Shown: positions 1 through 64,000 of the stretch, piece after piece
How the letters are laid out: each line of letters begins with the position of its first letter
How positions within the stretch are numbered: position 1 is the stretch's first letter
Assembly: GCF_044324785.1 (NCBI RefSeq)
Contig: NZ_CP172127.1
Reading direction: 5' to 3' (one strand)
Source of the DNA: Escherichia coli
Lineage (GTDB): Bacteria; Pseudomonadota; Gammaproteobacteria; Enterobacterales; Enterobacteriaceae
DNA: 64,000 bases
Notes under the pieces: model-generated
Seen by the model: the letters and a program-made list of their open reading frames with translations, nothing else
What the model was told of the DNA's origin: nothing
Database searches by the model: none
Made by a program: the position numbers and the translations under genes

Positions 1-992
1 ACAATGCGGCTGGCAAAGTAATCCATATTGTCGTAAATCTTGCGCAGGGAATCGGCCGAGATTGTCAGGCTGGAGGCGCTGGCCCCGCTGATTTTGCCGG
101 TTTCCAGTAAATGCACCACCGATTCCTGTAGCACTTCCGAATACATCATAAACGGAGGAATTTCCGGGTTTTCCCCCAGACGCGCCATTACCGCATTATT
201 GATATTGCCCACGCCACTTTGCAGCGGCAGAAATTCCGGCGGAATACGCCCATGCGCCATTTCCTGCAACAAGAACGTGACCACGTTATCGGCAATCTGC
301 TGGCACATGGGATTTTGCTTATCCAGCATATTACCGGCGTCGGGCAAGTTGGTTTCCACGACGGCGACAATCTTTTTCGGATCGATTTGCACATAGCGGG
401 TACCGACGCGATCCATTGCATGGAAGATCGACACGCTATTGCGCCGCGGTGGCGCGCCAGGAATCACAATATCTGCCAGTTCTGCAACGCGCGGATCGTG
501 ATAGTGATTGAGTTCAATGATCACTTTCTTCGCCCGCAGCAGCCAGGTCGGCGCATTACCGATCCCGCTGGTTAACCAGACTCGACCATCCGGTGCCAGT
601 GCCGATGCTTCAATGACGGCAACATCAATGTCGCCGAAGAAACCGTAATTGACCATTTGCGCCACTTCGCTCAAATGCAGGTCAACGAAACTCACCGCGC
701 CCTGATTGATCTTTTTACGTAAACCGGACGATGTTTGATATGGCGCACGCCAGGAAACAGCATCGGCGTCAGAAAGTACATCGTCAGCGGCGGCGCTGAT
801 TGACGCACCCGTCAGCAGGCGAATTTGATACGGCTTTTTGGCCTCATGCTGTTCGTTAGCTCTGCGGGCAATCGCGGTGGGTAAGGCTTTCGGCGAACCC
901 GCTGGGGTAAAGCCGCTAAATGCCACCATGTCGTTATGCTGGATAATTTCTGCCGCTTCATCGGCGGTCATCCTTGTCCACTGAGTTTCCAT
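1..992 (-). CDS. scpC: propionyl-CoA:succinate CoA-transferase; 5-prime ~330 codons only, the 3-prime end runs off the window start
   Basis: Minus-strand frame open from window edge to ATG at 990-992; translation begins METQWTRMTADEAAEIIQHNDMVAFSGF; AAGGAG RBS just upstream; directly downstream of scpB. Confidence 0.85.
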   Translation of the reverse strand, partial: METQWTRMTADEAAEIIQHNDMVAFSGFTPAGSPKALPTAIARRANEQHEAKKPYQIRLLTGASISAAADDVLSDADAVSWRAPYQTSSGLRKKINQGAVSFVDLHLSEVAQMVNYGFFGDIDVAVIEASALAPDGRVWLTSGIGNAPTWLLRAKKVIIELNHYHDPRVAELADIVIPGAPPRRNSVSIFHAMDRVGTRYVQIDPKKIVAVVETNLPDAGNMLDKQNPMCQQIADNVVTFLLQEMAHGRIPPEFLPLQSGVGNINNAVMARLGENPEIPPFMMYSEVLQESVVHLLETGKISGASASSLTISADSLRKIYDNMDYFASRI

Positions 993-1015
993 TTTTACTC
1001 CTTCGTTCGCAGGGA

Positions 1016-1801
1016 TTAATGACCAACGAAATTAGGTTTACGTTTTTCGAGGAAAGCGTTCATCCCTTCCTGGTAATCTTCGCTGTCATAAACGGCGCGG
1101 CGCATCCCCTGAATACGTTCAAATTCATCGGAGTTCATGGTGTGCGCTTCGCCCAGTACACGCAGCTCTTCTTTGATAACGGCAATGGCTAACGGCGCTT
1201 TCTCAGAGATGTGGTGCGCCATTTGTAAGGTGAAATCTTCCAGTTCTTCCACTTCCACAACATGGTTGAGAATGCCGACAGCCAGCGCGCGCTGGGCTGT
1301 GATTGGCGAAGCGGTAAAAATCAGCTCTTTGACAATGTGGAAGCCCGCGTCGCGGGTCAGGTTGTGAATGCCGACCAGGTTATACGGGACGCCGAGGTTT
1401 ACAGGTGTCATTGAGAAGGTTGAGGTACTGGCGGCGATGATCAGATCGGAACTCATGATCATTTCAAATGCGCCACCCCAGACACTACCTTCCACCATCG
1501 AAATGATCGGTTTCGGGAATTTTTGGATCATGCGGGTGATTTGACGCAACGGATCATCATAGGAGAGCGGATCGCGACCGCCAGACGGTAGTTCGTGAAT
1601 ATCGTGACCTGCGGAGAAGACTTTGGATCCACTCGGCGCGCGCAAAATGATACAGCGAATTTCCGGCCGGTTGAGATCGCTTAACGCCTGCATAAGATCA
1701 TCAATAAAGACTTTACTTAAGGCATTAAGTTTTCGGCCATAGTTAAACTCAATGACCGCCACTTTGTTGATAGTGGCAACGTTCACATACTGATAAGACA
1801 T
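1016..1801 (-). CDS. scpB: methylmalonyl-CoA decarboxylase (enoyl-CoA hydratase/crotonase fold), 261 aa
   Basis: ORF track 1016..1843; start moved to internal ATG (MSYQYVNVATINKVAV) matching recalled N-terminus; crotonase-like sequence. Confidence 0.85.
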   Translation of the reverse strand: MSYQYVNVATINKVAVIEFNYGRKLNALSKVFIDDLMQALSDLNRPEIRCIILRAPSGSKVFSAGHDIHELPSGGRDPLSYDDPLRQITRMIQKFPKPIISMVEGSVWGGAFEMIMSSDLIIAASTSTFSMTPVNLGVPYNLVGIHNLTRDAGFHIVKELIFTASPITAQRALAVGILNHVVEVEELEDFTLQMAHHISEKAPLAIAVIKEELRVLGEAHTMNSDEFERIQGMRRAVYDSEDYQEGMNAFLEKRKPNFVGH

Positions 1802-1811
1802 AAAAATTCCT

Positions 1812-2807
1812 TTAATCAAAATATTGCGTCTGGATAAATTCACTGAGCTGTCGCAGGCCGGTGCGCGGTGAGAGCGTATTGTTTTTGACCGCTAAAAGCG
1901 TCTGGCGGTAATAGCGATCGAAATCTTCATTCGCGAACAGGTGATTCAGTACTTCTTCTTCGGTTTGTTTACGCAGCCATTCCACCGATTGTTGTTGCCG
2001 CACTTGTTGTAATCGACCACTGGCAGTTAGCGCGGTTTTGAAGTCGATGATGGCGTGCCAGATCTCATCGATTCCACGTTTTTCCAGTGCGCTACAAGTC
2101 AGAACCCGTGGCTGCCATTCGTCGTATTTACGTCGCAGAATATGCAGGGCACTCTCGTACATATGCCGGGCAATGGCGATATTGGTATGGTTATCGCCAT
2201 CGTCTTTGTTGATAACGATCAGATCTGCCACTTCCATCAGCCCCTTTTTAATGCCCTGCAGATCATCGCCGCCACCGGCAATTTGCAACGAGATAAAACA
2301 GTCCACCATGCGGGCGACTTCCGTTTCTGACTGCCCGACGCCAACCGTTTCGACAATCACTACGTCATAACCCGCCGCTTCGCATAACAGCATTAATTCC
2401 CGCGCTCGCTGACTGGCACCGCCCAGATGGCCGGAGGAGGGTACCGGGCGAATAAACGCCGCCTCGGCACGCGCCAGGTCATTCATGCGGGTTTTATCCC
2501 CGAGGATGCTACCGCCAGTGACCGGGCTGCTAGGATCGACCGCAATAACCGCAACCTTTAGTCCCTCACGAATCAACAACATGCCAAAGGCTTCAAGAAA
2601 GGTACTTTTCCCCGCGCCGGGTGTGCCGGTAACACCCAGTCGCAGGGCGTTACCACAGAACGGCATAATGGCATCAAGCAGCTGCGTACTTAGCGCCTGA
2701 TGACGCGGGTGACGGCTTTCCACCAGCGTCATGGCCTGGGCGAGCGTGGCACGCTCACCCTGACGTAAGCGGCGAATACTTTCTGCCAGCGTGGCTTCAT
2801 TAATCAT
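1812..2807 (-). CDS. argK: MeaB-like GTPase accessory protein of methylmalonyl-CoA mutase, 331 aa
   Basis: P-loop GTPGAGKST visible; overlaps scpA stop by 8 nt; operon position. Confidence 0.9.
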
Positions 2808-4944
2808 GATGCTGGCTTATTAGATTCAGTACGTCGCGCACGCTGTCGAGCATAGGCGTACCTGGACCATAAATCGCCGCCACGCCGCGCTCTTGCAGGA
2901 AGGCGTAATCCTGCGGCGGAATGACGCCACCGGCGACTACGCAGATATCTTCGCGTCCCCATTTTTTCAGCGCTTCGACCAGTTCCGGGATCAGCGTTTT
3001 ATGGCCGGCAGCCAGTGAGGATGCGCCCACTACGTGAACATCATTTTCTACTGCCAGGCGGGCGATCTCTTCAGGTGTAGAGAACATCGGGCTTAAATCT
3101 ACGTCGAAACCGAGATCGGAATAGGCGCTGGCGATCACTTTCGCGCCGCGATCGTGCCCATCCTGGCCCATTTTGGCGATCAGAATGCGCGGGCGACGAC
3201 CATTGTCGGCAAGGAACTGCTCCGTTTGCGCAACAATGGCATCGAACTCGGTGGCCGATTTCTCAGACTGATGATAGCTTTGCGCAATCACGCCGGTAAC
3301 ACACTGGCTTGGCACCAGATAACGGTCAAATGCCGCTTCCAGCGCATCGGAAATTTCACCAAGCGTTGCGCGAACGCGAGCGGCATTAACAGCGGCAGCC
3401 AGCAGGTTTTCGTTATGCTGTGCGGCGTGAGTCAGGGCGTTCAACGTGGCGGTTACGGCGGCATCATCACGGGTGGCGCGAATGCGTTCCAGTGAAGCAA
3501 TCTGCTCGTTACGCACCATCACGTTGTCGATCTCAAGTACATCGGTTTCGTCTTCGTGATCCAGTTTGTACTTATTGACACCAACGATGACACGCTTGCC
3601 CTGGTCGATCAACGACTGTTCGCGCGCGGAGGCCTCTTCGATCATTCGTTTTGGCAGACCTGCTTCGATCGCTTTCGCCATGCCACCGGCTTCGTCGATC
3701 TGTTGGATAATGGCTCTGGCTTGTTTGACGATTTGATCGGTCAGTGATTCAACGTAATAGGATCCGGCCAGTGGATCGACGGTGCGGCAGAGTTCTGATT
3801 CTTCCTGAATGATGATCTGGGTATTGCGGGCAATGCGTGCTGAGAAATCGGTAGGCAAACCAAGCGCTTCATCAAAGGCGTTGGTATGCAGTGACTGAGT
3901 ACCGCCCAGCGTTGCAGCCAGTGCTTCAATGGTGGTGCGGATAACGTTGTTATACGGATCCTGTTCAGTCAGGCTCCAGCCTGAGGTCTGGCAGTGGGTA
4001 CGCAGCGCCAGTGATTTAGGATCCTGTGCGCCAAATCCACTGACCGCTTCGCTCCATAAAAAACGTGCCGCACGCAACATGGCGACGTTCATAAACAGAT
4101 CCATGCCGATGCCGAAGAAGAACGACAGGCGAGGAGCGAAGTCATCAATTTTCAGCCCAGCGGATATTGCTGCTTTGATGTACTCAATCCCATCGGCGAG
4201 CGTAAATGCTACCTGCTGCACGCAGTTGGCACCCGCTTCACCCATGTGGTAACCGCTGATACTGATGGTATTAAATCGCGGCATGTTGCCGGAACACCAG
4301 GCGATGATGTCGGCGATAATGCGCATTGACGGTTTTGGCGGGTAAATATAGGTGTTGCGGCAGAGGTACTCTTTGAGGATATCGTTTTGAATGGTGCCGG
4401 TCAGTTTATCAGGTGTAACACCTTGCTCTTCCGCGGCGACGATATAAAACGCCAGTACTGGTAGCACTGCGCCATTCATGGTCATCGAAACCGACATTTT
4501 ATCCAGCGGGATCTGGTCGAACAGGACTTTCATATCTTCCACGGTGTCGATAGCGACGCCCGCTTTGCCGACGTCGCCCGCCACGCGTGGGTTATCGGAG
4601 TCGTAGCCTCGGTGGGTGGCAAGGTCAAACGCAACGGAAAGACCTTTTTGCCCGGCGGCCAGGTTACGGCGATAAAAAGCGTTGGACTCTTTTGCTGTTG
4701 AAAAACCAGCATACTGACGGATGGTCCACGGTTGGGCGGTATACATAGTGGCACGCGGGCCACGAACGTAGGGAGGCAAACCAGGAAGGGTACCTGTCAC
4801 CTCCAGATTATCGAGATCGGCTTCGGTATACAGCGGCTTGATGGCGATCCCTTCCGCGGTTTGCTGAACCAGCGAGTCGACAGTTTTCTCCCGACGGCTC
4901 AATTCCTTGTTGGCAAGCTGTTGCCACTCCTGCACGTTAGACAT
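2800..4944 (-). CDS. scpA: B12-dependent methylmalonyl-CoA mutase (Sbm), 714 aa
   Basis: ORF 2800..4965 trimmed to ATG giving [16 protein letters not shown]12-binding DxHxxG motif (GQDGHDRG) near C-terminus. Confidence 0.9.
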
Positions 4945-5112
4945 TATTTGCTCCGTAAAACGCAATCAAAATGAGGGTATTTGCGCCTACGGTGAGCTTT
5001 TTACGTGGGTTTGTCGCCAGCAAAAAAAATGCATTCAGACGTCGTTTTTTGCCGCCTGAGATTTGTCTATTTTGTGATGTGATTCAAGGAATACAAAAAG
5101 AAGTGAGGACAA

Positions 5113-5133
5113 CGCCTGATATGTGCTATCAGG
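5113..5133 (-). terminator. stem-loop (GCCTGATA/TATCAGGC arms) just downstream of argP stop
   Basis: Inverted repeat gcctgatatgtgctatcaggc read directly; no strong U-tract. Confidence 0.4.
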
Positions 5134-5147
5134 CATTATTTGATGGA

Positions 5148-6041
5148 TTAATCCTGACGAAGGACTTTGTGACCATAATCGAGTAACGCATCAGTGACTT
5201 TACGCATCATGCGGCTTTCAGGAGCAAAGCGGTGCCAGTAGAGCATCCGTCGTTGAAATAGCCCAGGCGTTAAGTCAATCAGTTCACCGCTGGCCAGCTC
5301 TTTCTCGATTTGCAGGTGCGGGATCATACAGCAGGTGGTGCCCTGGCGAGCAAGTTGCACGAACGCTTCTGAAGAATTAACGATATGGCACGGTACGCTG
5401 CCTGGGGGCAGATCGAAGTTTTGCTGCAAAAAGGCCTGGTGCATATCGTCAAGATGGTCAAAGGCGACCACTGGCGCTTTTAGCAGAGCCGAACGCGTTA
5501 CGCCGTTAGGGAAATATTTTTCGGCAAACGGTTTTGAGCTGACGAACAGATAGTCGAGCGCACCGAGCTTATCGACAAGACAACTCGGCAGCGCCTGATG
5601 TTGAATACTCACCGCGCCGACCACTTCGCCGCGGCGCAGACGTTCCTGAGTGCGGGTTTCATCTTCTACCTGCAAGTTGAGGCGGATAGGCGAATCAGCC
5701 AACACAGGAGCCAGCGCCGGAAGCAACCACGTCGCCAGACTGTCGGCGTTGACCGCCAGTGAAAGCAGCAGCGGAGTCGAACCGGTTTGTTCATCGCCCA
5801 GCCACTCTTCTTCCAGCAACTCCACCTGGCGTAGCAGTGCCAGCAGTTTTTGCCCTTGTTCTGTCGGGCGCGGTGGTACGGTACGCACCAACAGCGGCTG
5901 CCCGAACATATTTTCCAGTTGCTTAATGCGCTGTGAGACGGCTGATTGTGTAATGCACAGCTTTTGTGCCGCGCGCTCAAATCCTCGTTCACGTATCACC
6001 GCATCCAGTGCCTGTAATGTTCTGTAGTCCGGGCGTTTCAT
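5148..6041 (-). CDS. argP: LysR-family transcriptional regulator ArgP/IciA, 297 aa
   Basis: ORF 5148..6107 trimmed to ATG giving [43 protein letters not shown] (HTH). Confidence 0.9.
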
Positions 6042-6423
6042 TGCTGTTGTCTGCTCCTGGTAAATGCTTTTTCCTGCACTATGACACAATTTTGTGTCAG
6101 GTTGCATATACCGAAGCCGTCGGCGGGTAACATTTGTATTCGTGGTTAAACGCGCAGCTTAAAAGATCAGGGATTTGCGCTAATGCATTTCGCTCAGCGA
6201 GTTCGCGCCCTGGTTGTGTTGAATGGCGTGGCGTTATTGCCTCTGTTCGCACCGTGGAGCGGCATACCCAGACCGTTGTATGCTTTATTTGCCGGGCGAA
6301 AGGGGATGCCCGCCATTGCGCGATATTTTATGGATGAGTTAACCATGCGGCTTGCCAACGGGGTCTGAATCGCTTTTTTTGTATATAATGCGTGTGAAAT
6401 TTCATACCACAGGCGAAACGATC

Positions 6424-7083
6424 ATGACGCAGGATGAATTGAAAAAAGCAGTAGGATGGGCGGCACTTCAGTATGTTCAGCCCGGCACCATTGTTGGTGT
6501 AGGTACAGGTTCCACCGCCGCACACTTTATTGACGCGCTCGGTACAATGAAAGGCCAGATTGAAGGGGCCGTTTCCAGTTCAGATGCTTCCACTGAAAAA
6601 CTGAAAAGCCTCGGCATTCACGTTTTTGATCTCAACGAAGTCGACAGCCTTGGCATCTACGTTGATGGCGCAGATGAAATCAACGGCCACATGCAAATGA
6701 TCAAAGGCGGCGGCGCGGCGCTGACCCGTGAAAAAATCATTGCTTCGGTTGCGGAAAAATTTATTTGTATTGCCGACGCCTCCAAGCAGGTTGATATTCT
6801 GGGCAAATTCCCGCTGCCAGTAGAAGTTATCCCGATGGCACGTAGTGCAGTGGCGCGCCAGCTGGTGAAACTGGGCGGTCGTCCGGAATACCGTCAGGGC
6901 GTGGTGACCGATAATGGCAACGTGATCCTCGACGTCCACGGCATGGAAATCCTTGACCCGATAGCGATGGAAAACGCCATAAATGCGATTCCTGGCGTGG
7001 TGACTGTTGGCTTGTTTGCTAACCGTGGCGCGGACGTTGCGCTGATTGGTACACCTGACGGTGTCAAAACCATTGTGAAATGA
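6424..7083 (+). CDS. rpiA: ribose-5-phosphate isomerase A, 219 aa
   Basis: ORF 6352..7083 trimmed to ATG giving [31 protein letters not shown]. Confidence 0.9.
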
Positions 7084-7087
7084 TCTG

Positions 7088-7106
7088 ACGGGGGAACCTC
7101 CCCCGT
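7088..7106 (+). terminator. perfect 8-bp GC stem-loop (ACGGGGGA/TCCCCCGT) immediately after rpiA stop
   Basis: Inverted repeat read directly; followed by A-run not U-run, so terminator function uncertain. Confidence 0.4.
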
Positions 7107-7338
7107 TAAAAAAATTCTCTTCATTAAATTTGGTGACATGTGTCACGTTTTTACCTGGCTATTGTCGATTGCTCTAAATAAACCCTCTAAACCAGCATAT
7201 TCATCCAAGAAATACCTTTGCGTGATATTTCCTCAACATCGCGACGCAAACGTTCATATTGCCGCAATATTATTTTTTGATATGTTGAAAGGCGGATGCA
7301 AATCCGCACACAACATTTCAAAAGACAGGATTGGGTAA

Positions 7339-8571
7339 ATGGCAAAGGTATCGCTGGAGAAAGACAAGATTAAGTTTCTGCTGGTAGAAGGCGTGCACCA
7401 AAAGGCGCTGGAAAGCCTTCGTGCAGCGGGTTACACCAACATCGAATTTCACAAAGGCGCGCTGGATGATGAACAATTAAAAGAATCCATCCGCGATGCC
7501 CACTTCATCGGCCTGCGATCCCGTACCCATCTGACTGAAGACGTGATCAACGCCGCAGAAAAACTGGTCGCTATTGGCTGTTTCTGTATCGGAACAAACC
7601 AGGTTGATCTGGATGCGGCGGCAAAACGCGGTATCCCGGTATTTAACGCACCGTTCTCAAATACGCGCTCTGTTGCGGAGCTGGTGATTGGCGAACTGCT
7701 GCTGCTATTGCGCGGCGTGCCGGAAGCCAATGCTAAAGCGCACCGTGGCGTGTGGAACAAACTGGCGGCGGGTTCTTTTGAAGCGCGCGGCAAAAAGCTG
7801 GGTATCATCGGCTACGGTCATATTGGTACGCAATTGGGCATTCTGGCTGAATCGCTGGGAATGTATGTTTACTTTTATGATATTGAAAATAAACTGCCGC
7901 TGGGTAACGCCACTCAGGTACAGCATCTTTCTGACCTGCTGAATATGAGCGATGTGGTGAGTCTGCATGTACCAGAGAATCCGTCCACCAAAAATATGAT
8001 GGGCGCGAAAGAAATTTCACTAATGAAGCCCGGCTCGCTGCTGATTAATGCTTCGCGCGGTACTGTGGTGGATATTCCGGCGCTGTGTGACGCGCTGGCG
8101 AGCAAACATCTGGCGGGGGCGGCAATCGACGTATTCCCGACGGAACCGGCGACCAATAGCGATCCATTTACCTCTCCGCTGTGTGAATTCGACAACGTCC
8201 TTCTGACGCCACACATTGGCGGTTCGACTCAGGAAGCGCAGGAGAATATTGGCCTGGAAGTTGCGGGTAAATTGATCAAGTATTCTGACAATGGCTCAAC
8301 GCTCTCTGCGGTGAACTTCCCGGAAGTCTCGCTGCCACTGCACGGTGGGCGTCGTCTGATGCACATCCACGAAAACCGTCCGGGCGTGCTAACTGCGCTG
8401 AACAAAATCTTCGCCGAGCAGGGCGTCAACATCGCCGCGCAATATCTACAAACTTCCGCCCAGATGGGTTATGTGGTTATTGATATTGAAGCCGACGAAG
8501 ACGTTGCCGAAAAAGCTCTGCAGGCAATGAAAGCTATTCCGGGTACCATTCGCGCCCGCCTGCTGTACTAA
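7339..8571 (+). CDS. serA: D-3-phosphoglycerate dehydrogenase, 410 aa
   Basis: Full-length ORF; NAD-binding GIIGYGHIGTQLG; C-terminal ACT-like region. Confidence 0.95.
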   Translation: MAKVSLEKDKIKFLLVEGVHQKALESLRAAGYTNIEFHKGALDDEQLKESIRDAHFIGLRSRTHLTEDVINAAEKLVAIGCFCIGTNQVDLDAAAKRGIPVFNAPFSNTRSVAELVIGELLLLLRGVPEANAKAHRGVWNKLAAGSFEARGKKLGIIGYGHIGTQLGILAESLGMYVYFYDIENKLPLGNATQVQHLSDLLNMSDVVSLHVPENPSTKNMMGAKEISLMKPGSLLINASRGTVVDIPALCDALASKHLAGAAIDVFPTEPATNSDPFTSPLCEFDNVLLTPHIGGSTQEAQENIGLEVAGKLIKYSDNGSTLSAVNFPEVSLPLHGGRRLMHIHENRPGVLTALNKIFAEQGVNIAAQYLQTSAQMGYVVIDIEADEDVAEKALQAMKAIPGTIRARLLY

Positions 8572-8591
8572 TTCCCCTTCTCTGAAAATCA

Positions 8592-8623
8592 ACGGGCAGG
8601 TCACTGACTTGCCCGTTTTTTTA
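8592..8623 (+). terminator. rho-independent terminator of serA
   Basis: ACGGGCA...TGCCCGT stem followed by TTTTTTT. Confidence 0.75.
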
Positions 8624-8757
8624 TCGCTTCTCCACACCGTTGCCGCGTTGTGCATTCGGCTTTGCGAGTCTGCTCCAGAAAATAAATCAAAGTCAGATCA
8701 ATGCGTTGTGTTTATTTAATGGGGATTTACGATGGCAGGGCAGCATGGGGCTGTAAC

Positions 8758-8899
8758 GGTAAAGCCCTCACCGAAGCGAGGGCTTGAAGGAGAAGGGTTA
8801 TGATGCGACTTGTCATCATACTGATTGTACTGTTACTCATAAGTTTCCCAGCTTATTAACAGTCAGTCTCAGGGGAGGAGTCATCCTCCCTTACCCTTA
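8758..8899 (-). ncRNA. sibC: SibC antisense sRNA (antitoxin of ibsC); boundaries approximate
   Basis: Minus-strand TTGACA (8929-8934) - 17 nt - TAATTT (8906-8911) promoter; GCCCTC..GAGGGC hairpin plus UUU at 8764-8783; ~140 nt fully overlapping ibsC on opposite strand. Confidence 0.65.
8800..8859 (+). CDS. ibsC: type I toxin, 19-aa hydrophobic peptide IbsC (MMRLVIILIVLLLISFPAY)
   Basis: ATG ATG CGA CTT GTC ... TAT TAA read directly; GAAGGAGAAGG RBS 4-14 nt upstream; location in serA-ygfA intergenic region. Confidence 0.8.
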   Translation: MMRLVIILIVLLLISFPAY

Positions 8900-8959
8900 C
8901 TCACTAAATTAGGTTAAAGAATCAACGATGTCAATCAGGGCGATGCAGGTGTGTCGCCC

Positions 8960-9508
8960 TTACCACTCCCAGACTTTCGACGGTGTAACCACCGCAGGAA
9001 GTGGGATATCCCACTCTTCAACGGGGAGTTTTTCCACCAACTGACAATCATGCGCATAACCCACCGGTTGCATTTGATAGCGCTGCCAGTTTTGTAAGGT
9101 CCGATCATAAAAACCACCGCCCATTCCCAGGCGCTGACCGTACTCATCAAAGGCGACCAGCGGTGTGATCAACACGTCTAATCGGGAAAGGGGTAGCACG
9201 TCACGCACATCCAGTTTTGGCTCATGGATCTTCAACCTGTTCATCACCAGTTCGCTTTGCGGATGGTAATTCAGGAACAGCAAATTACCGGCACTAAAGG
9301 GATGCAAAACTGGAAGATATACGCGCTTACCGGCGCGCCAGAGTTGTTCTATGAGTGGCTGGGTGTCGAGTTCGCCATCAAAAGAGAGGAATACAGCGAC
9401 CGTATGCGCCATCACCACTGGGGGATACGTCATCATCCGGGTAGCGGCTTGTTGACCCATTTCCTGCTGTTGTTCCGGCGTTAACGCACGACGACGTTGC
9501 CGAATCAT
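8960..9508 (-). CDS. ygfA: 5-formyltetrahydrofolate cyclo-ligase family protein, 182 aa (alternative ATG at 9562 would give 200 aa)
   Basis: ORF 8960..9706 trimmed because its 5-prime 66 codons overlap the 6S RNA gene; MIRQRRRALTPEQQQEMGQQAATR N-terminus. Confidence 0.8.
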   Translation of the reverse strand: MIRQRRRALTPEQQQEMGQQAATRMMTYPPVVMAHTVAVFLSFDGELDTQPLIEQLWRAGKRVYLPVLHPFSAGNLLFLNYHPQSELVMNRLKIHEPKLDVRDVLPLSRLDVLITPLVAFDEYGQRLGMGGGFYDRTLQNWQRYQMQPVGYAHDCQLVEKLPVEEWDIPLPAVVTPSKVWEW

Positions 9509-9582
9509 TTTGCGGATTTCTTGTCGGGATAATGTCAGTGGGAGTTCTGGTAGTTGCGTCATGGCTGGTGCCAGATAAGAAG

Positions 9583-9766
9583 GGAATCTCCGAGATGCCG
9601 CCGCAGGCTGTAACCCTTGAACCCTTGGTTCAAGGTGAATGTGTCGTCGCAGTTTTAAGGCTTCTCGGACGGACCGAGCATGCTCACCAACCGCGGAGCG
9701 CCACATTCTTGTGGTATGAAATATCGGCTCAGGGGACTGGCCCGCTTGCGAACATCTCAGAGAAAT
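9583..9766 (-). ncRNA. ssrS: 6S RNA (RNA polymerase sigma70-holoenzyme regulator), ~184 nt
   Basis: Reverse complement reads ATTTCTCTGAGATGTTCGCAAGCGGGCCAGTCCCCTGAGCCGATATTTCATACCACAAGAATGTGGCGCTCCGCGGTTGGTGAGCATGCTCGGTCCGTCCGAGAAGCC..., matching the 6S RNA sequence as I recall it; immediately upstream of ygfA. Confidence 0.9.
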
Positions 9767-9807
9767 TTTGTCTTCACGGTTACTCTACCACAGTAAACCG
9801 AAAAGTG

Positions 9808-10203
<396 letters not shown>

Positions 10204-10304
10204 CTATAGCTACCCTGATGAGAAGAGACAAGCCCTTTTCTGGTCCACCAGGGCCCAAAGTGGTAGCATATCATGAATATTCCTCCCTTTGACGACGAAT
10301 GCTT

Positions 10305-10883
10305 ATGTCTATACAGAACGAAATGCCTGGTTACAACGAAATGAACCAGTATCTGAACCAACAAGGGACGGGTCTGACCCCTGCTGAGATGCATGGTTTA
10401 ATCAGCGGGATGATATGTGGCGGTAACGATGACAGCTCATGGCTGCCGCTACTTCACGACCTGACGAACGAAGGCATGGCTTTCGGTCATGAGCTGGCAC
10501 AGGCACTGCGTAAAATGCACTCTGCCACCAGCGATGCCCTGCAGGATGACGGCTTCCTTTTTCAGCTTTATCTGCCTGATGGCGATGATGTCAGCGTTTT
10601 CGATCGGGCTGATGCGCTGGCAGGTTGGGTCAATCACTTCCTGCTTGGTCTTGGCGTTACGCAACCGAAGCTGGACAAAGTGACCGGCGAAACCGGTGAA
10701 GCCATCGACGATCTGCGTAACATCGCGCAGCTGGGCTACGACGAAGACGAAGATCAGGAAGAGCTTGAAATGTCGCTTGAAGAGATCATCGAATACGTTC
10801 GTGTTGCCGCGCTGTTATGCCACGACACCTTTACTCATCCGCAACCGACCGCGCCAGAAGTACAAAAACCGACTCTACACTAA
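10305..10883 (+). CDS. ygfB: UPF0149 family protein YgfB, 192 aa
   Basis: ORF 10299..10883, start at second ATG ([17 protein letters not shown]). Confidence 0.85.
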
Positions 10884-10908
10884 AAACAAAAAACGTAAGG
10901 AGAGTGTT

Positions 10909-12234
10909 ATGAGTGAGATATCCCGGCAAGAGTTTCAGCGTCGCCGTCAGGCCCTGGTGGAGCAAATGCAACCCGGCAGCGCCGCGCTGATTTTTGCAGC
11001 ACCAGAAGTAACACGTAGCGCCGACAGCGAATACCCCTATCGTCAGAACAGTGACTTCTGGTACTTCACAGGCTTTAACGAACCGGAAGCGGTGCTGGTG
11101 CTGATTAAAAGCGACGACACTCATAACCACAGCGTTTTGTTTAACCGCGTTCGCGACCTGACGGCAGAGATCTGGTTTGGTCGTCGCTTAGGCCAGGATG
11201 CCGCGCCAGAGAAACTGGGCGTTGACCGCGCACTGGCATTCAGCGAAATTAATCAGCAACTTTATCAACTGCTTAATGGTCTGGATGTGGTTTACCACGC
11301 CCAGGGCGAATATGCGTATGCTGATGAAATCGTGAACAGTGCGCTGGAAAAACTGCGTAAAGGCTCGCGACAGAATCTCACCGCCCCGGCAACGATGATC
11401 GACTGGCGTCCCATGGTACATGAAATGCGCCTGTACAAATCACCAGAAGAGATTGCCGTACTTCGCCGCGCGGGGGAAATCACCGCCCTGGCGCATACCC
11501 GGGCGATGGAAAAATGCCGTCCGGGAATGTTCGAGTACCACCTGGAAGGCGAAATTCACCACGAATTTAACCGCCACGGCGCGCGCTATCCTTCCTATAA
11601 CACCATTGTCGGCAGCGGTGAAAACGGCTGCATTCTGCACTACACCGAAAACGAGTGTGAACTGCGTGACGGTGACCTGGTGTTGATTGACGCGGGTTGT
11701 GAATACAAAGGTTACGCTGGCGATATTACCCGCACCTTCCCGGTCAACGGCAAATTCACTCAGGCCCAGCGTGAAATCTACGACATTGTGCTGGAGTCTC
11801 TCGAAACCAGCCTGCGCCTGTATCGCCCGGGAACTTCCATTCAGGAAGTCACCGGTGAAGTGGTGCGTATCATGGTTAGCGGCCTGGTAAAACTCGGCAT
11901 CCTGAAAGGTGATGTTGATGAACTGATCGCTCAGAACGCCCATCGTCCTTTCTTTATGCATGGCCTTAGCCACTGGTTAGGACTGGATGTCCATGACGTT
12001 GGCGTTTATGGCCAGGATCGCTCGCGCATTTTGGAACCGGGCATGGTACTGACCGTAGAGCCAGGTCTGTATATCGCGCCGGATGCAGATGTGCCAGAAC
12101 AATATCGCGGTATCGGCATTCGTATTGAAGACGACATTGTGATTACCGAAACCGGCAACGAAAACCTCACCGCTAGCGTGGTGAAAAAGCCGGAAGAAAT
12201 CGAAGCGTTGATGGCAGCTGCGAGAAAGCAATGA
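10909..12234 (+). CDS. pepP: Xaa-Pro aminopeptidase (aminopeptidase P II), 441 aa
   Basis: ORF 10696..12234 trimmed to ATG at 10909 with AAGGAG RBS; MSEISRQEFQRRRQALVEQ; metal-binding HGLSHWLGLDVHD. Confidence 0.9.
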   Translation: MSEISRQEFQRRRQALVEQMQPGSAALIFAAPEVTRSADSEYPYRQNSDFWYFTGFNEPEAVLVLIKSDDTHNHSVLFNRVRDLTAEIWFGRRLGQDAAPEKLGVDRALAFSEINQQLYQLLNGLDVVYHAQGEYAYADEIVNSALEKLRKGSRQNLTAPATMIDWRPMVHEMRLYKSPEEIAVLRRAGEITALAHTRAMEKCRPGMFEYHLEGEIHHEFNRHGARYPSYNTIVGSGENGCILHYTENECELRDGDLVLIDAGCEYKGYAGDITRTFPVNGKFTQAQREIYDIVLESLETSLRLYRPGTSIQEVTGEVVRIMVSGLVKLGILKGDVDELIAQNAHRPFFMHGLSHWLGLDVHDVGVYGQDRSRILEPGMVLTVEPGLYIAPDADVPEQYRGIGIRIEDDIVITETGNENLTASVVKKPEEIEALMAAARKQ

Positions 12235-13409
12235 GCGTAATCATCGTCGGTGGCGGCATGGCGGGCGCGACGCTGGCGCTGGCTATTTCCCGGTTAAGTC
12301 ACGGGGCGCTGCCGGTACATTTGATTGAAGCGACTGCGCCAGAGTCACATGCTCATCCGGGCTTTGATGGACGAGCTATTGCGTTGGCGGCGGGCACTTG
12401 TCAGCAACTGGCGCGCATCGGCGTCTGGCAATCTCTGGCTGATTGCGCAACCGCCATCACTACCGTGCATGTCAGCGATCGTGGTCATGCCGGATTCGTC
12501 ACCCTCGCCGCAGAAGATTACCAACTGGCGGCGCTGGGGCAGGTTGTCGAATTGCACAATGTCGGGCAACGGCTGTTTGCATTGCTGCGCAAAGCACCTG
12601 GCGTAACGCTGCATTGTCCTGATCGCGTGGCTAACGTTGCCCGTACTCAGAGTCACGTTGAAGTGACGCTGGAGAGTGGCGAGACGCTGACGGGCTGCTT
12701 GCTGGTAGCCGCTGATGGCACCCATTCAGCGTTAGCCACTGTGTGCGGCGTTGACTGGCAGCAGGAGCCTTACGAACAACTGGCTGTGATTGCCAACGTT
12801 GCGACTTCCGTTGCGCACGAAGGGCGCGCTTTTGAACGCTTTACGCAACATGGCCCGCTGGCGATGTTGCCGATGTCTGACGGACGCTGTTCGCTGGTCT
12901 GGTGTCATCCACTGGAACGGCGCGAAGAGGTACTGTCTTGGAGCGACGAGAAGTTTTGCCGTGAACTCCAGTCGGCCTTTGGTTGGCGACTTGGGAAAAT
13001 TACCCACGCTGGTAAACGCAGTGCTTATCCGCTGGCGTTAACCCGCGCCGCCAGACCTATTACCCATCGTACCGTGCTGGTGGGCAATGCGGCGCAAACT
13101 CTGCACCCGATTGCCGGGCAAGGGTTCAACCTCGGTATGCGAGATGTCATGAGCCTTGCGGAAACCCTGACTCAGGCGCAGGAGCGCGGAGAAGACATGG
13201 GTGATTACGGCGTATTGTGCCGTTATCAGCAGCGTCGACAGAGCGATCGCGAAGCAACCATCGGTGTCACGGACAACCTTGTACATCTTTTTGCCAACCG
13301 TTGGACGCCGCTGGTTGTCGGGCGCAACATCGGGCTGATGGCAATGGAATTATTTACCCCGGCACGCGATGTGTTGGCGCAGCGCACCCTCGGTTGGGTC
13401 GCGCGTTGA
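12231..13409 (+). CDS. ubiH: 2-octaprenyl-6-methoxyphenol hydroxylase (FAD monooxygenase), 392 aa
   Basis: ATGA overlap with pepP stop; FAD fingerprint VIIVGGGMAGATLA. Confidence 0.9.
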   Translation: MSVIIVGGGMAGATLALAISRLSHGALPVHLIEATAPESHAHPGFDGRAIALAAGTCQQLARIGVWQSLADCATAITTVHVSDRGHAGFVTLAAEDYQLAALGQVVELHNVGQRLFALLRKAPGVTLHCPDRVANVARTQSHVEVTLESGETLTGCLLVAADGTHSALATVCGVDWQQEPYEQLAVIANVATSVAHEGRAFERFTQHGPLAMLPMSDGRCSLVWCHPLERREEVLSWSDEKFCRELQSAFGWRLGKITHAGKRSAYPLALTRAARPITHRTVLVGNAAQTLHPIAGQGFNLGMRDVMSLAETLTQAQERGEDMGDYGVLCRYQQRRQSDREATIGVTDNLVHLFANRWTPLVVGRNIGLMAMELFTPARDVLAQRTLGWVAR

Positions 13410-13431
13410 AGGCGGTTTTAAGGAATAAACA

Positions 13432-14634
13432 ATGCAAAGTGTTGATGTAGCCATTGTTGGCGGCGGCATGGTGGGGCTGGCGGTTGCCTGCGGCTTGCAG
13501 GGTAGTGGCTTACGCGTTGCCGTACTGGAGCAGCGCGTACCGGAACCTCTGGCGGCGGATGCACCACCACAACTGCGCGTTTCGGCTATCAATGCCGCCA
13601 GCGAAAAATTACTCACCCGTCTTGGCGTCTGGCAGGACATTCTCTCTCGTAGGGCCAGCTGTTATCACGGTATGGAAGTGTGGGACAAAGACAGCTTTGG
13701 TCACATTTCGTTTGACGATCAAAGCATGGGCTATAGCCATCTTGGGCATATCGTTGAAAATTCAGTGATTCACTACGCGCTGTGGAACAAAGCGCAGCAG
13801 TCGTCAGATATCACTCTGTTAGCCCCCGCAGAATTACAGCAGGTCGCCTGGGGAGAAAATGAAACCTTCCTGACGCTGAAAGATGGCAGCATGTTAACGG
13901 CGCGTCTGGTGATTGGCGCGGACGGCGCTAATTCCTGGTTGCGCAACAAAGCCGATATTCCGCTGACTTTCTGGGATTATCAGCATCACGCGCTGGTAGC
14001 GACCATTCGCACGGAAGAACCGCATGATGCGGTGGCGCGGCAGGTTTTCCATGGCGAAGGCATTCTGGCCTTTTTACCGCTTAGCGATCCGCATCTTTGC
14101 TCGATTGTCTGGTCACTGTCGCCAGAGGAAGCGCAGCGGATGCAGCAGGCAAGTGAAGACGAATTTAATCGCGCGTTAAATATCGCTTTTGATAATCGCC
14201 TGGGCTTATGCAAGGTTGAGAGCGAGCGTCAGGTGTTCCCGCTGACGGGGCGTTATGCCCGCCAGTTTGCCGCACACCGTCTGGCGTTGGTGGGCGACGC
14301 CGCGCATACTATTCACCCGCTCGCGGGGCAGGGCGTTAATCTCGGCTTTATGGATGCCGCAGAGCTGATTGCCGAACTGAAACGGTTGCATCGTCAGGGT
14401 AAAGACATCGGGCAGTACATTTACCTGCGTCGCTATGAGCGTAGCCGTAAGCACAGTGCGGCGCTGATGCTGGCTGGTATGCAGGGATTTCGCGATCTGT
14501 TTTCCGGTACCAATCCGGCGAAAAAACTGCTGCGTGATATTGGTCTGAAACTGGCCGACACGCTTCCTGGCGTTAAACCACAACTTATCCGCCAGGCAAT
14601 GGGATTAAACGATTTGCCTGAATGGCTGCGTTAA
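13432..14634 (+). CDS. ubiI: 2-octaprenylphenol hydroxylase (FAD monooxygenase), 400 aa
   Basis: FAD fingerprint VAIVGGGMVGLAVA; paralog of and adjacent to ubiH. Confidence 0.9.
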   Translation: MQSVDVAIVGGGMVGLAVACGLQGSGLRVAVLEQRVPEPLAADAPPQLRVSAINAASEKLLTRLGVWQDILSRRASCYHGMEVWDKDSFGHISFDDQSMGYSHLGHIVENSVIHYALWNKAQQSSDITLLAPAELQQVAWGENETFLTLKDGSMLTARLVIGADGANSWLRNKADIPLTFWDYQHHALVATIRTEEPHDAVARQVFHGEGILAFLPLSDPHLCSIVWSLSPEEAQRMQQASEDEFNRALNIAFDNRLGLCKVESERQVFPLTGRYARQFAAHRLALVGDAAHTIHPLAGQGVNLGFMDAAELIAELKRLHRQGKDIGQYIYLRRYERSRKHSAALMLAGMQGFRDLFSGTNPAKKLLRDIGLKLADTLPGVKPQLIRQAMGLNDLPEWLR

Positions 14635-14678
14635 AAATTTCTCCTCTGTTGTTTATTTGATACCCATCACACTTTCAT

Positions 14679-14706
14679 CTCCCGGTTTTTTCGCCGGGAG
14701 ATTTTC
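14679..14706 (+). terminator. rho-independent terminator after ubiI
   Basis: CTCCCGG...CCGGGAG stem followed by ATTTTCC. Confidence 0.55.
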
Positions 14707-14719
14707 CTCATTTGAAATA

Positions 14720-15081
14720 AACTAATTTCACCTCCGTTTTCGCATTATATTTTCTAATGTCACGAATTTTTGATTTAGTGTTTTTTGACATTTTTTCAGT
14801 TCTTAATATTGCTTTATTCAAATTAAGTTTCTCATCACATCATCTTTGTATAGAAACTGGAATGTTTTTTGGTTTTTTATTCTGTTGCTATTCTGGCGTT
14901 TTTTAACCATAAGCTAATGTGATGATCAATTTTACCTTATGGTTAACAGTCTGTTTCGGTGGTAAGTTCAGGCAAAAGAGAACGATTGCGTTGGGGACCG
15001 GGAGTGGCTCCGATGCTGGGTTTCGTGGTGATAATTTCGCCATGGAAAAGTTGTCAGCCCCGCTTATTCAATGAGGACAAG
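14720..15081 (+). promoter_or_regulatory. gcvTHP control region (AT-rich, CTAAT-containing)
   Basis: ~360-bp AT-rich leader upstream of gcvT with CTAAT motifs at 14722-14726 and 14754-14758; exact promoter not mapped. Confidence 0.45.
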
Positions 15082-16176
15082 ATGGCACAACAGACTCCTT
15101 TGTACGAACAACACACGCTTTGCGGCGCTCGCATGGTGGATTTCCACGGCTGGATGATGCCGCTGCATTACGGTTCGCAAATCGACGAACATCATGCGGT
15201 ACGTACCGATGCCGGAATGTTTGATGTGTCACATATGACCATCGTCGATCTTCGCGGCAGCCGCACCCGGGAGTTTTTGCGTTATCTGCTGGCGAACGAT
15301 GTGGCGAAGCTCACCAAAAGCGGCAAAGCCCTTTACTCGGGGATGTTGAATGCCTCTGGCGGTGTGATAGATGATCTCATCGTCTACTATTTTACTGAAG
15401 ATTTCTTCCGCCTCGTTGTTAACTCCGCCACCCGCGAAAAAGACCTCTCCTGGATCACCCAACACGCTGAACCTTTCGGCATCGAAATTACCGTTCGTGA
15501 TGACCTTTCCATGATTGCCGTGCAAGGGCCGAATGCGCAGGCAAAAGCTGCCACACTGTTTAATGACGCTCAGCGTCAGGCGGTGGAAGGGATGAAACCG
15601 TTCTTTGGCGTGCAGGCGGGCGATCTGTTTATTGCCACCACTGGTTATACCGGTGAAGCGGGCTATGAAATTGCGCTGCCCAATGAAAAAGCGGCCGATT
15701 TCTGGCGTGCGCTGGTGGAAGCGGGCGTTAAGCCATGCGGCCTGGGCGCGCGTGACACGCTGCGTCTGGAAGCGGGTATGAATCTTTATGGTCAGGAGAT
15801 GGACGAAACCATCTCTCCGTTAGCCGCCAACATGGGCTGGACTATCGCTTGGGAACCGGCAGATCGTGACTTTATCGGTCGTGAAGCCCTGGAAGTGCAG
15901 CGTGAGCATGGCACAGAAAAACTGGTTGGTCTGGTGATGACCGAAAAAGGCGTGCTGCGTAATGAACTGCCGGTACGCTTTACCGATGCGCAGGGCAACC
16001 AGCATGAAGGCATTATCACCAGCGGTACTTTCTCTCCGACGCTGGGTTACAGCATTGCGCTGGCGCGCGTGCCGGAAGGTATTGGTGAAACAGCGATTGT
16101 GCAAATTCGCAACCGTGAAATGCCGGTTAAAGTGACGAAACCTGTTTTTGTGCGTAACGGTAAAGCCGTCGCGTGA
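15082..16176 (+). CDS. gcvT: glycine cleavage system T protein (aminomethyltransferase), 364 aa
   Basis: ORF 14959..16176 trimmed to ATG at 15082 with [32 protein letters not shown]. Confidence 0.9.
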
Positions 16177-16199
16177 TTTACTTTTTTGGAGATTGATTG

Positions 16200-16589
16200 A
16201 TGAGCAACGTACCAGCAGAACTGAAATACAGCAAAGAACACGAATGGCTGCGTAAAGAAGCCGACGGCACTTACACCGTTGGTATCACCGAACATGCCCA
16301 GGAGCTGTTAGGCGATATGGTGTTTGTTGACCTGCCGGAAGTGGGCGCAACGGTTAGCGCGGGCGATGACTGCGCGGTTGCCGAATCAGTAAAAGCGGCG
16401 TCAGACATTTATGCGCCAGTAAGCGGTGAAATCGTGGCGGTAAACGACGCACTGAGCGATTCCCCGGAACTGGTGAACAGCGAACCGTATGCAGGCGGCT
16501 GGATCTTTAAAATCAAAGCCAGCGATGAAAGCGAACTGGAATCACTGCTGGATGCGACCGCATACGAAGCATTGTTAGAAGACGAGTAA
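16200..16589 (+). CDS. gcvH: glycine cleavage system H protein (lipoyl carrier), 129 aa
   Basis: [20 protein letters not shown]; lipoyl-lysine context [12 protein letters not shown]. Confidence 0.9.
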
Positions 16590-16707
16590 CGGCTTTATTC
16601 CTCTTCTGCGGGAGAGGATCAGGGTGAGGAACTTTTACGCCTCACCCTCACTCTCTTCGCAAGGAGAGAGGTTCACAATTCACTGCACGTTTCAGGAACC
16701 ATCGCTC

Positions 16708-19581
16708 ATGACACAGACGTTAAGCCAGCTTGAAAACAGCGGCGCTTTTATTGAACGCCATATCGGACCGGACGCCGCGCAACAGCAAGAAATGCTGAAT
16801 GCCGTTGGCGCACAATCGTTAAACGCGCTGACCGGCCAGATTGTGCCGAAAGATATTCAGCTTGCGACCCCGCCGCAGGTTGGCGCACCGGCGACCGAAT
16901 ACGCCGCGCTGGCGGAACTCAAGGCTATTGCCAGTCGCAATAAACGCTTCACGTCTTACATCGGCATGGGTTACACCGCCGTGCAGCTACCGCCGGTTAT
17001 TCTGCGTAACATGCTGGAAAATCCGGGCTGGTATACCGCGTATACTCCGTATCAACCTGAAGTCTCCCAGGGCCGCCTTGAAGCACTGCTCAACTTCCAG
17101 CAGGTAACGCTGGATTTGACCGGGCTGGATATGGCCTCTGCTTCTCTTCTGGACGAGGCCACTGCTGCCGCCGAAGCAATGGCGATGGCGAAACGCGTCA
17201 GCAAACTGAAAAATGCCAACCGCTTCTTCGTTGCTACTGACGTCCATCCGCAAACGTTGGATGTGGTACGTACTCGTGCCGAAACCTTTGGTTTTGAAGT
17301 GATTGTCGATGACGCGCAAAAAGTGCTCGACCATCAGGACGTCTTCGGCGTGCTGTTACAGCAGGTTGGCACAACCGGTGAAATCCACGACTACACTGCG
17401 CTCATCAGCGAACTGAAATCACGCAAAATTGTGGTCAGTGTCGCCGCCGATATTATGGCGCTGGTGCTGTTAACTGCGCCGGGTAAACAGGGCGCGGATA
17501 TTGTTTTTGGTTCGGCGCAACGCTTTGGCGTACCGATGGGTTACGGTGGCCCACACGCGGCATTCTTTGCGGCGAAAGACGAATACAAACGCTCAATGCC
17601 GGGCCGTATTATCGGTGTATCGAAAGATGCAGCTGGCAACACCGCTCTGCGCATGGCGATGCAGACTCGCGAGCAACATATTCGTCGTGAGAAAGCGAAC
17701 TCCAACATTTGTACTTCCCAGGTGCTGCTGGCAAACATCGCCAGCCTGTATGCCGTTTATCACGGCCCGGTTGGCCTGAAACGTATCGCTAACCGCATTC
17801 ACCGTCTGACCGATATCCTGGCGGCGGGCCTGCAACAAAAAGGTCTGAAACTGCGTCATGCGCACTATTTCGACACCTTGTGTGTGGAAGTGGCCGACAA
17901 AGCGGGCGTACTGACGCGTGCCGAAGCGGCTGAAATCAACCTGCGTAGCGATATCCTGAACGCGGTTGGGATCACCCTTGATGAAACCACCACGCGCGAA
18001 AACGTGATGCAGCTTTTCAGCGTGCTGCTGGGCGATAACCACGGGCTGGAGATCGACACGCTGGACAAAGACGTGGCTCACGACAGCCGCTCTATTCAGC
18101 CTGCGATGCTGCGCGACGACGAAATCCTCACCCATCCGGTGTTTAATCGCTACCACAGCGAAACCGAAATGATGCGCTATATGCACTCGCTGGAGCGTAA
18201 AGATCTGGCGCTGAATCAGGCGATGATCCCGCTGGGTTCCTGCACCATGAAACTGAACGCCGCCGCCGAGATGATCCCAATCACCTGGCCGGAATTTGCC
18301 GAACTGCACCCGTTCTGCCCGCCGGAACAGGCAGAAGGTTATCAGCAGATGATTGCGCAGTTGGCTGACTGGCTGGTGAAACTGACCGGTTACGACGCCG
18401 TTTGTATGCAGCCGAACTCTGGCGCACAGGGCGAATACGCGGGCCTGCTGGCGATTCGTCATTATCATGAAAGCCGCAACGAAGGGCATCGCGATATCTG
18501 CCTGATCCCTGCCTCTGCGCACGGCACTAACCCGGCTTCCGCGCATATGGCAGGCATGCAGGTGGTGGTTGTGGCGTGTGATAAAAACGGCAACATCGAT
18601 CTGACTGATCTGCGCGCGAAAGCAGAACAAGCGGGCGATAACCTCTCCTGTATCATGGTGACCTATCCTTCCACCCACGGCGTGTATGAAGAAACGATCC
18701 GTGAAGTGTGTGAAGTCGTGCATCAGTTCGGCGGTCAGGTTTACCTTGATGGCGCGAACATGAACGCCCAGGTCGGCATCACCTCACCGGGCTTTATTGG
18801 CGCGGACGTCTCGCACCTTAACCTGCATAAAACTTTCTGCATTCCGCACGGTGGCGGCGGCCCTGGTATGGGACCGATCGGCGTGAAAGCGCATCTGGCA
18901 CCGTTTGTGCCAGGTCATAGCGTGGTACAAATTGAAGGCATGTTAACCCGTCAGGGCGCGGTTTCTGCGGCACCGTTCGGTAGCGCCTCTATCCTGCCAA
19001 TCAGCTGGATGTACATCCGCATGATGGGCGCAGAAGGGCTGAAAAAAGCAAGCCAGGTGGCAATTCTTAACGCCAACTATATTGCCAGCCGCCTGCAGGA
19101 TGCCTTCCCGGTGCTGTATACCGGTCGTGACGGTCGCGTGGCGCACGAATGTATTCTCGATATTCGTCCGCTGAAAGAAGAAACCGGCATCAGCGAACTG
19201 GATATTGCCAAGCGTCTGATCGACTACGGTTTCCACGCGCCGACCATGTCATTCCCGGTGGCGGGTACGCTGATGGTTGAACCGACCGAATCCGAAAGCA
19301 AAGTGGAACTGGATCGCTTTATCGACGCGATGCTGGCTATCCGCGCAGAAATTGACCAGGTGAAAGCCGGTGTCTGGCCGCTGGAAGATAACCCGCTGGT
19401 GAACGCGCCGCACATTCAGAGCGAACTGGTCGCCGAGTGGGCGCATCCGTACAGCCGTGAAGTTGCGGTATTCCCGGCAGGCGTGGCAGACAAATACTGG
19501 CCGACAGTGAAACGTCTGGATGATGTTTACGGCGACCGTAACCTGTTCTGCTCCTGCGTACCGATTAGCGAATACCAGTAA
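16708..19581 (+). CDS. gcvP: glycine dehydrogenase (decarboxylating) P protein, 957 aa
   Basis: ORF 16624..19581 trimmed to ATG at 16708 ([21 protein letters not shown]); PLP-enzyme length and composition. Confidence 0.9.
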
Positions 19582-19603
19582 TTCACTGATTCGACTATTT
19601 TCT

Positions 19604-19626
19604 AAAGGCGCTTCGGCGCCTTTTTA
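19604..19626 (+). terminator. rho-independent terminator of gcvTHP
   Basis: AAAGGCGC-TTCG-GCGCCTTT hairpin with UUCG tetraloop followed by TTTTT. Confidence 0.8.
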
Positions 19627-19659
19627 GCTTGTTAATAAAGTGCGCTTTGTGTGTCGGAT

Positions 19660-19735
19660 GAAGCGTAAATATAAACTCCTGGAGTTCAATATATGACAGG
19701 AGCGCCAGGCCTGATGAGCGGGGCGCATCAGGCAC
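19660..19735. repeat. REP/BIME-like palindromic element between gcvP and bglA
   Basis: CGGATGAAGCGTAAA resembles REP consensus; perfect 8-bp inverted repeat GCCTGATG...CATCAGGC at 19709-19733. Confidence 0.45.
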
Positions 19736-19744
19736 ATCGGGTAA

Positions 19745-21205
<1,461 letters not shown>

Positions 21206-21222
21206 TTACAGGAAATAGTACC

Positions 21223-21534
21223 ATGCAGCCAAACGACATCACTTTTTTTCAACGTTTCCAGGATGACATTCTGGCTGGGCGTAAAACCATCACCATCCGC
21301 GACGAGTCTGAATCGCACTTCAAAACGGGTGATGTGCTTCGTGTCGGACGTTTTGAAGATGACGGTTATTTTTGCACGATTGAAGTCACCGCAACCTCAA
21401 CCGTAACGCTGGATACGCTGACGGAAAAACATGCAGAGCAGGAGAATATGACCCTGCCTGAACTGAAAAAGGTTATTGCTGACATCTATCCCGGCCAGAC
21501 ACAGTTTTATGTGATTGAATTTAAATGCCTTTAA
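21223..21534 (+). CDS. yqfB: ASCH-domain protein YqfB, 103 aa
   Basis: Full [31 protein letters not shown]; divergent from bglA with only 38 bp between start codons. Confidence 0.85.
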
Positions 21535-21694
21535 ATTGAACTCACGCCTGTTAGTTGAAATTTCGCATTTAATTTCATGATTTTTCGGAGATTAGTCTCA
21601 AATCAGAATTTATTTTAGCTAACAGGTGTTCACTGGAACTATTCTCAGTTACGCTGGAGAGGTATACATGTGCGTGTACGTTTCTCCGGAGTAA

Positions 21695-22357
<663 letters not shown>

Positions 22358-22393
22358 TGGGGGTACCTTTGTAGGCCTGAAAAGACACACCCG

Positions 22394-22428
22394 TGTCGCA
22401 TCAGGCGATAAATGCCTGATGCGACACA
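22394..22428. repeat. REP-like palindrome / bidirectional terminator between convergent yqfA and ygfZ
   Basis: GTGTCGCATCAGGC - gataaat - GCCTGATGCGACAC perfect 14-bp arms. Confidence 0.55.
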
Positions 22429-22433
22429 GAGAT

Positions 22434-23414
22434 TTACTCTTCGAGCGAATACGGCAGCGGCTCGATATGCAATGTATTCGCATCGTCACGCACGCGGAAG
22501 ATGCTGTCCGGTTCCATATCGTTATTCATGACGACCTGTACCACGACCTGACCATCTTCCAGTTTTACCGCAGCCAGCACGGTTCCGGTACGACGCCAGT
22601 TCTCGCCCATTTTCAGCTCTAAATCTTCACCAGCTTCCGGCAGTCGGCTGGCACTACCTGTCAGCAACCAGAGCGCGCGTTTGTTGGCACCACGGAATTT
22701 TGCTCGCGCCACCATCTCTTGTCCGGTATAGCAGCCTTTTTTAAAGCTGATGCCGCCCAGCGCCTGGAGGTTGGTCGCCTGTGGGATAAACTGCCCGCTG
22801 TTGGCGGCATCAATCACCGGGAAACCCGCTTCAATGTTTAATGCCAGCCACTGTTGGCTATTGTTCAGTTCCGCTTCACCGCGCAGTTTATCGGTCAGCA
22901 TATTGGCAGTAGCTTCATCGGTTACGATCAGGAAACGTTCTGCCGGGTGTTCGAACCATAGCAAAGTGGTCGCGCCTTCTTTAACTACCTGTTTTTCTTT
23001 CGAAGGCAGTTCACTAAAGATATTTGCCAGCGCGGCGCGCGCCTGAAAACCGGCAACACCAAGCAGCACACGCTCGTCGTCTGGCGCGATTGTCACTTTA
23101 GAGAACACCGCATATTTTTTCAGTTCAGTCAGCTGCGGTTCACGCACGCTGCGCCGTTCAATCCATGCAAAGCCATCGCCGTCGCGGAACAGACGTAAGT
23201 TGCTCCACATTTTGCCTTTGGCGTCGCAATGGGCGGCGAGCAGGTGCTGATCTTCTGTCATCTGGCTGACATCTGCTGTCACTTGACCCTGCATATATTT
23301 TTCGCTGTCCGCGCCAGTAATGTTGGCAAGCGCCCAGTCATCAAGCGTCATCAGCGTCAGTGGCAAACGGGCAGAAGCCGTAGGCTGACGGGGAGGAAAA
23401 GGTGTAAAAGCCAT
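22434..23414 (-). CDS. ygfZ: tRNA-modifying / Fe-S cluster repair folate-binding protein YgfZ, 326 aa
   Basis: Full [48 protein letters not shown]. Confidence 0.9.
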
Positions 23415-23644
23415 AATAGAGTCCTGAGTTGCTTAACGGCGTATTAATGACTAATGGTAAAAGAGCTATGAGGCAATGCAAGTGCTTTCACTACGCGATC
23501 TGTGCCTTCTGCGAGGCGACTTCCAAAAAAATGAAGCCCTTGAATTGTTGTGAATTAATTTCGCGATCGCGATTGTGTTTACTGATATTCCCGCAAAAGA
23601 AGTCGAAAAACACGTTACAATAGCGGGGTACTGGATTTTCGTGA

Positions 23645-24311
<667 letters not shown>

Positions 24312-24350
24312 AGATGACGGCAAAGCATATGCGCTAAGCCGTCAGTGACA

Positions 24351-24872
24351 TCAGGCGTAATGCTCTGCCATTTCGTTGAGGATTTGCTCGCACCAGTTCT
24401 GAATACGCTCGTCGCTAAGGTCATACTGATTGGTTTCGTCCAGCGCCAGGCCCACGAACAGTTGCCCGTCAGCTATCACCGGTTTCGGGCTGGTAAACTC
24501 ATATCCTTCCGTTGGCCAGTAGCCGACGAACTTCACGCCTTTGGTCGAGAGCTTTTCATGCAGCATACCGAGCGCATCGAGGAACCACTCGCCGTATCCC
24601 AGTTGATCGCCAAGCCCATACAGCGCAACAATTTTACCTTCAAGGTTCAGGTCGTCGAGCTGATCCCAGACGGCTTCCCAGTCTTCCTGGATTTCACCAA
24701 AATCCCAGGTCGGGATACCCAGAATGAGCACATCGTACTGCTCCATTAATTTCGGGGAGTCGTCCTTGAGGTTATGTAAGGTCACCAGTTCTGGGCCGAT
24801 AATATCGCGGATTTTTTCTGCCGCCATTTCGGTGTAACAGGTGCTGGAACCGTAAAAAAGACCCATATTCAT
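24351..24872 (-). CDS. fldB: flavodoxin 2, 173 aa
   Basis: Full [27 protein letters not shown]; flavodoxin FMN-binding N-terminus. Confidence 0.9.
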
Positions 24873-24983
24873 AACGTAAGCTTCTCGATTCTGCTGTGGC
24901 TTTTGTGGCTAGTGTATCAGAATCGCTTTAGTCACGGCACAATAAGGCATAATGGATCAAATGAGTGACCATAAGGGGCGCAA

Positions 24984-25880
24984 GTGAAACAGGATCTGGC
25001 ACGCATCGAGCAGTTTCTTGATGCTCTGTGGCTGGAAAAAAATCTGGCTGAAAATACGTTGAACGCTTACCGTCGCGATCTGTCAATGATGGTGGAGTGG
25101 TTGCATCACCGCGGGTTGACGCTGGCGACGGTGCAAAGTGACGATTTGCAGGCATTACTGGCAGAAAGGCTGGAGGGCGGGTATAAAGCCACCAGCTCAG
25201 CGCGTTTGCTGAGTGCAGTGCGTCGATTGTTCCAGTATCTTTATCGCGAAAAGTTTCGTGAAGACGATCCCAGTGCGCATCTCGCTTCACCGAAATTGCC
25301 ACAGCGTTTGCCAAAAGATTTAAGCGAAGCGCAGGTCGAACGTTTATTACAGGCACCATTAATTGATCAGCCACTGGAGCTACGCGATAAAGCCATGCTT
25401 GAAGTGTTGTATGCTACAGGGCTGCGTGTCTCTGAACTGGTCGGGCTGACAATGAGTGATATCAGCCTGCGTCAGGGCGTAGTGCGGGTCATTGGTAAAG
25501 GCAACAAAGAGCGCCTGGTACCGTTAGGTGAAGAGGCGGTTTACTGGCTGGAAACGTATCTCGAGCATGGGCGACCGTGGTTGTTGAACGGTGTCTCTAT
25601 TGATGTGTTGTTCCCCAGCCAGCGTGCGCAGCAGATGACGCGACAGACCTTCTGGCACCGCATTAAACATTATGCCGTGCTGGCGGGTATCGACAGCGAA
25701 AAGCTGTCACCGCATGTGTTGCGTCACGCTTTTGCCACTCACTTATTAAATCATGGTGCGGATTTACGCGTGGTGCAGATGCTACTGGGCCACAGCGATC
25801 TCTCCACCACGCAAATTTATACGCATGTCGCTACCGAGCGTCTGCGGCAACTTCATCAACAGCATCACCCGCGGGCGTGA
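24984..25880 (+). CDS. xerD: site-specific tyrosine recombinase XerD, 298 aa
   Basis: GTG start; C-terminal catalytic region HVLRHAFATHLL...LLGHSDLSTTQIYTH. Confidence 0.9.
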   Translation: MKQDLARIEQFLDALWLEKNLAENTLNAYRRDLSMMVEWLHHRGLTLATVQSDDLQALLAERLEGGYKATSSARLLSAVRRLFQYLYREKFREDDPSAHLASPKLPQRLPKDLSEAQVERLLQAPLIDQPLELRDKAMLEVLYATGLRVSELVGLTMSDISLRQGVVRVIGKGNKERLVPLGEEAVYWLETYLEHGRPWLLNGVSIDVLFPSQRAQQMTRQTFWHRIKHYAVLAGIDSEKLSPHVLRHAFATHLLNHGADLRVVQMLLGHSDLSTTQIYTHVATERLRQLHQQHHPRA

Positions 25881-25904
25881 TGTCTGAAAAGAACGGGAAG
25901 ATTT

Positions 25905-26615
25905 ATGAAGAAAGGTTTTATGTTGTTTACTTTGTTGGCGGCGTTTTCAGGCTTTGCTCAGGCTGATGACGCGGCAATTCAACAAACGTTAGCCAAAATG
26001 GGCATCAAAAGCAGCGATATTCAGCCTGCGCCCGTAGCGGGCATGAAGACAGTTCTGACTAACAGCGGTGTGTTGTACATCACCGATGATGGTAAACATA
26101 TCATTCAGGGGCCAATGTATGACGTTAGCGGCACGGCTCCGGTCAATGTCACCAATAAGATGCTGTTAAAGCAGTTGAATGCGCTTGAAAAAGAGATGAT
26201 CGTTTATAAAGCGCCTCAGGAAAAACACGTCATCACCGTGTTTACTGATATTACCTGTGGTTACTGCCACAAACTGCATGAGCAAATGGCAGACTACAAC
26301 GCGCTGGGGATCACCGTGCGTTATCTTGCTTTCCCGCGCCAGGGGCTGGACAGCGATGCAGAGAAAGAAATGAAAGCTATCTGGTGTGCGAAAGATAAAA
26401 ACAAAGCGTTTGATGATGTGATGGCCGGTAAAAGCGTCGCACCAGCCAGTTGCGACGTGGATATTGCCGACCATTACGCACTTGGCGTCCAGCTTGGCGT
26501 TAGCGGTACTCCGGCAGTTGTGCTGAGCAATGGCACACTTGTTCCGGGTTACCAGCCGCCGAAAGACATGAAGGAATTCCTCGACGAACACCAAAAAATG
26601 ACCAGCGGTAAATAA
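25905..26615 (+). CDS. dsbC: periplasmic disulfide isomerase DsbC, 236 aa
   Basis: Signal peptide MKKGFMLFTLLAAFSGFAQA; active site CGYC. Confidence 0.9.
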   Translation: MKKGFMLFTLLAAFSGFAQADDAAIQQTLAKMGIKSSDIQPAPVAGMKTVLTNSGVLYITDDGKHIIQGPMYDVSGTAPVNVTNKMLLKQLNALEKEMIVYKAPQEKHVITVFTDITCGYCHKLHEQMADYNALGITVRYLAFPRQGLDSDAEKEMKAIWCAKDKNKAFDDVMAGKSVAPASCDVDIADHYALGVQLGVSGTPAVVLSNGTLVPGYQPPKDMKEFLDEHQKMTSGK

Positions 26616-26620
26616 TTCGC

Positions 26621-28354
26621 GTGAAACAACAGATACAACTTCGTCGCCGTGAAGTCGATGAAACGGCAGACTTGCCCGCGGAATTGCCTCCCTTGCTGCG
26701 CCGTTTATACGCCAGCCGGGGAGTACGCAGTGCGCAGGAACTGGAACGCAGTGTTAAAGGGATGCTGCCCTGGCAGCAACTGAGCGGCGTCGAAAAGGCC
26801 GTTGAGATCCTTTACAACGCCTTTCGCGAAGGAACGCGGATTATTGTGGTCGGTGATTTCGACGCCGACGGTGCCACCAGCACGGCTCTAAGCGTGCTGG
26901 CGATGCGCTCGCTTGGTTGCAGCAATATCGACTACCTGGTTCCAAACCGTTTCGAAGACGGTTACGGCTTAAGCCCGGAAGTGGTCGATCAGGCCCATGC
27001 CCGTGGCGCGCAGTTAATTGTCACGGTGGATAACGGTATTTCCTCCCATGCGGGGGTTGAACACGCTCGCTCGTTGGGCATCCCGGTTATTGTTACCGAT
27101 CACCATTTGCCGGGCGACACATTACCCGCAGCGGAAGCGATCATTAACCCTAACTTGCGCGACTGTAATTTCCCGTCGAAATCACTGGCAGGCGTGGGTG
27201 TGGCGTTTTATCTGATGCTGGCGCTGCGCACCTTTTTGCGCGATCAGGGCTGGTTTGATGAGCGCGGCATCGCAATTCCTAACCTGGCAGAACTGCTGGA
27301 TCTGGTCGCGCTGGGGACAGTGGCGGACGTCGTGCCGCTGGACGCCAATAACCGCATCCTCACCTGGCAGGGGATGAGTCGCATCCGTGCCGGTAAGTGC
27401 CGTCCGGGGATTAAAGCGCTGCTGGAAGTGGCAAATCGCGATGCGCAAAAACTCGCCGCCAGCGATTTAGGTTTTGCGCTGGGGCCACGTCTTAATGCCG
27501 CCGGACGACTGGATGATATGTCCGTTGGTGTGGCGCTGTTGCTGTGCGACAACATCGGCGAAGCGCGCGTGCTGGCAAATGAACTCGATGCGCTAAACCA
27601 GACGCGAAAAGAGATCGAACAAGGAATGCAGGTTGAAGCCCTGACCCTGTGCGAGAAACTGGAGCGCAGCCGTGACACGCTACCCGGTGGGCTGGCAATG
27701 TATCACCCCGAATGGCATCAGGGCGTGGTCGGCATTCTGGCTTCGCGCATTAAAGAGCGTTTTCACCGCCCGGTTATCGCTTTTGCGCCAGCGGGCGACG
27801 GTACGTTAAAAGGTTCTGGTCGCTCGATTCAGGGGCTACACATGCGCGATGCGCTGGAGCGGTTAGACACGCTCTACCCTGGCATGATGCTCAAGTTTGG
27901 CGGTCATGCGATGGCGGCTGGTTTGTCGCTGGAAGAGGATAAATTCGAACTCTTTCAACAACGGTTTGGCGAACTGGTTACTGAGTGGCTGGACCCTTCG
28001 CTATTGCAAGGCGAAGTGGTGTCAGACGGCCCGTTAAGCCCGGCCGAAATGACCATGGAAGTGGCGCAGCTGCTGCGCGATGCTGGCCCGTGGGGGCAGA
28101 TGTTCCCGGAGCCGCTGTTTGACGGTCATTTCCGTCTGCTGCAACAGCGGCTGGTGGGCGAGCGTCATTTGAAGGTGATGGTCGAACCGGTCGGCGGCGG
28201 TCCACTGCTGGATGGTATTGCTTTTAATGTCGATACCGCCCTCTGGCCGGATAACGGCGTGCGCGAAGTGCAACTGGCTTACAAGCTCGATATCAACGAG
28301 TTTCGCGGCAACCGCAGCCTGCAAATTATCATCGACAATATCTGGCCAATTTAG
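26621..28354 (+). CDS. recJ: single-strand DNA-specific 5-prime-3-prime exonuclease RecJ, 577 aa
   Basis: GTG start; DHH motifs (VVGDFDADGATS, TDHH). Confidence 0.9.
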   Translation: MKQQIQLRRREVDETADLPAELPPLLRRLYASRGVRSAQELERSVKGMLPWQQLSGVEKAVEILYNAFREGTRIIVVGDFDADGATSTALSVLAMRSLGCSNIDYLVPNRFEDGYGLSPEVVDQAHARGAQLIVTVDNGISSHAGVEHARSLGIPVIVTDHHLPGDTLPAAEAIINPNLRDCNFPSKSLAGVGVAFYLMLALRTFLRDQGWFDERGIAIPNLAELLDLVALGTVADVVPLDANNRILTWQGMSRIRAGKCRPGIKALLEVANRDAQKLAASDLGFALGPRLNAAGRLDDMSVGVALLLCDNIGEARVLANELDALNQTRKEIEQGMQVEALTLCEKLERSRDTLPGGLAMYHPEWHQGVVGILASRIKERFHRPVIAFAPAGDGTLKGSGRSIQGLHMRDALERLDTLYPGMMLKFGGHAMAAGLSLEEDKFELFQQRFGELVTEWLDPSLLQGEVVSDGPLSPAEMTMEVAQLLRDAGPWGQMFPEPLFDGHFRLLQQRLVGERHLKVMVEPVGGGPLLDGIAFNVDTALWPDNGVREVQLAYKLDINEFRGNRSLQIIIDNIWPI

Positions 28355-28444
28355 CGTCATCTTCTCTATAAAAAAGAGCGTGGATTGGGTACAATCCCGC
28401 TCTTATCACCGCATTTTGACTAGCTCAATAAAAGAAATCAGACC

Positions 28445-29543
28445 ATGTTTGAAATTAATCCGGTAAATAATCGCATTCAGGACCTCACGGAACGCTCCGA
28501 CGTTCTTAGGGGGTATCTTTGACTATGACGCCAAGAAAGAGCGTCTGGAAGAAGTAAACGCCGAGCTGGAACAGCCGGATGTCTGGAACGAACCCGAACG
28601 CGCACAGGCGCTGGGTAAAGAGCGTTCCTCCCTCGAAGCCGTTGTCGATACCCTCGACCAAATGAAACAGGGGCTGGAAGATGTTTCTGGTCTGCTGGAA
28701 CTGGCTGTAGAAGCTGACGACGAAGAAACCTTTAACGAAGCCGTTGCTGAACTCGACGCTCTGGAAGAAAAACTGGCGCAGCTTGAGTTCCGCCGTATGT
28801 TCTCTGGCGAATATGACAGCGCCGACTGCTACCTCGATATTCAGGCAGGCTCTGGCGGTACGGAAGCACAGGACTGGGCGAGCATGCTTGAGCGTATGTA
28901 TCTGCGCTGGGCAGAATCGCGTGGTTTCAAAACTGAAATCATCGAAGAGTCGGAAGGTGAAGTGGCGGGTATTAAATCCGTGACGATCAAAATCTCCGGC
29001 GATTACGCTTACGGCTGGCTGCGTACAGAAACTGGCGTTCACCGCCTGGTGCGTAAGAGCCCGTTTGACTCCGGCGGTCGTCGCCACACGTCGTTCAGCT
29101 CTGCGTTTGTTTACCCGGAAGTTGATGATGATATTGATATCGAAATCAACCCGGCGGATCTGCGCATTGACGTTTATCGCGCGTCCGGCGCGGGCGGTCA
29201 GCACGTTAACCGTACCGAATCTGCGGTGCGTATTACTCACATCCCAACTGGGATCGTGACCCAGTGCCAGAACGACCGTTCCCAGCACAAGAACAAAGAC
29301 CAGGCCATGAAGCAGATGAAAGCGAAGCTTTATGAACTGGAGATGCAGAAGAAAAATGCCGAGAAGCAGGCGATGGAAGATAACAAATCCGACATCGGCT
29401 GGGGCAGCCAGATTCGTTCTTATGTCCTTGATGACTCCCGCATTAAAGATCTGCGCACCGGGGTAGAAACCCGCAACACGCAGGCCGTGCTGGACGGCAG
29501 CCTGGATCAATTTATCGAAGCAAGTTTGAAAGCAGGGTTATGA
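28445..29543 (+). CDS. prfB: peptide chain release factor 2, 365 aa, made by programmed +1 frameshift at codon 25/26 (CTT TGA C at 28517-28523)
   Basis: Frame 0 ATG 28445 [25 protein letters not shown] then in-frame TGA; +1 frame continues [18 protein letters not shown]... to 29543; SPF and GGQ motifs present. Confidence 0.9.
28508..28523 (+). promoter_or_regulatory. prfB autoregulatory frameshift site: internal Shine-Dalgarno AGGGGG then CTT TGA C
   Basis: Read directly: agggggtatctttgac. Confidence 0.9.
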
Positions 29544-29552
29544 GGAACCAAC

Positions 29553-31070
29553 ATGTCTGAACAACACGCACAGGGCGCTGACGCGGTAGTCGATCTTAAC
29601 AATGAACTGAAAACGCGTCGTGAGAAGCTGGCGAACCTGCGCGAGCAGGGGATTGCCTTCCCGAACGATTTCCGTCGCGATCATACCTCTGACCAATTGC
29701 ACGCAGAATTCGACGGTAAAGAGAACGAAGAACTGGAAGCGCTGAACATCGAAGTTGCCGTTGCTGGCCGCATGATGACCCGTCGTATTATGGGTAAAGC
29801 GTCTTTCGTTACCCTGCAGGATGTGGGTGGCCGCATTCAGCTGTACGTTGCCCGTGACGATCTGCCGGAAGGCGTTTACAACGAGCAGTTCAAAAAATGG
29901 GACCTCGGCGATATCCTCGGCGCGAAAGGTAAACTGTTCAAAACCAAAACTGGCGAACTGTCTATCCACTGCACCGAGCTGCGTCTGCTGACCAAAGCAC
30001 TGCGTCCGCTGCCGGATAAATTCCACGGCTTGCAGGATCAGGAAGCGCGCTATCGTCAGCGTTATCTGGATCTCATCTCTAACGATGAATCCCGCAACAC
30101 CTTTAAAGTGCGCTCGCAGATCCTCTCTGGTATTCGCCAGTTCATGGTGAACCGCGGCTTTATGGAAGTTGAAACGCCGATGATGCAGGTGATCCCTGGC
30201 GGTGCCGCTGCGCGTCCGTTCATCACCCACCATAATGCGCTGGATCTCGACATGTACCTGCGTATCGCGCCGGAACTGTACCTCAAGCGTCTGGTGGTCG
30301 GTGGCTTCGAGCGTGTATTCGAAATCAACCGTAACTTCCGTAACGAAGGTATTTCCGTACGTCATAACCCAGAGTTCACCATGATGGAACTCTATATGGC
30401 TTACGCAGATTACAAAGATCTGATCGAGCTGACCGAATCGCTGTTCCGTACTCTGGCACAGGATATTCTCGGTAAGACGGAAGTGACCTACGGCGACGTA
30501 ACGCTGGACTTCGGTAAGCCGTTCGAAAAACTGACCATGCGTGAAGCGATCAAGAAATATCGCCCGGAAACCGACATGGCGGATCTGGACAACTTCGACT
30601 CTGCGAAAGCGATTGCTGAATCTATCGGTATCCACGTTGAGAAGAGCTGGGGTCTGGGCCGTATCGTTACCGAGATCTTCGAAGAAGTGGCAGAAGCACA
30701 TCTGATTCAGCCGACCTTCATTACTGAATATCCGGCAGAAGTTTCTCCGCTGGCGCGTCGTAACGACGTTAACCCGGAAATCACTGACCGCTTTGAGTTC
30801 TTTATCGGTGGTCGTGAAATCGGTAACGGCTTTAGCGAGCTGAATGACGCGGAAGATCAGGCGCAGCGCTTCCTGGATCAGGTTGCCGCGAAAGACGCAG
30901 GTGACGACGAAGCGATGTTCTACGATGAAGATTATGTCACCGCACTGGAACACGGCTTACCGCCGACAGCAGGTCTGGGAATTGGTATCGACCGTATGGT
31001 AATGCTGTTCACCAACAGCCATACCATCCGCGACGTTATTCTGTTCCCGGCGATGCGTCCGGTGAAATAA
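29553..31070 (+). CDS. lysS: lysyl-tRNA synthetase (constitutive), 505 aa
   Basis: Full [36 protein letters not shown]; class II aaRS. Confidence 0.95.
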
Positions 31071-31090
31071 GCATTACGTTATGCTCACAA

Positions 31091-31116
31091 CCCCGGCAAA
31101 TGTCGGGGTTTTTTAT
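31091..31116. terminator. bidirectional terminator between convergent lysS and idi
   Basis: CCCCGGCAAATGTCGGGG hairpin followed by TTTTTTATTT. Confidence 0.75.
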
Positions 31117-31661
31117 TTAAGCTGGGCAAATGCAGATAATCGTTTTCTGGCTTCGCGATTTGTCGCCTGCATCACCATCCACGGACTGAACGCCCACGGT
31201 GTGGCATCAATACCGTGTAATACATCTGCTAAATCACACCATTGATAATCCATCACTTCATCATCGTTGATCTGTAACGCACTGGTCGTGCGTGCGGCAA
31301 ATACCGGACACACTTCATTTTCCACAATGCCATTCGGATCGGTGGCGCGGTAGCGAAAGTCAGGATAGACCAGTTCTGGTGCTGTTATTTCCACACCAAG
31401 CTCATAACGGCAACGGCGGATCACCGCGTCTTTGTTGCTTTCTCCCAGTTGTGGGTGCCCACAAACCGAGTTAGTCCACACGCCCGGCCACGCTTTTTTG
31501 CTAAGGGCGCGGCGGGTAACTAATAATTGCCCTTTGGCATTAAACAGCCAACTGGAGAACGCGAGATGTAAGAGAGTGTCTGCCGTGTGTGCGGCATACT
31601 TTTCCAACGTACCCGTGGGAACTCCCTGTGCATTCAATAAAATGACGTGTTCCGTTTGCAT
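31113..31661 (-). CDS. idi: isopentenyl-diphosphate delta-isomerase (Nudix), 182 aa
   Basis: Full [44 protein letters not shown]. Confidence 0.9.
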
Positions 31662-31910
31662 AATTTCTCACATGTAATTCTAATCACTCATCATTATAGA
31701 TAATTGAAGAGTGAAATGATTAACCAAGTGAGCGTTTATCGACAACCGCCCGTTTTGAGCGGATGTCGACAGGTAAAAACCATTTAAAAAAGCAGCATCA
31801 TATATTTGAAGCGACTTTCAATGGCCATTGCAACACAGTCAGAAATGACAGGAATAGAGAGAGTAAAAAGCAACAACAGACTGAATATAGCGCGCATTAA
31901 AAGATTCATA

Positions 31911-33359
31911 TTATTCTCCATGCTCATTTTTCTTCAGCTTGCGCATCAGAAGCCACATACGTACTGTCCTGACTTTTAAATCTTTATCAGAGACGGATTC
32001 CTTCACCAGATCAGCATGATGCTGATAGCCATTAAAGAAGACGTTCAGCACAACGGCGCTAAGGGTTGCGAGCATAATGCCGCTATGCAGCAACGGTTGC
32101 AGTACGGCCGGTAACTTAGAAAAGAAATCGTGAGAGAGCGTCGGAGTCATGCCAACGCCGAGACTGATCGCTACAATATAGAGGTTGTAACGGTTAGTGG
32201 TGTAGTTACAGCGCGACAGAATTCGAATCCCTGTCGCCAGTACCATGCCGAACATCACCAGCCCAGCGCCGCCCAGCACAAATTGCGGAATGGAGGCGAC
32301 CAGCACCGCCATTTTTGGCACCATGCCAAACAGGATTAATATAATTCCCGAAGAAATACACACCCAGCGGCTATGAACGCGCGTCACGCTAACCAGGCCA
32401 ACGTTTTGTGAAAATGACGTGTGGGGGAAGCTGTTAAACGTTCCGCCTATCATTGTTCCTACGCCATCGACACGCAGCCCGCGAATAATATCGTGTGAAG
32501 AGAGTTTACGACCGACTATTTCACCCAGTGCCAGGAACATCCCCATCGACTCGATAAACACGATGATTAACACGGCAGTCATGGTCAGAATGGAAACGGG
32601 ATCGAAAATCGGCATACCAAATGACATCGGCGTGACAATCGCAAACCATGAAGCATCATGTAGCCCGGATAAATTGACTTCATTCATCATCCACGAAAGT
32701 AAAAAGCCAAATACAATCCCCAGTAATACGGCGACGTTGGACATAAATCCTTTCGCATAGCGAGTAATGAGCAAGATAAAAATTAAGACGGCAAAGGAGA
32801 TCCCCAAATAAACGGGATTACCATATTGCGGATTCCCTTTACCTCCGGCGGCCCAGTCAATACCCACCTGAATGATGCTAAGTCCGATAGAAGTAATAAC
32901 CACACCGGTAACCAGTGGCGGGAATAAAGGCATCAAGCGACCGATAAGTGGCGCTAATAATGTGGTGATAAAACCCGCGGCGATAGTGGCACCAAATATC
33001 CCCAGCAGGCCGATATCCGGGTTCATCCCAATGGCTATCATTGGTGTTACAGCGGCGAAGGTCACCGACATAATCACCGGCAGGCGGATCCCCATAAAGC
33101 GGCCGATACCGATACATTGCAATAATGTGACGATTCCGCAGCAAAAGAGATCCGAGCTAATGAGCATCGCAATAGCTTCTTTTGAGAGGCCCAGTCGGTC
33201 ACCAATCATAAGAGGAACAGCGACTGCACCTGCGTACATGACAAGGACGTGTTGCAGACCGAGTATGATCAGCTTTCCTGGTGATAATATGCGGTCAACC
33301 TCATCAGTTGGGCGGTCTTGCCCTGAAGATGAGGAAAGTTGGGAATCTATGGCGCTCAT
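31911..33359 (-). CDS. uacT: NCS2-family uric acid permease, 482 aa
   Basis: ORF 31911..33488 trimmed to ATG with AGGAGA RBS (MSAIDSQLSSSSGQDRPTDE); ~12 hydrophobic segments. Confidence 0.85.
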   Translation of the reverse strand: MSAIDSQLSSSSGQDRPTDEVDRILSPGKLIILGLQHVLVMYAGAVAVPLMIGDRLGLSKEAIAMLISSDLFCCGIVTLLQCIGIGRFMGIRLPVIMSVTFAAVTPMIAIGMNPDIGLLGIFGATIAAGFITTLLAPLIGRLMPLFPPLVTGVVITSIGLSIIQVGIDWAAGGKGNPQYGNPVYLGISFAVLIFILLITRYAKGFMSNVAVLLGIVFGFLLSWMMNEVNLSGLHDASWFAIVTPMSFGMPIFDPVSILTMTAVLIIVFIESMGMFLALGEIVGRKLSSHDIIRGLRVDGVGTMIGGTFNSFPHTSFSQNVGLVSVTRVHSRWVCISSGIILILFGMVPKMAVLVASIPQFVLGGAGLVMFGMVLATGIRILSRCNYTTNRYNLYIVAISLGVGMTPTLSHDFFSKLPAVLQPLLHSGIMLATLSAVVLNVFFNGYQHHADLVKESVSDKDLKVRTVRMWLLMRKLKKNEHGE

Positions 33360-33428
33360 CAGTGTTTCTCCTTTCGCCCGCCAGAGTAAAAAGCAACCGT
33401 TTACGTTAATGAAACTGTCTAAACACAT

Positions 33429-33443
33429 GCTCGTGGAGTGCCA
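33429..33443 (-). promoter_or_regulatory. candidate sigma54 promoter upstream of uacT (TGGCAC-N5-GAGCA)
   Basis: Minus-strand CTGGCACTCCACGAGCA read by eye; GG and GC at correct 10-bp spacing; ~70 nt upstream of uacT ATG. Confidence 0.35.
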
Positions 33444-33794
33444 GTTTTTGCGAGGAAGGGGAGTTAGAGACAGGAATTGCGGAGGCAATCACATAATCGT
33501 GGTTAAACCACGAAAATGAGAAGAGAACCTGACAATGGAATTATCTGTAATTTTCTCATATTGATATTTCATTAATCATTCTGGCATGTCGCACTCTCGC
33601 TTTTAATCGTTTTTATCTGGATAGCGCTCTTTTGGTCGGCAATGTTGAAATAATGAAAGCGGCACAGATTGAGGGGCAATAATTTGAACTCAGTCGCAAA
33701 ATTATAATTAAAACGGTCATGCTACCTAATATATGCCCGTTTATTGCATCGCGAAATTTGAGAAGACATAACTCATTAAATGAAAGGGATGCAA

Positions 33795-35714
33795 ATGAAT
33801 AAGTTTATCGCTGCTGAAGCTGCGGAATGTATAGGCTGTCATGCTTGTGAAATTGCCTGTGCGGTGGCACATAATCAAGAAAACTGGCCGCTGAGTCACA
33901 GTGACTTTCGACCGCGTATCCACGTTGTAGGGAAAGGCCAGGCTGCGAATCCGGTGGCCTGCCATCACTGCAACAATGCTCCTTGCGTTACGGCTTGTCC
34001 GGTTAATGCTCTGACTTTCCAGCCCGATAGCGTACAACTGGACGAGCAAAAATGTATTGGTTGTAAAAGATGCGCAATCGCTTGCCCCTTTGGCGTCGTT
34101 GAGATGGTCGATACGATTGCGCAGAAATGCGACCTTTGTAACCAGCGCAGTTCCGGCACGCAAGCCTGTATTGAAGTCTGCCCAACACAGGCGTTACGGC
34201 TGATGGACGATAAAGGGTTGCAGCAGATAAAGGTGGCCCGCCAGCGCAAAACGGCAGCAGGAAAAGCGTCATCAGACGCTCAGCCATCTCGCAGTGCAGC
34301 GTTGCTCCCCGTTAACTCGCGTAAAGGCGCAGATAAAATTTCAGCGAGTGAACGGAAAACCCACTTTGGCGAAATTTATTGCGGGCTGGATCCACAACAA
34401 GCGACTTTTGAGAGTGACCGCTGTGTTTATTGCGCCGAAAAAGCTAACTGCAACTGGCATTGCCCGCTGCATAACGCTATTCCGGATTACATCCGTCTGG
34501 TGCAGGAAGGAAAGATTATTGAAGCGGCAGAACTTTGCCACCAGACCAGTTCCTTGCCAGAAATCTGCGGCAGAGTTTGCCCACAGGACCGTCTTTGTGA
34601 AGGCGCATGTACTTTGAAAGATCACTCTGGCGCAGTCTCTATCGGGAATCTGGAACGCTACATCACCGATACCGCGCTGGCGATGGGCTGGCGTCCCGAT
34701 GTCAGCAAAGTTGTTCCCCGTAGCGAAAAAGTGGCGGTGATTGGCGCAGGGCCTGCAGGGTTAGGGTGTGCTGATATTCTGGCGCGCGCAGGAGTTCAGG
34801 TTGATGTCTTTGATCGCCATCCAGAAATTGGCGGTATGCTGACTTTTGGCATACCTCCTTTCAAACTCGATAAAACGGTATTAAGCCAGCGGCGAGAGAT
34901 ATTCACCGCAATGGGAATCGACTTTCATCTTAACTGTGAAATTGGCCGCGATATTACCTTTAGCGATTTAACTTCTGAATATGATGCAGTTTTCATCGGC
35001 GTGGGGACTTACGGGATGATGCGAGCAGATCTGCCGCATGAAGATGCGCCCGGTGTCATTCAGGCTCTACCGTTCCTGACTGCCCATACCCGCCAGCTCA
35101 TGGGGTTGCCGGAGTCTGAAGAGTATCCGCTGACGGATGTGGAAGGTAAGCGAGTCGTGGTATTGGGCGGTGGCGATACGACCATGGATTGTTTGCGGAC
35201 TTCCATCCGCCTCAATGCCGCCAGCGTGACCTGCGCGTATCGTCGTGATGAAGTCAGTATGCCGGGCTCGCGCAAAGAGGTGGTCAATGCGCGCGAGGAA
35301 GGTGTTGAGTTTCAGTTCAATGTTCAGCCGCAATATATCGCTTGTGACGAAGATGGGCGTTTAACTGCGGTGGGCCTGATTCGTACAGCCATGGGTGAGC
35401 CGGGGCCGGATGGTCGCCGTCGTCCTCGTCCGGTAGCGGGTTCAGAATTTGAATTGCCCGCCGATGTTCTGATTATGGCCTTTGGTTTCCAGGCGCATGC
35501 CATGCCGTGGTTGCAGGGCAGCGGAATTAAACTCGATAAATGGGGCCTGATTCAAACCGGTGACGTTGGGTATTTACCTACCCAGACGCATCTGAAAAAA
35601 GTCTTTGCTGGTGGTGATGCAGTTCATGGCGCGGATCTGGTTGTCACTGCAATGGCCGCAGGAAGGCAGGCGGCGCGCGATATGTTAACTCTGTTTGATA
35701 CGAAGGCATCGTGA
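33795..35714 (+). CDS. ygfT: AegA-like oxidoreductase: N-terminal 4x[4Fe-4S] ferredoxin domain fused to GltD-like FAD/NAD(P) domain, 639 aa
   Basis: Four CxxCxxCxxxCP motifs; dinucleotide fingerprint [21 protein letters not shown]; start at third ATG of ORF 33780..35714. Confidence 0.85.
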
Positions 35715-36202
35715 TGAAATCGTTAATTATCGTTAATCCGGCTGACTGTATTGGCTGCCGTACTTGTGAAGTGGCCTGTGTGGTCGCTCACCCTTCAGAA
35801 CAGGAGTTGAATGCCGATGTCTTTTTACCCCGGCTGAAGGTACAGCGACTGGACTGCATCAGTGCGCCGGTGATGTGCCATCAGTGTGAAAACGCCCCTT
35901 GTGTTGGCGCTTGCCCCGTGGGAGCGCTGACGATGGGCGAGCAGGTGGTGCAGGCCAATTCTGCCCGTTGTATTGGCTGTCAGAGTTGCGTCAGTGCGTG
36001 CCCGTTTGGGATGATAACCATTCAGTCGTTGCCGGGGGATACCCGGCAACAAATTGTGAAATGCGATCTCTGTGAACAGCGGGAAGAGGGGCCTGCCTGC
36101 GTTGAATCTTGCCCGACACAGGCGCTGCAGTTGCTTACTGAAAGAGAACTCAGGCGAGTCCGCCAGCAGCGTATTGTTGCCAGCGGTGAGAATCCTCTCT
36201 GA
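35714..36202 (+). CDS. ygfS: 4x[4Fe-4S] ferredoxin-type electron-transfer protein, 162 aa
   Basis: Four Cys clusters ([55 protein letters not shown]); start overlaps ygfT stop. Confidence 0.85.
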
Positions 36203-36208
36203 AAGAAA

Positions 36209-36232
36209 TCTCCGCGCTGAAAGGCGCGGAGA
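36209..36232. terminator. bidirectional terminator between convergent ygfS and ghxQ
   Basis: Perfect 9-bp stem TCTCCGCGC-tgaaag-GCGCGGAGA; U-run on minus side. Confidence 0.65.
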
Positions 36233-36237
36233 ATCTA

Positions 36238-37605
36238 TTAGATTGCCCAACCACCCGCGTAAAATGCGACCAGTGCGGCAGTAATGATCACCGTACCAAT
36301 ATTCAGCTTTTGCCATTCGCGTGCAAAGACGCGGCCTACGACCAGTGTCACAAAGCCCAGCATAATACCGGTAACGATATTACAAGTCAGAACGATGAAC
36401 ACGGCACACACCAGGCCAGCCATAGCGTCAATAAAATCATTGAAATCCAGCTTCGAGACGTTACTTAACATCAGCAAACCTACGTACATCAGAGCGGGTG
36501 CAGTGGCGTAACCAGGGATCAAAAATGACAGCGGTGATAAGAACAAAATCAGCAGGAATAACGCCCCCACTACGGTTGCGGTCAACCCTGTTTTACCCCC
36601 GGCGGCGGTTCCTGCCGCTGATTCGATATAAACCGCTGCGGGCGCTGCGCCCACCAGGCCGGAGAATATTGAACTTACTGAGTCACTGGTCAGGGCTTTG
36701 CCGCCGTTGATGATCTGGTTGTCTTTATCCAACAAATTCGCCTGACCGGCGACGGCACGGATGGTGCCAGTGGCGTCGAACACTGCGGTCATCACCAATG
36801 CTAGTACACTCGGAAGTACAGTTGGCTGGAGTGCGCCCATAATATCGAGGCTGAAAATCAGAGACTTACCATCTTCGCCAGTCAGGCTTGGCATCGCCAC
36901 CAGACCGTGGTATTTCACCGCTGGATCAAAGATTAAGCCGATGATCGAGATGGCAATAATCACCAACAAGATCCCGCCGGGTACGCGGCACTTTTCCAGA
37001 CCGAAGATGACCGCCAGCCCCAGCAAGCTCATCATCACCGGGAAGGAGGTAAACGCACCGAGCGCCACCGGCAAGCCTTCAATCGGGTTTTTGATAACCA
37101 TTCCCACACCGTTAGCAGCAATCAGCAGCAGAAACAGGCCGATACCGATACCTGTACCGTGAGCGATACCCATGGGCAAATTACGTAAGATCCAGGTACG
37201 CACACCGGTTACGGAAATGGCGGTGAAGATGACGCCCATCAGAAAGACCGCGCCCAGTGCGACAGGAACGCTAATTTGTTGCCCGAGTACCAGACTGAAT
37301 GCGGTAAACGCCGTCAAGGAAATCGCGCAACCAATCGCCATTGGCAAATTGGCCCATAACCCCATCAGCAACGAGCCGAAGCCCGCGACCAGACAGGTGG
37401 CAACAAACACAGCTGCGGGAGGAAAACCTGCTTTGCCCAGCATTCCCGGAACGACGATAACGGAATAAACCATGGCCAGAAAGGTCGTTAAGCCAGCCAG
37501 TACTTCCTGACGAACGGTACTGCCACGAGCGGTAATTTTAAAATAATTATCCAGCGCGCCCTGTGGCTTTGGTGCGTCCGGTGTTTGTAGGATGTCTCCA
37601 GACAT
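36238..37605 (-). CDS. ghxQ: NCS2-family guanine/hypoxanthine permease, 455 aa
   Basis: Full ORF, polytopic membrane protein, AzgA-like; synonym ygfQ. Confidence 0.8.
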
Positions 37606-37640
37606 AATGATGTCCTCACGAGGATGTTAAAGTTTTATTA

Positions 37641-38960
37641 TTAGTTGCGTTCGTACACCAGACGACCATCAACGTAGGTGCGGTAGATCGAACGGTCATC
37701 GCCCAACGTCATCATCACGAACAATTTGTCGACTAAAGAAACAGAGTTGTCATAGCGCAGCTGCTGTAGCGGAGTGGCGGTGGGTTCCATCACCACGAAA
37801 TCAGCCTCTTTGCCAGGTAAAAAGTTGCCAATCAAATCGTCAAGGCCCAGAGATTTCGCTCCGCCGAGCGTGGCCAGGTAAAATGCTTCATATGCCGAGA
37901 GGCGATAGCCTTGTAGTTGCAACACTTTGTAGGCTTCGTTTAGCGTTTGCAGCATGTTGAAAGTTGTTCCGGCACCGATATCCGTTCCCATGCCCACTTT
38001 GACTTTCTTCTGCCATGCTTTTTTCAAGTTGAATAAGCCGCTGCCGAGGTAAAGGTTGGAGGTCGGACAGAAAGCAATGCTGGATTTGGTTTCGCTGAGA
38101 CGATCCCACTCTTTTTCTTCGAGATGGACGCAGTGAGCAAAGACACAGTTTTTACCTGTCAGGCCATACTGGTGATAAACATCCAGATAGCCATCATGTT
38201 CAGGATAAAGTTCTTTCACCCAGGCAATTTCATCTTTGTTTTCACAGAGATGGGTATGTACCCACGTATCCGGATATTCTTCTTTCAGGCGTTGCGCCAT
38301 CGCCATCTGTTCAGGTGACGATGTTGGGGCGAAGCGTGGTGTAATGGCATATAACAGACGGCCATTTTTATGCCAGCGTTCGATCAGTTCTTTGCTTTGG
38401 TGATAGCTACTTTCCGCCGTGTCGAGCAGATAATCTGGCGCATTACGGTCCATCATCACTTTACCGGCAATCATTCGCATATTGATATGACTGGCGGCTT
38501 CAAACAACGCATCCACAGATTGTGGATGAACCGTACCAAACACCAGTGCCGTAGTCGTACCGTTACGTAAAAGCTGCTTGATGAAGAACGCCGACATTTC
38601 GCGGGCGTACTCTAAATCCTCATAACGACGTTCAGTAGGGAAGGTGTGTTTATTCAACCACTCCAGCAATTGCTCACCATAGGCTCCCACCATTTCACTT
38701 TGCGGATAATGGATATGTGTATCGACAAAGCCCGGTACTATCAGTTTGCCGCGATAGTCGCGCACGCGAATGGTGTCAGGAATTTGATGCTTTCCGTTTT
38801 CCCATTCGCCAAACCATTCCACTTTTCCCTGTTTAATAAGTAATAAACCATCCTCAATAAACCGCAGCGCAGAGGCAATCTCTTCCGGGTTATCGACCGT
38901 ACGGGTGACATCAATAAAACTGCCTCGTACCGCTTTTAACGTGTGTTCTCCTGACATCAT
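37641..38960 (-). CDS. guaD: guanine deaminase (amidohydrolase superfamily), 439 aa
   Basis: ORF 37641..39080 trimmed to MMSGEHTLKAVRGSF; metal-binding VDTHIHYPQ. Confidence 0.9.
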   Translation of the reverse strand: MMSGEHTLKAVRGSFIDVTRTVDNPEEIASALRFIEDGLLLIKQGKVEWFGEWENGKHQIPDTIRVRDYRGKLIVPGFVDTHIHYPQSEMVGAYGEQLLEWLNKHTFPTERRYEDLEYAREMSAFFIKQLLRNGTTTALVFGTVHPQSVDALFEAASHINMRMIAGKVMMDRNAPDYLLDTAESSYHQSKELIERWHKNGRLLYAITPRFAPTSSPEQMAMAQRLKEEYPDTWVHTHLCENKDEIAWVKELYPEHDGYLDVYHQYGLTGKNCVFAHCVHLEEKEWDRLSETKSSIAFCPTSNLYLGSGLFNLKKAWQKKVKVGMGTDIGAGTTFNMLQTLNEAYKVLQLQGYRLSAYEAFYLATLGGAKSLGLDDLIGNFLPGKEADFVVMEPTATPLQQLRYDNSVSLVDKLFVMMTLGDDRSIYRTYVDGRLVYERN

Positions 38961-38974
38961 TGACTCCTTTACTG

Positions 38975-40375
38975 TTAATCCATCTCTTCCGCTGAGGTAA
39001 TACCAGGCAGAACGTTTTCCTGTCGGTAGCCACCAGGGAGGATAATATTTAATAAAATCGCAGTTAACCCGCCAGCACAAATAGGGTTTTCAACTAGTAC
39101 ATAAATAGAGGCTGGCAATATTTTAAAAATTTCGGGATCGTAGGAGACGCCAAGCCCTAAACCTAAAGAAGTGGCGACAATAAGTGTTTCTCGGCGCTTT
39201 AAACCGTTGGTGATGATGATGCGAATCCCTGCGATGGCAATCATGGAAAACATCAACGTCATTGCGCCTCCCAGAACTGCCGAGGGAATGGTCGTGAAGA
39301 AGCCGCCAATCATCGGAAACAAACCGAGGATAACCAGCATTACCGCGATGGTTCGCCCGACATAACGTGAAGCGACGCCAGTCATCTGAATAACCCCATT
39401 ATTTTGCGCAAACGTGGTTAAGGGTAATGAACCGACAGCGGAGGCGATAACAGAAACCAGACCATCTGCCAGCACGCCGCCTTTCAGTCGGGACTGATAC
39501 TCTTCCCCCTGAATGGGGCGGCGAGAAACCATTGCCGTGGCGGTGATATCGCCGACAGCTTCCAGCACGCTAAGCAAATAAATCGTGCCAACCACCAGGA
39601 ACTGATGGAAGCTGAAACTAAACCCGTATTTGAACGGATGCGGGATGGTGATTAACGGCAAATTGCGCATACTGCTGAAATCCACCATACCCAGGCATAA
39701 CGACGCGATATAACCGACGCATAGCCCAATGGCGATCCCTCCCATGCGTAGCAACGGACTGCGACAGCAGTTAAAGCCGATCACCACAATCAAAACCAAT
39801 AAACCAACGCCGAGATGTTCGTAATTGCCGAACGTACCGCTGCTTTTGGCTGCAAATCCTCCACCAAAATCGATAATGCCGACTTTAATCAGGCTTAAGC
39901 CGATCATCAGTACCACAATACCGCTGACAGTAGGCGTAATAACCCGACGTAAATAGGGCAGGATAAAAGAAGAGCCGACAACCAGAAATGCGCCAACGAA
40001 GGAGACGCCGAAGAGCGACGACATGATTAACTCTTCGTGAAAACCGTCGCTTTTCATGCTGCTGCCCAGCGCAATCATGACCGTAACAAATGAAAAATTG
40101 ACTGACTGAATTGAGAGAAGACCAGAACCGACGATGCCGTAGCGGTTTACTTGTAACCAGGTACCAATACCAGAGGCGATCATCGCCATAGAAACCAGAT
40201 AAGCGGTTGTTTCAGCGGAAAGCTGTAAGGCCGCACCCACGATTAACGCGGGGGTTACCATCGGAACGAAAATTGCCAACAGATGGGTAATGGCACCAAC
40301 GAGAGCCTGATGAAAGGGAGGGCGATCCTCCAGTTCAAATATAAGGTCAGAACCTGCATGGTTTATATCAGACAT
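38975..40375 (-). CDS. xanQ: NCS2-family xanthine permease, 466 aa
   Basis: ORF 38975..40588 trimmed to ATG at 40373-40375 with AGGAG RBS (MSDINHAGSDLIFELEDRPPFHQAL). Confidence 0.9.
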   Translation of the reverse strand: MSDINHAGSDLIFELEDRPPFHQALVGAITHLLAIFVPMVTPALIVGAALQLSAETTAYLVSMAMIASGIGTWLQVNRYGIVGSGLLSIQSVNFSFVTVMIALGSSMKSDGFHEELIMSSLFGVSFVGAFLVVGSSFILPYLRRVITPTVSGIVVLMIGLSLIKVGIIDFGGGFAAKSSGTFGNYEHLGVGLLVLIVVIGFNCCRSPLLRMGGIAIGLCVGYIASLCLGMVDFSSMRNLPLITIPHPFKYGFSFSFHQFLVVGTIYLLSVLEAVGDITATAMVSRRPIQGEEYQSRLKGGVLADGLVSVIASAVGSLPLTTFAQNNGVIQMTGVASRYVGRTIAVMLVILGLFPMIGGFFTTIPSAVLGGAMTLMFSMIAIAGIRIIITNGLKRRETLIVATSLGLGLGVSYDPEIFKILPASIYVLVENPICAGGLTAILLNIILPGGYRQENVLPGITSAEEMD

Positions 40376-40499
40376 CCCTTCACTCCTTTTAAAGTAAATT
40401 TGATCATCTGAATCAGTAAAATAAATTCCCACGAATTTGGGGCGCAGGACGCCTTGAGAACGGCTTATCTCATTTTCGCAGTCACTATTTAGTCGTCGT

Positions 40500-40530
40500 T
40501 CAAACAGAGAAACAGGCCGCCGAAGCGGCC
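40500..40530 (-). terminator. hairpin GGCCGC-cgaa-GCGGCC just downstream of xdhD stop, U-rich tail on minus strand
   Basis: Inverted repeat read directly; possible partial terminator before xanQ. Confidence 0.4.
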
Positions 40531-40539
40531 ATTTATTAT

Positions 40540-43410
40540 TTATATTTTTTCTAGCGCGGTGAGTATTTTCTCCGGTGTGAAATGCCATTCGCGTAACCAG
40601 ATGCCGCAGGCATCGTGAATTGCGGTAGCAATCGCCGGAGCTGCGCCATTTACACCGATTTCCGAGATCGATTTCGCCCCGAACGGGCCGACTTTATCGT
40701 CGCTCGGCACCAGCACAGCGCGGAAATCACGCGGAATGTCACCAATTTTCGGTGCGCCGTAACTGCGTAAATCACGCGTTAACGGGTGACCTTCGGCGTC
40801 ATAAATGATCTCTTCGCTCATACTGTGGCCGATAGCTCGCAGGGTAGCACCGTAGATTTGTCCCAATGCTAATTCCGGGTTGACCGGTGTACCGCAGTCC
40901 AGCAAGGCGTAGAATTTATCCAGGCGGATTTCACCCGTACGCGTATTGACGGCAACTTCAGCGAAGTTCGCGCCATACGGGAAGGCGAAATCAGGCGTGA
41001 TATAACTGCCAGTTCCCACCAGTGAACCAAAGCCGGTGCCGGTTTCGCCTTTATGGGCAATATCCCCGAAACTAACTTCGCCTTTCTTGCCGCGAACGAC
41101 GCCCGGCGTTGCTAGTTGAACATCTGCCACTGGCTCACCCAACATTTGTGCACCGTGGAACAGAATTTTCTCCCGCAGATTTTCTGCTGCCAAACGCGCC
41201 GCGTTACCCGAGAAGCAAGTACCGGACGAGGCATATGCGCCTTTATCAAACAACGCATGATCGGTATCACCGGAGATAACATGCACGTCCTGCGGTGGGC
41301 AGTGCAGCACTTCTGCTGCCAGTTTCGTCACCACAGTATCCAAACCAGTACCAATATCCGCACCGCCAGAATGAACGATAAAGGTGCCGTCCGATTCCAG
41401 TTTGATCATGCAGTTAGCCTGATCGATATCCGGGATCCCTGATTTCTGCATGATAATGGCGACGCCACGACCGATGTGCCAGTCACCGTTTTGTGGTTTT
41501 GGTGAAGACCATTGGATCATCTCGCGACCCTGACGCAGGATCTCTTCCAGTGCGCAGCTGGCGGCGGAAGGAACGGAGGTCGGCGCTTTACCTTCACCGA
41601 TTGCACCGAGAATTTTCAGCTCTTGCCCTTCGTGTACCCGGTTACGTTCGATAATTTCCAGTTGGTCGATCTGTAACTGTTCAGCCAGTTCCGCTAATGC
41701 CATGGTGATAGCGAAGTTACCTTTCGGTGCGCCATAACCCTGATAAGCACCATTTGGGCAAATGTTGCTGTAGTAGGTGGTGACCTGAAAATCGACGTTA
41801 TCGCACGGATATAACGGCAGCGACAGCGCCGGTCCGTTACACGGTACGGTGAGTGAGTGGTTGCCGTAAGGGCCAGTGTTGGCGCGGAAATCCATCTTCA
41901 CTGCCGTCAGGCGACCATCTTTTTTCGCTCCCAGTTTGACGGTGACTTTCGCGACGTGACGAGAGGTGTTAGCAATAAACTCTTCTTCACGGGTGTAGCG
42001 GAACAGTACCGGACGCCCGGTCACGCAGGTTGCCCAGGCGCACACTTCTTCCAGCAGGATGTCCTGTTTGGAACCAAAACCGCCGCCAACTCGCTCTTTA
42101 ATGACATGAACTTTATGCTGTTTCATGCCCACGAGGCGCGCGACCTGGCGGCGTAAGTGCCATGGTACCTGGGTGGAGGCGTGGATAACCAGACGATCGC
42201 CGTCCATACGGGTAAAGCAGATATGAGTTTCAGTCGGGCACTGCTGCGCCTGCGTTGAGTTATAGGTTCGCTCAATGATCACATCGGCATCGGCAAAGCC
42301 TTTGTCCATATCGCCGATATGACCATGAATACTGGCGGCGATATTTTTACGGGGGCGAGAACCGATCGGGAAGTTGATGATCATATGCTCGCCGCGCTGG
42401 GCTGCATGGCTGTTATCGTCTTCCAGAGTATCTGGCGCACCAGCAACATACACCACCGGTTCATCGTGCACGACAGGCGCATCTTCCGCCATTGCTTCGT
42501 CGATCGACATTACAGGTTTAAGCACTTCATATTCAACGTCGATGAGCTTCAGTGCTTCGAGCGCAATTTCTTCACTTTCTGCGACGACCGCAGCAACGCG
42601 ATCGCCGACGTGACGCATTTTCTTGCCGAACATACGGCGGTCAAGCGGTGACGGTTCCGGTGCGCTCTGACCGCCCGGGGTATAGTAGATATCCGGGCAA
42701 TTCAGGTGAGTAATAACGTGAACAACGCCCGGTAAGGCTTCAGCTTTGCTGACATCCAGATGAGTAATCAGTGCGTGAGCGTGTGGGCTACGTAACATTT
42801 TAATGACGCAGGCGTCAGCCGTTACGCGGTCTTCAACATAGCAGGGTTTCGCCTGCACCATTTTCGCGGCATCAGTTTTAGGATAATGCTTACCAATGAC
42901 TTCAAGGTCATCGCGGAAAGTTGGAGCTATATCAATGGTGGCCTGCGGATTATTTTTACGTGCAACCGCCAGTTCAATGACCTGATAGTATTGTTGCCAG
43001 CCTGCATCGCGGCTGAACAAACCAGAAAGCGCGTCGTCGATCTCTTCGCGGGTCGGTGCGGCAATGCGATCGAGAAGATCGGTGATAATCAGAGCCGCAG
43101 CTGGATCGTTATAACCAGACTGCACCACGCCAACATCAACCATTGCCTGTTGAACCAGACTTAACTCGTTCCATTTGCCCAGAGACTCTGCGGTACGAAT
43201 ATCTGCCTTCTCTAACTGTGCGGCGATAAGCAAGGACGCGTTAACGATATTACCGTTACAGATAATTGCGTCAGAACCGGCAAACCCGAATCCATCATCG
43301 CTGTTGCGTACAGAGTGCATTCCCATGTTAAACAACAGCTTTTGCACGTTTTCGCCTGGATTAACGGTTAGCTCCTGAGGCGCGCCATTTAAAGTAAAGT
43401 GGATGATCAT
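40540..43410 (-). CDS. xdhD: xanthine-dehydrogenase-family molybdopterin subunit with N-terminal degenerate (cysteine-less) 2Fe-2S-like domain, 956 aa
   Basis: Full ORF; N-terminal 150 aa align by eye to XdhC but lack its Cys motifs; large Mo-binding body. Confidence 0.85.
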   Translation of the reverse strand: MIIHFTLNGAPQELTVNPGENVQKLLFNMGMHSVRNSDDGFGFAGSDAIICNGNIVNASLLIAAQLEKADIRTAESLGKWNELSLVQQAMVDVGVVQSGYNDPAAALIITDLLDRIAAPTREEIDDALSGLFSRDAGWQQYYQVIELAVARKNNPQATIDIAPTFRDDLEVIGKHYPKTDAAKMVQAKPCYVEDRVTADACVIKMLRSPHAHALITHLDVSKAEALPGVVHVITHLNCPDIYYTPGGQSAPEPSPLDRRMFGKKMRHVGDRVAAVVAESEEIALEALKLIDVEYEVLKPVMSIDEAMAEDAPVVHDEPVVYVAGAPDTLEDDNSHAAQRGEHMIINFPIGSRPRKNIAASIHGHIGDMDKGFADADVIIERTYNSTQAQQCPTETHICFTRMDGDRLVIHASTQVPWHLRRQVARLVGMKQHKVHVIKERVGGGFGSKQDILLEEVCAWATCVTGRPVLFRYTREEEFIANTSRHVAKVTVKLGAKKDGRLTAVKMDFRANTGPYGNHSLTVPCNGPALSLPLYPCDNVDFQVTTYYSNICPNGAYQGYGAPKGNFAITMALAELAEQLQIDQLEIIERNRVHEGQELKILGAIGEGKAPTSVPSAASCALEEILRQGREMIQWSSPKPQNGDWHIGRGVAIIMQKSGIPDIDQANCMIKLESDGTFIVHSGGADIGTGLDTVVTKLAAEVLHCPPQDVHVISGDTDHALFDKGAYASSGTCFSGNAARLAAENLREKILFHGAQMLGEPVADVQLATPGVVRGKKGEVSFGDIAHKGETGTGFGSLVGTGSYITPDFAFPYGANFAEVAVNTRTGEIRLDKFYALLDCGTPVNPELALGQIYGATLRAIGHSMSEEIIYDAEGHPLTRDLRSYGAPKIGDIPRDFRAVLVPSDDKVGPFGAKSISEIGVNGAAPAIATAIHDACGIWLREWHFTPEKILTALEKI

Positions 43411-44186
43411 ACGGCTTCCTCCCCAGCCTGTTGGCAGTCGGCATACAGGTCGGCTACCAGAACTCCCGTGATATAGCGTTTATAGGCCACGCTGCCCCGC
43501 AAATCTTCCTGCGGGAAAATGGCGTTGGCGACAGCCTGTTCAAGTGCATTGCCTTCCAGATTTTGTTTTTCAACATCGTGCAGACGCAGGGCTTTACTGG
43601 CGACGCCATCCAGCGCAATTCGCATACCGTCGTGGTCTGTCATTGCAACGGCTGCCGTCACGACGGTTAAACCTGCCTGAGAACGGCTAATTTTGCGGGT
43701 CGCACAGGTGCGATACGGATCTTTAATGATAATTTCGGTTAGCAGGCGATCGCATGGGCAGGCCAGGTACTCTTCGATTGACAGTGTTTCGCCATTGCCA
43801 AAAACCAGTTCAGCATCCAGTGCCAGCAGGACGGGAAGCAGCACAGACTCTTCCTGCCGGGCGGCGATTTCACCACCAATGGTCGACTGATTACGAACAT
43901 GGCGAGAGTAGACAAAGCCGAGGGCTTCACGCAGTGCTGCAGGAATAAATCGCGCATCACGCAGTGGCTGCAAGCGAGACATTGCGCCAATCCGCAGTGC
44001 ACCGTTATCCCAGTCAACCCAGTCCAGTTCCAGATCCTGTAAGGAAATGGCAATCTTTTTATCGGTACGGGTTGGTGTAGCGTTGAGTTTGCTGCCCCCG
44101 GCGAACCAGACGGCTTCATCCTGGTAGCGGCGCTTCAGTTCCAGCGCCTGTTCGACAGAGTCGGGCCTGAAAAATTGTTCAATCAT
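43407..44186 (-). CDS. ygfM: FAD-binding subunit (CO-dehydrogenase flavoprotein-like) partner of XdhD, 259 aa
   Basis: Full ORF; 4-nt overlap with xdhD start; FAD-binding fold AVWFAGGSKL. Confidence 0.8.
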   Translation of the reverse strand: MIEQFFRPDSVEQALELKRRYQDEAVWFAGGSKLNATPTRTDKKIAISLQDLELDWVDWDNGALRIGAMSRLQPLRDARFIPAALREALGFVYSRHVRNQSTIGGEIAARQEESVLLPVLLALDAELVFGNGETLSIEEYLACPCDRLLTEIIIKDPYRTCATRKISRSQAGLTVVTAAVAMTDHDGMRIALDGVASKALRLHDVEKQNLEGNALEQAVANAIFPQEDLRGSVAYKRYITGVLVADLYADCQQAGEEAV

Positions 44187-44236
44187 CTTCTTTCCTTATT
44201 TAACCCTCTTCCCAGCGGGAAGAGGGTATTTGTCAT

Positions 44237-45565
44237 TTATGCCAACGCATCCATCCGACGCCACATACTGGCAGCGGCTTTTCTGGCTTGCGCATAAATG
44301 GAATCGCAATCGAAGTTAAACTGACGGTCTTCATAGACCATCACGCCATTGACCATCACGCTATGAACGCTGCCTGAGCCCATACCGAAAGCGATATGCC
44401 CGGCGATATTGTCTGCCAGCAGCGGTGTCGGCGAGTTGTAATCGCAAATGGTTAAATCGGCTTTGTAACCGGCTTCCAGAAGGCCAAATTTCGCGCCAAA
44501 GTTGCGGCTCATCAGTTCGTTGCCGTTAGCCAGTGCTTTGGCAAAACTGTCAGGCCACAGCGGACCACCCGCATCGCGATGTTTAAAGAAGGCAAATTTC
44601 ATCTCTTCAAACATGTCCGAACCAATGCCGTCCGTTCCCAACGCCAGATTGCGGATGTCGCTAAGGTGATGGTTGTAGCCGACATGGTTGTTCATGTTTG
44701 AACGGGCGTTATGCACCAGGAACGCATCGCGCTGATTGAGTAGGGCGATGTCATCTTTCGACAAGTACAGCCCATGAGCGACCAGCGTTTTGCTGTCGAT
44801 GAGATCGAATTGCGCCAGTCGTGCCAGCAGGTCTTTGCCGTACCAGTGGTGACTGTAGGAAACGTCATAAAGGTCTTCCGCAGCGTGAATATGCAAACCA
44901 CGACCTGTGGCTTTCACGGCTTCACGCAGCATCTCCAGACCGGCATCCGGCACGGTAAACGGCGCGTGAGCGCCGATATGTGCTTCCACCAGATACGGCT
45001 CGGTTGCTGCTTTCTTCGCCTCATCAATCTGACGGGCGAAGCGGATGTTTTCTTCTACACCTTCCTGCAACTCTTTGATGCCGTTGTTACGGTCAGTAGT
45101 TTCAAAACAGGTCATCGCGCGCAGGCCAACTTTTAAAAATGCGTTGCGCAATGTGGAGAGCGACCCGCCGATATACGCCGGAGAGGCATGGTGATCGATA
45201 ACCGATGTACATCCGCTCTTAATTGCTTCCAGGGTACAAATCAGTCCGCTGTAATAGAGCGACTCTTCATCAAGGGCGCGATCGAGTCGCCACCAGAGAT
45301 TTTTCAGCGTTGAGATGAAATCCGGGCAGGGGGCGATGTTTGCCATAATTCCGCGGGACAGCCCCGAGTAAAAATGGTTGTGCGAGCAGACAATTCCCGG
45401 CATCACAATCCGACCATGCATCTCTTTGTAGCTGGCATCGGGGTAGCGTTGCGTCAGGGCATCGCCGATAGCGACAATCACATCATTTTCGATGGCGATA
45501 TCAACGCCTTCCTGCACTTTCGCCGGGTGTAACTGCACTGCGGTGACATTCTTCAGAATCAACAT
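44237..45565 (-). CDS. ssnA: amidohydrolase-superfamily hydrolase (chlorohydrolase/aminohydrolase-like), 442 aa
   Basis: Metal-binding HxH (VCSHNHFYSG); full ORF. Confidence 0.85.
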   Translation of the reverse strand: MLILKNVTAVQLHPAKVQEGVDIAIENDVIVAIGDALTQRYPDASYKEMHGRIVMPGIVCSHNHFYSGLSRGIMANIAPCPDFISTLKNLWWRLDRALDEESLYYSGLICTLEAIKSGCTSVIDHHASPAYIGGSLSTLRNAFLKVGLRAMTCFETTDRNNGIKELQEGVEENIRFARQIDEAKKAATEPYLVEAHIGAHAPFTVPDAGLEMLREAVKATGRGLHIHAAEDLYDVSYSHHWYGKDLLARLAQFDLIDSKTLVAHGLYLSKDDIALLNQRDAFLVHNARSNMNNHVGYNHHLSDIRNLALGTDGIGSDMFEEMKFAFFKHRDAGGPLWPDSFAKALANGNELMSRNFGAKFGLLEAGYKADLTICDYNSPTPLLADNIAGHIAFGMGSGSVHSVMVNGVMVYEDRQFNFDCDSIYAQARKAAASMWRRMDALA

Positions 45566-45567
45566 GA

Positions 45568-48500
45568 TTACACCTCCACGCGGCCCAGCAGATAATGATG
45601 ATGCTGGTGGACATGGCTAATGATGCGGCACATATCGTTCAGCTCCGGTGGTACGTTGTTGAACTGACCTTCGCTGTCGATGTTTAACACCCAGCTTTGG
45701 TTATTCAGACGTACTCGTACCCGGCAATCTTCCACAAGGAAGCCTGGGTTGCTGCTGTTATCAAAGTCTTGCGACAGGCTGAAGACGGTGATTTTGTCTT
45801 TGTACGGTTTACCGTTCCACGGACAGAACTGAGCGCAGTTGCCGCATTCGTTACAGTAAGCGTCGAGGTGCAGCGTCTGGAAACGGTTCTGGAAGCCAGG
45901 GACCGCAATGGAGACGTTGGCGCGGTTCGGGCAGACATCCACACACTTGCTGCAAACGTAGTTACATTCAAGGCAGCGAGCAGCTTCCTGCGCGACAAAC
46001 GCATCACGATCGTCACTGTTCACCAGCGTGATAGAGATATCGCCTTTACGTTGATAGATTTCCGCCGGATTGACGTTGTTCCAGTATTTATCGTTCTGGT
46101 GGGAACGGATATTTTCCCGACTAAGGATGGCATCGGTCGCCCGACGCGCGGTTCCGACAGCAGCGACAATGGAGGATGGTCCGCGCTGTACGTCGCCGAT
46201 CATAAAGACGTCAGTCAGACGAGTTTCGCCATTATGGTCGACGTCTGGCCAGCCGTTTTTGTCCAGCGGCACGCCCATCGCATTCAGGGCTTCAGTATCC
46301 TGCTGTTCACCAATGGCGGTGATCAGGCTGTCTACATGCAGTGTTACTGTTTCGTTGGTTTCAACCGGACGGCGACGACCTTTCTCATCAGGTTCGCCAA
46401 GCGACATAACGCGCAAGGTTAAGGTGCCATCAGCATCGAAACGTTCCGGATTATTCAGGAAACGGAACTCCACGCCGTCGTGCAACGCTTCTTCATACTC
46501 TTCGCGCCATGCTGGCATCTCTTGCAGTGAACGACGGTAAACGACCGTTGCTTTTTCTACGCCTGGAACGCGTAACGCCGCACGAGCGCAGTCCATTGCC
46601 GTGTTACCCGCCCCGACAACGACCACATGTTTGCCCAGCTTGAGCGCTGTGCCCTTGTTGTATTCACGCAGGAAGGGGAGTGATTTCCAGACATTTTGGT
46701 TGTCGCCCGCCAGTTTCACACCGCTATTTTTATCAGTGCCGGTGGCAATCAGAACATAGTGGAAGCCCTGATTTTTTAACTGTTCAACGGTCAAATCGGG
46801 TGAGCAGCCATACTCAAATTTCACGCCGTGAGCGGCAACAAAATCGATATCGTGCTGAATTAACTCTGCAGGAATACGGAACTGAGGAATGATATTTTTC
46901 ACCACGCCGCCCGCATTGGCTTCGCGTTCAAACAGCGTAACCGGATGGCCCGCTCTGGCAAGGAAGTAACCTGCTGCCAGACCCGCCGGACCTGCACCAA
47001 TCACGGCAACCGGATGGCGTGAACCAGAACCGGCTGGTTTGTGCCAGCGTTGCTTATATTCATCCCAACCTTTTTCCAGCGCGACTTTTTTCAGTTCGCG
47101 GATATTCAGCGCACTGTCGTAATCCAGGCGGGTACAGTTGTATTGGCACTGGTGATCGCAAATATGACCGGTAATGGCGGGCAGGGCGTTGCGTTGGTAG
47201 ATGAGTTCCAGTGCGTCGGCATAGCGGTGTTCGCCAAGCAGACGGATGTATTCCGGAATATCCTGTTTAATGGCGCAAGCAGTAACGCACGGTGCAACGT
47301 AGCAGTCGGTCAGCGGCAGGTCTTCTGCCACTTCAATACGCTCTTCTGGCTTCCAGTGTTTCTGAGTGTATTCCATGGTTAACGCGTCTGCTGCCAGTTT
47401 GTTCAGTCGTTCGACGTCAACATGGTCAAGCCCCCAGGCGTCGGAGCCTTCCAGCTCGCGCATGCAGGCACTTAAGCGCAGATAGCCGCCAGGTTTCAGC
47501 AGGTCGGTTGCCATCGTGATAGGGCGAATACCAGTATCAAAAATATCGCGGATAGTCAGCTGACTGGCACCACCGGAATAAGAAATGGGCAGTTTGCCGT
47601 CAAAGGCGCGAGAGAGAACTGCTGCAACATTGATGGAGAGCGGGAACAGCGCACGGCCTGACATATACATCTCTTCACCAGGCAGTGCGCCTTTATTGTT
47701 GATGGTGCCGAGAGTGTTAGTCAGTTTTACGCCAAAGCCGAGTGATTTTTCTTTTGCCAGTGCCATCAGACGTTCCAGCATTTCCAGTGCTTGCGTCAGC
47801 TTGAGGTCGTGATCAAATGACTCTTCTTTTAAGCCTATGTAACCGAAACCGCAGACATCGAGGATCTCACGAACACGCGCGTACCCCAGTAAGGTCGGGT
47901 TGAGTTTCACAAAGGTATTGAGCCCTTTTTCTTCCAGCATGTAGCGGCAAATGGCTTCGATTTCATGCGGAGGACAGCCGTGCATGGTGGAGAGGGTGAC
48001 GCCCTGCACCATGCTGGTGGGGATGCGAGCGGGTAAGGCTTGCAAGCTTTCGCGTTTTTCCTGCAATCCGTGGCGGGCTAAAAATGCGTCATCCTGGAGT
48101 AATTTATTCAGCGTATCGCGATATTGAGCGAATTTCGGATGGTCAGATGCGTCCATCATATTGTCGATGAACTGTTGCATCGGCGGTTGCTTAATACCTT
48201 CGAGGTTGTAACCGACGCTCATATTAAAGATGAACGATTTACCGGAATCAGAAGGCTGGAACATCGCTTCGAGAAGGTGCAGGGCAAACCAGGCTTTGAG
48301 GTATTCATCCCAGGCTTTAAGCAGGGTAAATTCGGTGGACCATTCGGTGTTAAAGCACTCGTCTTCGGCATCAATACAGGGCTTTTCCAGCTCCAGGCGG
48401 TCAAGAATTTGGACGGTTTTTAGTTCGATGAAGCGTCCGCCAGTCAGCCAGGAAGTGACAATATTTTGCGCGAGCTGCGTGTGCGGGCCAGCGGCAGGGC

Positions 48501-48666
48501 CGACGGGAGTGGCACAGGTTTCACCGAAGACGCTAACAGTTTTACCTTTTACGGGTGAGTAAAACTGTTGCTCGGGAATACCAAAGATTGAGCGTTGTTG
48601 TTGGTATTCATCAAATATGCGCGTCAAAAGTTCCTCAAACGGAATGGGACGCATAATATCCCCCAT
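45568..48666 (-). CDS. ygfK: large Fe-S flavoprotein oxidoreductase (GltD/dihydropyrimidine-dehydrogenase-like with 4Fe-4S clusters), 1032 aa
   Basis: Dinucleotide fingerprints [28 protein letters not shown] and VVVVGAGNTAMDCARAAL; ferredoxin motifs CLECNYVCSKCVDVCP and CNECGNCAQFCP; AGGAG RBS. Confidence 0.85.
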   Translation of the reverse strand: MGDIMRPIPFEELLTRIFDEYQQQRSIFGIPEQQFYSPVKGKTVSVFGETCATPVGPAAGPHTQLAQNIVTSWLTGGRFIELKTVQILDRLELEKPCIDAEDECFNTEWSTEFTLLKAWDEYLKAWFALHLLEAMFQPSDSGKSFIFNMSVGYNLEGIKQPPMQQFIDNMMDASDHPKFAQYRDTLNKLLQDDAFLARHGLQEKRESLQALPARIPTSMVQGVTLSTMHGCPPHEIEAICRYMLEEKGLNTFVKLNPTLLGYARVREILDVCGFGYIGLKEESFDHDLKLTQALEMLERLMALAKEKSLGFGVKLTNTLGTINNKGALPGEEMYMSGRALFPLSINVAAVLSRAFDGKLPISYSGGASQLTIRDIFDTGIRPITMATDLLKPGGYLRLSACMRELEGSDAWGLDHVDVERLNKLAADALTMEYTQKHWKPEERIEVAEDLPLTDCYVAPCVTACAIKQDIPEYIRLLGEHRYADALELIYQRNALPAITGHICDHQCQYNCTRLDYDSALNIRELKKVALEKGWDEYKQRWHKPAGSGSRHPVAVIGAGPAGLAAGYFLARAGHPVTLFEREANAGGVVKNIIPQFRIPAELIQHDIDFVAAHGVKFEYGCSPDLTVEQLKNQGFHYVLIATGTDKNSGVKLAGDNQNVWKSLPFLREYNKGTALKLGKHVVVVGAGNTAMDCARAALRVPGVEKATVVYRRSLQEMPAWREEYEEALHDGVEFRFLNNPERFDADGTLTLRVMSLGEPDEKGRRRPVETNETVTLHVDSLITAIGEQQDTEALNAMGVPLDKNGWPDVDHNGETRLTDVFMIGDVQRGPSSIVAAVGTARRATDAILSRENIRSHQNDKYWNNVNPAEIYQRKGDISITLVNSDDRDAFVAQEAARCLECNYVCSKCVDVCPNRANVSIAVPGFQNRFQTLHLDAYCNECGNCAQFCPWNGKPYKDKITVFSLSQDFDNSSNPGFLVEDCRVRVRLNNQSWVLNIDSEGQFNNVPPELNDMCRIISHVHQHHHYLLGRVEV

Positions 48667-48748
48667 AACCCTCTCCTTAGCTTATACAGATATCATTGAG
48701 TGACCGGTGTTGAGAAATCCGGTGGTTTAGGGGGATAGAGCAACAATC

Positions 48749-48764
48749 GCACCACTCTTGCCAG
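48749..48764 (-). promoter_or_regulatory. candidate sigma54 promoter upstream of ygfK (CTGGCAAG-N4-GTGC)
   Basis: Minus-strand CTGGCAAGAGTGGTGCG read by eye; GG/GC spacing correct; ~85 nt upstream of ygfK ATG. Confidence 0.35.
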
Positions 48765-48817
48765 GTTTGGCGGGAAATATAAAAAAATGTGAGGCGGCTC
48801 GAAACTTAGGAGCTTTT

Positions 48818-48833
48818 TGTGAATGAACTCACA
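48818..48833. promoter_or_regulatory. perfect CRP core site TGTGA-N6-TCACA
   Basis: tttTGTGAatgaacTCACAgg read directly in ygfK upstream region. Confidence 0.5.
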
Positions 48834-48987
48834 GGTGCCAAATGAGAATTAAAATCACTCCTGAAAATTATTATTGCCAGCCCATTTATCACTTTTTCTC
48901 TTTTCTCAAAATCAGTGATTCCTTATCATTATGATAAAGAGAACTGGAAGGGTTAAATATTTGAACGCAATCGTTTAACTACGTTTT

Positions 48988-49566
48988 CTAAATTTCAGTA
49001 TACCTTTTTTTCGCTGTAATAAAGTCGTCCGGAGTATCAATATCTAAAATTATTTCTGCATTTTCTATTTCGACGGAATAATGTTCTCCCATAAGGAGTG
49101 CCTGACGCATATTGGTGATATTGGGACGCTGGATTGCCTGCATCAGGCATGGCTTTGACACTAAAATCGGATGGCCGGGAATGCCATTATGGAGTGGCAG
49201 TATTGCGCCATCATTTCGTAACGACCAGATTTTCCTAAAAATATCGATGGTGAGGGTAGGCATGTCACCGTGGGTGAGAAAACAATATTCTGTTTGTACC
49301 GCGGGTACTGCGGCCTTTACTGATGTTAGTAAACCCTGTGCATAATCTGGGTTATGGATAATAGTGATATTGCTCTGGTTCGCATAACGCTTGTGCAGTT
49401 CATTACCACGATAGCCGGTGACTAAAATAATTCGGCTACAAAACTGCAACGCATTTTTGATACTTGTATCAAGAATTGTTCCCTGTTGCCAGGGTAACAT
49501 CATTTTCCATTGCCCCATTCTTGATGATAATCCGGCAGCGGTAATTATACAGTCGATGGCTGACAT
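48988..49566 (-). CDS. mocA: molybdenum cofactor cytidylyltransferase (MobA-like nucleotidyltransferase), 192 aa
   Basis: N-terminal ITAAGLSSRMG nucleotidyltransferase motif; full ORF. Confidence 0.85.
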   Translation of the reverse strand: MSAIDCIITAAGLSSRMGQWKMMLPWQQGTILDTSIKNALQFCSRIILVTGYRGNELHKRYANQSNITIIHNPDYAQGLLTSVKAAVPAVQTEYCFLTHGDMPTLTIDIFRKIWSLRNDGAILPLHNGIPGHPILVSKPCLMQAIQRPNITNMRQALLMGEHYSVEIENAEIILDIDTPDDFITAKKRYTEI

Positions 49567-49668
49567 AGTGGTTCCATTATTTATAGGGGCTAATAACGCC
49601 TGATAATTGCGTTACTTCCTGATGGATTAAGTTGGGGATAATTTATCCCAGAGAGGTCATAAAGACTC

Positions 49669-50439
49669 GTGAAAAGTATAGTTGACCCATCGGCATTATT
49701 CATTGATTTAGGCGCGCAGAAACGTCCCACTGTGATTTCTGTTGTTGGGGCTGGGGGGAAAACCAGCTTGCTTTTTTGGCTGGCAGAACTGATCCAGGCT
49801 AGCGGCAGGCGTGTGTTAATCACTACGACGACACATATGTTTATGCCAACGTCTCACTGGCCCGTGGTTTTCTGTCGTGATCCCGCCATGCTTCCTCATG
49901 CGTCTCTTACATCCCCCATTTCATTTTGTTTTCACAGCTGGAAAGCGAACCAGGGAAAAGTGCAGGGATTTATGCCAGAAGCGATTGATGCACTGGTGCA
50001 ACGACCAGAGTGTGACGTAATTCTCATTGAGGCAGATGGCTCGCGTGGAATGCCGTTAAAAGCGCCTGATGAGCACGAACCTTGCATACCCAAAAGCAGT
50101 TGCTGCGTGATTGCTGTGATGGGAGGACATATTTTGGGCGCGAAAGTGAGCACAGAAAATGTCCATCGCTGGTCGCAGTTTGCTGATATTACCGGGTTAA
50201 CACCTGATGCAACCTTGCAACTGAGCGATCTCGTTGCGCTGGTTCGCCACCCTCAGGGCGCATTTAAAAACGTACCGCAAGGTTGTCGGCGAGTCTGGTT
50301 CATTAACCGTTTTTCTCAATGTGAGAATGCGATTGCGCAAAGCGAGCTCCTTCAACCGCTGCAACAACACGACGTAGAGGCAATCTGGCTGGGCGATATA
50401 CAAGAACATCCTGCAATCGCGCGCAGATTTGTGAATTAG
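49669..50439 (+). CDS. yqeC: P-loop protein YqeC (selenium-dependent molybdenum hydroxylase accessory family), 256 aa
   Basis: GTG start; Walker-A-like VVGAGGKTSLL. Confidence 0.8.
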   Translation: MKSIVDPSALFIDLGAQKRPTVISVVGAGGKTSLLFWLAELIQASGRRVLITTTTHMFMPTSHWPVVFCRDPAMLPHASLTSPISFCFHSWKANQGKVQGFMPEAIDALVQRPECDVILIEADGSRGMPLKAPDEHEPCIPKSSCCVIAVMGGHILGAKVSTENVHRWSQFADITGLTPDATLQLSDLVALVRHPQGAFKNVPQGCRRVWFINRFSQCENAIAQSELLQPLQQHDVEAIWLGDIQEHPAIARRFVN

Positions 50440-50486
50440 CGGCCCGGGTATTCCGGGTTACTGAAAGGATATCCATTGAGGTTGGT

Positions 50487-52112
50487 ATGAATATTTTCAC
50501 AGAGGCTGCAAAACTCGAAGAGCAAAATTGTCCGTTTGCGATGGCGCAAATTGTTGATAGCCGAGGCTCGACTCCCCGCCATTCTGCACAAATGTTAGTG
50601 CGCGCCGATGGCTCTATCGTCGGTACAATTGGTGGCGGAATGGTTGAGCGGAAGGTGATTGAAGAGTCGCTTCAGGCATTGCAGGAGCGTAAGCCGCGAT
50701 TATTCCATGGACGTATGGCTCGTAACGGTGCGGATGCTGTCGGGTCAGATTGTGGAGGTGCAATGTCAGTATTTATCAGCGTCCATGGTATGCGTCCACG
50801 TCTGGTGTTGATTGGCGCGGGGCATGTCAACCGGGCGATAGCCCAGAGTGCGGCGCTATTAGGATTTGATATTGCCGTTGCTGATATTTATCGCGAAAGC
50901 CTCAATCCTGAACTATTCCCACCATCAACCACGCTTCTCCATGCTGAGTCGTTTGGTGCAGCAGTGGAAGCACTGGATATTCGCCCTGATAATTTTGTCC
51001 TGATTGCCACGAATAATCAGGATCGTGAAGCCCTCGACAAACTCATTGAACAGCCCATTGCATGGTTGGGGTTGCTGGCAAGTCGTCGCAAGGTTCAGCT
51101 TTTCCTGCGTCAATTGCGTGAGAAAGGCGTGGCTGAAGAACATATTGCCCGTTTACATGCGCCCGTTGGTTACAACATAGGTGCGGAAACGCCGCAGGAG
51201 ATCGCCATCAGCGTGCTGGCAGAAATATTACAGGTGAAAAATAACGCGCCGGGTGGGCTGATGATGAAACCTTCTCATCCTTCCGGACACCAGCTGGTGG
51301 TGATTCGCGGTGCGGGAGATATCGCCAGTGGTGTGGCGCTACGTCTGTATCATGCGGGTTTTAAAGTGATCATGCTGGAAGTGGAAAAACCGACAGTGAT
51401 TCGTTGTACCGTGGCGTTTGCCCAGGCCGTGTTCGATGGCGAAATGACGGTCGAAGGCGTCACTGCCCGCCTGGCAACCAGCTCTGCGGAAGCGATGAAA
51501 CTTACCGAACGCGGATTCATCCCTGTGATGGTAGATCCCGCCTGTTCATTGCTTGATGAACTGAAACCGCTTTGCGTGGTGGACGCTATTCTGGCGAAAC
51601 AGAATTTGGGTACGCGGGCAGATATGGCACCAGTAACAATCGCGCTTGGGCCGGGCTTTACTGCTGGGAAGGATTGCCATGCGGTAATTGAAACAAATCG
51701 CGGGCACTGGCTCGGTCAGGTGATTTACTCTGGTTGTGCGCAGGAGAATACCGGTGTTCCCGGCAATATTATGGGGCATACCACCCGACGGGTGATCCGT
51801 GCTCCTGCTGCAGGCATTATGCGATCCAACGTGAAATTAGGCGATCTGGTGAAAGAGGGCGATGTGATTGCCTGGATTGGTGAGCATGAAATTAAAGCAC
51901 CGTTGACGGGGATGGTGCGTGGCTTGTTGAACGACGGACTGGCGGTGGTCGGTGGTTTTAAAATTGGTGATATCGATCCACGTGGTGAAACGGCTGATTT
52001 CACCAGCGTTTCTGATAAAGCCCGGGCAATTGGCGGCGGCGTACTTGAGGCGTTAATGATGTTGATGCATCAGGGCGTGAAAGCGACAAAAGAAGTGCTG
52101 GAAGTGGCTTAA
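50487..52112 (+). CDS. yqeB: XdhC/CoxI-family maturation protein with two Rossmann-like domains, 541 aa
   Basis: LVLIGAGHVNRAIA and VVIRGAGDIASGVA dinucleotide-like motifs; full ORF. Confidence 0.8.
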   Translation: MNIFTEAAKLEEQNCPFAMAQIVDSRGSTPRHSAQMLVRADGSIVGTIGGGMVERKVIEESLQALQERKPRLFHGRMARNGADAVGSDCGGAMSVFISVHGMRPRLVLIGAGHVNRAIAQSAALLGFDIAVADIYRESLNPELFPPSTTLLHAESFGAAVEALDIRPDNFVLIATNNQDREALDKLIEQPIAWLGLLASRRKVQLFLRQLREKGVAEEHIARLHAPVGYNIGAETPQEIAISVLAEILQVKNNAPGGLMMKPSHPSGHQLVVIRGAGDIASGVALRLYHAGFKVIMLEVEKPTVIRCTVAFAQAVFDGEMTVEGVTARLATSSAEAMKLTERGFIPVMVDPACSLLDELKPLCVVDAILAKQNLGTRADMAPVTIALGPGFTAGKDCHAVIETNRGHWLGQVIYSGCAQENTGVPGNIMGHTTRRVIRAPAAGIMRSNVKLGDLVKEGDVIAWIGEHEIKAPLTGMVRGLLNDGLAVVGGFKIGDIDPRGETADFTSVSDKARAIGGGVLEALMMLMHQGVKATKEVLEVA

Positions 52113-52120
52113 ATGAAAAT

Positions 52121-52146
52121 GGCCGGATGGTATTACCCACCCGGCC
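52121..52146. terminator. hairpin between convergent yqeB and yqeA
   Basis: GGCCGG...CCGGCC inverted repeat flanked by A/T. Confidence 0.45.
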
Positions 52147-52152
52147 TTTAAA

Positions 52153-53085
52153 TTACTGACAAATCACCGTTCCGGTTTTGCCTTCAATCCCTTCTTTCGC
52201 TTTGCTCAATACGGTAATCAGTGCTTCACGACCTGCGCGAGAGCGAGCAAACGAGGCGGCAGCTTCCACTTTAGGCAGCATAGAACCTTTCGCAAAATGA
52301 CCTTCTTCGATAAAGCGTTCAGCATCACTTAATGACAGGCGATCGAGCCACTGTTCATTCTCTTTACCGAAGTTAATGGCCACTTTTTCTACCGCAGTCA
52401 GAATGATCAGCATATCGGCATCAATCATCTCTGCTAAACGGGCGCTGGCCCAGTCTTTATCAATAACCGCGCTGGCACCACGCAGATGGTTACCTTCACG
52501 AATAACAGGAATACCACCACCGCCAACGGTGATCACTACCTGGCCTGCATCTACCAGAGCTTTAACCGTTTCTTTTTCAATGATATCAACCGGTTTTGGC
52601 GAGGCAACAACACGGCGATAGCCGCGACCAGCATCTTCTTTCAGAGTGTAACCCTGTTTTGTCAGTTGCTCTGCTTCCTGCTCGGTAAAGAACGAACCGA
52701 TCGGCTTGGTCGGGTTGAGGAATGCCGGATCGTTAGCATCGACTTCGACCTGGGTAACCAGCGTTGCTACAGGTTTATTAATGCCACGAGAAAGCAGTTC
52801 TTCTCTTAAGGCGTTTTGTAGATCGTAACCAATATAGCCCTGGCTTAAGGCAACACAGACAGACATCGGCAGCATTGGCGAGTGCGCTTCAGTTTTTGCG
52901 GCAGCTTCAAAGGCCTGGTTAATCATGCCCACCTGTGGCCCGTTACCATGAGTGACGATGACCTCATGTCCCTGGGCAATTAAATCAACAATTGCCTGAG
53001 AAGTAATTTTTACCGCTTTCATTTGTCCGGCCAGGTCGTCGCCCAGCGCATTCCCGCCCAGGGCGAGAACAATTTTCTTACTCAT
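52153..53085 (-). CDS. yqeA: carbamate kinase-like protein, 310 aa
   Basis: Amino-acid-kinase family N-terminus MSKKIVLALGGNALG; full ORF. Confidence 0.85.
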   Translation of the reverse strand: MSKKIVLALGGNALGDDLAGQMKAVKITSQAIVDLIAQGHEVIVTHGNGPQVGMINQAFEAAAKTEAHSPMLPMSVCVALSQGYIGYDLQNALREELLSRGINKPVATLVTQVEVDANDPAFLNPTKPIGSFFTEQEAEQLTKQGYTLKEDAGRGYRRVVASPKPVDIIEKETVKALVDAGQVVITVGGGGIPVIREGNHLRGASAVIDKDWASARLAEMIDADMLIILTAVEKVAINFGKENEQWLDRLSLSDAERFIEEGHFAKGSMLPKVEAAASFARSRAGREALITVLSKAKEGIEGKTGTVICQ

Positions 53086-53132
53086 TTTTCCTCACTCATC
53101 ATTCTTGATTGTGTATAGATCCCTGGCAGTGG

Positions 53133-54518
53133 TTAGAGCACGGGAGGGACAAACGGTTTGCGTCGCAGGAATCGACCTCGCCCGGCTTTGCCTGTAAAGG
53201 TGCCGTCACAGAAAATCGTTTCACCACGGGATAAGGTTCTGACAATCGCGCCCTGACAGGTAAAACCCTCCCATGGCGAATAGTCAGCGTTGTCGTGGAG
53301 ATGGCGATGCTGAATTTGTTGGCTCTGACGTGGGTCGATAATCACCACGTCGCCATCGGAACCGGGCGCTAATAATCCTTTTTGCGGCCACAGGCCAAAC
53401 AGCCTGGCGGGCATCGCGCTGGTTAATTCAACAAAACGTTCCGGTGTTATACGTCCCGTCATTACGCCACTGGAAAACAGTAACTGCATGCGGTTTTCCA
53501 CACCGGGTAAGCCATTTGGGCAGCGACTGAAATCGCCTTTAGAAATTTGCAGGCGTTGAGCCATTGAGAACGTGCAGTGATCGGTCGCCACCACGTCAAT
53601 CGCACCATCGCTGATGCCACACCACAGTTTGTCCTGCTCGCGTACGTTACGCAGCGGTGGGCTAAGAATGAACTTCATGCCATCTTCTGTATCGTAACTG
53701 CGTTCGTCCAACAGGAGATATTGTGGGCAGGTTTCAACCCAGACTGGCTGGTGATTCGCACGGGCAAGACGCAGATAATCCAGACCTAAGCCGTTAGACA
53801 GGTGCACGATATAGAGCGGGGCGTTACCGGCAATTTGTGCCAGGTTAATCATGCGGGCGATGGCTTCCGCTTCGCATTCCAGAGGGCGACTCAAGGCGTG
53901 ATAGCGCGGCGCGGTTAACCCTGCGGCGATAAACTCCGCCCGCTTGCTGGCGATAGCTGCATCATTTTCCGGGTGCACGGTGGTCAGCGCGCCGGACTCA
54001 TGCAAGCGGCGTAACGCCTGCAAAACCTCGTCATCGTTGAGTTTGTATTGATAGGTTAAATAGAGTTTAAAACTGCTCAGTCCTTCTTCGACCATCATCG
54101 GAATTTCGTCGAGGATGGCGTGATTAATGTGCTGGATCACACCGTGAAAGCTGTAGTCGATGACCGCCTTATGGGCGGCATAGCCACGATAAACCTCCAG
54201 TTGATGGCGTAACCGACAGCCGTTTGGGCCAAATCCCATATGGTCAATAATGGTTGTTGTACCGCCACACGCAGCTGCGCGGGTACCGGTAAAAAAATCA
54301 TCACAACTGCGCGCGATGCCGACATCAATATTGAAATGCGTATGGACATCCACGCCGCCAGGGAAAACGTAACAGCCAGTGGCATCAATTTCTTCATACG
54401 GGAGCTGCGGCGAAATATTGTTGCCCAACTGGCGAACAATCCCGCTTTCAATCAGCAAATCCTGTTTGGCTTGTCCATCTGCGTTAACGACAGTGCCGTT
54501 TTTGATCAATACGCGCAT
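53133..54518 (-). CDS. hyuA: cyclic amidohydrolase (D-hydantoinase/dihydropyrimidinase family), 461 aa
   Basis: ORF 53133..54530 trimmed to MRVLIKNGTVVNADG with GGAG RBS; metal-binding GGVDVHTHF. Confidence 0.85.
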   Translation of the reverse strand: MRVLIKNGTVVNADGQAKQDLLIESGIVRQLGNNISPQLPYEEIDATGCYVFPGGVDVHTHFNIDVGIARSCDDFFTGTRAAACGGTTTIIDHMGFGPNGCRLRHQLEVYRGYAAHKAVIDYSFHGVIQHINHAILDEIPMMVEEGLSSFKLYLTYQYKLNDDEVLQALRRLHESGALTTVHPENDAAIASKRAEFIAAGLTAPRYHALSRPLECEAEAIARMINLAQIAGNAPLYIVHLSNGLGLDYLRLARANHQPVWVETCPQYLLLDERSYDTEDGMKFILSPPLRNVREQDKLWCGISDGAIDVVATDHCTFSMAQRLQISKGDFSRCPNGLPGVENRMQLLFSSGVMTGRITPERFVELTSAMPARLFGLWPQKGLLAPGSDGDVVIIDPRQSQQIQHRHLHDNADYSPWEGFTCQGAIVRTLSRGETIFCDGTFTGKAGRGRFLRRKPFVPPVL

Positions 54519-54528
54519 AGCAAACTCC

Positions 54529-54553
54529 AAAAACCCTCCGGCGAACCGGAGGG
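54529..54553 (-). terminator. terminator-like hairpin (CCCTCCGG-ttcg-CCGGAGGG + UUUUU) between ygeY and hyuA, U-tract abutting the hyuA RBS
   Basis: Read directly on minus strand: CCCTCCGGTTCGCCGGAGGGTTTTTGGAGTTTGCTATG. Confidence 0.5.
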
Positions 54554-54570
54554 GAATAAGTGAAGAGTAA

Positions 54571-55782
54571 TTATTCGGTTGCCAGCCAGCTTAACGGGAT
54601 TGCAGCGTACATCGCGGCACAGGTCACCAGGTGAGATTTCCAGGTTTTTTCGTTAGGTGCATGCGCTTCAGGTTCTTTACCCGGGCCAAAGCCGATCACC
54701 GGAATGCCGTGACGGCCCATGATAGATACGCCGTTAGTTGAGAAGGTCCACTTATCAACAACCGGCGCTTTGCCAAACAGCCCTTCGTAGGCATTCACCA
54801 GTGCTTTAACGGTGAAGTGATCTTCTTCCACTTTCCAGGTCGGGAAGTAGCATTCGGTTGGGTAAACCAGGCCAGTCCAGGACGGACGGTCGTAGTTGTA
54901 CATAGAAACAACCGCGTTAGCTTTCTGTACTGCAGGCAGGGCGCGGATTTCGTCCAGCGCGCCTTCCCAGGTTTCGCCCCAGGTCAGACGGCGGTCAATA
55001 GAGACGGCGCAGCTATCTGCTACTGCGCAACGGCTTGGGGATGTGAAGAAGATTTCAGAAACGGTGAGGGTGCCTTTGCCGAGGAATTCGTCATAACCCA
55101 GACGTTGGGAGAGTTCTTGTAATTCGCCAAGAATCGGACCCATTTTGAAAATGGCGTTGTCACCGCGTTCTGGTGCAGAACCGTGGCAGCTAACACCCTG
55201 AACATCAATACGAATTTCCATACGACCGCGTTGACCACGGTATACCTGGCAATCAGTCGGTTCAGTACTGACCACAAATTCCGGGCGAATGCCGGATTGT
55301 TCAATAATGTACTGCCAGCACAGACCGTCGCAGTCTTCTTCCTGCACCGTACCGGTAACCAGCAGGGTATATTCATCTTCCAGACCGAGGTCTTTAATGA
55401 TTTTACCGGCATAAACCATAGAGGCCATGCCGCCTTCCTGGTCGGAAGTACCGCGACCACCGATCAGTTCATCAGTTTCCATGCCTTCGTACGGATCGAA
55501 GTCCCAGTTTTTGATGTTGCCAATGCCGACGGTATCAATATGAGCGTCCATTGCCACCAGACGCGGGCCGTGGCCGATATAACCGAGAACGTTGCCCATC
55601 GGGTCGATTTCAACTTTATCGAAGCCGACTTTTTCCATCTCTTCTTTAATACGATGTACTACGCGTTTTTCATCGCAGCTTTCACTGGGAATAGCAACCA
55701 TATCGCGCAGAAAGCGAGTCATGTCTGCCTGGTAATCTTTTGCTTTTTCAAGAATCAGTTTGAATGGAATATTCTTAGCCAT
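54571..55782 (-). CDS. ygeY: M20-family metallopeptidase/deacylase (ArgE/DapE-like), 403 aa
   Basis: Full ORF; M20 family features (e.g. HIDTVG). Confidence 0.85.
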
Positions 55783-55839
55783 TATTTTTCTCCAGATTTT
55801 TTACTCCCCGTTTTGCGGGGAGCAGTTCCAATAGGGTGA

Positions 55840-57036
55840 TTAAGGTGCTACAGCGTGTTTGCCTTCCCAGACAACTTCGCGGTAGTGCTTCACGTCTGTG
55901 TCGCCTTCAGTGCTGATAACCAGCACTACGGCATCTTTGTTCAGCGCCAGTTTTTCCATCAGGCTTTGACGTTGCGGGTGATAATGAACCGCTGCGAGAA
56001 CGCCCAAACCGACAGCGCCAGATTCACCGGAGATGATGCGTGGATCGTTGCCGTACGGATTACCCAGTACGCGCATACCTAATGCGGCAACGCTGTCCTG
56101 GCAGGAGATGAATTGGGTGGCGCAGTTACGTAGGATTTCCCAGCCCAGCGGGTTAGGTTCGCCACAGGCCAGGCCTGCCATGATGGTGGCCATATCACCG
56201 CCAACGTTGACGATGTCGCCTTTGACGCCAGAGCGATAAATACAGTCAGCTTTGTCAGGTTCAACAATAATGCTGTGCAGATTTTGCGGGCTGTAGACGT
56301 CGACCAGATAACCCAGCACACCACCAGCCATTGCACCGACACCGGCTTGCAGCAGAACGTGCGTCGGGGTTACGCCCATTTCACGCATTTGCTCGACGGC
56401 TTCATCTGCCAGTGTTGCGTAGCCTTGCATGATCCAGGTTGGGATTTTGGTGTAACCTTCCCAGGCGGTATCTTGCACCACTTCCCAGCCGTGCTGCTGC
56501 GCGTGTTGCATGGTCAGGCGAACGGTATCGTCATAGTTCATATCCGTGACGATGCACTCGGCACCGAGGTTCAGAATGGCGTCAACGCGTTCCTGAGCAG
56601 AACCTTTCGGCATGTAAATCACCGCATTCTGTCCGAGTTGCTGTGCTGCCCACGCCACACCGCGCCCGTGGTTGCCGTCGGTGGTGGTCGCGAAAGTCAT
56701 TTTTTCGCCGATGGCATTTTTCAGGTGCTCAAATGACAGCGTTTCGATATCAAGATGATATTTTTCGCACAATAATTGAGCGATGGCGTATGCACCGCCG
56801 AGCATTTTGAAGGCGTTCAGACCGAATCGTTTTGATTCGTCTTTGACGAGAATTTTCTTCACACCAAAAAGGTTTGCGAGATCGTCCAGCGCACAAAGCG
56901 GTGTTGGGCGATAACCAGCAATTTTCTGGTGGAACTGGCGCGCCAGTTTGGCCTGGCTTTGCGAAAAGAGCGGTGATGTTTCGCCGTTGAAAAATTTGTT
57001 ATCGGCGATATCAATCTTCAATGAGAAAACGGACAT
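55840..57036 (-). CDS. ygeX: PLP-dependent 2,3-diaminopropionate ammonia-lyase, 398 aa
   Basis: Fold-type-II PLP motif around SKRFGLNAFKMLGG; full ORF; synonym dpaL. Confidence 0.85.
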   Translation of the reverse strand: MSVFSLKIDIADNKFFNGETSPLFSQSQAKLARQFHQKIAGYRPTPLCALDDLANLFGVKKILVKDESKRFGLNAFKMLGGAYAIAQLLCEKYHLDIETLSFEHLKNAIGEKMTFATTTDGNHGRGVAWAAQQLGQNAVIYMPKGSAQERVDAILNLGAECIVTDMNYDDTVRLTMQHAQQHGWEVVQDTAWEGYTKIPTWIMQGYATLADEAVEQMREMGVTPTHVLLQAGVGAMAGGVLGYLVDVYSPQNLHSIIVEPDKADCIYRSGVKGDIVNVGGDMATIMAGLACGEPNPLGWEILRNCATQFISCQDSVAALGMRVLGNPYGNDPRIISGESGAVGLGVLAAVHYHPQRQSLMEKLALNKDAVVLVISTEGDTDVKHYREVVWEGKHAVAP

Positions 57037-57093
57037 ATCCTATCCTTTTGGCCTCTGGAAATAGAGGGCCGACCAGCTGATCGGCCCGAGGGG

Positions 57094-58284
57094 TTATTTC
57101 ACGCGTTCTTGCGCTTCTTTCAGCAGTTGCTCGAGCAGTGCACCTGGTTTGGCGTATTTACGGGACAGGATCATCGCGGCGATGATATAAGGCTTCCAGC
57201 TGGCTTCTTTGTAGGTCGCGATACGGTATTTTTCGAATACGCCTTCAGTCACTTCACCTTCTTTGCAGGATACGCCGCTGATATCAGCTGGCAGGCAGTG
57301 CATGTACAGGGCTTCGCCATCACGGGTCAGTTCCATCATCTCTTCGGTGCAATGCCAGTCTTTGTGCTGAGCGTTCTGCGCCAGACACTGTTTTTCCAGT
57401 GCTTTTAAGCCTTCGTGATCGTTAGCGCGCAGCAATTCAGTACGCTCTTCCATCACTTTGTAAGGTGCCCATGACTTCGGATAAACGATGTCTGCGTCTT
57501 TGAAGGCTTCTTCCATGCTGGTGACCTGACGGAAGCTACCGCCGGAGGCTTTAGCATTGTTTTTAGCGACTTCAACGACATCCGGGATCAGGTCGTAGCC
57601 TTCCGGATGGGCCAGGGTGACATCCATACCGAAGCGAGTCATCAGACCGATGATGCCTTGTGGTACAGAGAGCGGTTTGCCATAGCTTGGGGAGTAGGCC
57701 CAGGTCATGGCGATTTTTTTACCTTTCAGGTTTTCCAGTGAACCAAAGTGTTCACGTAACCATGCGAGGTCAGCCATTGACTGAGTCGGGTGGTCAATAT
57801 CGCATTGCAGGTTCACTAAAGCCGGACGCTGCGGCAGTACGCCCTGCTTGTAGCCGTCATCAAGTGCAGCGCCAACTTCACGCATATAAGCGTTGCCTGC
57901 GCCCAGATACATATCGTCACGAATACCGATGGCATCGGCGCAGAAGGAGATCATATTGGCGGTTTCACGCACGGTTTCGCCGTGAGCGATTTGTGATTTG
58001 CCTTCGTCGAGATCTTGCTGTGCAAGGCCGAGCAGGTTAAGCGCGGAAGCATAAGAGAAGCGGGTACGGGTGGAGTTGTCGCGGAATACGGAAATACCTA
58101 ATCCACTATTAAAGACTTTGGTTGAGATGTTTTCAGCACGCAGTGCTTTTAATGCTGCGGCAACGTCCAGTACTTGTTTCAGTTCATCTGGCGTCTGTTC
58201 CCACGTTAACAAAAAATCTTTCTCGTGAAGGTGAGAGGTCAGCGAATTGATATCCTTAATCAGCTCATTAACAGTTTTCATCAT
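57094..58284 (-). CDS. ygeW: carbamoyltransferase (ATCase/OTCase family) of unknown substrate, 396 aa
   Basis: Carbamoyl-phosphate-binding STRTR motif and HCLP motif both present. Confidence 0.85.
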   Translation of the reverse strand: MMKTVNELIKDINSLTSHLHEKDFLLTWEQTPDELKQVLDVAAALKALRAENISTKVFNSGLGISVFRDNSTRTRFSYASALNLLGLAQQDLDEGKSQIAHGETVRETANMISFCADAIGIRDDMYLGAGNAYMREVGAALDDGYKQGVLPQRPALVNLQCDIDHPTQSMADLAWLREHFGSLENLKGKKIAMTWAYSPSYGKPLSVPQGIIGLMTRFGMDVTLAHPEGYDLIPDVVEVAKNNAKASGGSFRQVTSMEEAFKDADIVYPKSWAPYKVMEERTELLRANDHEGLKALEKQCLAQNAQHKDWHCTEEMMELTRDGEALYMHCLPADISGVSCKEGEVTEGVFEKYRIATYKEASWKPYIIAAMILSRKYAKPGALLEQLLKEAQERVK

Positions 58285-58760
58285 AAAGTCCCGGTAGTGG
58301 AATGACAGGCAAAGAGGTTTATTTCACTGTGACTTGCCAAAAGTGATTGGTCTTTTCACAGCTATACCTGGGACTAACAATAACTATGCCAGAATTATCC
58401 AAGCGGCTGCAAAAGACTAATTTGACGGGTAATGTGTGGGGTTGATCACAAATTGATGCCAGCTTCTGGTTGTTTGTAAAATACGAAAACGTTTGGCTTT
58501 TTTTATCGCGTTATTTATTTGCTGCTAAGTATCAGAAATAAGATAAAGGGGCAGGTTATCCCTCGTCAGTTTGATAAACTCACCGCCGTAATTCTCATAT
58601 TGATATAGAAATGTGATATCTCTTCCATAATTTCATTAGAAAGTGATAAAAATCTTATGTTTTTATCAAAGCCAATTTCGTCTGAGTTAATATCATCATG
58701 ATCTGTGAACCATCAACGTCTTCAATGATCGACTTTTAAGTAAGTCTGGAAGGTAAAGCT

Positions 58761-60539
58761 ATGGAGCTTGCTACTACGCAGTCAGTACTGATGCAAATTC
58801 AACCGACAATTCAGCGTTTTGCCAGAATGCTTGCCAGCGTTTTGCAGCTTGAGGTTGAGATCGTTGATGAAAACTTGTGTCGCGTCGCCGGAACGGGCGC
58901 GTATGGGAAGTTTCTTGGTCGCCAGTTGAGCGGCAACTCACGCCTGCTCCGCCACGTCCTGGAAACGAAAACTGAAAAAGTTGTGACACAATCTCGCTTC
59001 GATCCCCTTTGCGAAGGTTGCGATAGTAAAGAAAATTGCCGTGAAAAAGCATTTCTGGGTACGCCTGTCATTTTACAGGATCGTTGTGTTGGGGTGATAA
59101 GTTTGATTGCCGTTACCCACGAGCAACAAGAACATATCAGTGATAATTTACGCGAATTTTCTGATTACGTTCGCCATATATCCACCATTTTTGTTTCGAA
59201 ACTTCTGGAGGATCAGGGGCCAGGAGATAACATCAGTAAAATATTCGCGACCATGATCGATAATATGGATCAGGGCGTATTAGTTGTTGATGATGAAAGT
59301 CGGGTTCAGTTTGTTAATCAGACTGCCTTAAAAACACTCGGTGTTGTGCAAAATAATATTATTGGGAAACCTATCCGTTTCAGACCATTAACATTTGAGA
59401 GTAATTTTACCCATGGACATATGCAGCATATTGTTTCGTGGGACGATAAAAGTGAATTAATCATTGGTCAATTGCATAACATTCAGGGCCGACAATTATT
59501 TTTAATGGCGTTTCACCAATCGCATACCAGTTTTTCTGTAGCAAATGCACCTGATGAACCGCATATTGAACAATTGGTTGGCGAGTGCCGTGTTATGCGG
59601 CAATTAAAACGACTCATTAGCCGTATTGCACCCAGCCCATCCAGCGTTATGGTGGTTGGTGAAAGCGGCACGGGTAAAGAAGTCGTCGCCCGTGCAATCC
59701 ATAAGTTGAGCGGAAGACGGAATAAACCTTTTATTGCTATCAACTGTGCCGCGATTCCGGAGCAGCTTCTGGAGAGCGAACTGTTCGGTTATGTTAAAGG
59801 CGCATTTACTGGCGCTTCTGCCAACGGTAAAACAGGGTTGATTCAGGCGGCGAATACGGGCACGCTGTTTCTCGATGAAATAGGTGATATGCCATTAATG
59901 TTGCAGGCTAAATTACTGCGCGCTATTGAGGCGCGTGAAATTCTGCCGATTGGTGCCAGTAGCCCAATACAAGTCGACATCCGCATCATTTCTGCAACTA
60001 ATCAGAATTTGGCCCAGTTCATTGCCGAAGGTAAATTCCGCGAAGATCTCTTCTACCGACTTAATGTTATCCCGATAACTCTTCCACCGCTGCGTGAACG
60101 TCAGGAAGATATTGAACTACTAGTGCATTACTTTTTACATCTGCATACCCGTCGTCTGGGATCGGTTTATCCTGGCATTGCTCCTGATGTCGTCGAAATA
60201 TTGCGTAAGCATCGTTGGCCCGGAAACCTGCGCGAGTTAAGCAATTTGATGGAATATCTGGTTAACGTTGTTCCTTCAGGTGAAGTTATCGATAGCACGC
60301 TATTGCCGCCAAATCTGCTGAATAATGGCACAACGGAACAAAGTGATGTAACAGAGGTCAGCGAGGCGCACCTCGCACTCGATGATGCGGGCGGCACGGC
60401 GCTGGAGGAGATGGAAAAGCAAATGATCCGCGAGGCGCTTTCACGTCATAACAGCAAGAAGCAAGTTGCTGATGAACTGGGCATCGGCATTGCTACGCTC
60501 TATCGCAAGATTAAAAAATATGAGTTGTTAAACACATAA
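58761..60539 (+). CDS. ygeV: sigma54-dependent transcriptional activator (bEBP) with N-terminal sensor domain, 592 aa
   Basis: Walker A GESGTGKE, sigma54-contact GAFTGA, C-terminal HTH IGIATLYRKIKKY. Confidence 0.9.
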   Translation: MELATTQSVLMQIQPTIQRFARMLASVLQLEVEIVDENLCRVAGTGAYGKFLGRQLSGNSRLLRHVLETKTEKVVTQSRFDPLCEGCDSKENCREKAFLGTPVILQDRCVGVISLIAVTHEQQEHISDNLREFSDYVRHISTIFVSKLLEDQGPGDNISKIFATMIDNMDQGVLVVDDESRVQFVNQTALKTLGVVQNNIIGKPIRFRPLTFESNFTHGHMQHIVSWDDKSELIIGQLHNIQGRQLFLMAFHQSHTSFSVANAPDEPHIEQLVGECRVMRQLKRLISRIAPSPSSVMVVGESGTGKEVVARAIHKLSGRRNKPFIAINCAAIPEQLLESELFGYVKGAFTGASANGKTGLIQAANTGTLFLDEIGDMPLMLQAKLLRAIEAREILPIGASSPIQVDIRIISATNQNLAQFIAEGKFREDLFYRLNVIPITLPPLRERQEDIELLVHYFLHLHTRRLGSVYPGIAPDVVEILRKHRWPGNLRELSNLMEYLVNVVPSGEVIDSTLLPPNLLNNGTTEQSDVTEVSEAHLALDDAGGTALEEMEKQMIREALSRHNSKKQVADELGIGIATLYRKIKKYELLNT

Positions 60540-60548
60540 CCTCAGTGA

Positions 60549-60576
60549 ATCCGGCCTGAATTCAGGCCGGATATCC
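60549..60576. terminator. perfect palindrome ATCCGGCCTGAATTCAGGCCGGAT followed by CCTTTT between convergent ygeV and xdhC
   Basis: Read directly. Confidence 0.7.
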
Positions 60577-60578
60577 TT

Positions 60579-61058
60579 TTACTTCGTTTTCTCGCAATCC
60601 AGAACTGTATTTACAATCATCTGATACCCCGTGCAGCGACAAAGATTTCCCGCCAGACCGCGACGAATTTCCGTAATGGTTAATGGCTTCTCGCGTGGTT
60701 TCGCCAACATTGCCGTGGTAGCCATAATCAGGCCTGGCGTACAAAACCCGCACTGCACCGCGCCGGATTTCGCATAAGCCTGCTGAACATGAGAAAGTTT
60801 TCCGCCTTTCGCTTCACCTTCCAGCGTGCGGATCTCTTTTCCTTCAGCCCAGGCGGCAAGGTATAAGCAACTGTCTATTGCTGTGCCGTCGACCAGCACC
60901 GTACAGGCACCACATTCACCCACGCAGCACCCTTGTTTGACACTTAACAGTCCTTGATCGCGGAGTAATTCCGAGAGCGGCATGCCTGGTGCGGCGTGAA
61001 GCTGAAAAGGCATCCCGTTAATGGTGCATTCGATGGTAATTGTTTCGCTGTGATTCAT
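60579..61058 (-). CDS. xdhC: xanthine dehydrogenase 2x[2Fe-2S] subunit, 159 aa
   Basis: [18 protein letters not shown] and CRCTGY motifs. Confidence 0.9.
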
Positions 61059-61933
61059 TGCAATTTTCCCCCCGCCGCGGCGACGGCTTCGCTAATCACT
61101 TTTTTGGTCATCGTCTGGATGAGATGCAGACGAAACTCTTTACTGGCCCGCCATGAAGAACGCGGGGCGACATCTTGCAGGACAGATTCGCTGATAGCTT
61201 CCAGCGTTTGCAGGTTTAATGGCGCATTTTGTGCAGTCTGTTCGGCATGTTGGCAGCGAATCGGCGTTGGCGCGGCAACACCAAATGCCAGACGTAATTC
61301 GCTGAAATTGCCGTTATCCAGTCGGCAATGTGCGGCGCAGCCAATCGTTGAAATATCCATTGCGTCGCGCATGGCATATTTAAAATGCGCGCTGCCCGCG
61401 TGTTCTTTCGGCTGGGGCGGAAAATGAAAGGCGACAAGGATTTCGTCATGCTCAAGAGACACTTTGCCCGGCCCAGTGTGAAAGCCATTAATCGGGACGA
61501 AACGAACACCGCGCGGGGAGTGAATCTCCAGTTTCGCGTCATAAATTAGCGTTGGCGTGGCAGAATCTGCGCTGGTAGCACCGTTGCAAATATTTCCACC
61601 GTAGGTAGCGACGTTACGGATCTGCGGTCCGGCAATGGATGAGGCCGCAGCACATAACGCCGGGAGATGACGTTGAGTTACAGGATCTTCAATGAGCTGG
61701 GTAAATGTCGTTGCAGAGCCGATACGTAGCGAGCCATCTTCCGCCAGCGTAATTCCCCGCAGCTCCGCCAGATTGTGAATATCAACAATATGGCGATAAC
61801 GGTCATTGTGATGGTGGAGCTGAATCAGTACGTCAGTGCCACCGGCGAGCAGTTTGGCCTGCGGGTTGTCAGCCAGCAGGTTGATGGCATCGGCAAGGGT
61901 TGCTGCGCGATGGTAAGAAGCAAAATCAAACAT
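61055..61933 (-). CDS. xdhB: xanthine dehydrogenase FAD-binding subunit, 292 aa
   Basis: Full ORF; FAD-binding N-terminus LLAGGTDVL; 4-nt overlap with xdhC. Confidence 0.9.
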
Positions 61934-61943
61934 GATGTTATCC

Positions 61944-64000
61944 TCAAATCAATCCTGCCAGATGGAACTCTTCATATAACCGTTTTGGCGTCAGCGGCAG
62001 TGTATTGATTGCAACACCGGTAGCCATCTTCACCGCGTTACGAATAGCAGCGGCAACAGGAATTATGGGTGGCTCACCCAGTGACTTATGTCCGTATGCG
62101 GATTGCGGCTCATTGATTTCGACGAACGCGCTTTCCAGTTGTGGCAGATCCGGCATGGTCGGCATTTTGTAATCCAGCAGATTGGGGTTACGGACCACGC
62201 CGCTTTTCGCATCAATGATCATCTCTTCAAATAGCGCCCAGCCAATGCCCATTCCCATTCCGCCGTGTACCTGACCTTCTGCCAGTAGCGGATTAAGAAT
62301 ATGGCCCGAATCATGAACGTTGAGGATGCGGTTGATGGTGACTTTGCACAGCGCAATATCGATCGTCAGATCAACAAAGGTACAGCCAAATGCCGGTGGG
62401 TTAGTGGTGGTTTTGATGGAGCTTTCAGCAGAGAGCTGCCCGCCGCGTTCAGGGTGGTAGAAAGCGTCCATCGCCAAATCTTTTAACGACATTAACGGCT
62501 CTTCCGGTCGTTCAATCAGCACGATATGGCCTTTTATCAGGGTCAGATTCATCGCTGACTGATGTAGCATGACTGCGGCGTGAGCGATGATTTTCTCTTT
62601 TAATAACAGTGCCGCACTGCGCAGCGCAGGCGCGGCAACATAGCTCTGGCGTGAGGCAAATGCGCCGGGATCGAACGGCGTAACGTCGGTATCTTGTGTT
62701 GAAATAACGCGAACGTCGCTGACCGGAACCCCCACGGTTTCTGCCACCATTTGCGAGAAGACAGTGTCGGCACCCTGACCGATTTCTGTCGCGCCGCTTT
62801 GCACGTTGATGGTTCCATCCTGATTCATCAACAGGCGCGCGCCTGCTATTTCTACGCCGACAGGCCAGGTGTTAGAGGTGTAGCTAAAACAGGCGACGCC
62901 AACGCCGCGGCGTAAATTGCCTTGCTGGTTCTGGCACTCTGCACGGCGTTTTTCCCATTCAAAGATTTTCCGGCCTTTTTCAAGACACTCCGGCAACCCT
63001 GCGCTGTAAATACGTTTGCCTGTGAGCGGATTAGCATCTCCTTCGCGGGCGGCGTTGCGTAAACGAATTTCAACAGGATCAATACCTAACGCTGTCGCGG
63101 CGTCATCAAGCATAGACTCAACGGCAAATACGACTTGTGGCGCGCCATAACCACGCATCGCACCAGCCGAGGGGAGGTTGGTATAGCAGGTCTTTGAACT
63201 GTAAGCGTAGGCACAACGAGGATAAAGGTAAGCGACTTTATTCCCCCCCGCAGAAGCGATGGAGTGCCCGTGAGATGCATAAGCGCCGGTGTTAGACAGA
63301 ACATCCAGACTATAACCTTTCAATGTTCCGTCGCGGTTCACGCCCATTTGCCCGTCAATAGTGAAAGCGTGGCGGGTTCGGGTTGCGAGGAAACATTCTT
63401 CACGACTAAGGGAAACTTTCACCGGAATGCCGCCAAGCTTGCTGGTCAGGAATGCCGCCATTGGCTCTTCCAGAACATCCTGTTTATTACCAAAACCGCC
63501 ACCGACAAACGGTTTGATAACTCGTACGCATGACCAGGGAATATCCAGCGCCTGACCAACGACGCGGCGAACAATGTGCGGGATCTGGGTGCTGGAAACG
63601 ATGGTAATTCGAGAGTCATCCTCCATCCATGCCAGCGATGTCACGCTTTCCATGTGACAATGTTGAATGACCGGCGTCTGATAGTGCCCCTGTACCTGGT
63701 AGTCGGCGGCATCGATTGTTTGTTGGACATTACCCGTCGACATCGTGCTTTGTTTTAGTAAATTGCCGCCGTTATGGATTGGTGCAGCGTCATCTGCCAG
63801 CGCCGCTTCTGGCGTGGTGATAACGGGTAATTCTTGCCACTCAATGCTGACCAATTGCGCCGCTTTTTCTGCCGTGAGTTCATCACGGGCCACGACGATG
63901 GCAACGGCGTCACCATGATGACGAACATGGCGAGTTAGCAGTGCGCGATCGGCGGTATCGCGCTTGTTTTCGTCAAGTGTCCAGGCATGCCCAGCTGTAG
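61944..64000 (-). CDS. xdhA: xanthine dehydrogenase molybdopterin-binding subunit; 3-prime ~685 codons only, the start lies beyond the window end
   Basis: Frame stays open upstream of the ORF-track start through to position 64000; Mo-hydroxylase family sequence. Confidence 0.85.
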   Translation of the reverse strand, partial: TAGHAWTLDENKRDTADRALLTRHVRHHGDAVAIVVARDELTAEKAAQLVSIEWQELPVITTPEAALADDAAPIHNGGNLLKQSTMSTGNVQQTIDAADYQVQGHYQTPVIQHCHMESVTSLAWMEDDSRITIVSSTQIPHIVRRVVGQALDIPWSCVRVIKPFVGGGFGNKQDVLEEPMAAFLTSKLGGIPVKVSLSREECFLATRTRHAFTIDGQMGVNRDGTLKGYSLDVLSNTGAYASHGHSIASAGGNKVAYLYPRCAYAYSSKTCYTNLPSAGAMRGYGAPQVVFAVESMLDDAATALGIDPVEIRLRNAAREGDANPLTGKRIYSAGLPECLEKGRKIFEWEKRRAECQNQQGNLRRGVGVACFSYTSNTWPVGVEIAGARLLMNQDGTINVQSGATEIGQGADTVFSQMVAETVGVPVSDVRVISTQDTDVTPFDPGAFASRQSYVAAPALRSAALLLKEKIIAHAAVMLHQSAMNLTLIKGHIVLIERPEEPLMSLKDLAMDAFYHPERGGQLSAESSIKTTTNPPAFGCTFVDLTIDIALCKVTINRILNVHDSGHILNPLLAEGQVHGGMGMGIGWALFEEMIIDAKSGVVRNPNLLDYKMPTMPDLPQLESAFVEINEPQSAYGHKSLGEPPIIPVAAAIRNAVKMATGVAINTLPLTPKRLYEEFHLAGLI

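Follow-up and report, generated by a model that had tools for sequence, protein, structure and literature searches.

The spacer between ygeY and hyuA in Escherichia coli carries a short GC-rich stem-loop that is real and is under selection as a structure of the sense RNA (minus strand). We conclude that the hairpin is constitutive; it is not a riboswitch, a leader-peptide attenuator or a switch controlled by a ligand or by translation. With moderate confidence, and judging from the sequence, we propose that this intercistronic stem-loop sets a fixed transcript boundary, and that in E. coli it would also work as a leaky intrinsic terminator and protect RNA 3' ends. Coordinates throughout are those of the window, the whole 64,000-nt stretch of E. 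coli DNA that was analysed, which is 100% identical to sequence of E. coli O157:H7.

The ygeY-hyuA spacer and its operon

The hairpin lies within a cluster of minus-strand genes, ygeW (58284-57094), ygeX/dpaL (57036-55840), ygeY (55782-54571), hyuA (54518-53133) and yqeA/arcC (53085-52153), from which ygeV, the gene for a sigma54-type activator, is divergently oriented. They encode the lower half of the anaerobic uric-acid (2,8-dioxopurine) pathway, which was described only recently and is being engineered into probiotic E. coli for urate lowering. HyuA opens the hydantoin ring; YgeW, aided by the carbamate kinase YqeA, and then YgeY and YgeX convert the HyuA product to pyruvate. A survey that scanned one genome per species yielded HyuA orthologues at 80 loci. 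Throughout Enterobacterales, Aeromonas and Photobacterium the gene order ygeW-ygeX-ygeY-hyuA-yqeA was constant, and it was partly kept in some beta-proteobacteria.

Positions 54519-54570 correspond exactly to the 52-nt intergenic spacer between ygeY and hyuA. Read along the minus strand, the UAA stop codon of ygeY (54573-54571) is 17 nt upstream of the hairpin base, the interval being filled by a pyrimidine-rich, unstructured 5' spacer of 17 nt, UUACUCUUCACUUAUUC (54570-54554). The 5' arm of the stem, CCCUCCGG (54553-54546), the loop UUCG (54545-54542) and the 3' arm CCGGAGGG (54541-54534) together form a stem-loop at 54534-54553 with 8 bp, seven of them G-C, and a loop of 4 nt; this stem-loop is the feature's conserved core. 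Directly 3' of the stem there is a run of five U residues (U5, 54533-54529), which is a possible terminator U-tract and at the same time the linker to the hyuA Shine-Dalgarno (SD) sequence. The SD, GGAG (54528-54525), is near-invariant among orthologues and single-stranded in the predicted ensemble; it is 6 nt from the start codon, from which it is separated by UUUGCU (54524-54519), the start itself being the AUG at 54518-54516 in the RefSeq annotation. The original prediction had proposed this anatomy, a GC-rich hairpin that runs through U5 into the hyuA SD and AUG on the minus strand, and it proved exact to the base.

An in-frame UUG is present at 54530-54528 on the same strand, 12 nt 5' of the hyuA AUG, and the GGAGG of the hairpin 3' arm lies 4 nt before it. 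A mechanical list of open reading frames starts hyuA at UUG (465 aa), and RefSeq starts it at AUG (461 aa).

The hairpin has a folding energy of -16.6 kcal/mol (z = -3.85), and none of 200 shuffles folds as well. Among 1000 dinucleotide-preserving shuffles of the 52-nt spacer, a simple hairpin of the same stability arose in three, and in 29 there was a less stable hairpin (<= -10 kcal/mol) with four or more U among the five bases behind it. The pairing probability of the hairpin was at least 0.9 in all of the longer contexts tried, up to 300 nt. A consensus terminator scan reports the site with eight pairs, seven of them G-C, a loop of 4 nt and the tail TTTTTGGAGT; the scan total of 23, as compared with 16 +/- 4.8 expected, is no excess over shuffled sequence, so that being listed by the scan means little on its own. 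With up to three mismatches allowed, the hairpin 20-mer has no second occurrence in the window. A search of the literature returned no prior description of the ygeY-hyuA hairpin, and its sequence was absent from searchable papers.

The stem-loop is selected as an RNA structure

The ygeY-hyuA junction is present in one copy per genome in 5163 of 5426 complete E. coli genomes, and in 4207 of these 5163 the 55 nt made up of the spacer and the AUG are identical. The spacer is unchanged in a lineage whose flanking coding sequence has diverged by 7%. In the E. coli variants that were examined, the loop had changed from UUCG to UUCA or UUUA, an extra C had been gained before the stem, or the U-run was U4 or U6; the basal pair was mismatched or weakened in one of them, and the rest of the stem was intact in all.

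Beyond E. coli, 95% of the 63 usable orthologous ygeY-hyuA junctions contain a hairpin of <= -10 kcal/mol (median -18.5 kcal/mol). The sequences of the stems differ widely, as illustrated by the arm pairs CUCCCGUCG/CGGCGGGAG, UCCCGCCGC/GCGGCGGGA, GCCCCGUAC/GUGCGGGGC and GGGGCGCC/GGCGCCCC. When RNAalifold was applied directly to a MAFFT alignment of 43 junctions it gave no structure, because stems of unequal length had been misaligned. We then realigned 45 junctions with a covariance model built with the E. coli helix. In this alignment 86% of cells are paired, as against 74.7 +/- 1.3% in shuffled alignments, of which none out of 500 reached 86%; controls in which the partner columns were slid gave 41-62%. 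Seven of the eight stem pairs have changed on both sides. Because a covariance-model alignment is fitted to the structure, these numbers are somewhat inflated, and we therefore relied on the slid and shuffled controls as well; the raw, unaligned orthologue sequences show the same pattern of covariation. Moreover, U·G pairs are found at several stem positions. A U·G pair corresponds to a C·A mismatch on the other strand or in DNA, and the object under selection is therefore the sense-strand RNA.

The position of the hairpin relative to hyuA is more constant than its position relative to ygeY. Its 3' end is 11-17 nt from the start codon in nearly all Enterobacteriaceae, and 28-35 nt from it in Hafnia, Aeromonas and some Morganella, whereas anything from 8 to 29 nt separates the ygeY stop codon from the hairpin, and insertions of 160-200 nt between the two are tolerated in E. 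whittamii, Escherichia sp. E1V33 and K. indica. An identity as a REP/BIME element, or as another repeated palindrome, was rejected, the hairpin occurring at a single place per genome and being unique in the window. Identity with a known RNA family was likewise rejected; a search of Rfam with the ygeY-hyuA element returned nothing relevant at E <= 1.

The insertion in E. whittamii (locus L053, 5788-5946), which is also present in Escherichia sp. E1V33 (L004), is a palindromic element of about 160 nt that lies between the ygeY stop codon and the hairpin and leaves the block of hairpin, U-run and SD intact. Relatives of this element (about 80-83% identity over about 90 nt) are found at a median of three unannotated places per E. 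coli genome, and it is therefore a dispersed intergenic repeat; Rfam returned nothing meaningful for it. Other insertions at the same junction are found in K. indica (L010) and Serratia oryzae (L050).

Transcription across the junction and the U-run

Around the 3' end of ygeY, the sense strand shows no sigma70-like or sigma54-like motif that could serve hyuA, and a promoter belonging to hyuA itself was rejected for this reason. hyuA falls in the same YgeV iModulon as ygeW, ygeX and ygeY (PMC12133099); the literature uses the term 'ygeWXY operon' (PMC10602906), and we infer, rather than observe, that hyuA is inside the operon together with ygeWXY. Given the shared iModulon and the missing promoter motif, hyuA and yqeA most likely depend on read-through from upstream. 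Any termination at the hairpin must then be partial, which fits the original idea that the hairpin attenuates read-through into hyuA-yqeA.

A sigma54 promoter and a gSELEX peak have been reported between ygeV and ygeW. We observed a sigma54-like sequence, TGGCAT-N5-TTGT, at 58377-58391 on the minus strand, about 93 nt 5' of the ygeW AUG, in agreement with the reported promoter and peak. It has three mismatches to the strict consensus, and was hence absent from a scan that allowed two.

The ygeY-hyuA hairpin has the stem and loop of an intrinsic terminator (about 5-14 bp, GC-rich, with a loop of 3-8 nt). Set against a U-tract of about 7-9 nt, its tail agrees in part: five consecutive U are followed by GGAGUUU, so that the distal half is G-rich. 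In the trp attenuator, a U-tract shortened to about four residues leaves almost no termination in vitro. A tract of five U that is followed by GGAG counts against strong termination, and is unlikely to terminate fully. The hairpin begins 17 nt past the stop codon, which should place it outside the footprint of a terminating ribosome.

We compared tails by a U-tail score, the classical geometric weighting of U residues over the 15 nt that follow the stem. The E. coli site scores 4.71, among the highest of the orthologues; among those with a strong hairpin, only 18% attain a score of >= 4, and 27% one of >= 3.5. As an internal comparison we used the terminator-like hairpin at the end of the operon, 3' of yqeA (52146-52121, minus strand; 10 bp, tail AUUUUCAUUU), whose tail ATTTTCATTT scores about 3.3 by hand calculation. 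Judged by sequence, the ygeY-hyuA site equals or exceeds this end terminator in the quality of its stem and tail. Across taxa the score does not separate junction hairpins from operon-end hairpins (medians 2.75 and 2.71), and it is used here solely as a relative measure for that reason.

The U-run itself is variable among relatives, although the linker is nearly always pyrimidine-rich. Within Escherichia it takes the form U4CU, U5 or U6. Citrobacter is mixed, with UUUCU in one case, AACAU in another, and UCU or CU before the SD in most; in Klebsiella, Raoultella, Kluyvera, Enterobacter, Yokenella and Trabulsiella just UCU, CU or C leads from the stem to GGAG. Runs of U5-6 reappear in Morganella, Hafnia, a Serratia and Enterobacillus, and in the first three of these they are fused to AGGAG, much as in E. 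coli. Hairpin and U-tract are thus not conserved together, and conservation of the hairpin does not require termination, which counts against the explanation that we prefer. The E. coli U5 differs by one transition from the UUUCU of a close Citrobacter relative, and could be neutral. No 3' end at the ygeY-hyuA site is recorded in the supplements of Adams 2021 or TERMITe; this is weak evidence, because the operon and its iModulon are rarely active in standard conditions.

Stable hairpins are present at other junctions of the operon. At ygeW-ygeX, the hairpin GGGCCGAUC-AGCU-GGUCGGCCC (57087-57066, minus strand; 9 bp, GC, -18.3 kcal/mol) begins 6 nt past the ygeW stop codon and is followed by UCUAUUUCC, without a U-run. 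It is kept in 33 orthologues with compensatory changes, one pair being C-G in 18 of them and U-A in 15. At ygeX-ygeY, the hairpin UGCUCCCCG-CAAAA-CGGGGAGUA (55824-55802, minus strand; -16.2 kcal/mol) is followed by a run of A, and 56% of orthologous junctions have a hairpin of <= -10 kcal/mol. That both of these hairpins lack U-runs would count against a reading of the ygeY-hyuA hairpin as a terminator. The remaining spacer, between hyuA and yqeA (53086-53132, minus strand), is 47 nt long in Escherichia and has no hairpin or other structure; most other Enterobacteriaceae (loci L008-L043) have a spacer of just 10-13 nt, such as AGAGAGGAAUGA, and so short a gap hints that hyuA and yqeA are tightly coupled in translation there.

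Strong hairpins of this kind are common in the operons of the window: of its 19 close same-strand junctions, six have a hairpin of <= -15 kcal/mol within 60 nt of the stop codon, and three of the six are outside this operon. Only the ygeY-hyuA hairpin, among the six, is directly followed by a U-run. Those elsewhere include the hairpins after the stop codons at 44236 (minus strand) and 16590 (plus strand), with -19.4 and -15.8 kcal/mol respectively. The ygeY-hyuA junction also has what characterizes a stabilizer hairpin, namely a stem-loop that is stable, lies where the upstream cistron ends and is conserved in structure.

Translation of hyuA and possible roles of the hairpin

The hairpin had also been proposed to be a regulated structure controlling hyuA translation. 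This was not borne out, since the SD lies outside the stem and is cheap to open, no competing fold was found, and Rfam gave no match. Opening the SD costs 1.84 kcal/mol in E. coli, and 1.89 kcal/mol when the footprint of a ribosome at the ygeY stop codon is masked; the median over 42 orthologues is 2.8 kcal/mol. Across 42 orthologues, the mean cost is 2.9 kcal/mol with the natural upstream spacers and 3.6 kcal/mol with shuffled ones (p ~1e-4, which is only indicative because the species are not independent), so that the SD is, if anything, kept free. RNAfold gives weak outer helices in which GGAG pairs with CUUC or ACUCU after the ygeY stop codon. Translational coupling through sequestration of the SD in these helices was rejected, because the opening cost is low and is unaffected by masking of the ribosome footprint.

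No stretch of 6 nt or more that is complementary to either stem arm, as would be needed for an antiterminator, is present in the last 330 nt of ygeY, and none of the contexts tried contained an alternative fold that competes with the hairpin. In the folding models, then, the SD of the read-through RNA is shown to be accessible and the RNA has no alternative fold. Of the hallmarks of an attenuator or riboswitch, neither an alternative structure or sensor domain nor an SD or start codon sequestered by default was found.

In the reading that we prefer, the U5 that follows the stem would make the E. coli hairpin an intrinsic terminator of modest strength, at which termination is partial. A fraction of the polymerases that start at the sigma54/YgeV-dependent promoter upstream of ygeW would be released at about 54529-54526, and the hairpin would shield from 3' exonucleases both the 3' ends so released and any that arise when the U-rich linker is later cut. 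On balance, ygeWXY message would be more abundant than that of hyuA-yqeA. In the RNA that reads through, the SD would be unpaired 5 nt behind the hairpin, and hyuA would be translated normally. When the pathway was reconstituted in vitro, YgeW and YgeY were supplied at 10 times the amount of HyuA, which is circumstantial but fits such a step-down. In the pathway, the HyuA step precedes those of YgeW, YgeY and YgeX, and a large step-down of hyuA would therefore be counter-productive; this counts against our preferred explanation.

Two other readings are not mutually exclusive with this one or with each other. The hairpin may be an element for processing and stability that does not terminate transcription; cuts would fall in the single-stranded flanks, hairpins would block 3'-to-5' exonucleases, segments of the operon would have their own half-lives, and the E. 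coli U5 would be incidental. This is a possible, if somewhat unlikely, account. It is consistent with strong hairpins at three of the four junctions, with the compensatory changes at both junctions tested for conservation (ygeW-ygeX and ygeY-hyuA), with the lack of the U-run in most orthologues and with the frequency of strong hairpins in the window, which is as for a generic stability device. Yet as a U-tract the E. coli tail surpasses the one at the operon's end terminator, and recurrence of the hairpin-U5-SD layout in distant lineages hints that the U-run is not always incidental; the cleavage itself is predicted. The hairpin may also form part of the hyuA initiation region, where it would insulate the SD from other pairings or protect the 5' end of a processed hyuA-yqeA RNA, with the U-rich linker as a putative binding site for S1 or an enhancer. 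The constant distance between hairpin and start codon, as opposed to the variable one between stop codon and hairpin, points in this direction, as do the more accessible SD with natural spacers and the pyrimidine-rich linker. However, a constant distance could simply follow from a compact spacer of 44-56 nt, which is a small target for insertions, and the hairpin lies much further from the start codon in Hafnia, Aeromonas and some Morganella; the role in translation is putative, and we think this reading unlikely.

The remaining explanations fare worse. A full terminator that ends a ygeWXY operon, with hyuA-yqeA transcribed from their own promoter, would agree with the use of 'ygeWXY operon' in the literature (PMC10602906) and with a terminator-like hairpin and U5 at the site. 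It is very improbable given that the region upstream of hyuA is devoid of sigma70- and sigma54-like motifs, that the spacer is merely 52 nt, that gene order and tight spacing are constant across genera, that hyuA co-varies with ygeWXY in the YgeV iModulon, and that U5 followed by GGAG is a poor candidate for complete termination. Only geometry, the adjacency of hairpin and SD and the GGAGG in the 3' arm, speaks for a regulated attenuator or translational switch, in which a ligand, a protein or upstream translation would set the state of the hairpin or the exposure of the SD. We find such a switch hardly credible for an element of 20 nt without a conserved loop, with no alternative fold or antiterminator, no Rfam match, an SD that is not sequestered and no effect of a ribosome at the stop codon. 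Finally, the perfect 8-bp inverted repeat might be a chance palindrome, or a site at the DNA level such as a palindrome for a transcription factor, and have no function as RNA. The probability of this is close to negligible, as pairing is kept despite sequence change, a comparable stability arises in 3 of 1000 shuffles, and the hairpin is not a repeated element; a transcription-factor palindrome was rejected because the stems covary and U·G pairs are present.

A broader proposal, which we offer as speculation and consider quite doubtful, is that the hairpins at ygeW-ygeX, ygeX-ygeY and ygeY-hyuA constitute a coordinated post-transcriptional programme that would fix the ratios of the urate-pathway enzymes across Enterobacterales, through segmental decay or a dedicated RNA-binding factor. 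The third hairpin in Escherichia and Morganella would then be a dual-use module, its U-run serving both as a terminator tail and as a spacer or enhancer for the ribosome-binding site.

The ygeY-hyuA hairpin is mechanistically ordinary operon punctuation. Leaky internal terminators are known from T1 in rpsU-dnaG-rpoD, from the rplL-rpoB attenuator, and from the terminators that follow the major pilin genes papA and fimA. The ygeY-hyuA hairpin resembles these in having a GC stem-loop with a 4-nt loop and a U-run just past a stop codon, and in preceding genes that have no promoter of their own and that depend on read-through, so that a step-down is expected. It differs from them in that the U-run is only 5 nt, merges into the next SD and is missing in most orthologues, and in that termination is predicted from sequence. 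Stem-loops that stabilize RNA or direct its selective processing include the malE-malF REP hairpins and those of the Rhodobacter puf operon and the Clostridium cellulosome operon. As in these intercistronic stabilizers, stable hairpins follow successive stop codons here, two of the three being conserved as structure and not as sequence, and those at the other two junctions have no U-tract; unlike the malE-malF REP hairpins, the ygeY-hyuA hairpin is single-copy and has no similarity to REP/BIME.

Synthetic tunable intergenic regions adjust operon expression with cassettes made of a hairpin, an RNase E site and a second hairpin. The spacer described here packs the same set of parts into about 50 nt, with a hairpin and a U-rich single-stranded linker ahead of a ribosome-binding site; it is natural, however, has one hairpin per junction, and its effect is putative. 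U-rich translational enhancers 5' of the SD, for example in the atpE leader, bind ribosomal protein S1. The U-run directly 5' of the hyuA SD is comparable, but it is only 5 nt long and comes right after a stable stem, and an enhancer role is putative.

For RNA biology, the hairpin provides a clean intercistronic element whose structure is supported by covariation, and no new mechanism. Strain CBT2.0 has a constitutive promoter in front of ygeW (PMC12507026). If the hairpin is a leaky terminator or a stability boundary, it would cap hyuA-yqeA whenever, as in that strain, a stronger promoter sits solely upstream of ygeW; knowing, removing or tuning the boundary would be of practical value in the engineering of urate degradation. 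The boundary may also explain why the literature sets 'ygeWXY' apart from hyuA-yqeA despite their apparently common promoter.

Some minor observations concern other parts of the operon and other taxa. In Photobacterium (loci L063, L074-L076 and L080-L083) the ygeY-hyuA spacer is 257-365 nt long, with no comparable hairpin beside the start codon, and 3' of hyuA the best yqeA-like match reaches only about 40% identity; this junction may be a point at which the operon has been split or rebuilt in that genus. In the window (about 57039-57055, minus strand), and at most of the loci L006-L049, the sequence AAGGAUA(A)GGA, with two GGA motifs, lies just 5' of the ygeX start codon; it could be simply the SD, or else be bound by a protein that recognizes GGA, such as CsrA.

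Follow-up and report, generated by a model that had tools for sequence, protein, structure and literature searches.

ygeV and its divergent control region

The ygeV gene encodes a known E. coli regulator, also called UacR or IsrR, and the gene, the protein class, the regulon and the promoter have already been published. In the window (the whole 64-kb stretch of E. coli DNA that was analysed) it lies divergent from ygeW, the first gene of the sigma-54-driven operon ygeWXY-hyuA-yqeA, and the protein that it specifies differs from YgeV of K-12 at two amino acids. The gene pair and the parts of the regulator are these:

57094-58284, minus strand: ygeW, knotted carbamoyltransferase (NCBIfam NF005538, 825 bits)
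58285-58760: ygeW-ygeV spacer between the divergent genes, 476 bp
58761-60539, plus strand: ygeV (uacR/isrR), 592 aa, GAF-PAS-AAA+-HTH sigma-54 activator
58761-59210, plus strand: N-terminal GAF-fold sensor domain, aa 1-150
59010-59039, plus strand: Cx2Cx5C (C84, C87, C93) in a GAF loop between strands 73-75 and 97-105
59232-59510, plus strand: PAS domain, aa ~158-250 (Pfam PAS_8/PAS, model secondary structure, WalK/CitA PAS matches)
59574-60344, plus strand: AAA+ sigma-54 interaction module including Walker A/B, GAFTGA, arginine-finger region and lid
60402-60521, plus strand: Fis-type HTH_8 DNA-binding domain, aa 548-587 (Pfam)

A preliminary description had drawn attention to the length and A+T-richness of the spacer, and both are evident: its G+C content is 36.8%, against 51.7% for the window, and falls to a minimum of 31% at 58500-58700. 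It is a genuine control region. The corresponding 475-bp gap is the longest intergenic gap across the cluster in the K-12 annotation, where the four longest gaps (453, 475, 321 and 435 bp) are also the four that have sigma-54 sites. A hidden RNA or small gene was rejected after scans of the spacer, in which Rfam gave nothing but a chance miRNA match (E 0.7) and no ORF was longer than 32 aa. At the margin of the window, an apparent xdhA pseudogene was an artefact of a short ORF; the translated frame is intact and is truncated by the window edge.

YgeV carries the full signature of a bacterial enhancer-binding protein that had been read from its sequence, behind an N-terminal sensor of about 270 aa that consists of a GAF domain, with its alpha/beta fold, and then a PAS domain. 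Walker A (GESGTGKE) occupies aa 300-307 (nt 59658-59681) and an exact GAFTGA loop aa 347-352 (nt 59799-59816), with Walker B (LFLDEI) at aa 369 and the arginine-finger region (FREDLFYRL) at aa 426. Pfam assigned Sigma54_activat (PF00158) to aa 272-439 (E 2e-70), AAA_lid_14 to aa 445-528, HTH_8 to aa 548-587 and PAS_8 to aa 162-201; column identity in HTH_8 is 82% among orthologues, and predicted cognate boxes for this C-terminal domain lie upstream of four sigma-54 sites. A Pfam search of YgeV for a receiver domain (PF00072) gave no Response_reg match. The protein is a one-component enhancer-binding protein of the order GAF-PAS-AAA+-HTH, and the label of two-component 'orphan response regulator' (PMC9426417) does not fit an N-terminus made of GAF and PAS.

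The ygeW promoter and the predicted YgeV boxes

The control elements in the spacer, and their counterparts elsewhere in the cluster, are listed here; box and site positions in the spacer are counted from the inferred ygeW start.

58376-58392, minus strand: sigma-54 promoter of ygeWXY-hyuA-yqeA, CTGGCATAGTTATTGTT (PWM, K-12 ChIP-seq/gSELEX, conservation)
58435-58450: CRP-like site TGTGATCAACCCCACA, centre -77
58483-58498: PurR-like box AGCCAAACGTTTTCGT, centre near -125
58564-58576: predicted YgeV box W2 (TATCAAACTGACG on the minus strand), centre -205
58593-58605: predicted YgeV box W1 (TATCAATATGAGA on the minus strand), centre -234
58608-58629: conserved block GAAATGTGATATCTCTTCCATA adjoining W1, with a TGTGA half-site, CRP-like
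58688-58703, plus strand: possible ygeV sigma-70 -10 element TAATAT (58688-58693), overlapped by box-like TATCATCATGATC
48739-48755, minus strand: ygfK sigma-54 promoter GTGGTGCGATTGTTGCT, identical to K-12 ChIP-seq site OS31
48922-48938: predicted YgeV box before ygfK, perfect palindrome TTATCATAATGATAA, centre near -202
48965-48980: PurR-like box near ygfK
33732-33748, plus strand: ygfT (uacF) sigma-54 site TATGCCCGTTTATTGCA, K-12 OS32
33552-33568: predicted YgeV box in the ygfT/uacT spacer TCTCATATTGATA, centre near -199 from the ygfT start
33391-33406: PurR-like box directly before uacT

The sequence TGGCAT-N5-TTGTT before ygeW had been noticed earlier as a weak sigma-54-like match that lacks GC at -12. 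It was placed correctly (58391-58376, minus strand; the 17-mer is 58376-58392, 1 nt off the 58375-58391 first given), while the verdict of weakness has to be withdrawn. At 14.85 bits the site is the top sigma-54 PWM match on both strands of the window, compared with 4.0 bits for the second-best match in the spacer, and its score falls inside the range of ChIP-seq-proven sigma-54 sites. The same site is OS30 (CTGGCACACTTATTGTT) in K-12 sigma-54 ChIP-seq, 80 bp before ygeW (PMC4591121, Bonocora et al.), and an RpoN genomic SELEX peak covers it in K-12 (PMC8743547); in that strain sigma-54 binding is thus on record both in vivo and in vitro. It is conserved as YTGGCAYNNTTATTGTT (invariant TTATTGTT) in 41 of 41 enterobacterial spacers from at least 13 genera, at 69-103 bp from ygeW in 40 of them and at 208 bp in the other (L041). 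The GG at -24 (58390-58389) and the spacing fit a sigma-54 promoter, with an inferred start near 58365 and a leader of about 81 nt. The -12 dinucleotide is indeed GT and not the usual GC; it is invariant in the 41 spacers and occurs in three of the 42 ChIP-seq intergenic sense sites, those of pspA, pspG and ygeW.

Occupancy by sigma-54 is low at ygeW (FAT 3, compared with 26 at ygfK), and a binding site is not in itself a proven promoter, as Bonocora et al. emphasise (PMC4591121). Together with the non-consensus -12 GT, and with a native CRP site and glucose repression of the pathway stated in PMC12507026, this could be taken to mean that the site is poised but non-productive and that ygeWXY is expressed mainly from a CRP-dependent sigma-70 promoter. 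We regard that as highly unlikely. The entire -24/-12 element is invariant and its phasing to the boxes is fixed across the genera, ygeWXY belongs to the YgeV iModulon (PMC10602906), and a search for sigma-70 promoters that read toward ygeW turned up no conserved one: consensus matches in the spacer were no commoner than in shuffles, and the sole sigma-70-like match toward ygeW overlaps its start codon.

Phylogenetic footprints upstream of ygeW and of xdhA yielded a candidate YgeV box, TATCA-N3-TGATA. W1 is a perfect palindrome of this form in several genera, while W2 and the xdhA boxes are half-palindromic only. W1 and W2 keep their positions to within 4 bp in nearly all genera; where they do not, the shift is about 10 or 20 bp, so that the spacing is either fixed or changed by whole helical turns. 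An unbiased search for the 12-mer best common to the four K-12 control regions arrived at CTCATATTGATA, with a summed mismatch of 2 as against at least 4 in 200 shuffles. A PWM trained solely on the ygeW and xdhA footprints ranked the ygfK palindrome, on which it had not been trained, first in the window and the ygfT site fourth; it gave seven matches of at least 15 bits in the window compared with 0.57 in shuffles, and in 43 kb of K-12 such matches are confined to the four control regions. An exact box 12-mer inside ygeY (55531-55545) is absent in K-12 at 14 bits or more and was treated as chance. The box recurs 120-180 bp before sigma-54 promoters beside a homologue of 31% identity (L048).

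Activators of the NtrC/NifA type resemble YgeV in having an AAA+ domain with GAFTGA, a C-terminal Fis-type HTH, a palindromic upstream activating sequence (UAS) and looping to a -24/-12 promoter, and NtrC sites have a 7-N3-7 palindrome geometry. YgeV differs in that it is without a receiver and senses through GAF and PAS, and in its predicted UAS at -205/-234, where -100 to -150 is usual. As an observation in its own right, W1 and W2 lie farther from their promoter than do the textbook UAS cases.

The CRP-like site is conserved as yGTGAy-N6-yCnCA and was detected in 37 spacers, at -77 to -79 in all but one of them; beyond Escherichia and Citrobacter its right half becomes degenerate. It is a candidate element for both catabolite control and DNA bending. 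The PurR-like box agrees with the PurR consensus at 13 of 16 positions (the serA site was the sole control for that consensus) and is kept in Escherichia, Citrobacter, Klebsiella indica, Atlantibacter, Yokenella and Trabulsiella. An IHF site as a looping aid can be set aside, since no consensus WATCAR-N4-TTR match occurs between UAS and promoter. Toward ygeV, a sigma-54 promoter was rejected, as the best matches are below 11 bits and unconserved. The region of the putative ygeV -10 has a conserved core, rTATCAT, and the consensus promoter scan made no call there; the box-like sequence that overlaps the -10 may point to autoregulation of ygeV.

These elements suggest a looped control region. 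RNA polymerase with sigma-54 would form a closed complex on CTGGCATAGTTATTGTT before ygeWXY-hyuA-yqeA. We infer that YgeV binds the two TATCA-N3-TGA(T/G)A boxes at -205 and -234, where it would oligomerise once its sensor is satisfied; looping of the DNA would then bring it to the polymerase and the GAFTGA loops, with ATP, would drive open-complex formation. The CRP-like site at its fixed position probably adds catabolite control and a bend that aids looping, and the PurR-like boxes may add an input from the purine pool. In the sensor, the Cx2Cx5C loop would most likely carry a metal or Fe-S centre, or else a set of redox-active thiols, to gate the signal or to help in binding it. We consider this scheme, taken as a whole, fairly probable. 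Counting against it are the low sigma-54 occupancy at ygeW, the half-palindromic form of W2 and of the xdhA boxes, the long distance from UAS to promoter, the absence of an IHF consensus, the degenerate half of the CRP-like site and the number of family-wide cysteines, three where four ligands would be looked for.

A probable cluster-wide activator of anaerobic urate catabolism

The preliminary description had left the target promoter of YgeV unsettled, a position that is now outdated: sigma-54 sites are mapped before xdhA, ygeW, ygfK and ygfT, and the YgeV iModulon covers those four operons, including ygeWXY (PMC10602906). Boxes about 200 bp before the ygfK and ygfT sites, and two more that precede the xdhA site by 130 and 153 bp, point to YgeV as a cluster-wide activator, which would serve the anaerobic, reductive uric-acid pathway. 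The renaming of ygeV to uacR, for urate regulator (Iwadate and Kato 2019, as cited in PMC12623156), agrees with this, and PMC12623156 describes the cluster as urate-induced. According to published accounts, anaerobic use of urate requires ygeV and the pathway operates solely without oxygen.

The name IsrR reflects a different proposal, in which YgeV is mainly an indole sensor and controller of LEE virulence and its link to the purine cluster is secondary. Indole strongly induces ygeV mRNA in EHEC and C. rodentium is attenuated when isrR is mutated (PMC9426417), yet the same paper calls YgeV an orphan response regulator, a label that the Pfam result contradicts. Moreover, a survey of 5426 complete E. 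coli genomes found ygeV in 5283, mostly without the LEE. The gene is always divergent from ygeW; predicted boxes stand at all four cluster promoters, and relatives across phyla are located in urate clusters. We think it most improbable that virulence control is the principal role, and retain cluster-wide activation of urate catabolism as the preferred reading.

The closest known system is that of clostridial DioR (Nie et al. 2019, PMC6615313), which regulates the same gene set, ygeW-ygfK-ssnA-ygeY, dpaL/ygeX, pyrC/hyuA-like and xdh. The clostridial UAS is likewise TTATCA-N3-TGATAA and stands 175-390 bp ahead of promoters of the form TTGGCAY-N5-TTGCT; DioR sites such as ATTTATCATAATGATAAGG equal the candidate YgeV box (PMC6615313). 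The E. coli boxes would place YgeV in the DioR group, an orthology that gene context and motif suggest. Distant homologues of the YgeV sensor occur in DioR-like gene clusters, with a sensor identity of only 25-40%. The ygeW promoter of E. coli differs from the DioR promoters in its -12 GT and its CRP-like and PurR-like sites.

The cysteine motif of the GAF sensor

The cysteine cluster that had been noticed in the sensor is present in PLCEGCDSKENC at aa 82-93 (nt 59004-59039) and is deeply conserved. C84, C87 and C93 are invariant in 37 orthologues and in sets of 87 and 71 distant homologues from an exhaustive representative search, with the exact spacing in 86 of the 87. Among the sensor matches, a 1566-aa one with six aligned stretches (P0088) is an ordinary multi-GAF protein without the cysteine motif. 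A fourth cysteine, C109 (59085-59087), is invariant in Enterobacteriaceae only and is an addition of the enterobacterial proteins relative to DioR, so the family-wide ligands number three and not four. R41 and an AGTG loop (43-46) are likewise nearly invariant. In the structural model, where the motif loop is confidently predicted, it would be placed over the GAF pocket; a PDB sequence search with the sensor gave no match to aa 1-150.

The reality and depth of conservation of the cluster make a metal or redox role a fair hypothesis, as had been proposed at the outset, and metal, Fe-S or thiol chemistry at this loop is plausible. Metal or cluster sensors are found among the GAF domains of enhancer-binding proteins, NorR with mononuclear Fe and VnfA with Fe-S via an N-terminal cysteine motif. 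They share with YgeV a GAF domain that precedes a sigma-54 AAA+ activator, and cysteine or metal sensing is proposed, although the YgeV motif and its position differ, Cx2Cx5C being predicted to lie in a lid loop between beta-strands. The [4Fe-4S] ligands C20, C23 and C29 of FNR have the Cx2Cx5C spacing, and FNR and YgeV have anaerobic physiology in common; however, the fold is unrelated (FNR carries the motif on an N-terminal extension ahead of a CRP-type domain) and the fourth ligand in YgeV is not family-wide. In the GAF enzyme fRMsr/MsrC, the catalytic cysteine aligns with C87 at an hhalign probability of only 8%, and the other two cysteines (MsrC 66 and 76) are without a YgeV counterpart; fRMsr is a stand-alone enzyme and YgeV a regulator.

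That the motif binds an Fe-S cluster, or a redox-active metal centre of some other kind, is in our estimation a tentative proposal and less likely than not. The ligands would be the three cysteines and C109 in enterobacteria, and elsewhere the three cysteines with an open or non-cysteine site. It is quite conceivable, if short of an even chance, that the cysteines instead form a structural zinc site or pack the lid loop, and that the GAF pocket or the PAS domain reads urate or an intermediate without redox or metal chemistry. The count of three family-wide cysteines accords with this, as does the occurrence of the motif in homologues from diverse contexts, as would be expected if it stabilised the fold. 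A conventional ligand pocket could be built from R41 and the AGTG loop, and the described induction by urate is in keeping with one. Set against it are the alignment of the loop with the fRMsr active-site loop, low as its probability is, the spacing equal to that of the FNR ligands, and the reported restriction of the pathway to conditions without oxygen. Three of the five informative distant sensor homologues lie beside purine or urate clusters. The motif is also found beside unrelated operons, so a link to urate or to oxygen is not required.

The sensor could also be governed by protein partners. E. coli DhaR shares the GAF-PAS-AAA+-HTH order, is controlled by DhaK and DhaL and acts with sigma-70 without a functional GAFTGA, whereas YgeV has the exact GAFTGA and serves sigma-54 promoters. 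DhaR is the sole E. coli NCBIfam model that reaches into the sensor (aa 97-589) and there is a weak PDB match to the DhaR GAF-PAS structure (4lrx, E about 1). Partner control of this kind nevertheless seems very unlikely to us, given that the sensor similarity is marginal, that no conserved candidate partner gene is found beside ygeV except pathway enzymes, and that the invariant cysteines would be left without an explanation.

Our findings on the cysteine-GAF signature and the UAS map of E. coli are modest additions to published knowledge. They concern a gut-bacterial pathway for the anaerobic removal of uric acid, one with links to gout and to urate levels in the host, whose engineering by replacement of the ygeW-ygeV spacer is already under way (PMC12507026). 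Mapping the native region base by base explains its length and shows what its replacement loses, and it offers exact targets for mutagenesis: the promoter, the two phased predicted boxes, and the CRP-like and PurR-like sites with their presumed regulatory roles. Thanks to the three invariant cysteines of the GAF lid, what YgeV senses can be put directly to the test. Were the triad to hold a redox-active metal centre, the YgeV/DioR family would represent cofactor-bearing GAF sensors of a class not described before, which gate sigma-54-dependent catabolism of uric acid and amino acids by oxygen or redox state, with the substrate possibly bound at a unique metal site of the sensor.

The ygeW promoter

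The ygeV/ygeW locus was found in 5283 of 5426 complete E. coli genomes. The window is 99.6% identical to E. coli strains SCU-102 and PCN033 and is oriented as the reverse of the K-12 map. The genes and the sigma-54 site discussed here are:

58284 to 57094, minus strand: ygeW
58761 to 60539, plus strand: ygeV, encoding 592 aa
58376-58392, minus strand: sigma-54 site before ygeW, CTGGCATAGTTATTGTT, 14.85 bits by position weight matrix (PWM)

YgeV differs from its K-12 counterpart at 2 residues, and the ygeW-ygeV spacer (476 bp here versus 475 bp in K-12) is identical to that of K-12 at 463 of 476 positions. The preliminary description of the spacer as a long, AT-rich, divergent control region was borne out: its GC content is 36.8%, against 51.7% for the window, and it is the longest intergenic gap in the anaerobic uric-acid breakdown cluster, whose four longest gaps are the four that have sigma-54 sites. 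It contains no Rfam family and no ORF longer than 32 aa. Elsewhere in the cluster, an apparent xdhA pseudogene (61944-64000, called as a 649-aa GTG ORF) was rejected as an artefact, the translated frame being intact up to the window edge.

The sigma-54 match before ygeW had been described as weak, and this judgement is overturned. Our PWM was built from 38 intergenic ChIP-seq sites (Bonocora et al., PMC4591121), leaving out the four of the cluster, and CTGGCATAGTTATTGTT is its top match on both strands of the 64-kb window (training sites score from 7.6 to 21 bits). It corresponds to the K-12 ChIP-seq site OS30, CTGGCACACTTATTGTT, whose distance to ygeW is 80 bp; xdhA, ygfK and ygfT are also preceded by sites in that ChIP-seq table (PMC4591121), and a genomic SELEX peak for RpoN holoenzyme lies between ygeV and ygeW (PMC8743547). 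Further PWM matches of 12-14 bits, at 5343-5359, 10494-10510 and 44811-44827, are probably intragenic.

For comparison we fetched 41 loci from at least 13 enterobacterial genera with a sensor-region query. ygeV and ygeW are divergent in all loci that cover both genes, with spacers of 407-609 bp, and the best ygeW-directed sigma-54 match in every such spacer is YTGGCAYNNTTATTGTT, 69-103 bp before the ygeW start codon (208 bp in locus L041, the sole exception). The PWM scan of these orthologous spacers found no comparable ygeV-directed site. TTATTGTT is invariant across spacers whose flanking DNA cannot be aligned. The GT at -12, on which the description as weak rested, is thus a conserved feature of the promoter; of the 42 ChIP-seq sites that are intergenic and in sense orientation, it is found only at pspA, pspG and ygeW.

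A candidate YgeV box and its spacing

The 330 bp upstream of each K-12 sigma-54 site (four regions) were searched without bias for shared k-mers. The best was CTCATATTGATA, with a summed mismatch of 2, versus never less than 4 in 200 Markov shuffles. Alignment revealed footprints in otherwise diverged DNA: TATCAATATGAkA (W1) and TTATCAAwyTG (W2), the two candidate YgeV boxes of the ygeW spacer (58564-58605), and TATCAyAATGA and TCAwwwTGATA, 12 nt apart, upstream of xdhA. W1 is a perfect TATCA-N3-TGATA palindrome in several genera. A box PWM trained solely on these ygeW and xdhA footprints ranked first in the window a site outside its training set:

48922-48938: perfect palindrome before ygfK, TTATCATAATGATAA, 20.8 bits

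A site in the ygfT/uacT spacer (33552-33568) ranked fourth. The window holds seven matches of at least 15 bits versus 0.57 expected, and in K-12 (43 kb) such matches are confined to the four control regions. Intragenic box-like sites occur in ygeY (55531-55545, 15.8 bits) and guaD (38475-38489, 14.7 bits); the ygeY site is an exact CTCATATTGATA but has no K-12 counterpart scoring 14 bits or above, and is probably a chance match.

The candidate box matches the published upstream activating sequence of DioR, a clostridial enhancer-binding protein group, examples of which are ATTTATCATAATGATAAGG and TATTATCATTTTGATAATA; the predicted DioR regulon comprises ygeW-ygfK-ssnA-ygeY, dpaL and xdh (PMC6615313). 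A purine cluster on a metagenomic contig (L048) has three strong sigma-54 promoters, at 287, 4460 and 9930, each with TATCA-N3-TGA boxes 120-180 bp before it, and adjoining these promoters is the gene for a YgeV relative (P0075) that is 31% identical in the sensor.

Counted from the inferred ygeW start near 58365, W1 is centred at -234, W2 at -205 and a CRP-like site at -77. Almost every genus keeps these distances, to within 4 bp for W1 and W2 and to within 2 bp for the CRP-like site; the exceptional spacers differ by some 10 or 20 bp, a displacement of whole helical turns. A looped enhancer-promoter complex predicts face-of-helix conservation of the kind observed, which would also explain why the intergenic region cannot shrink. 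The enhancer-promoter distance is near-constant at three promoters of one genome, the promoter-proximal box being centred at about -205 before ygeW, -202 before ygfK and -199 before ygfT; the xdhA boxes are at -130 and -153.

Further inputs to the control regions

Two other elements of the spacer are:

58435-58450: CRP-like site, TGTGATCAACCCCACA, centred at -77
58483-58498: PurR-like box, AGCCAAACGTTTTCGT, 13/16 to the PurR consensus

PurR-like boxes were scored against the PurR consensus, ACGCAAACGTTTGCGT. The window has six matches of at least 12/16, three of them (58483-58498, 48965-48980 and 33391-33406; 12-13/16) in the ygeW, ygfK and ygfT/uacT control regions, which are all the urate-cluster control regions in the window; a fourth, at 7244-7259, is the known serA PurR site, recovered as a control. 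The box of the ygeW spacer is conserved in about seven genera, and ygeW has been listed in a putative PurR cluster (PMC4576408).

The CRP-like site was found in 37 of the 41 orthologous spacers, and 36 of these place it between -77 and -79 relative to the inferred sigma-54 start. An IHF consensus is absent from the ygeW-ygeV spacer, and the fixed-phase CRP-like site may provide a DNA bend in place of IHF, as well as catabolite control. A native CRP site in this spacer has been reported, with repression of urate degradation by glucose (PMC12507026).

Autoregulation is hinted at by an rTATCAT that is conserved close to a possible -10 element of ygeV (58688-58703). Adjoining W1, at 58608-58629, is a strongly conserved block that contains a perfect TGTGA half-site and reads ATATGGAAG...ATCACAtTT on the minus strand. 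Upstream of xdhA, a TTTTTAAnnnCATCACA block about 40 bp before the -24 element (K-12 locus L001, ~3190-3215) is conserved in all genera in which xdhABC adjoins ygeV.

The YgeV sensor

YgeV carries every motif of the enhancer-binding protein signature ascribed to it, together with Walker B and arginine-finger regions, and the proposed sensor cysteine cluster is also present:

aa 82-93: cysteine motif, PLCEGCDSKENC
aa 300-307: GESGTGKE
aa 347-352: GAFTGA
aa 548-587: HTH_8

A Pfam scan found no receiver domain, the sensor consisting of GAF plus PAS, and the label 'orphan response regulator' (PMC9426417) is therefore unfitting. An exhaustive sensor search yielded 612 cluster representatives, mostly proteins of 570-600 aa with the domain N-terminal. 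C84, C87, C93 and C109 are invariant among 37 enterobacterial orthologs; in sets of 87 and 71 distant full-length homologs (20-46% identity) the only invariant columns are C84, C87, C93 and G111, and C109 is not conserved. All but one of the 87 (86) keep exactly the Cx2Cx5C spacing. The structural model places the motif in the loop joining strands 73-75 and 97-105, the lid of the GAF pocket, and a low-confidence profile alignment sets YgeV FDPLCEGCD on FDGHIACD of E. coli MsrC, with C87 on the MsrC catalytic cysteine. FNR spaces its cluster ligands in the same way, and among other enhancer-binding proteins NorR and VnfA have GAF sensors of the cysteine or metal type. For five distant homologs the genomic neighbourhood was informative: a purine or urate cluster in three cases and an unrelated operon in two. 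Cx2Cx5C therefore marks the sensor family and not urate specifically.

YgeV as a predicted sigma-54 activator, the sigma-54 sites at the four cluster promoters, a YgeV iModulon (PMC10602906), the pathway enzymology and the DioR motif in Clostridia (PMC6615313) are already published, as is the induction of ygeV by indole, from which study comes the name isrR (PMC9426417); also published are the requirement of ygeV for anaerobic urate degradation and the name uacR (PMC12623156). We came across no earlier description of where the boxes lie in E. coli, of their conserved helical phasing, of the invariance of GT at -12, of PurR-like boxes in the urate cluster or of a Cx2Cx5C shared by the whole family in the lid of the GAF domain. 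These five features are useful additions to an already known system.
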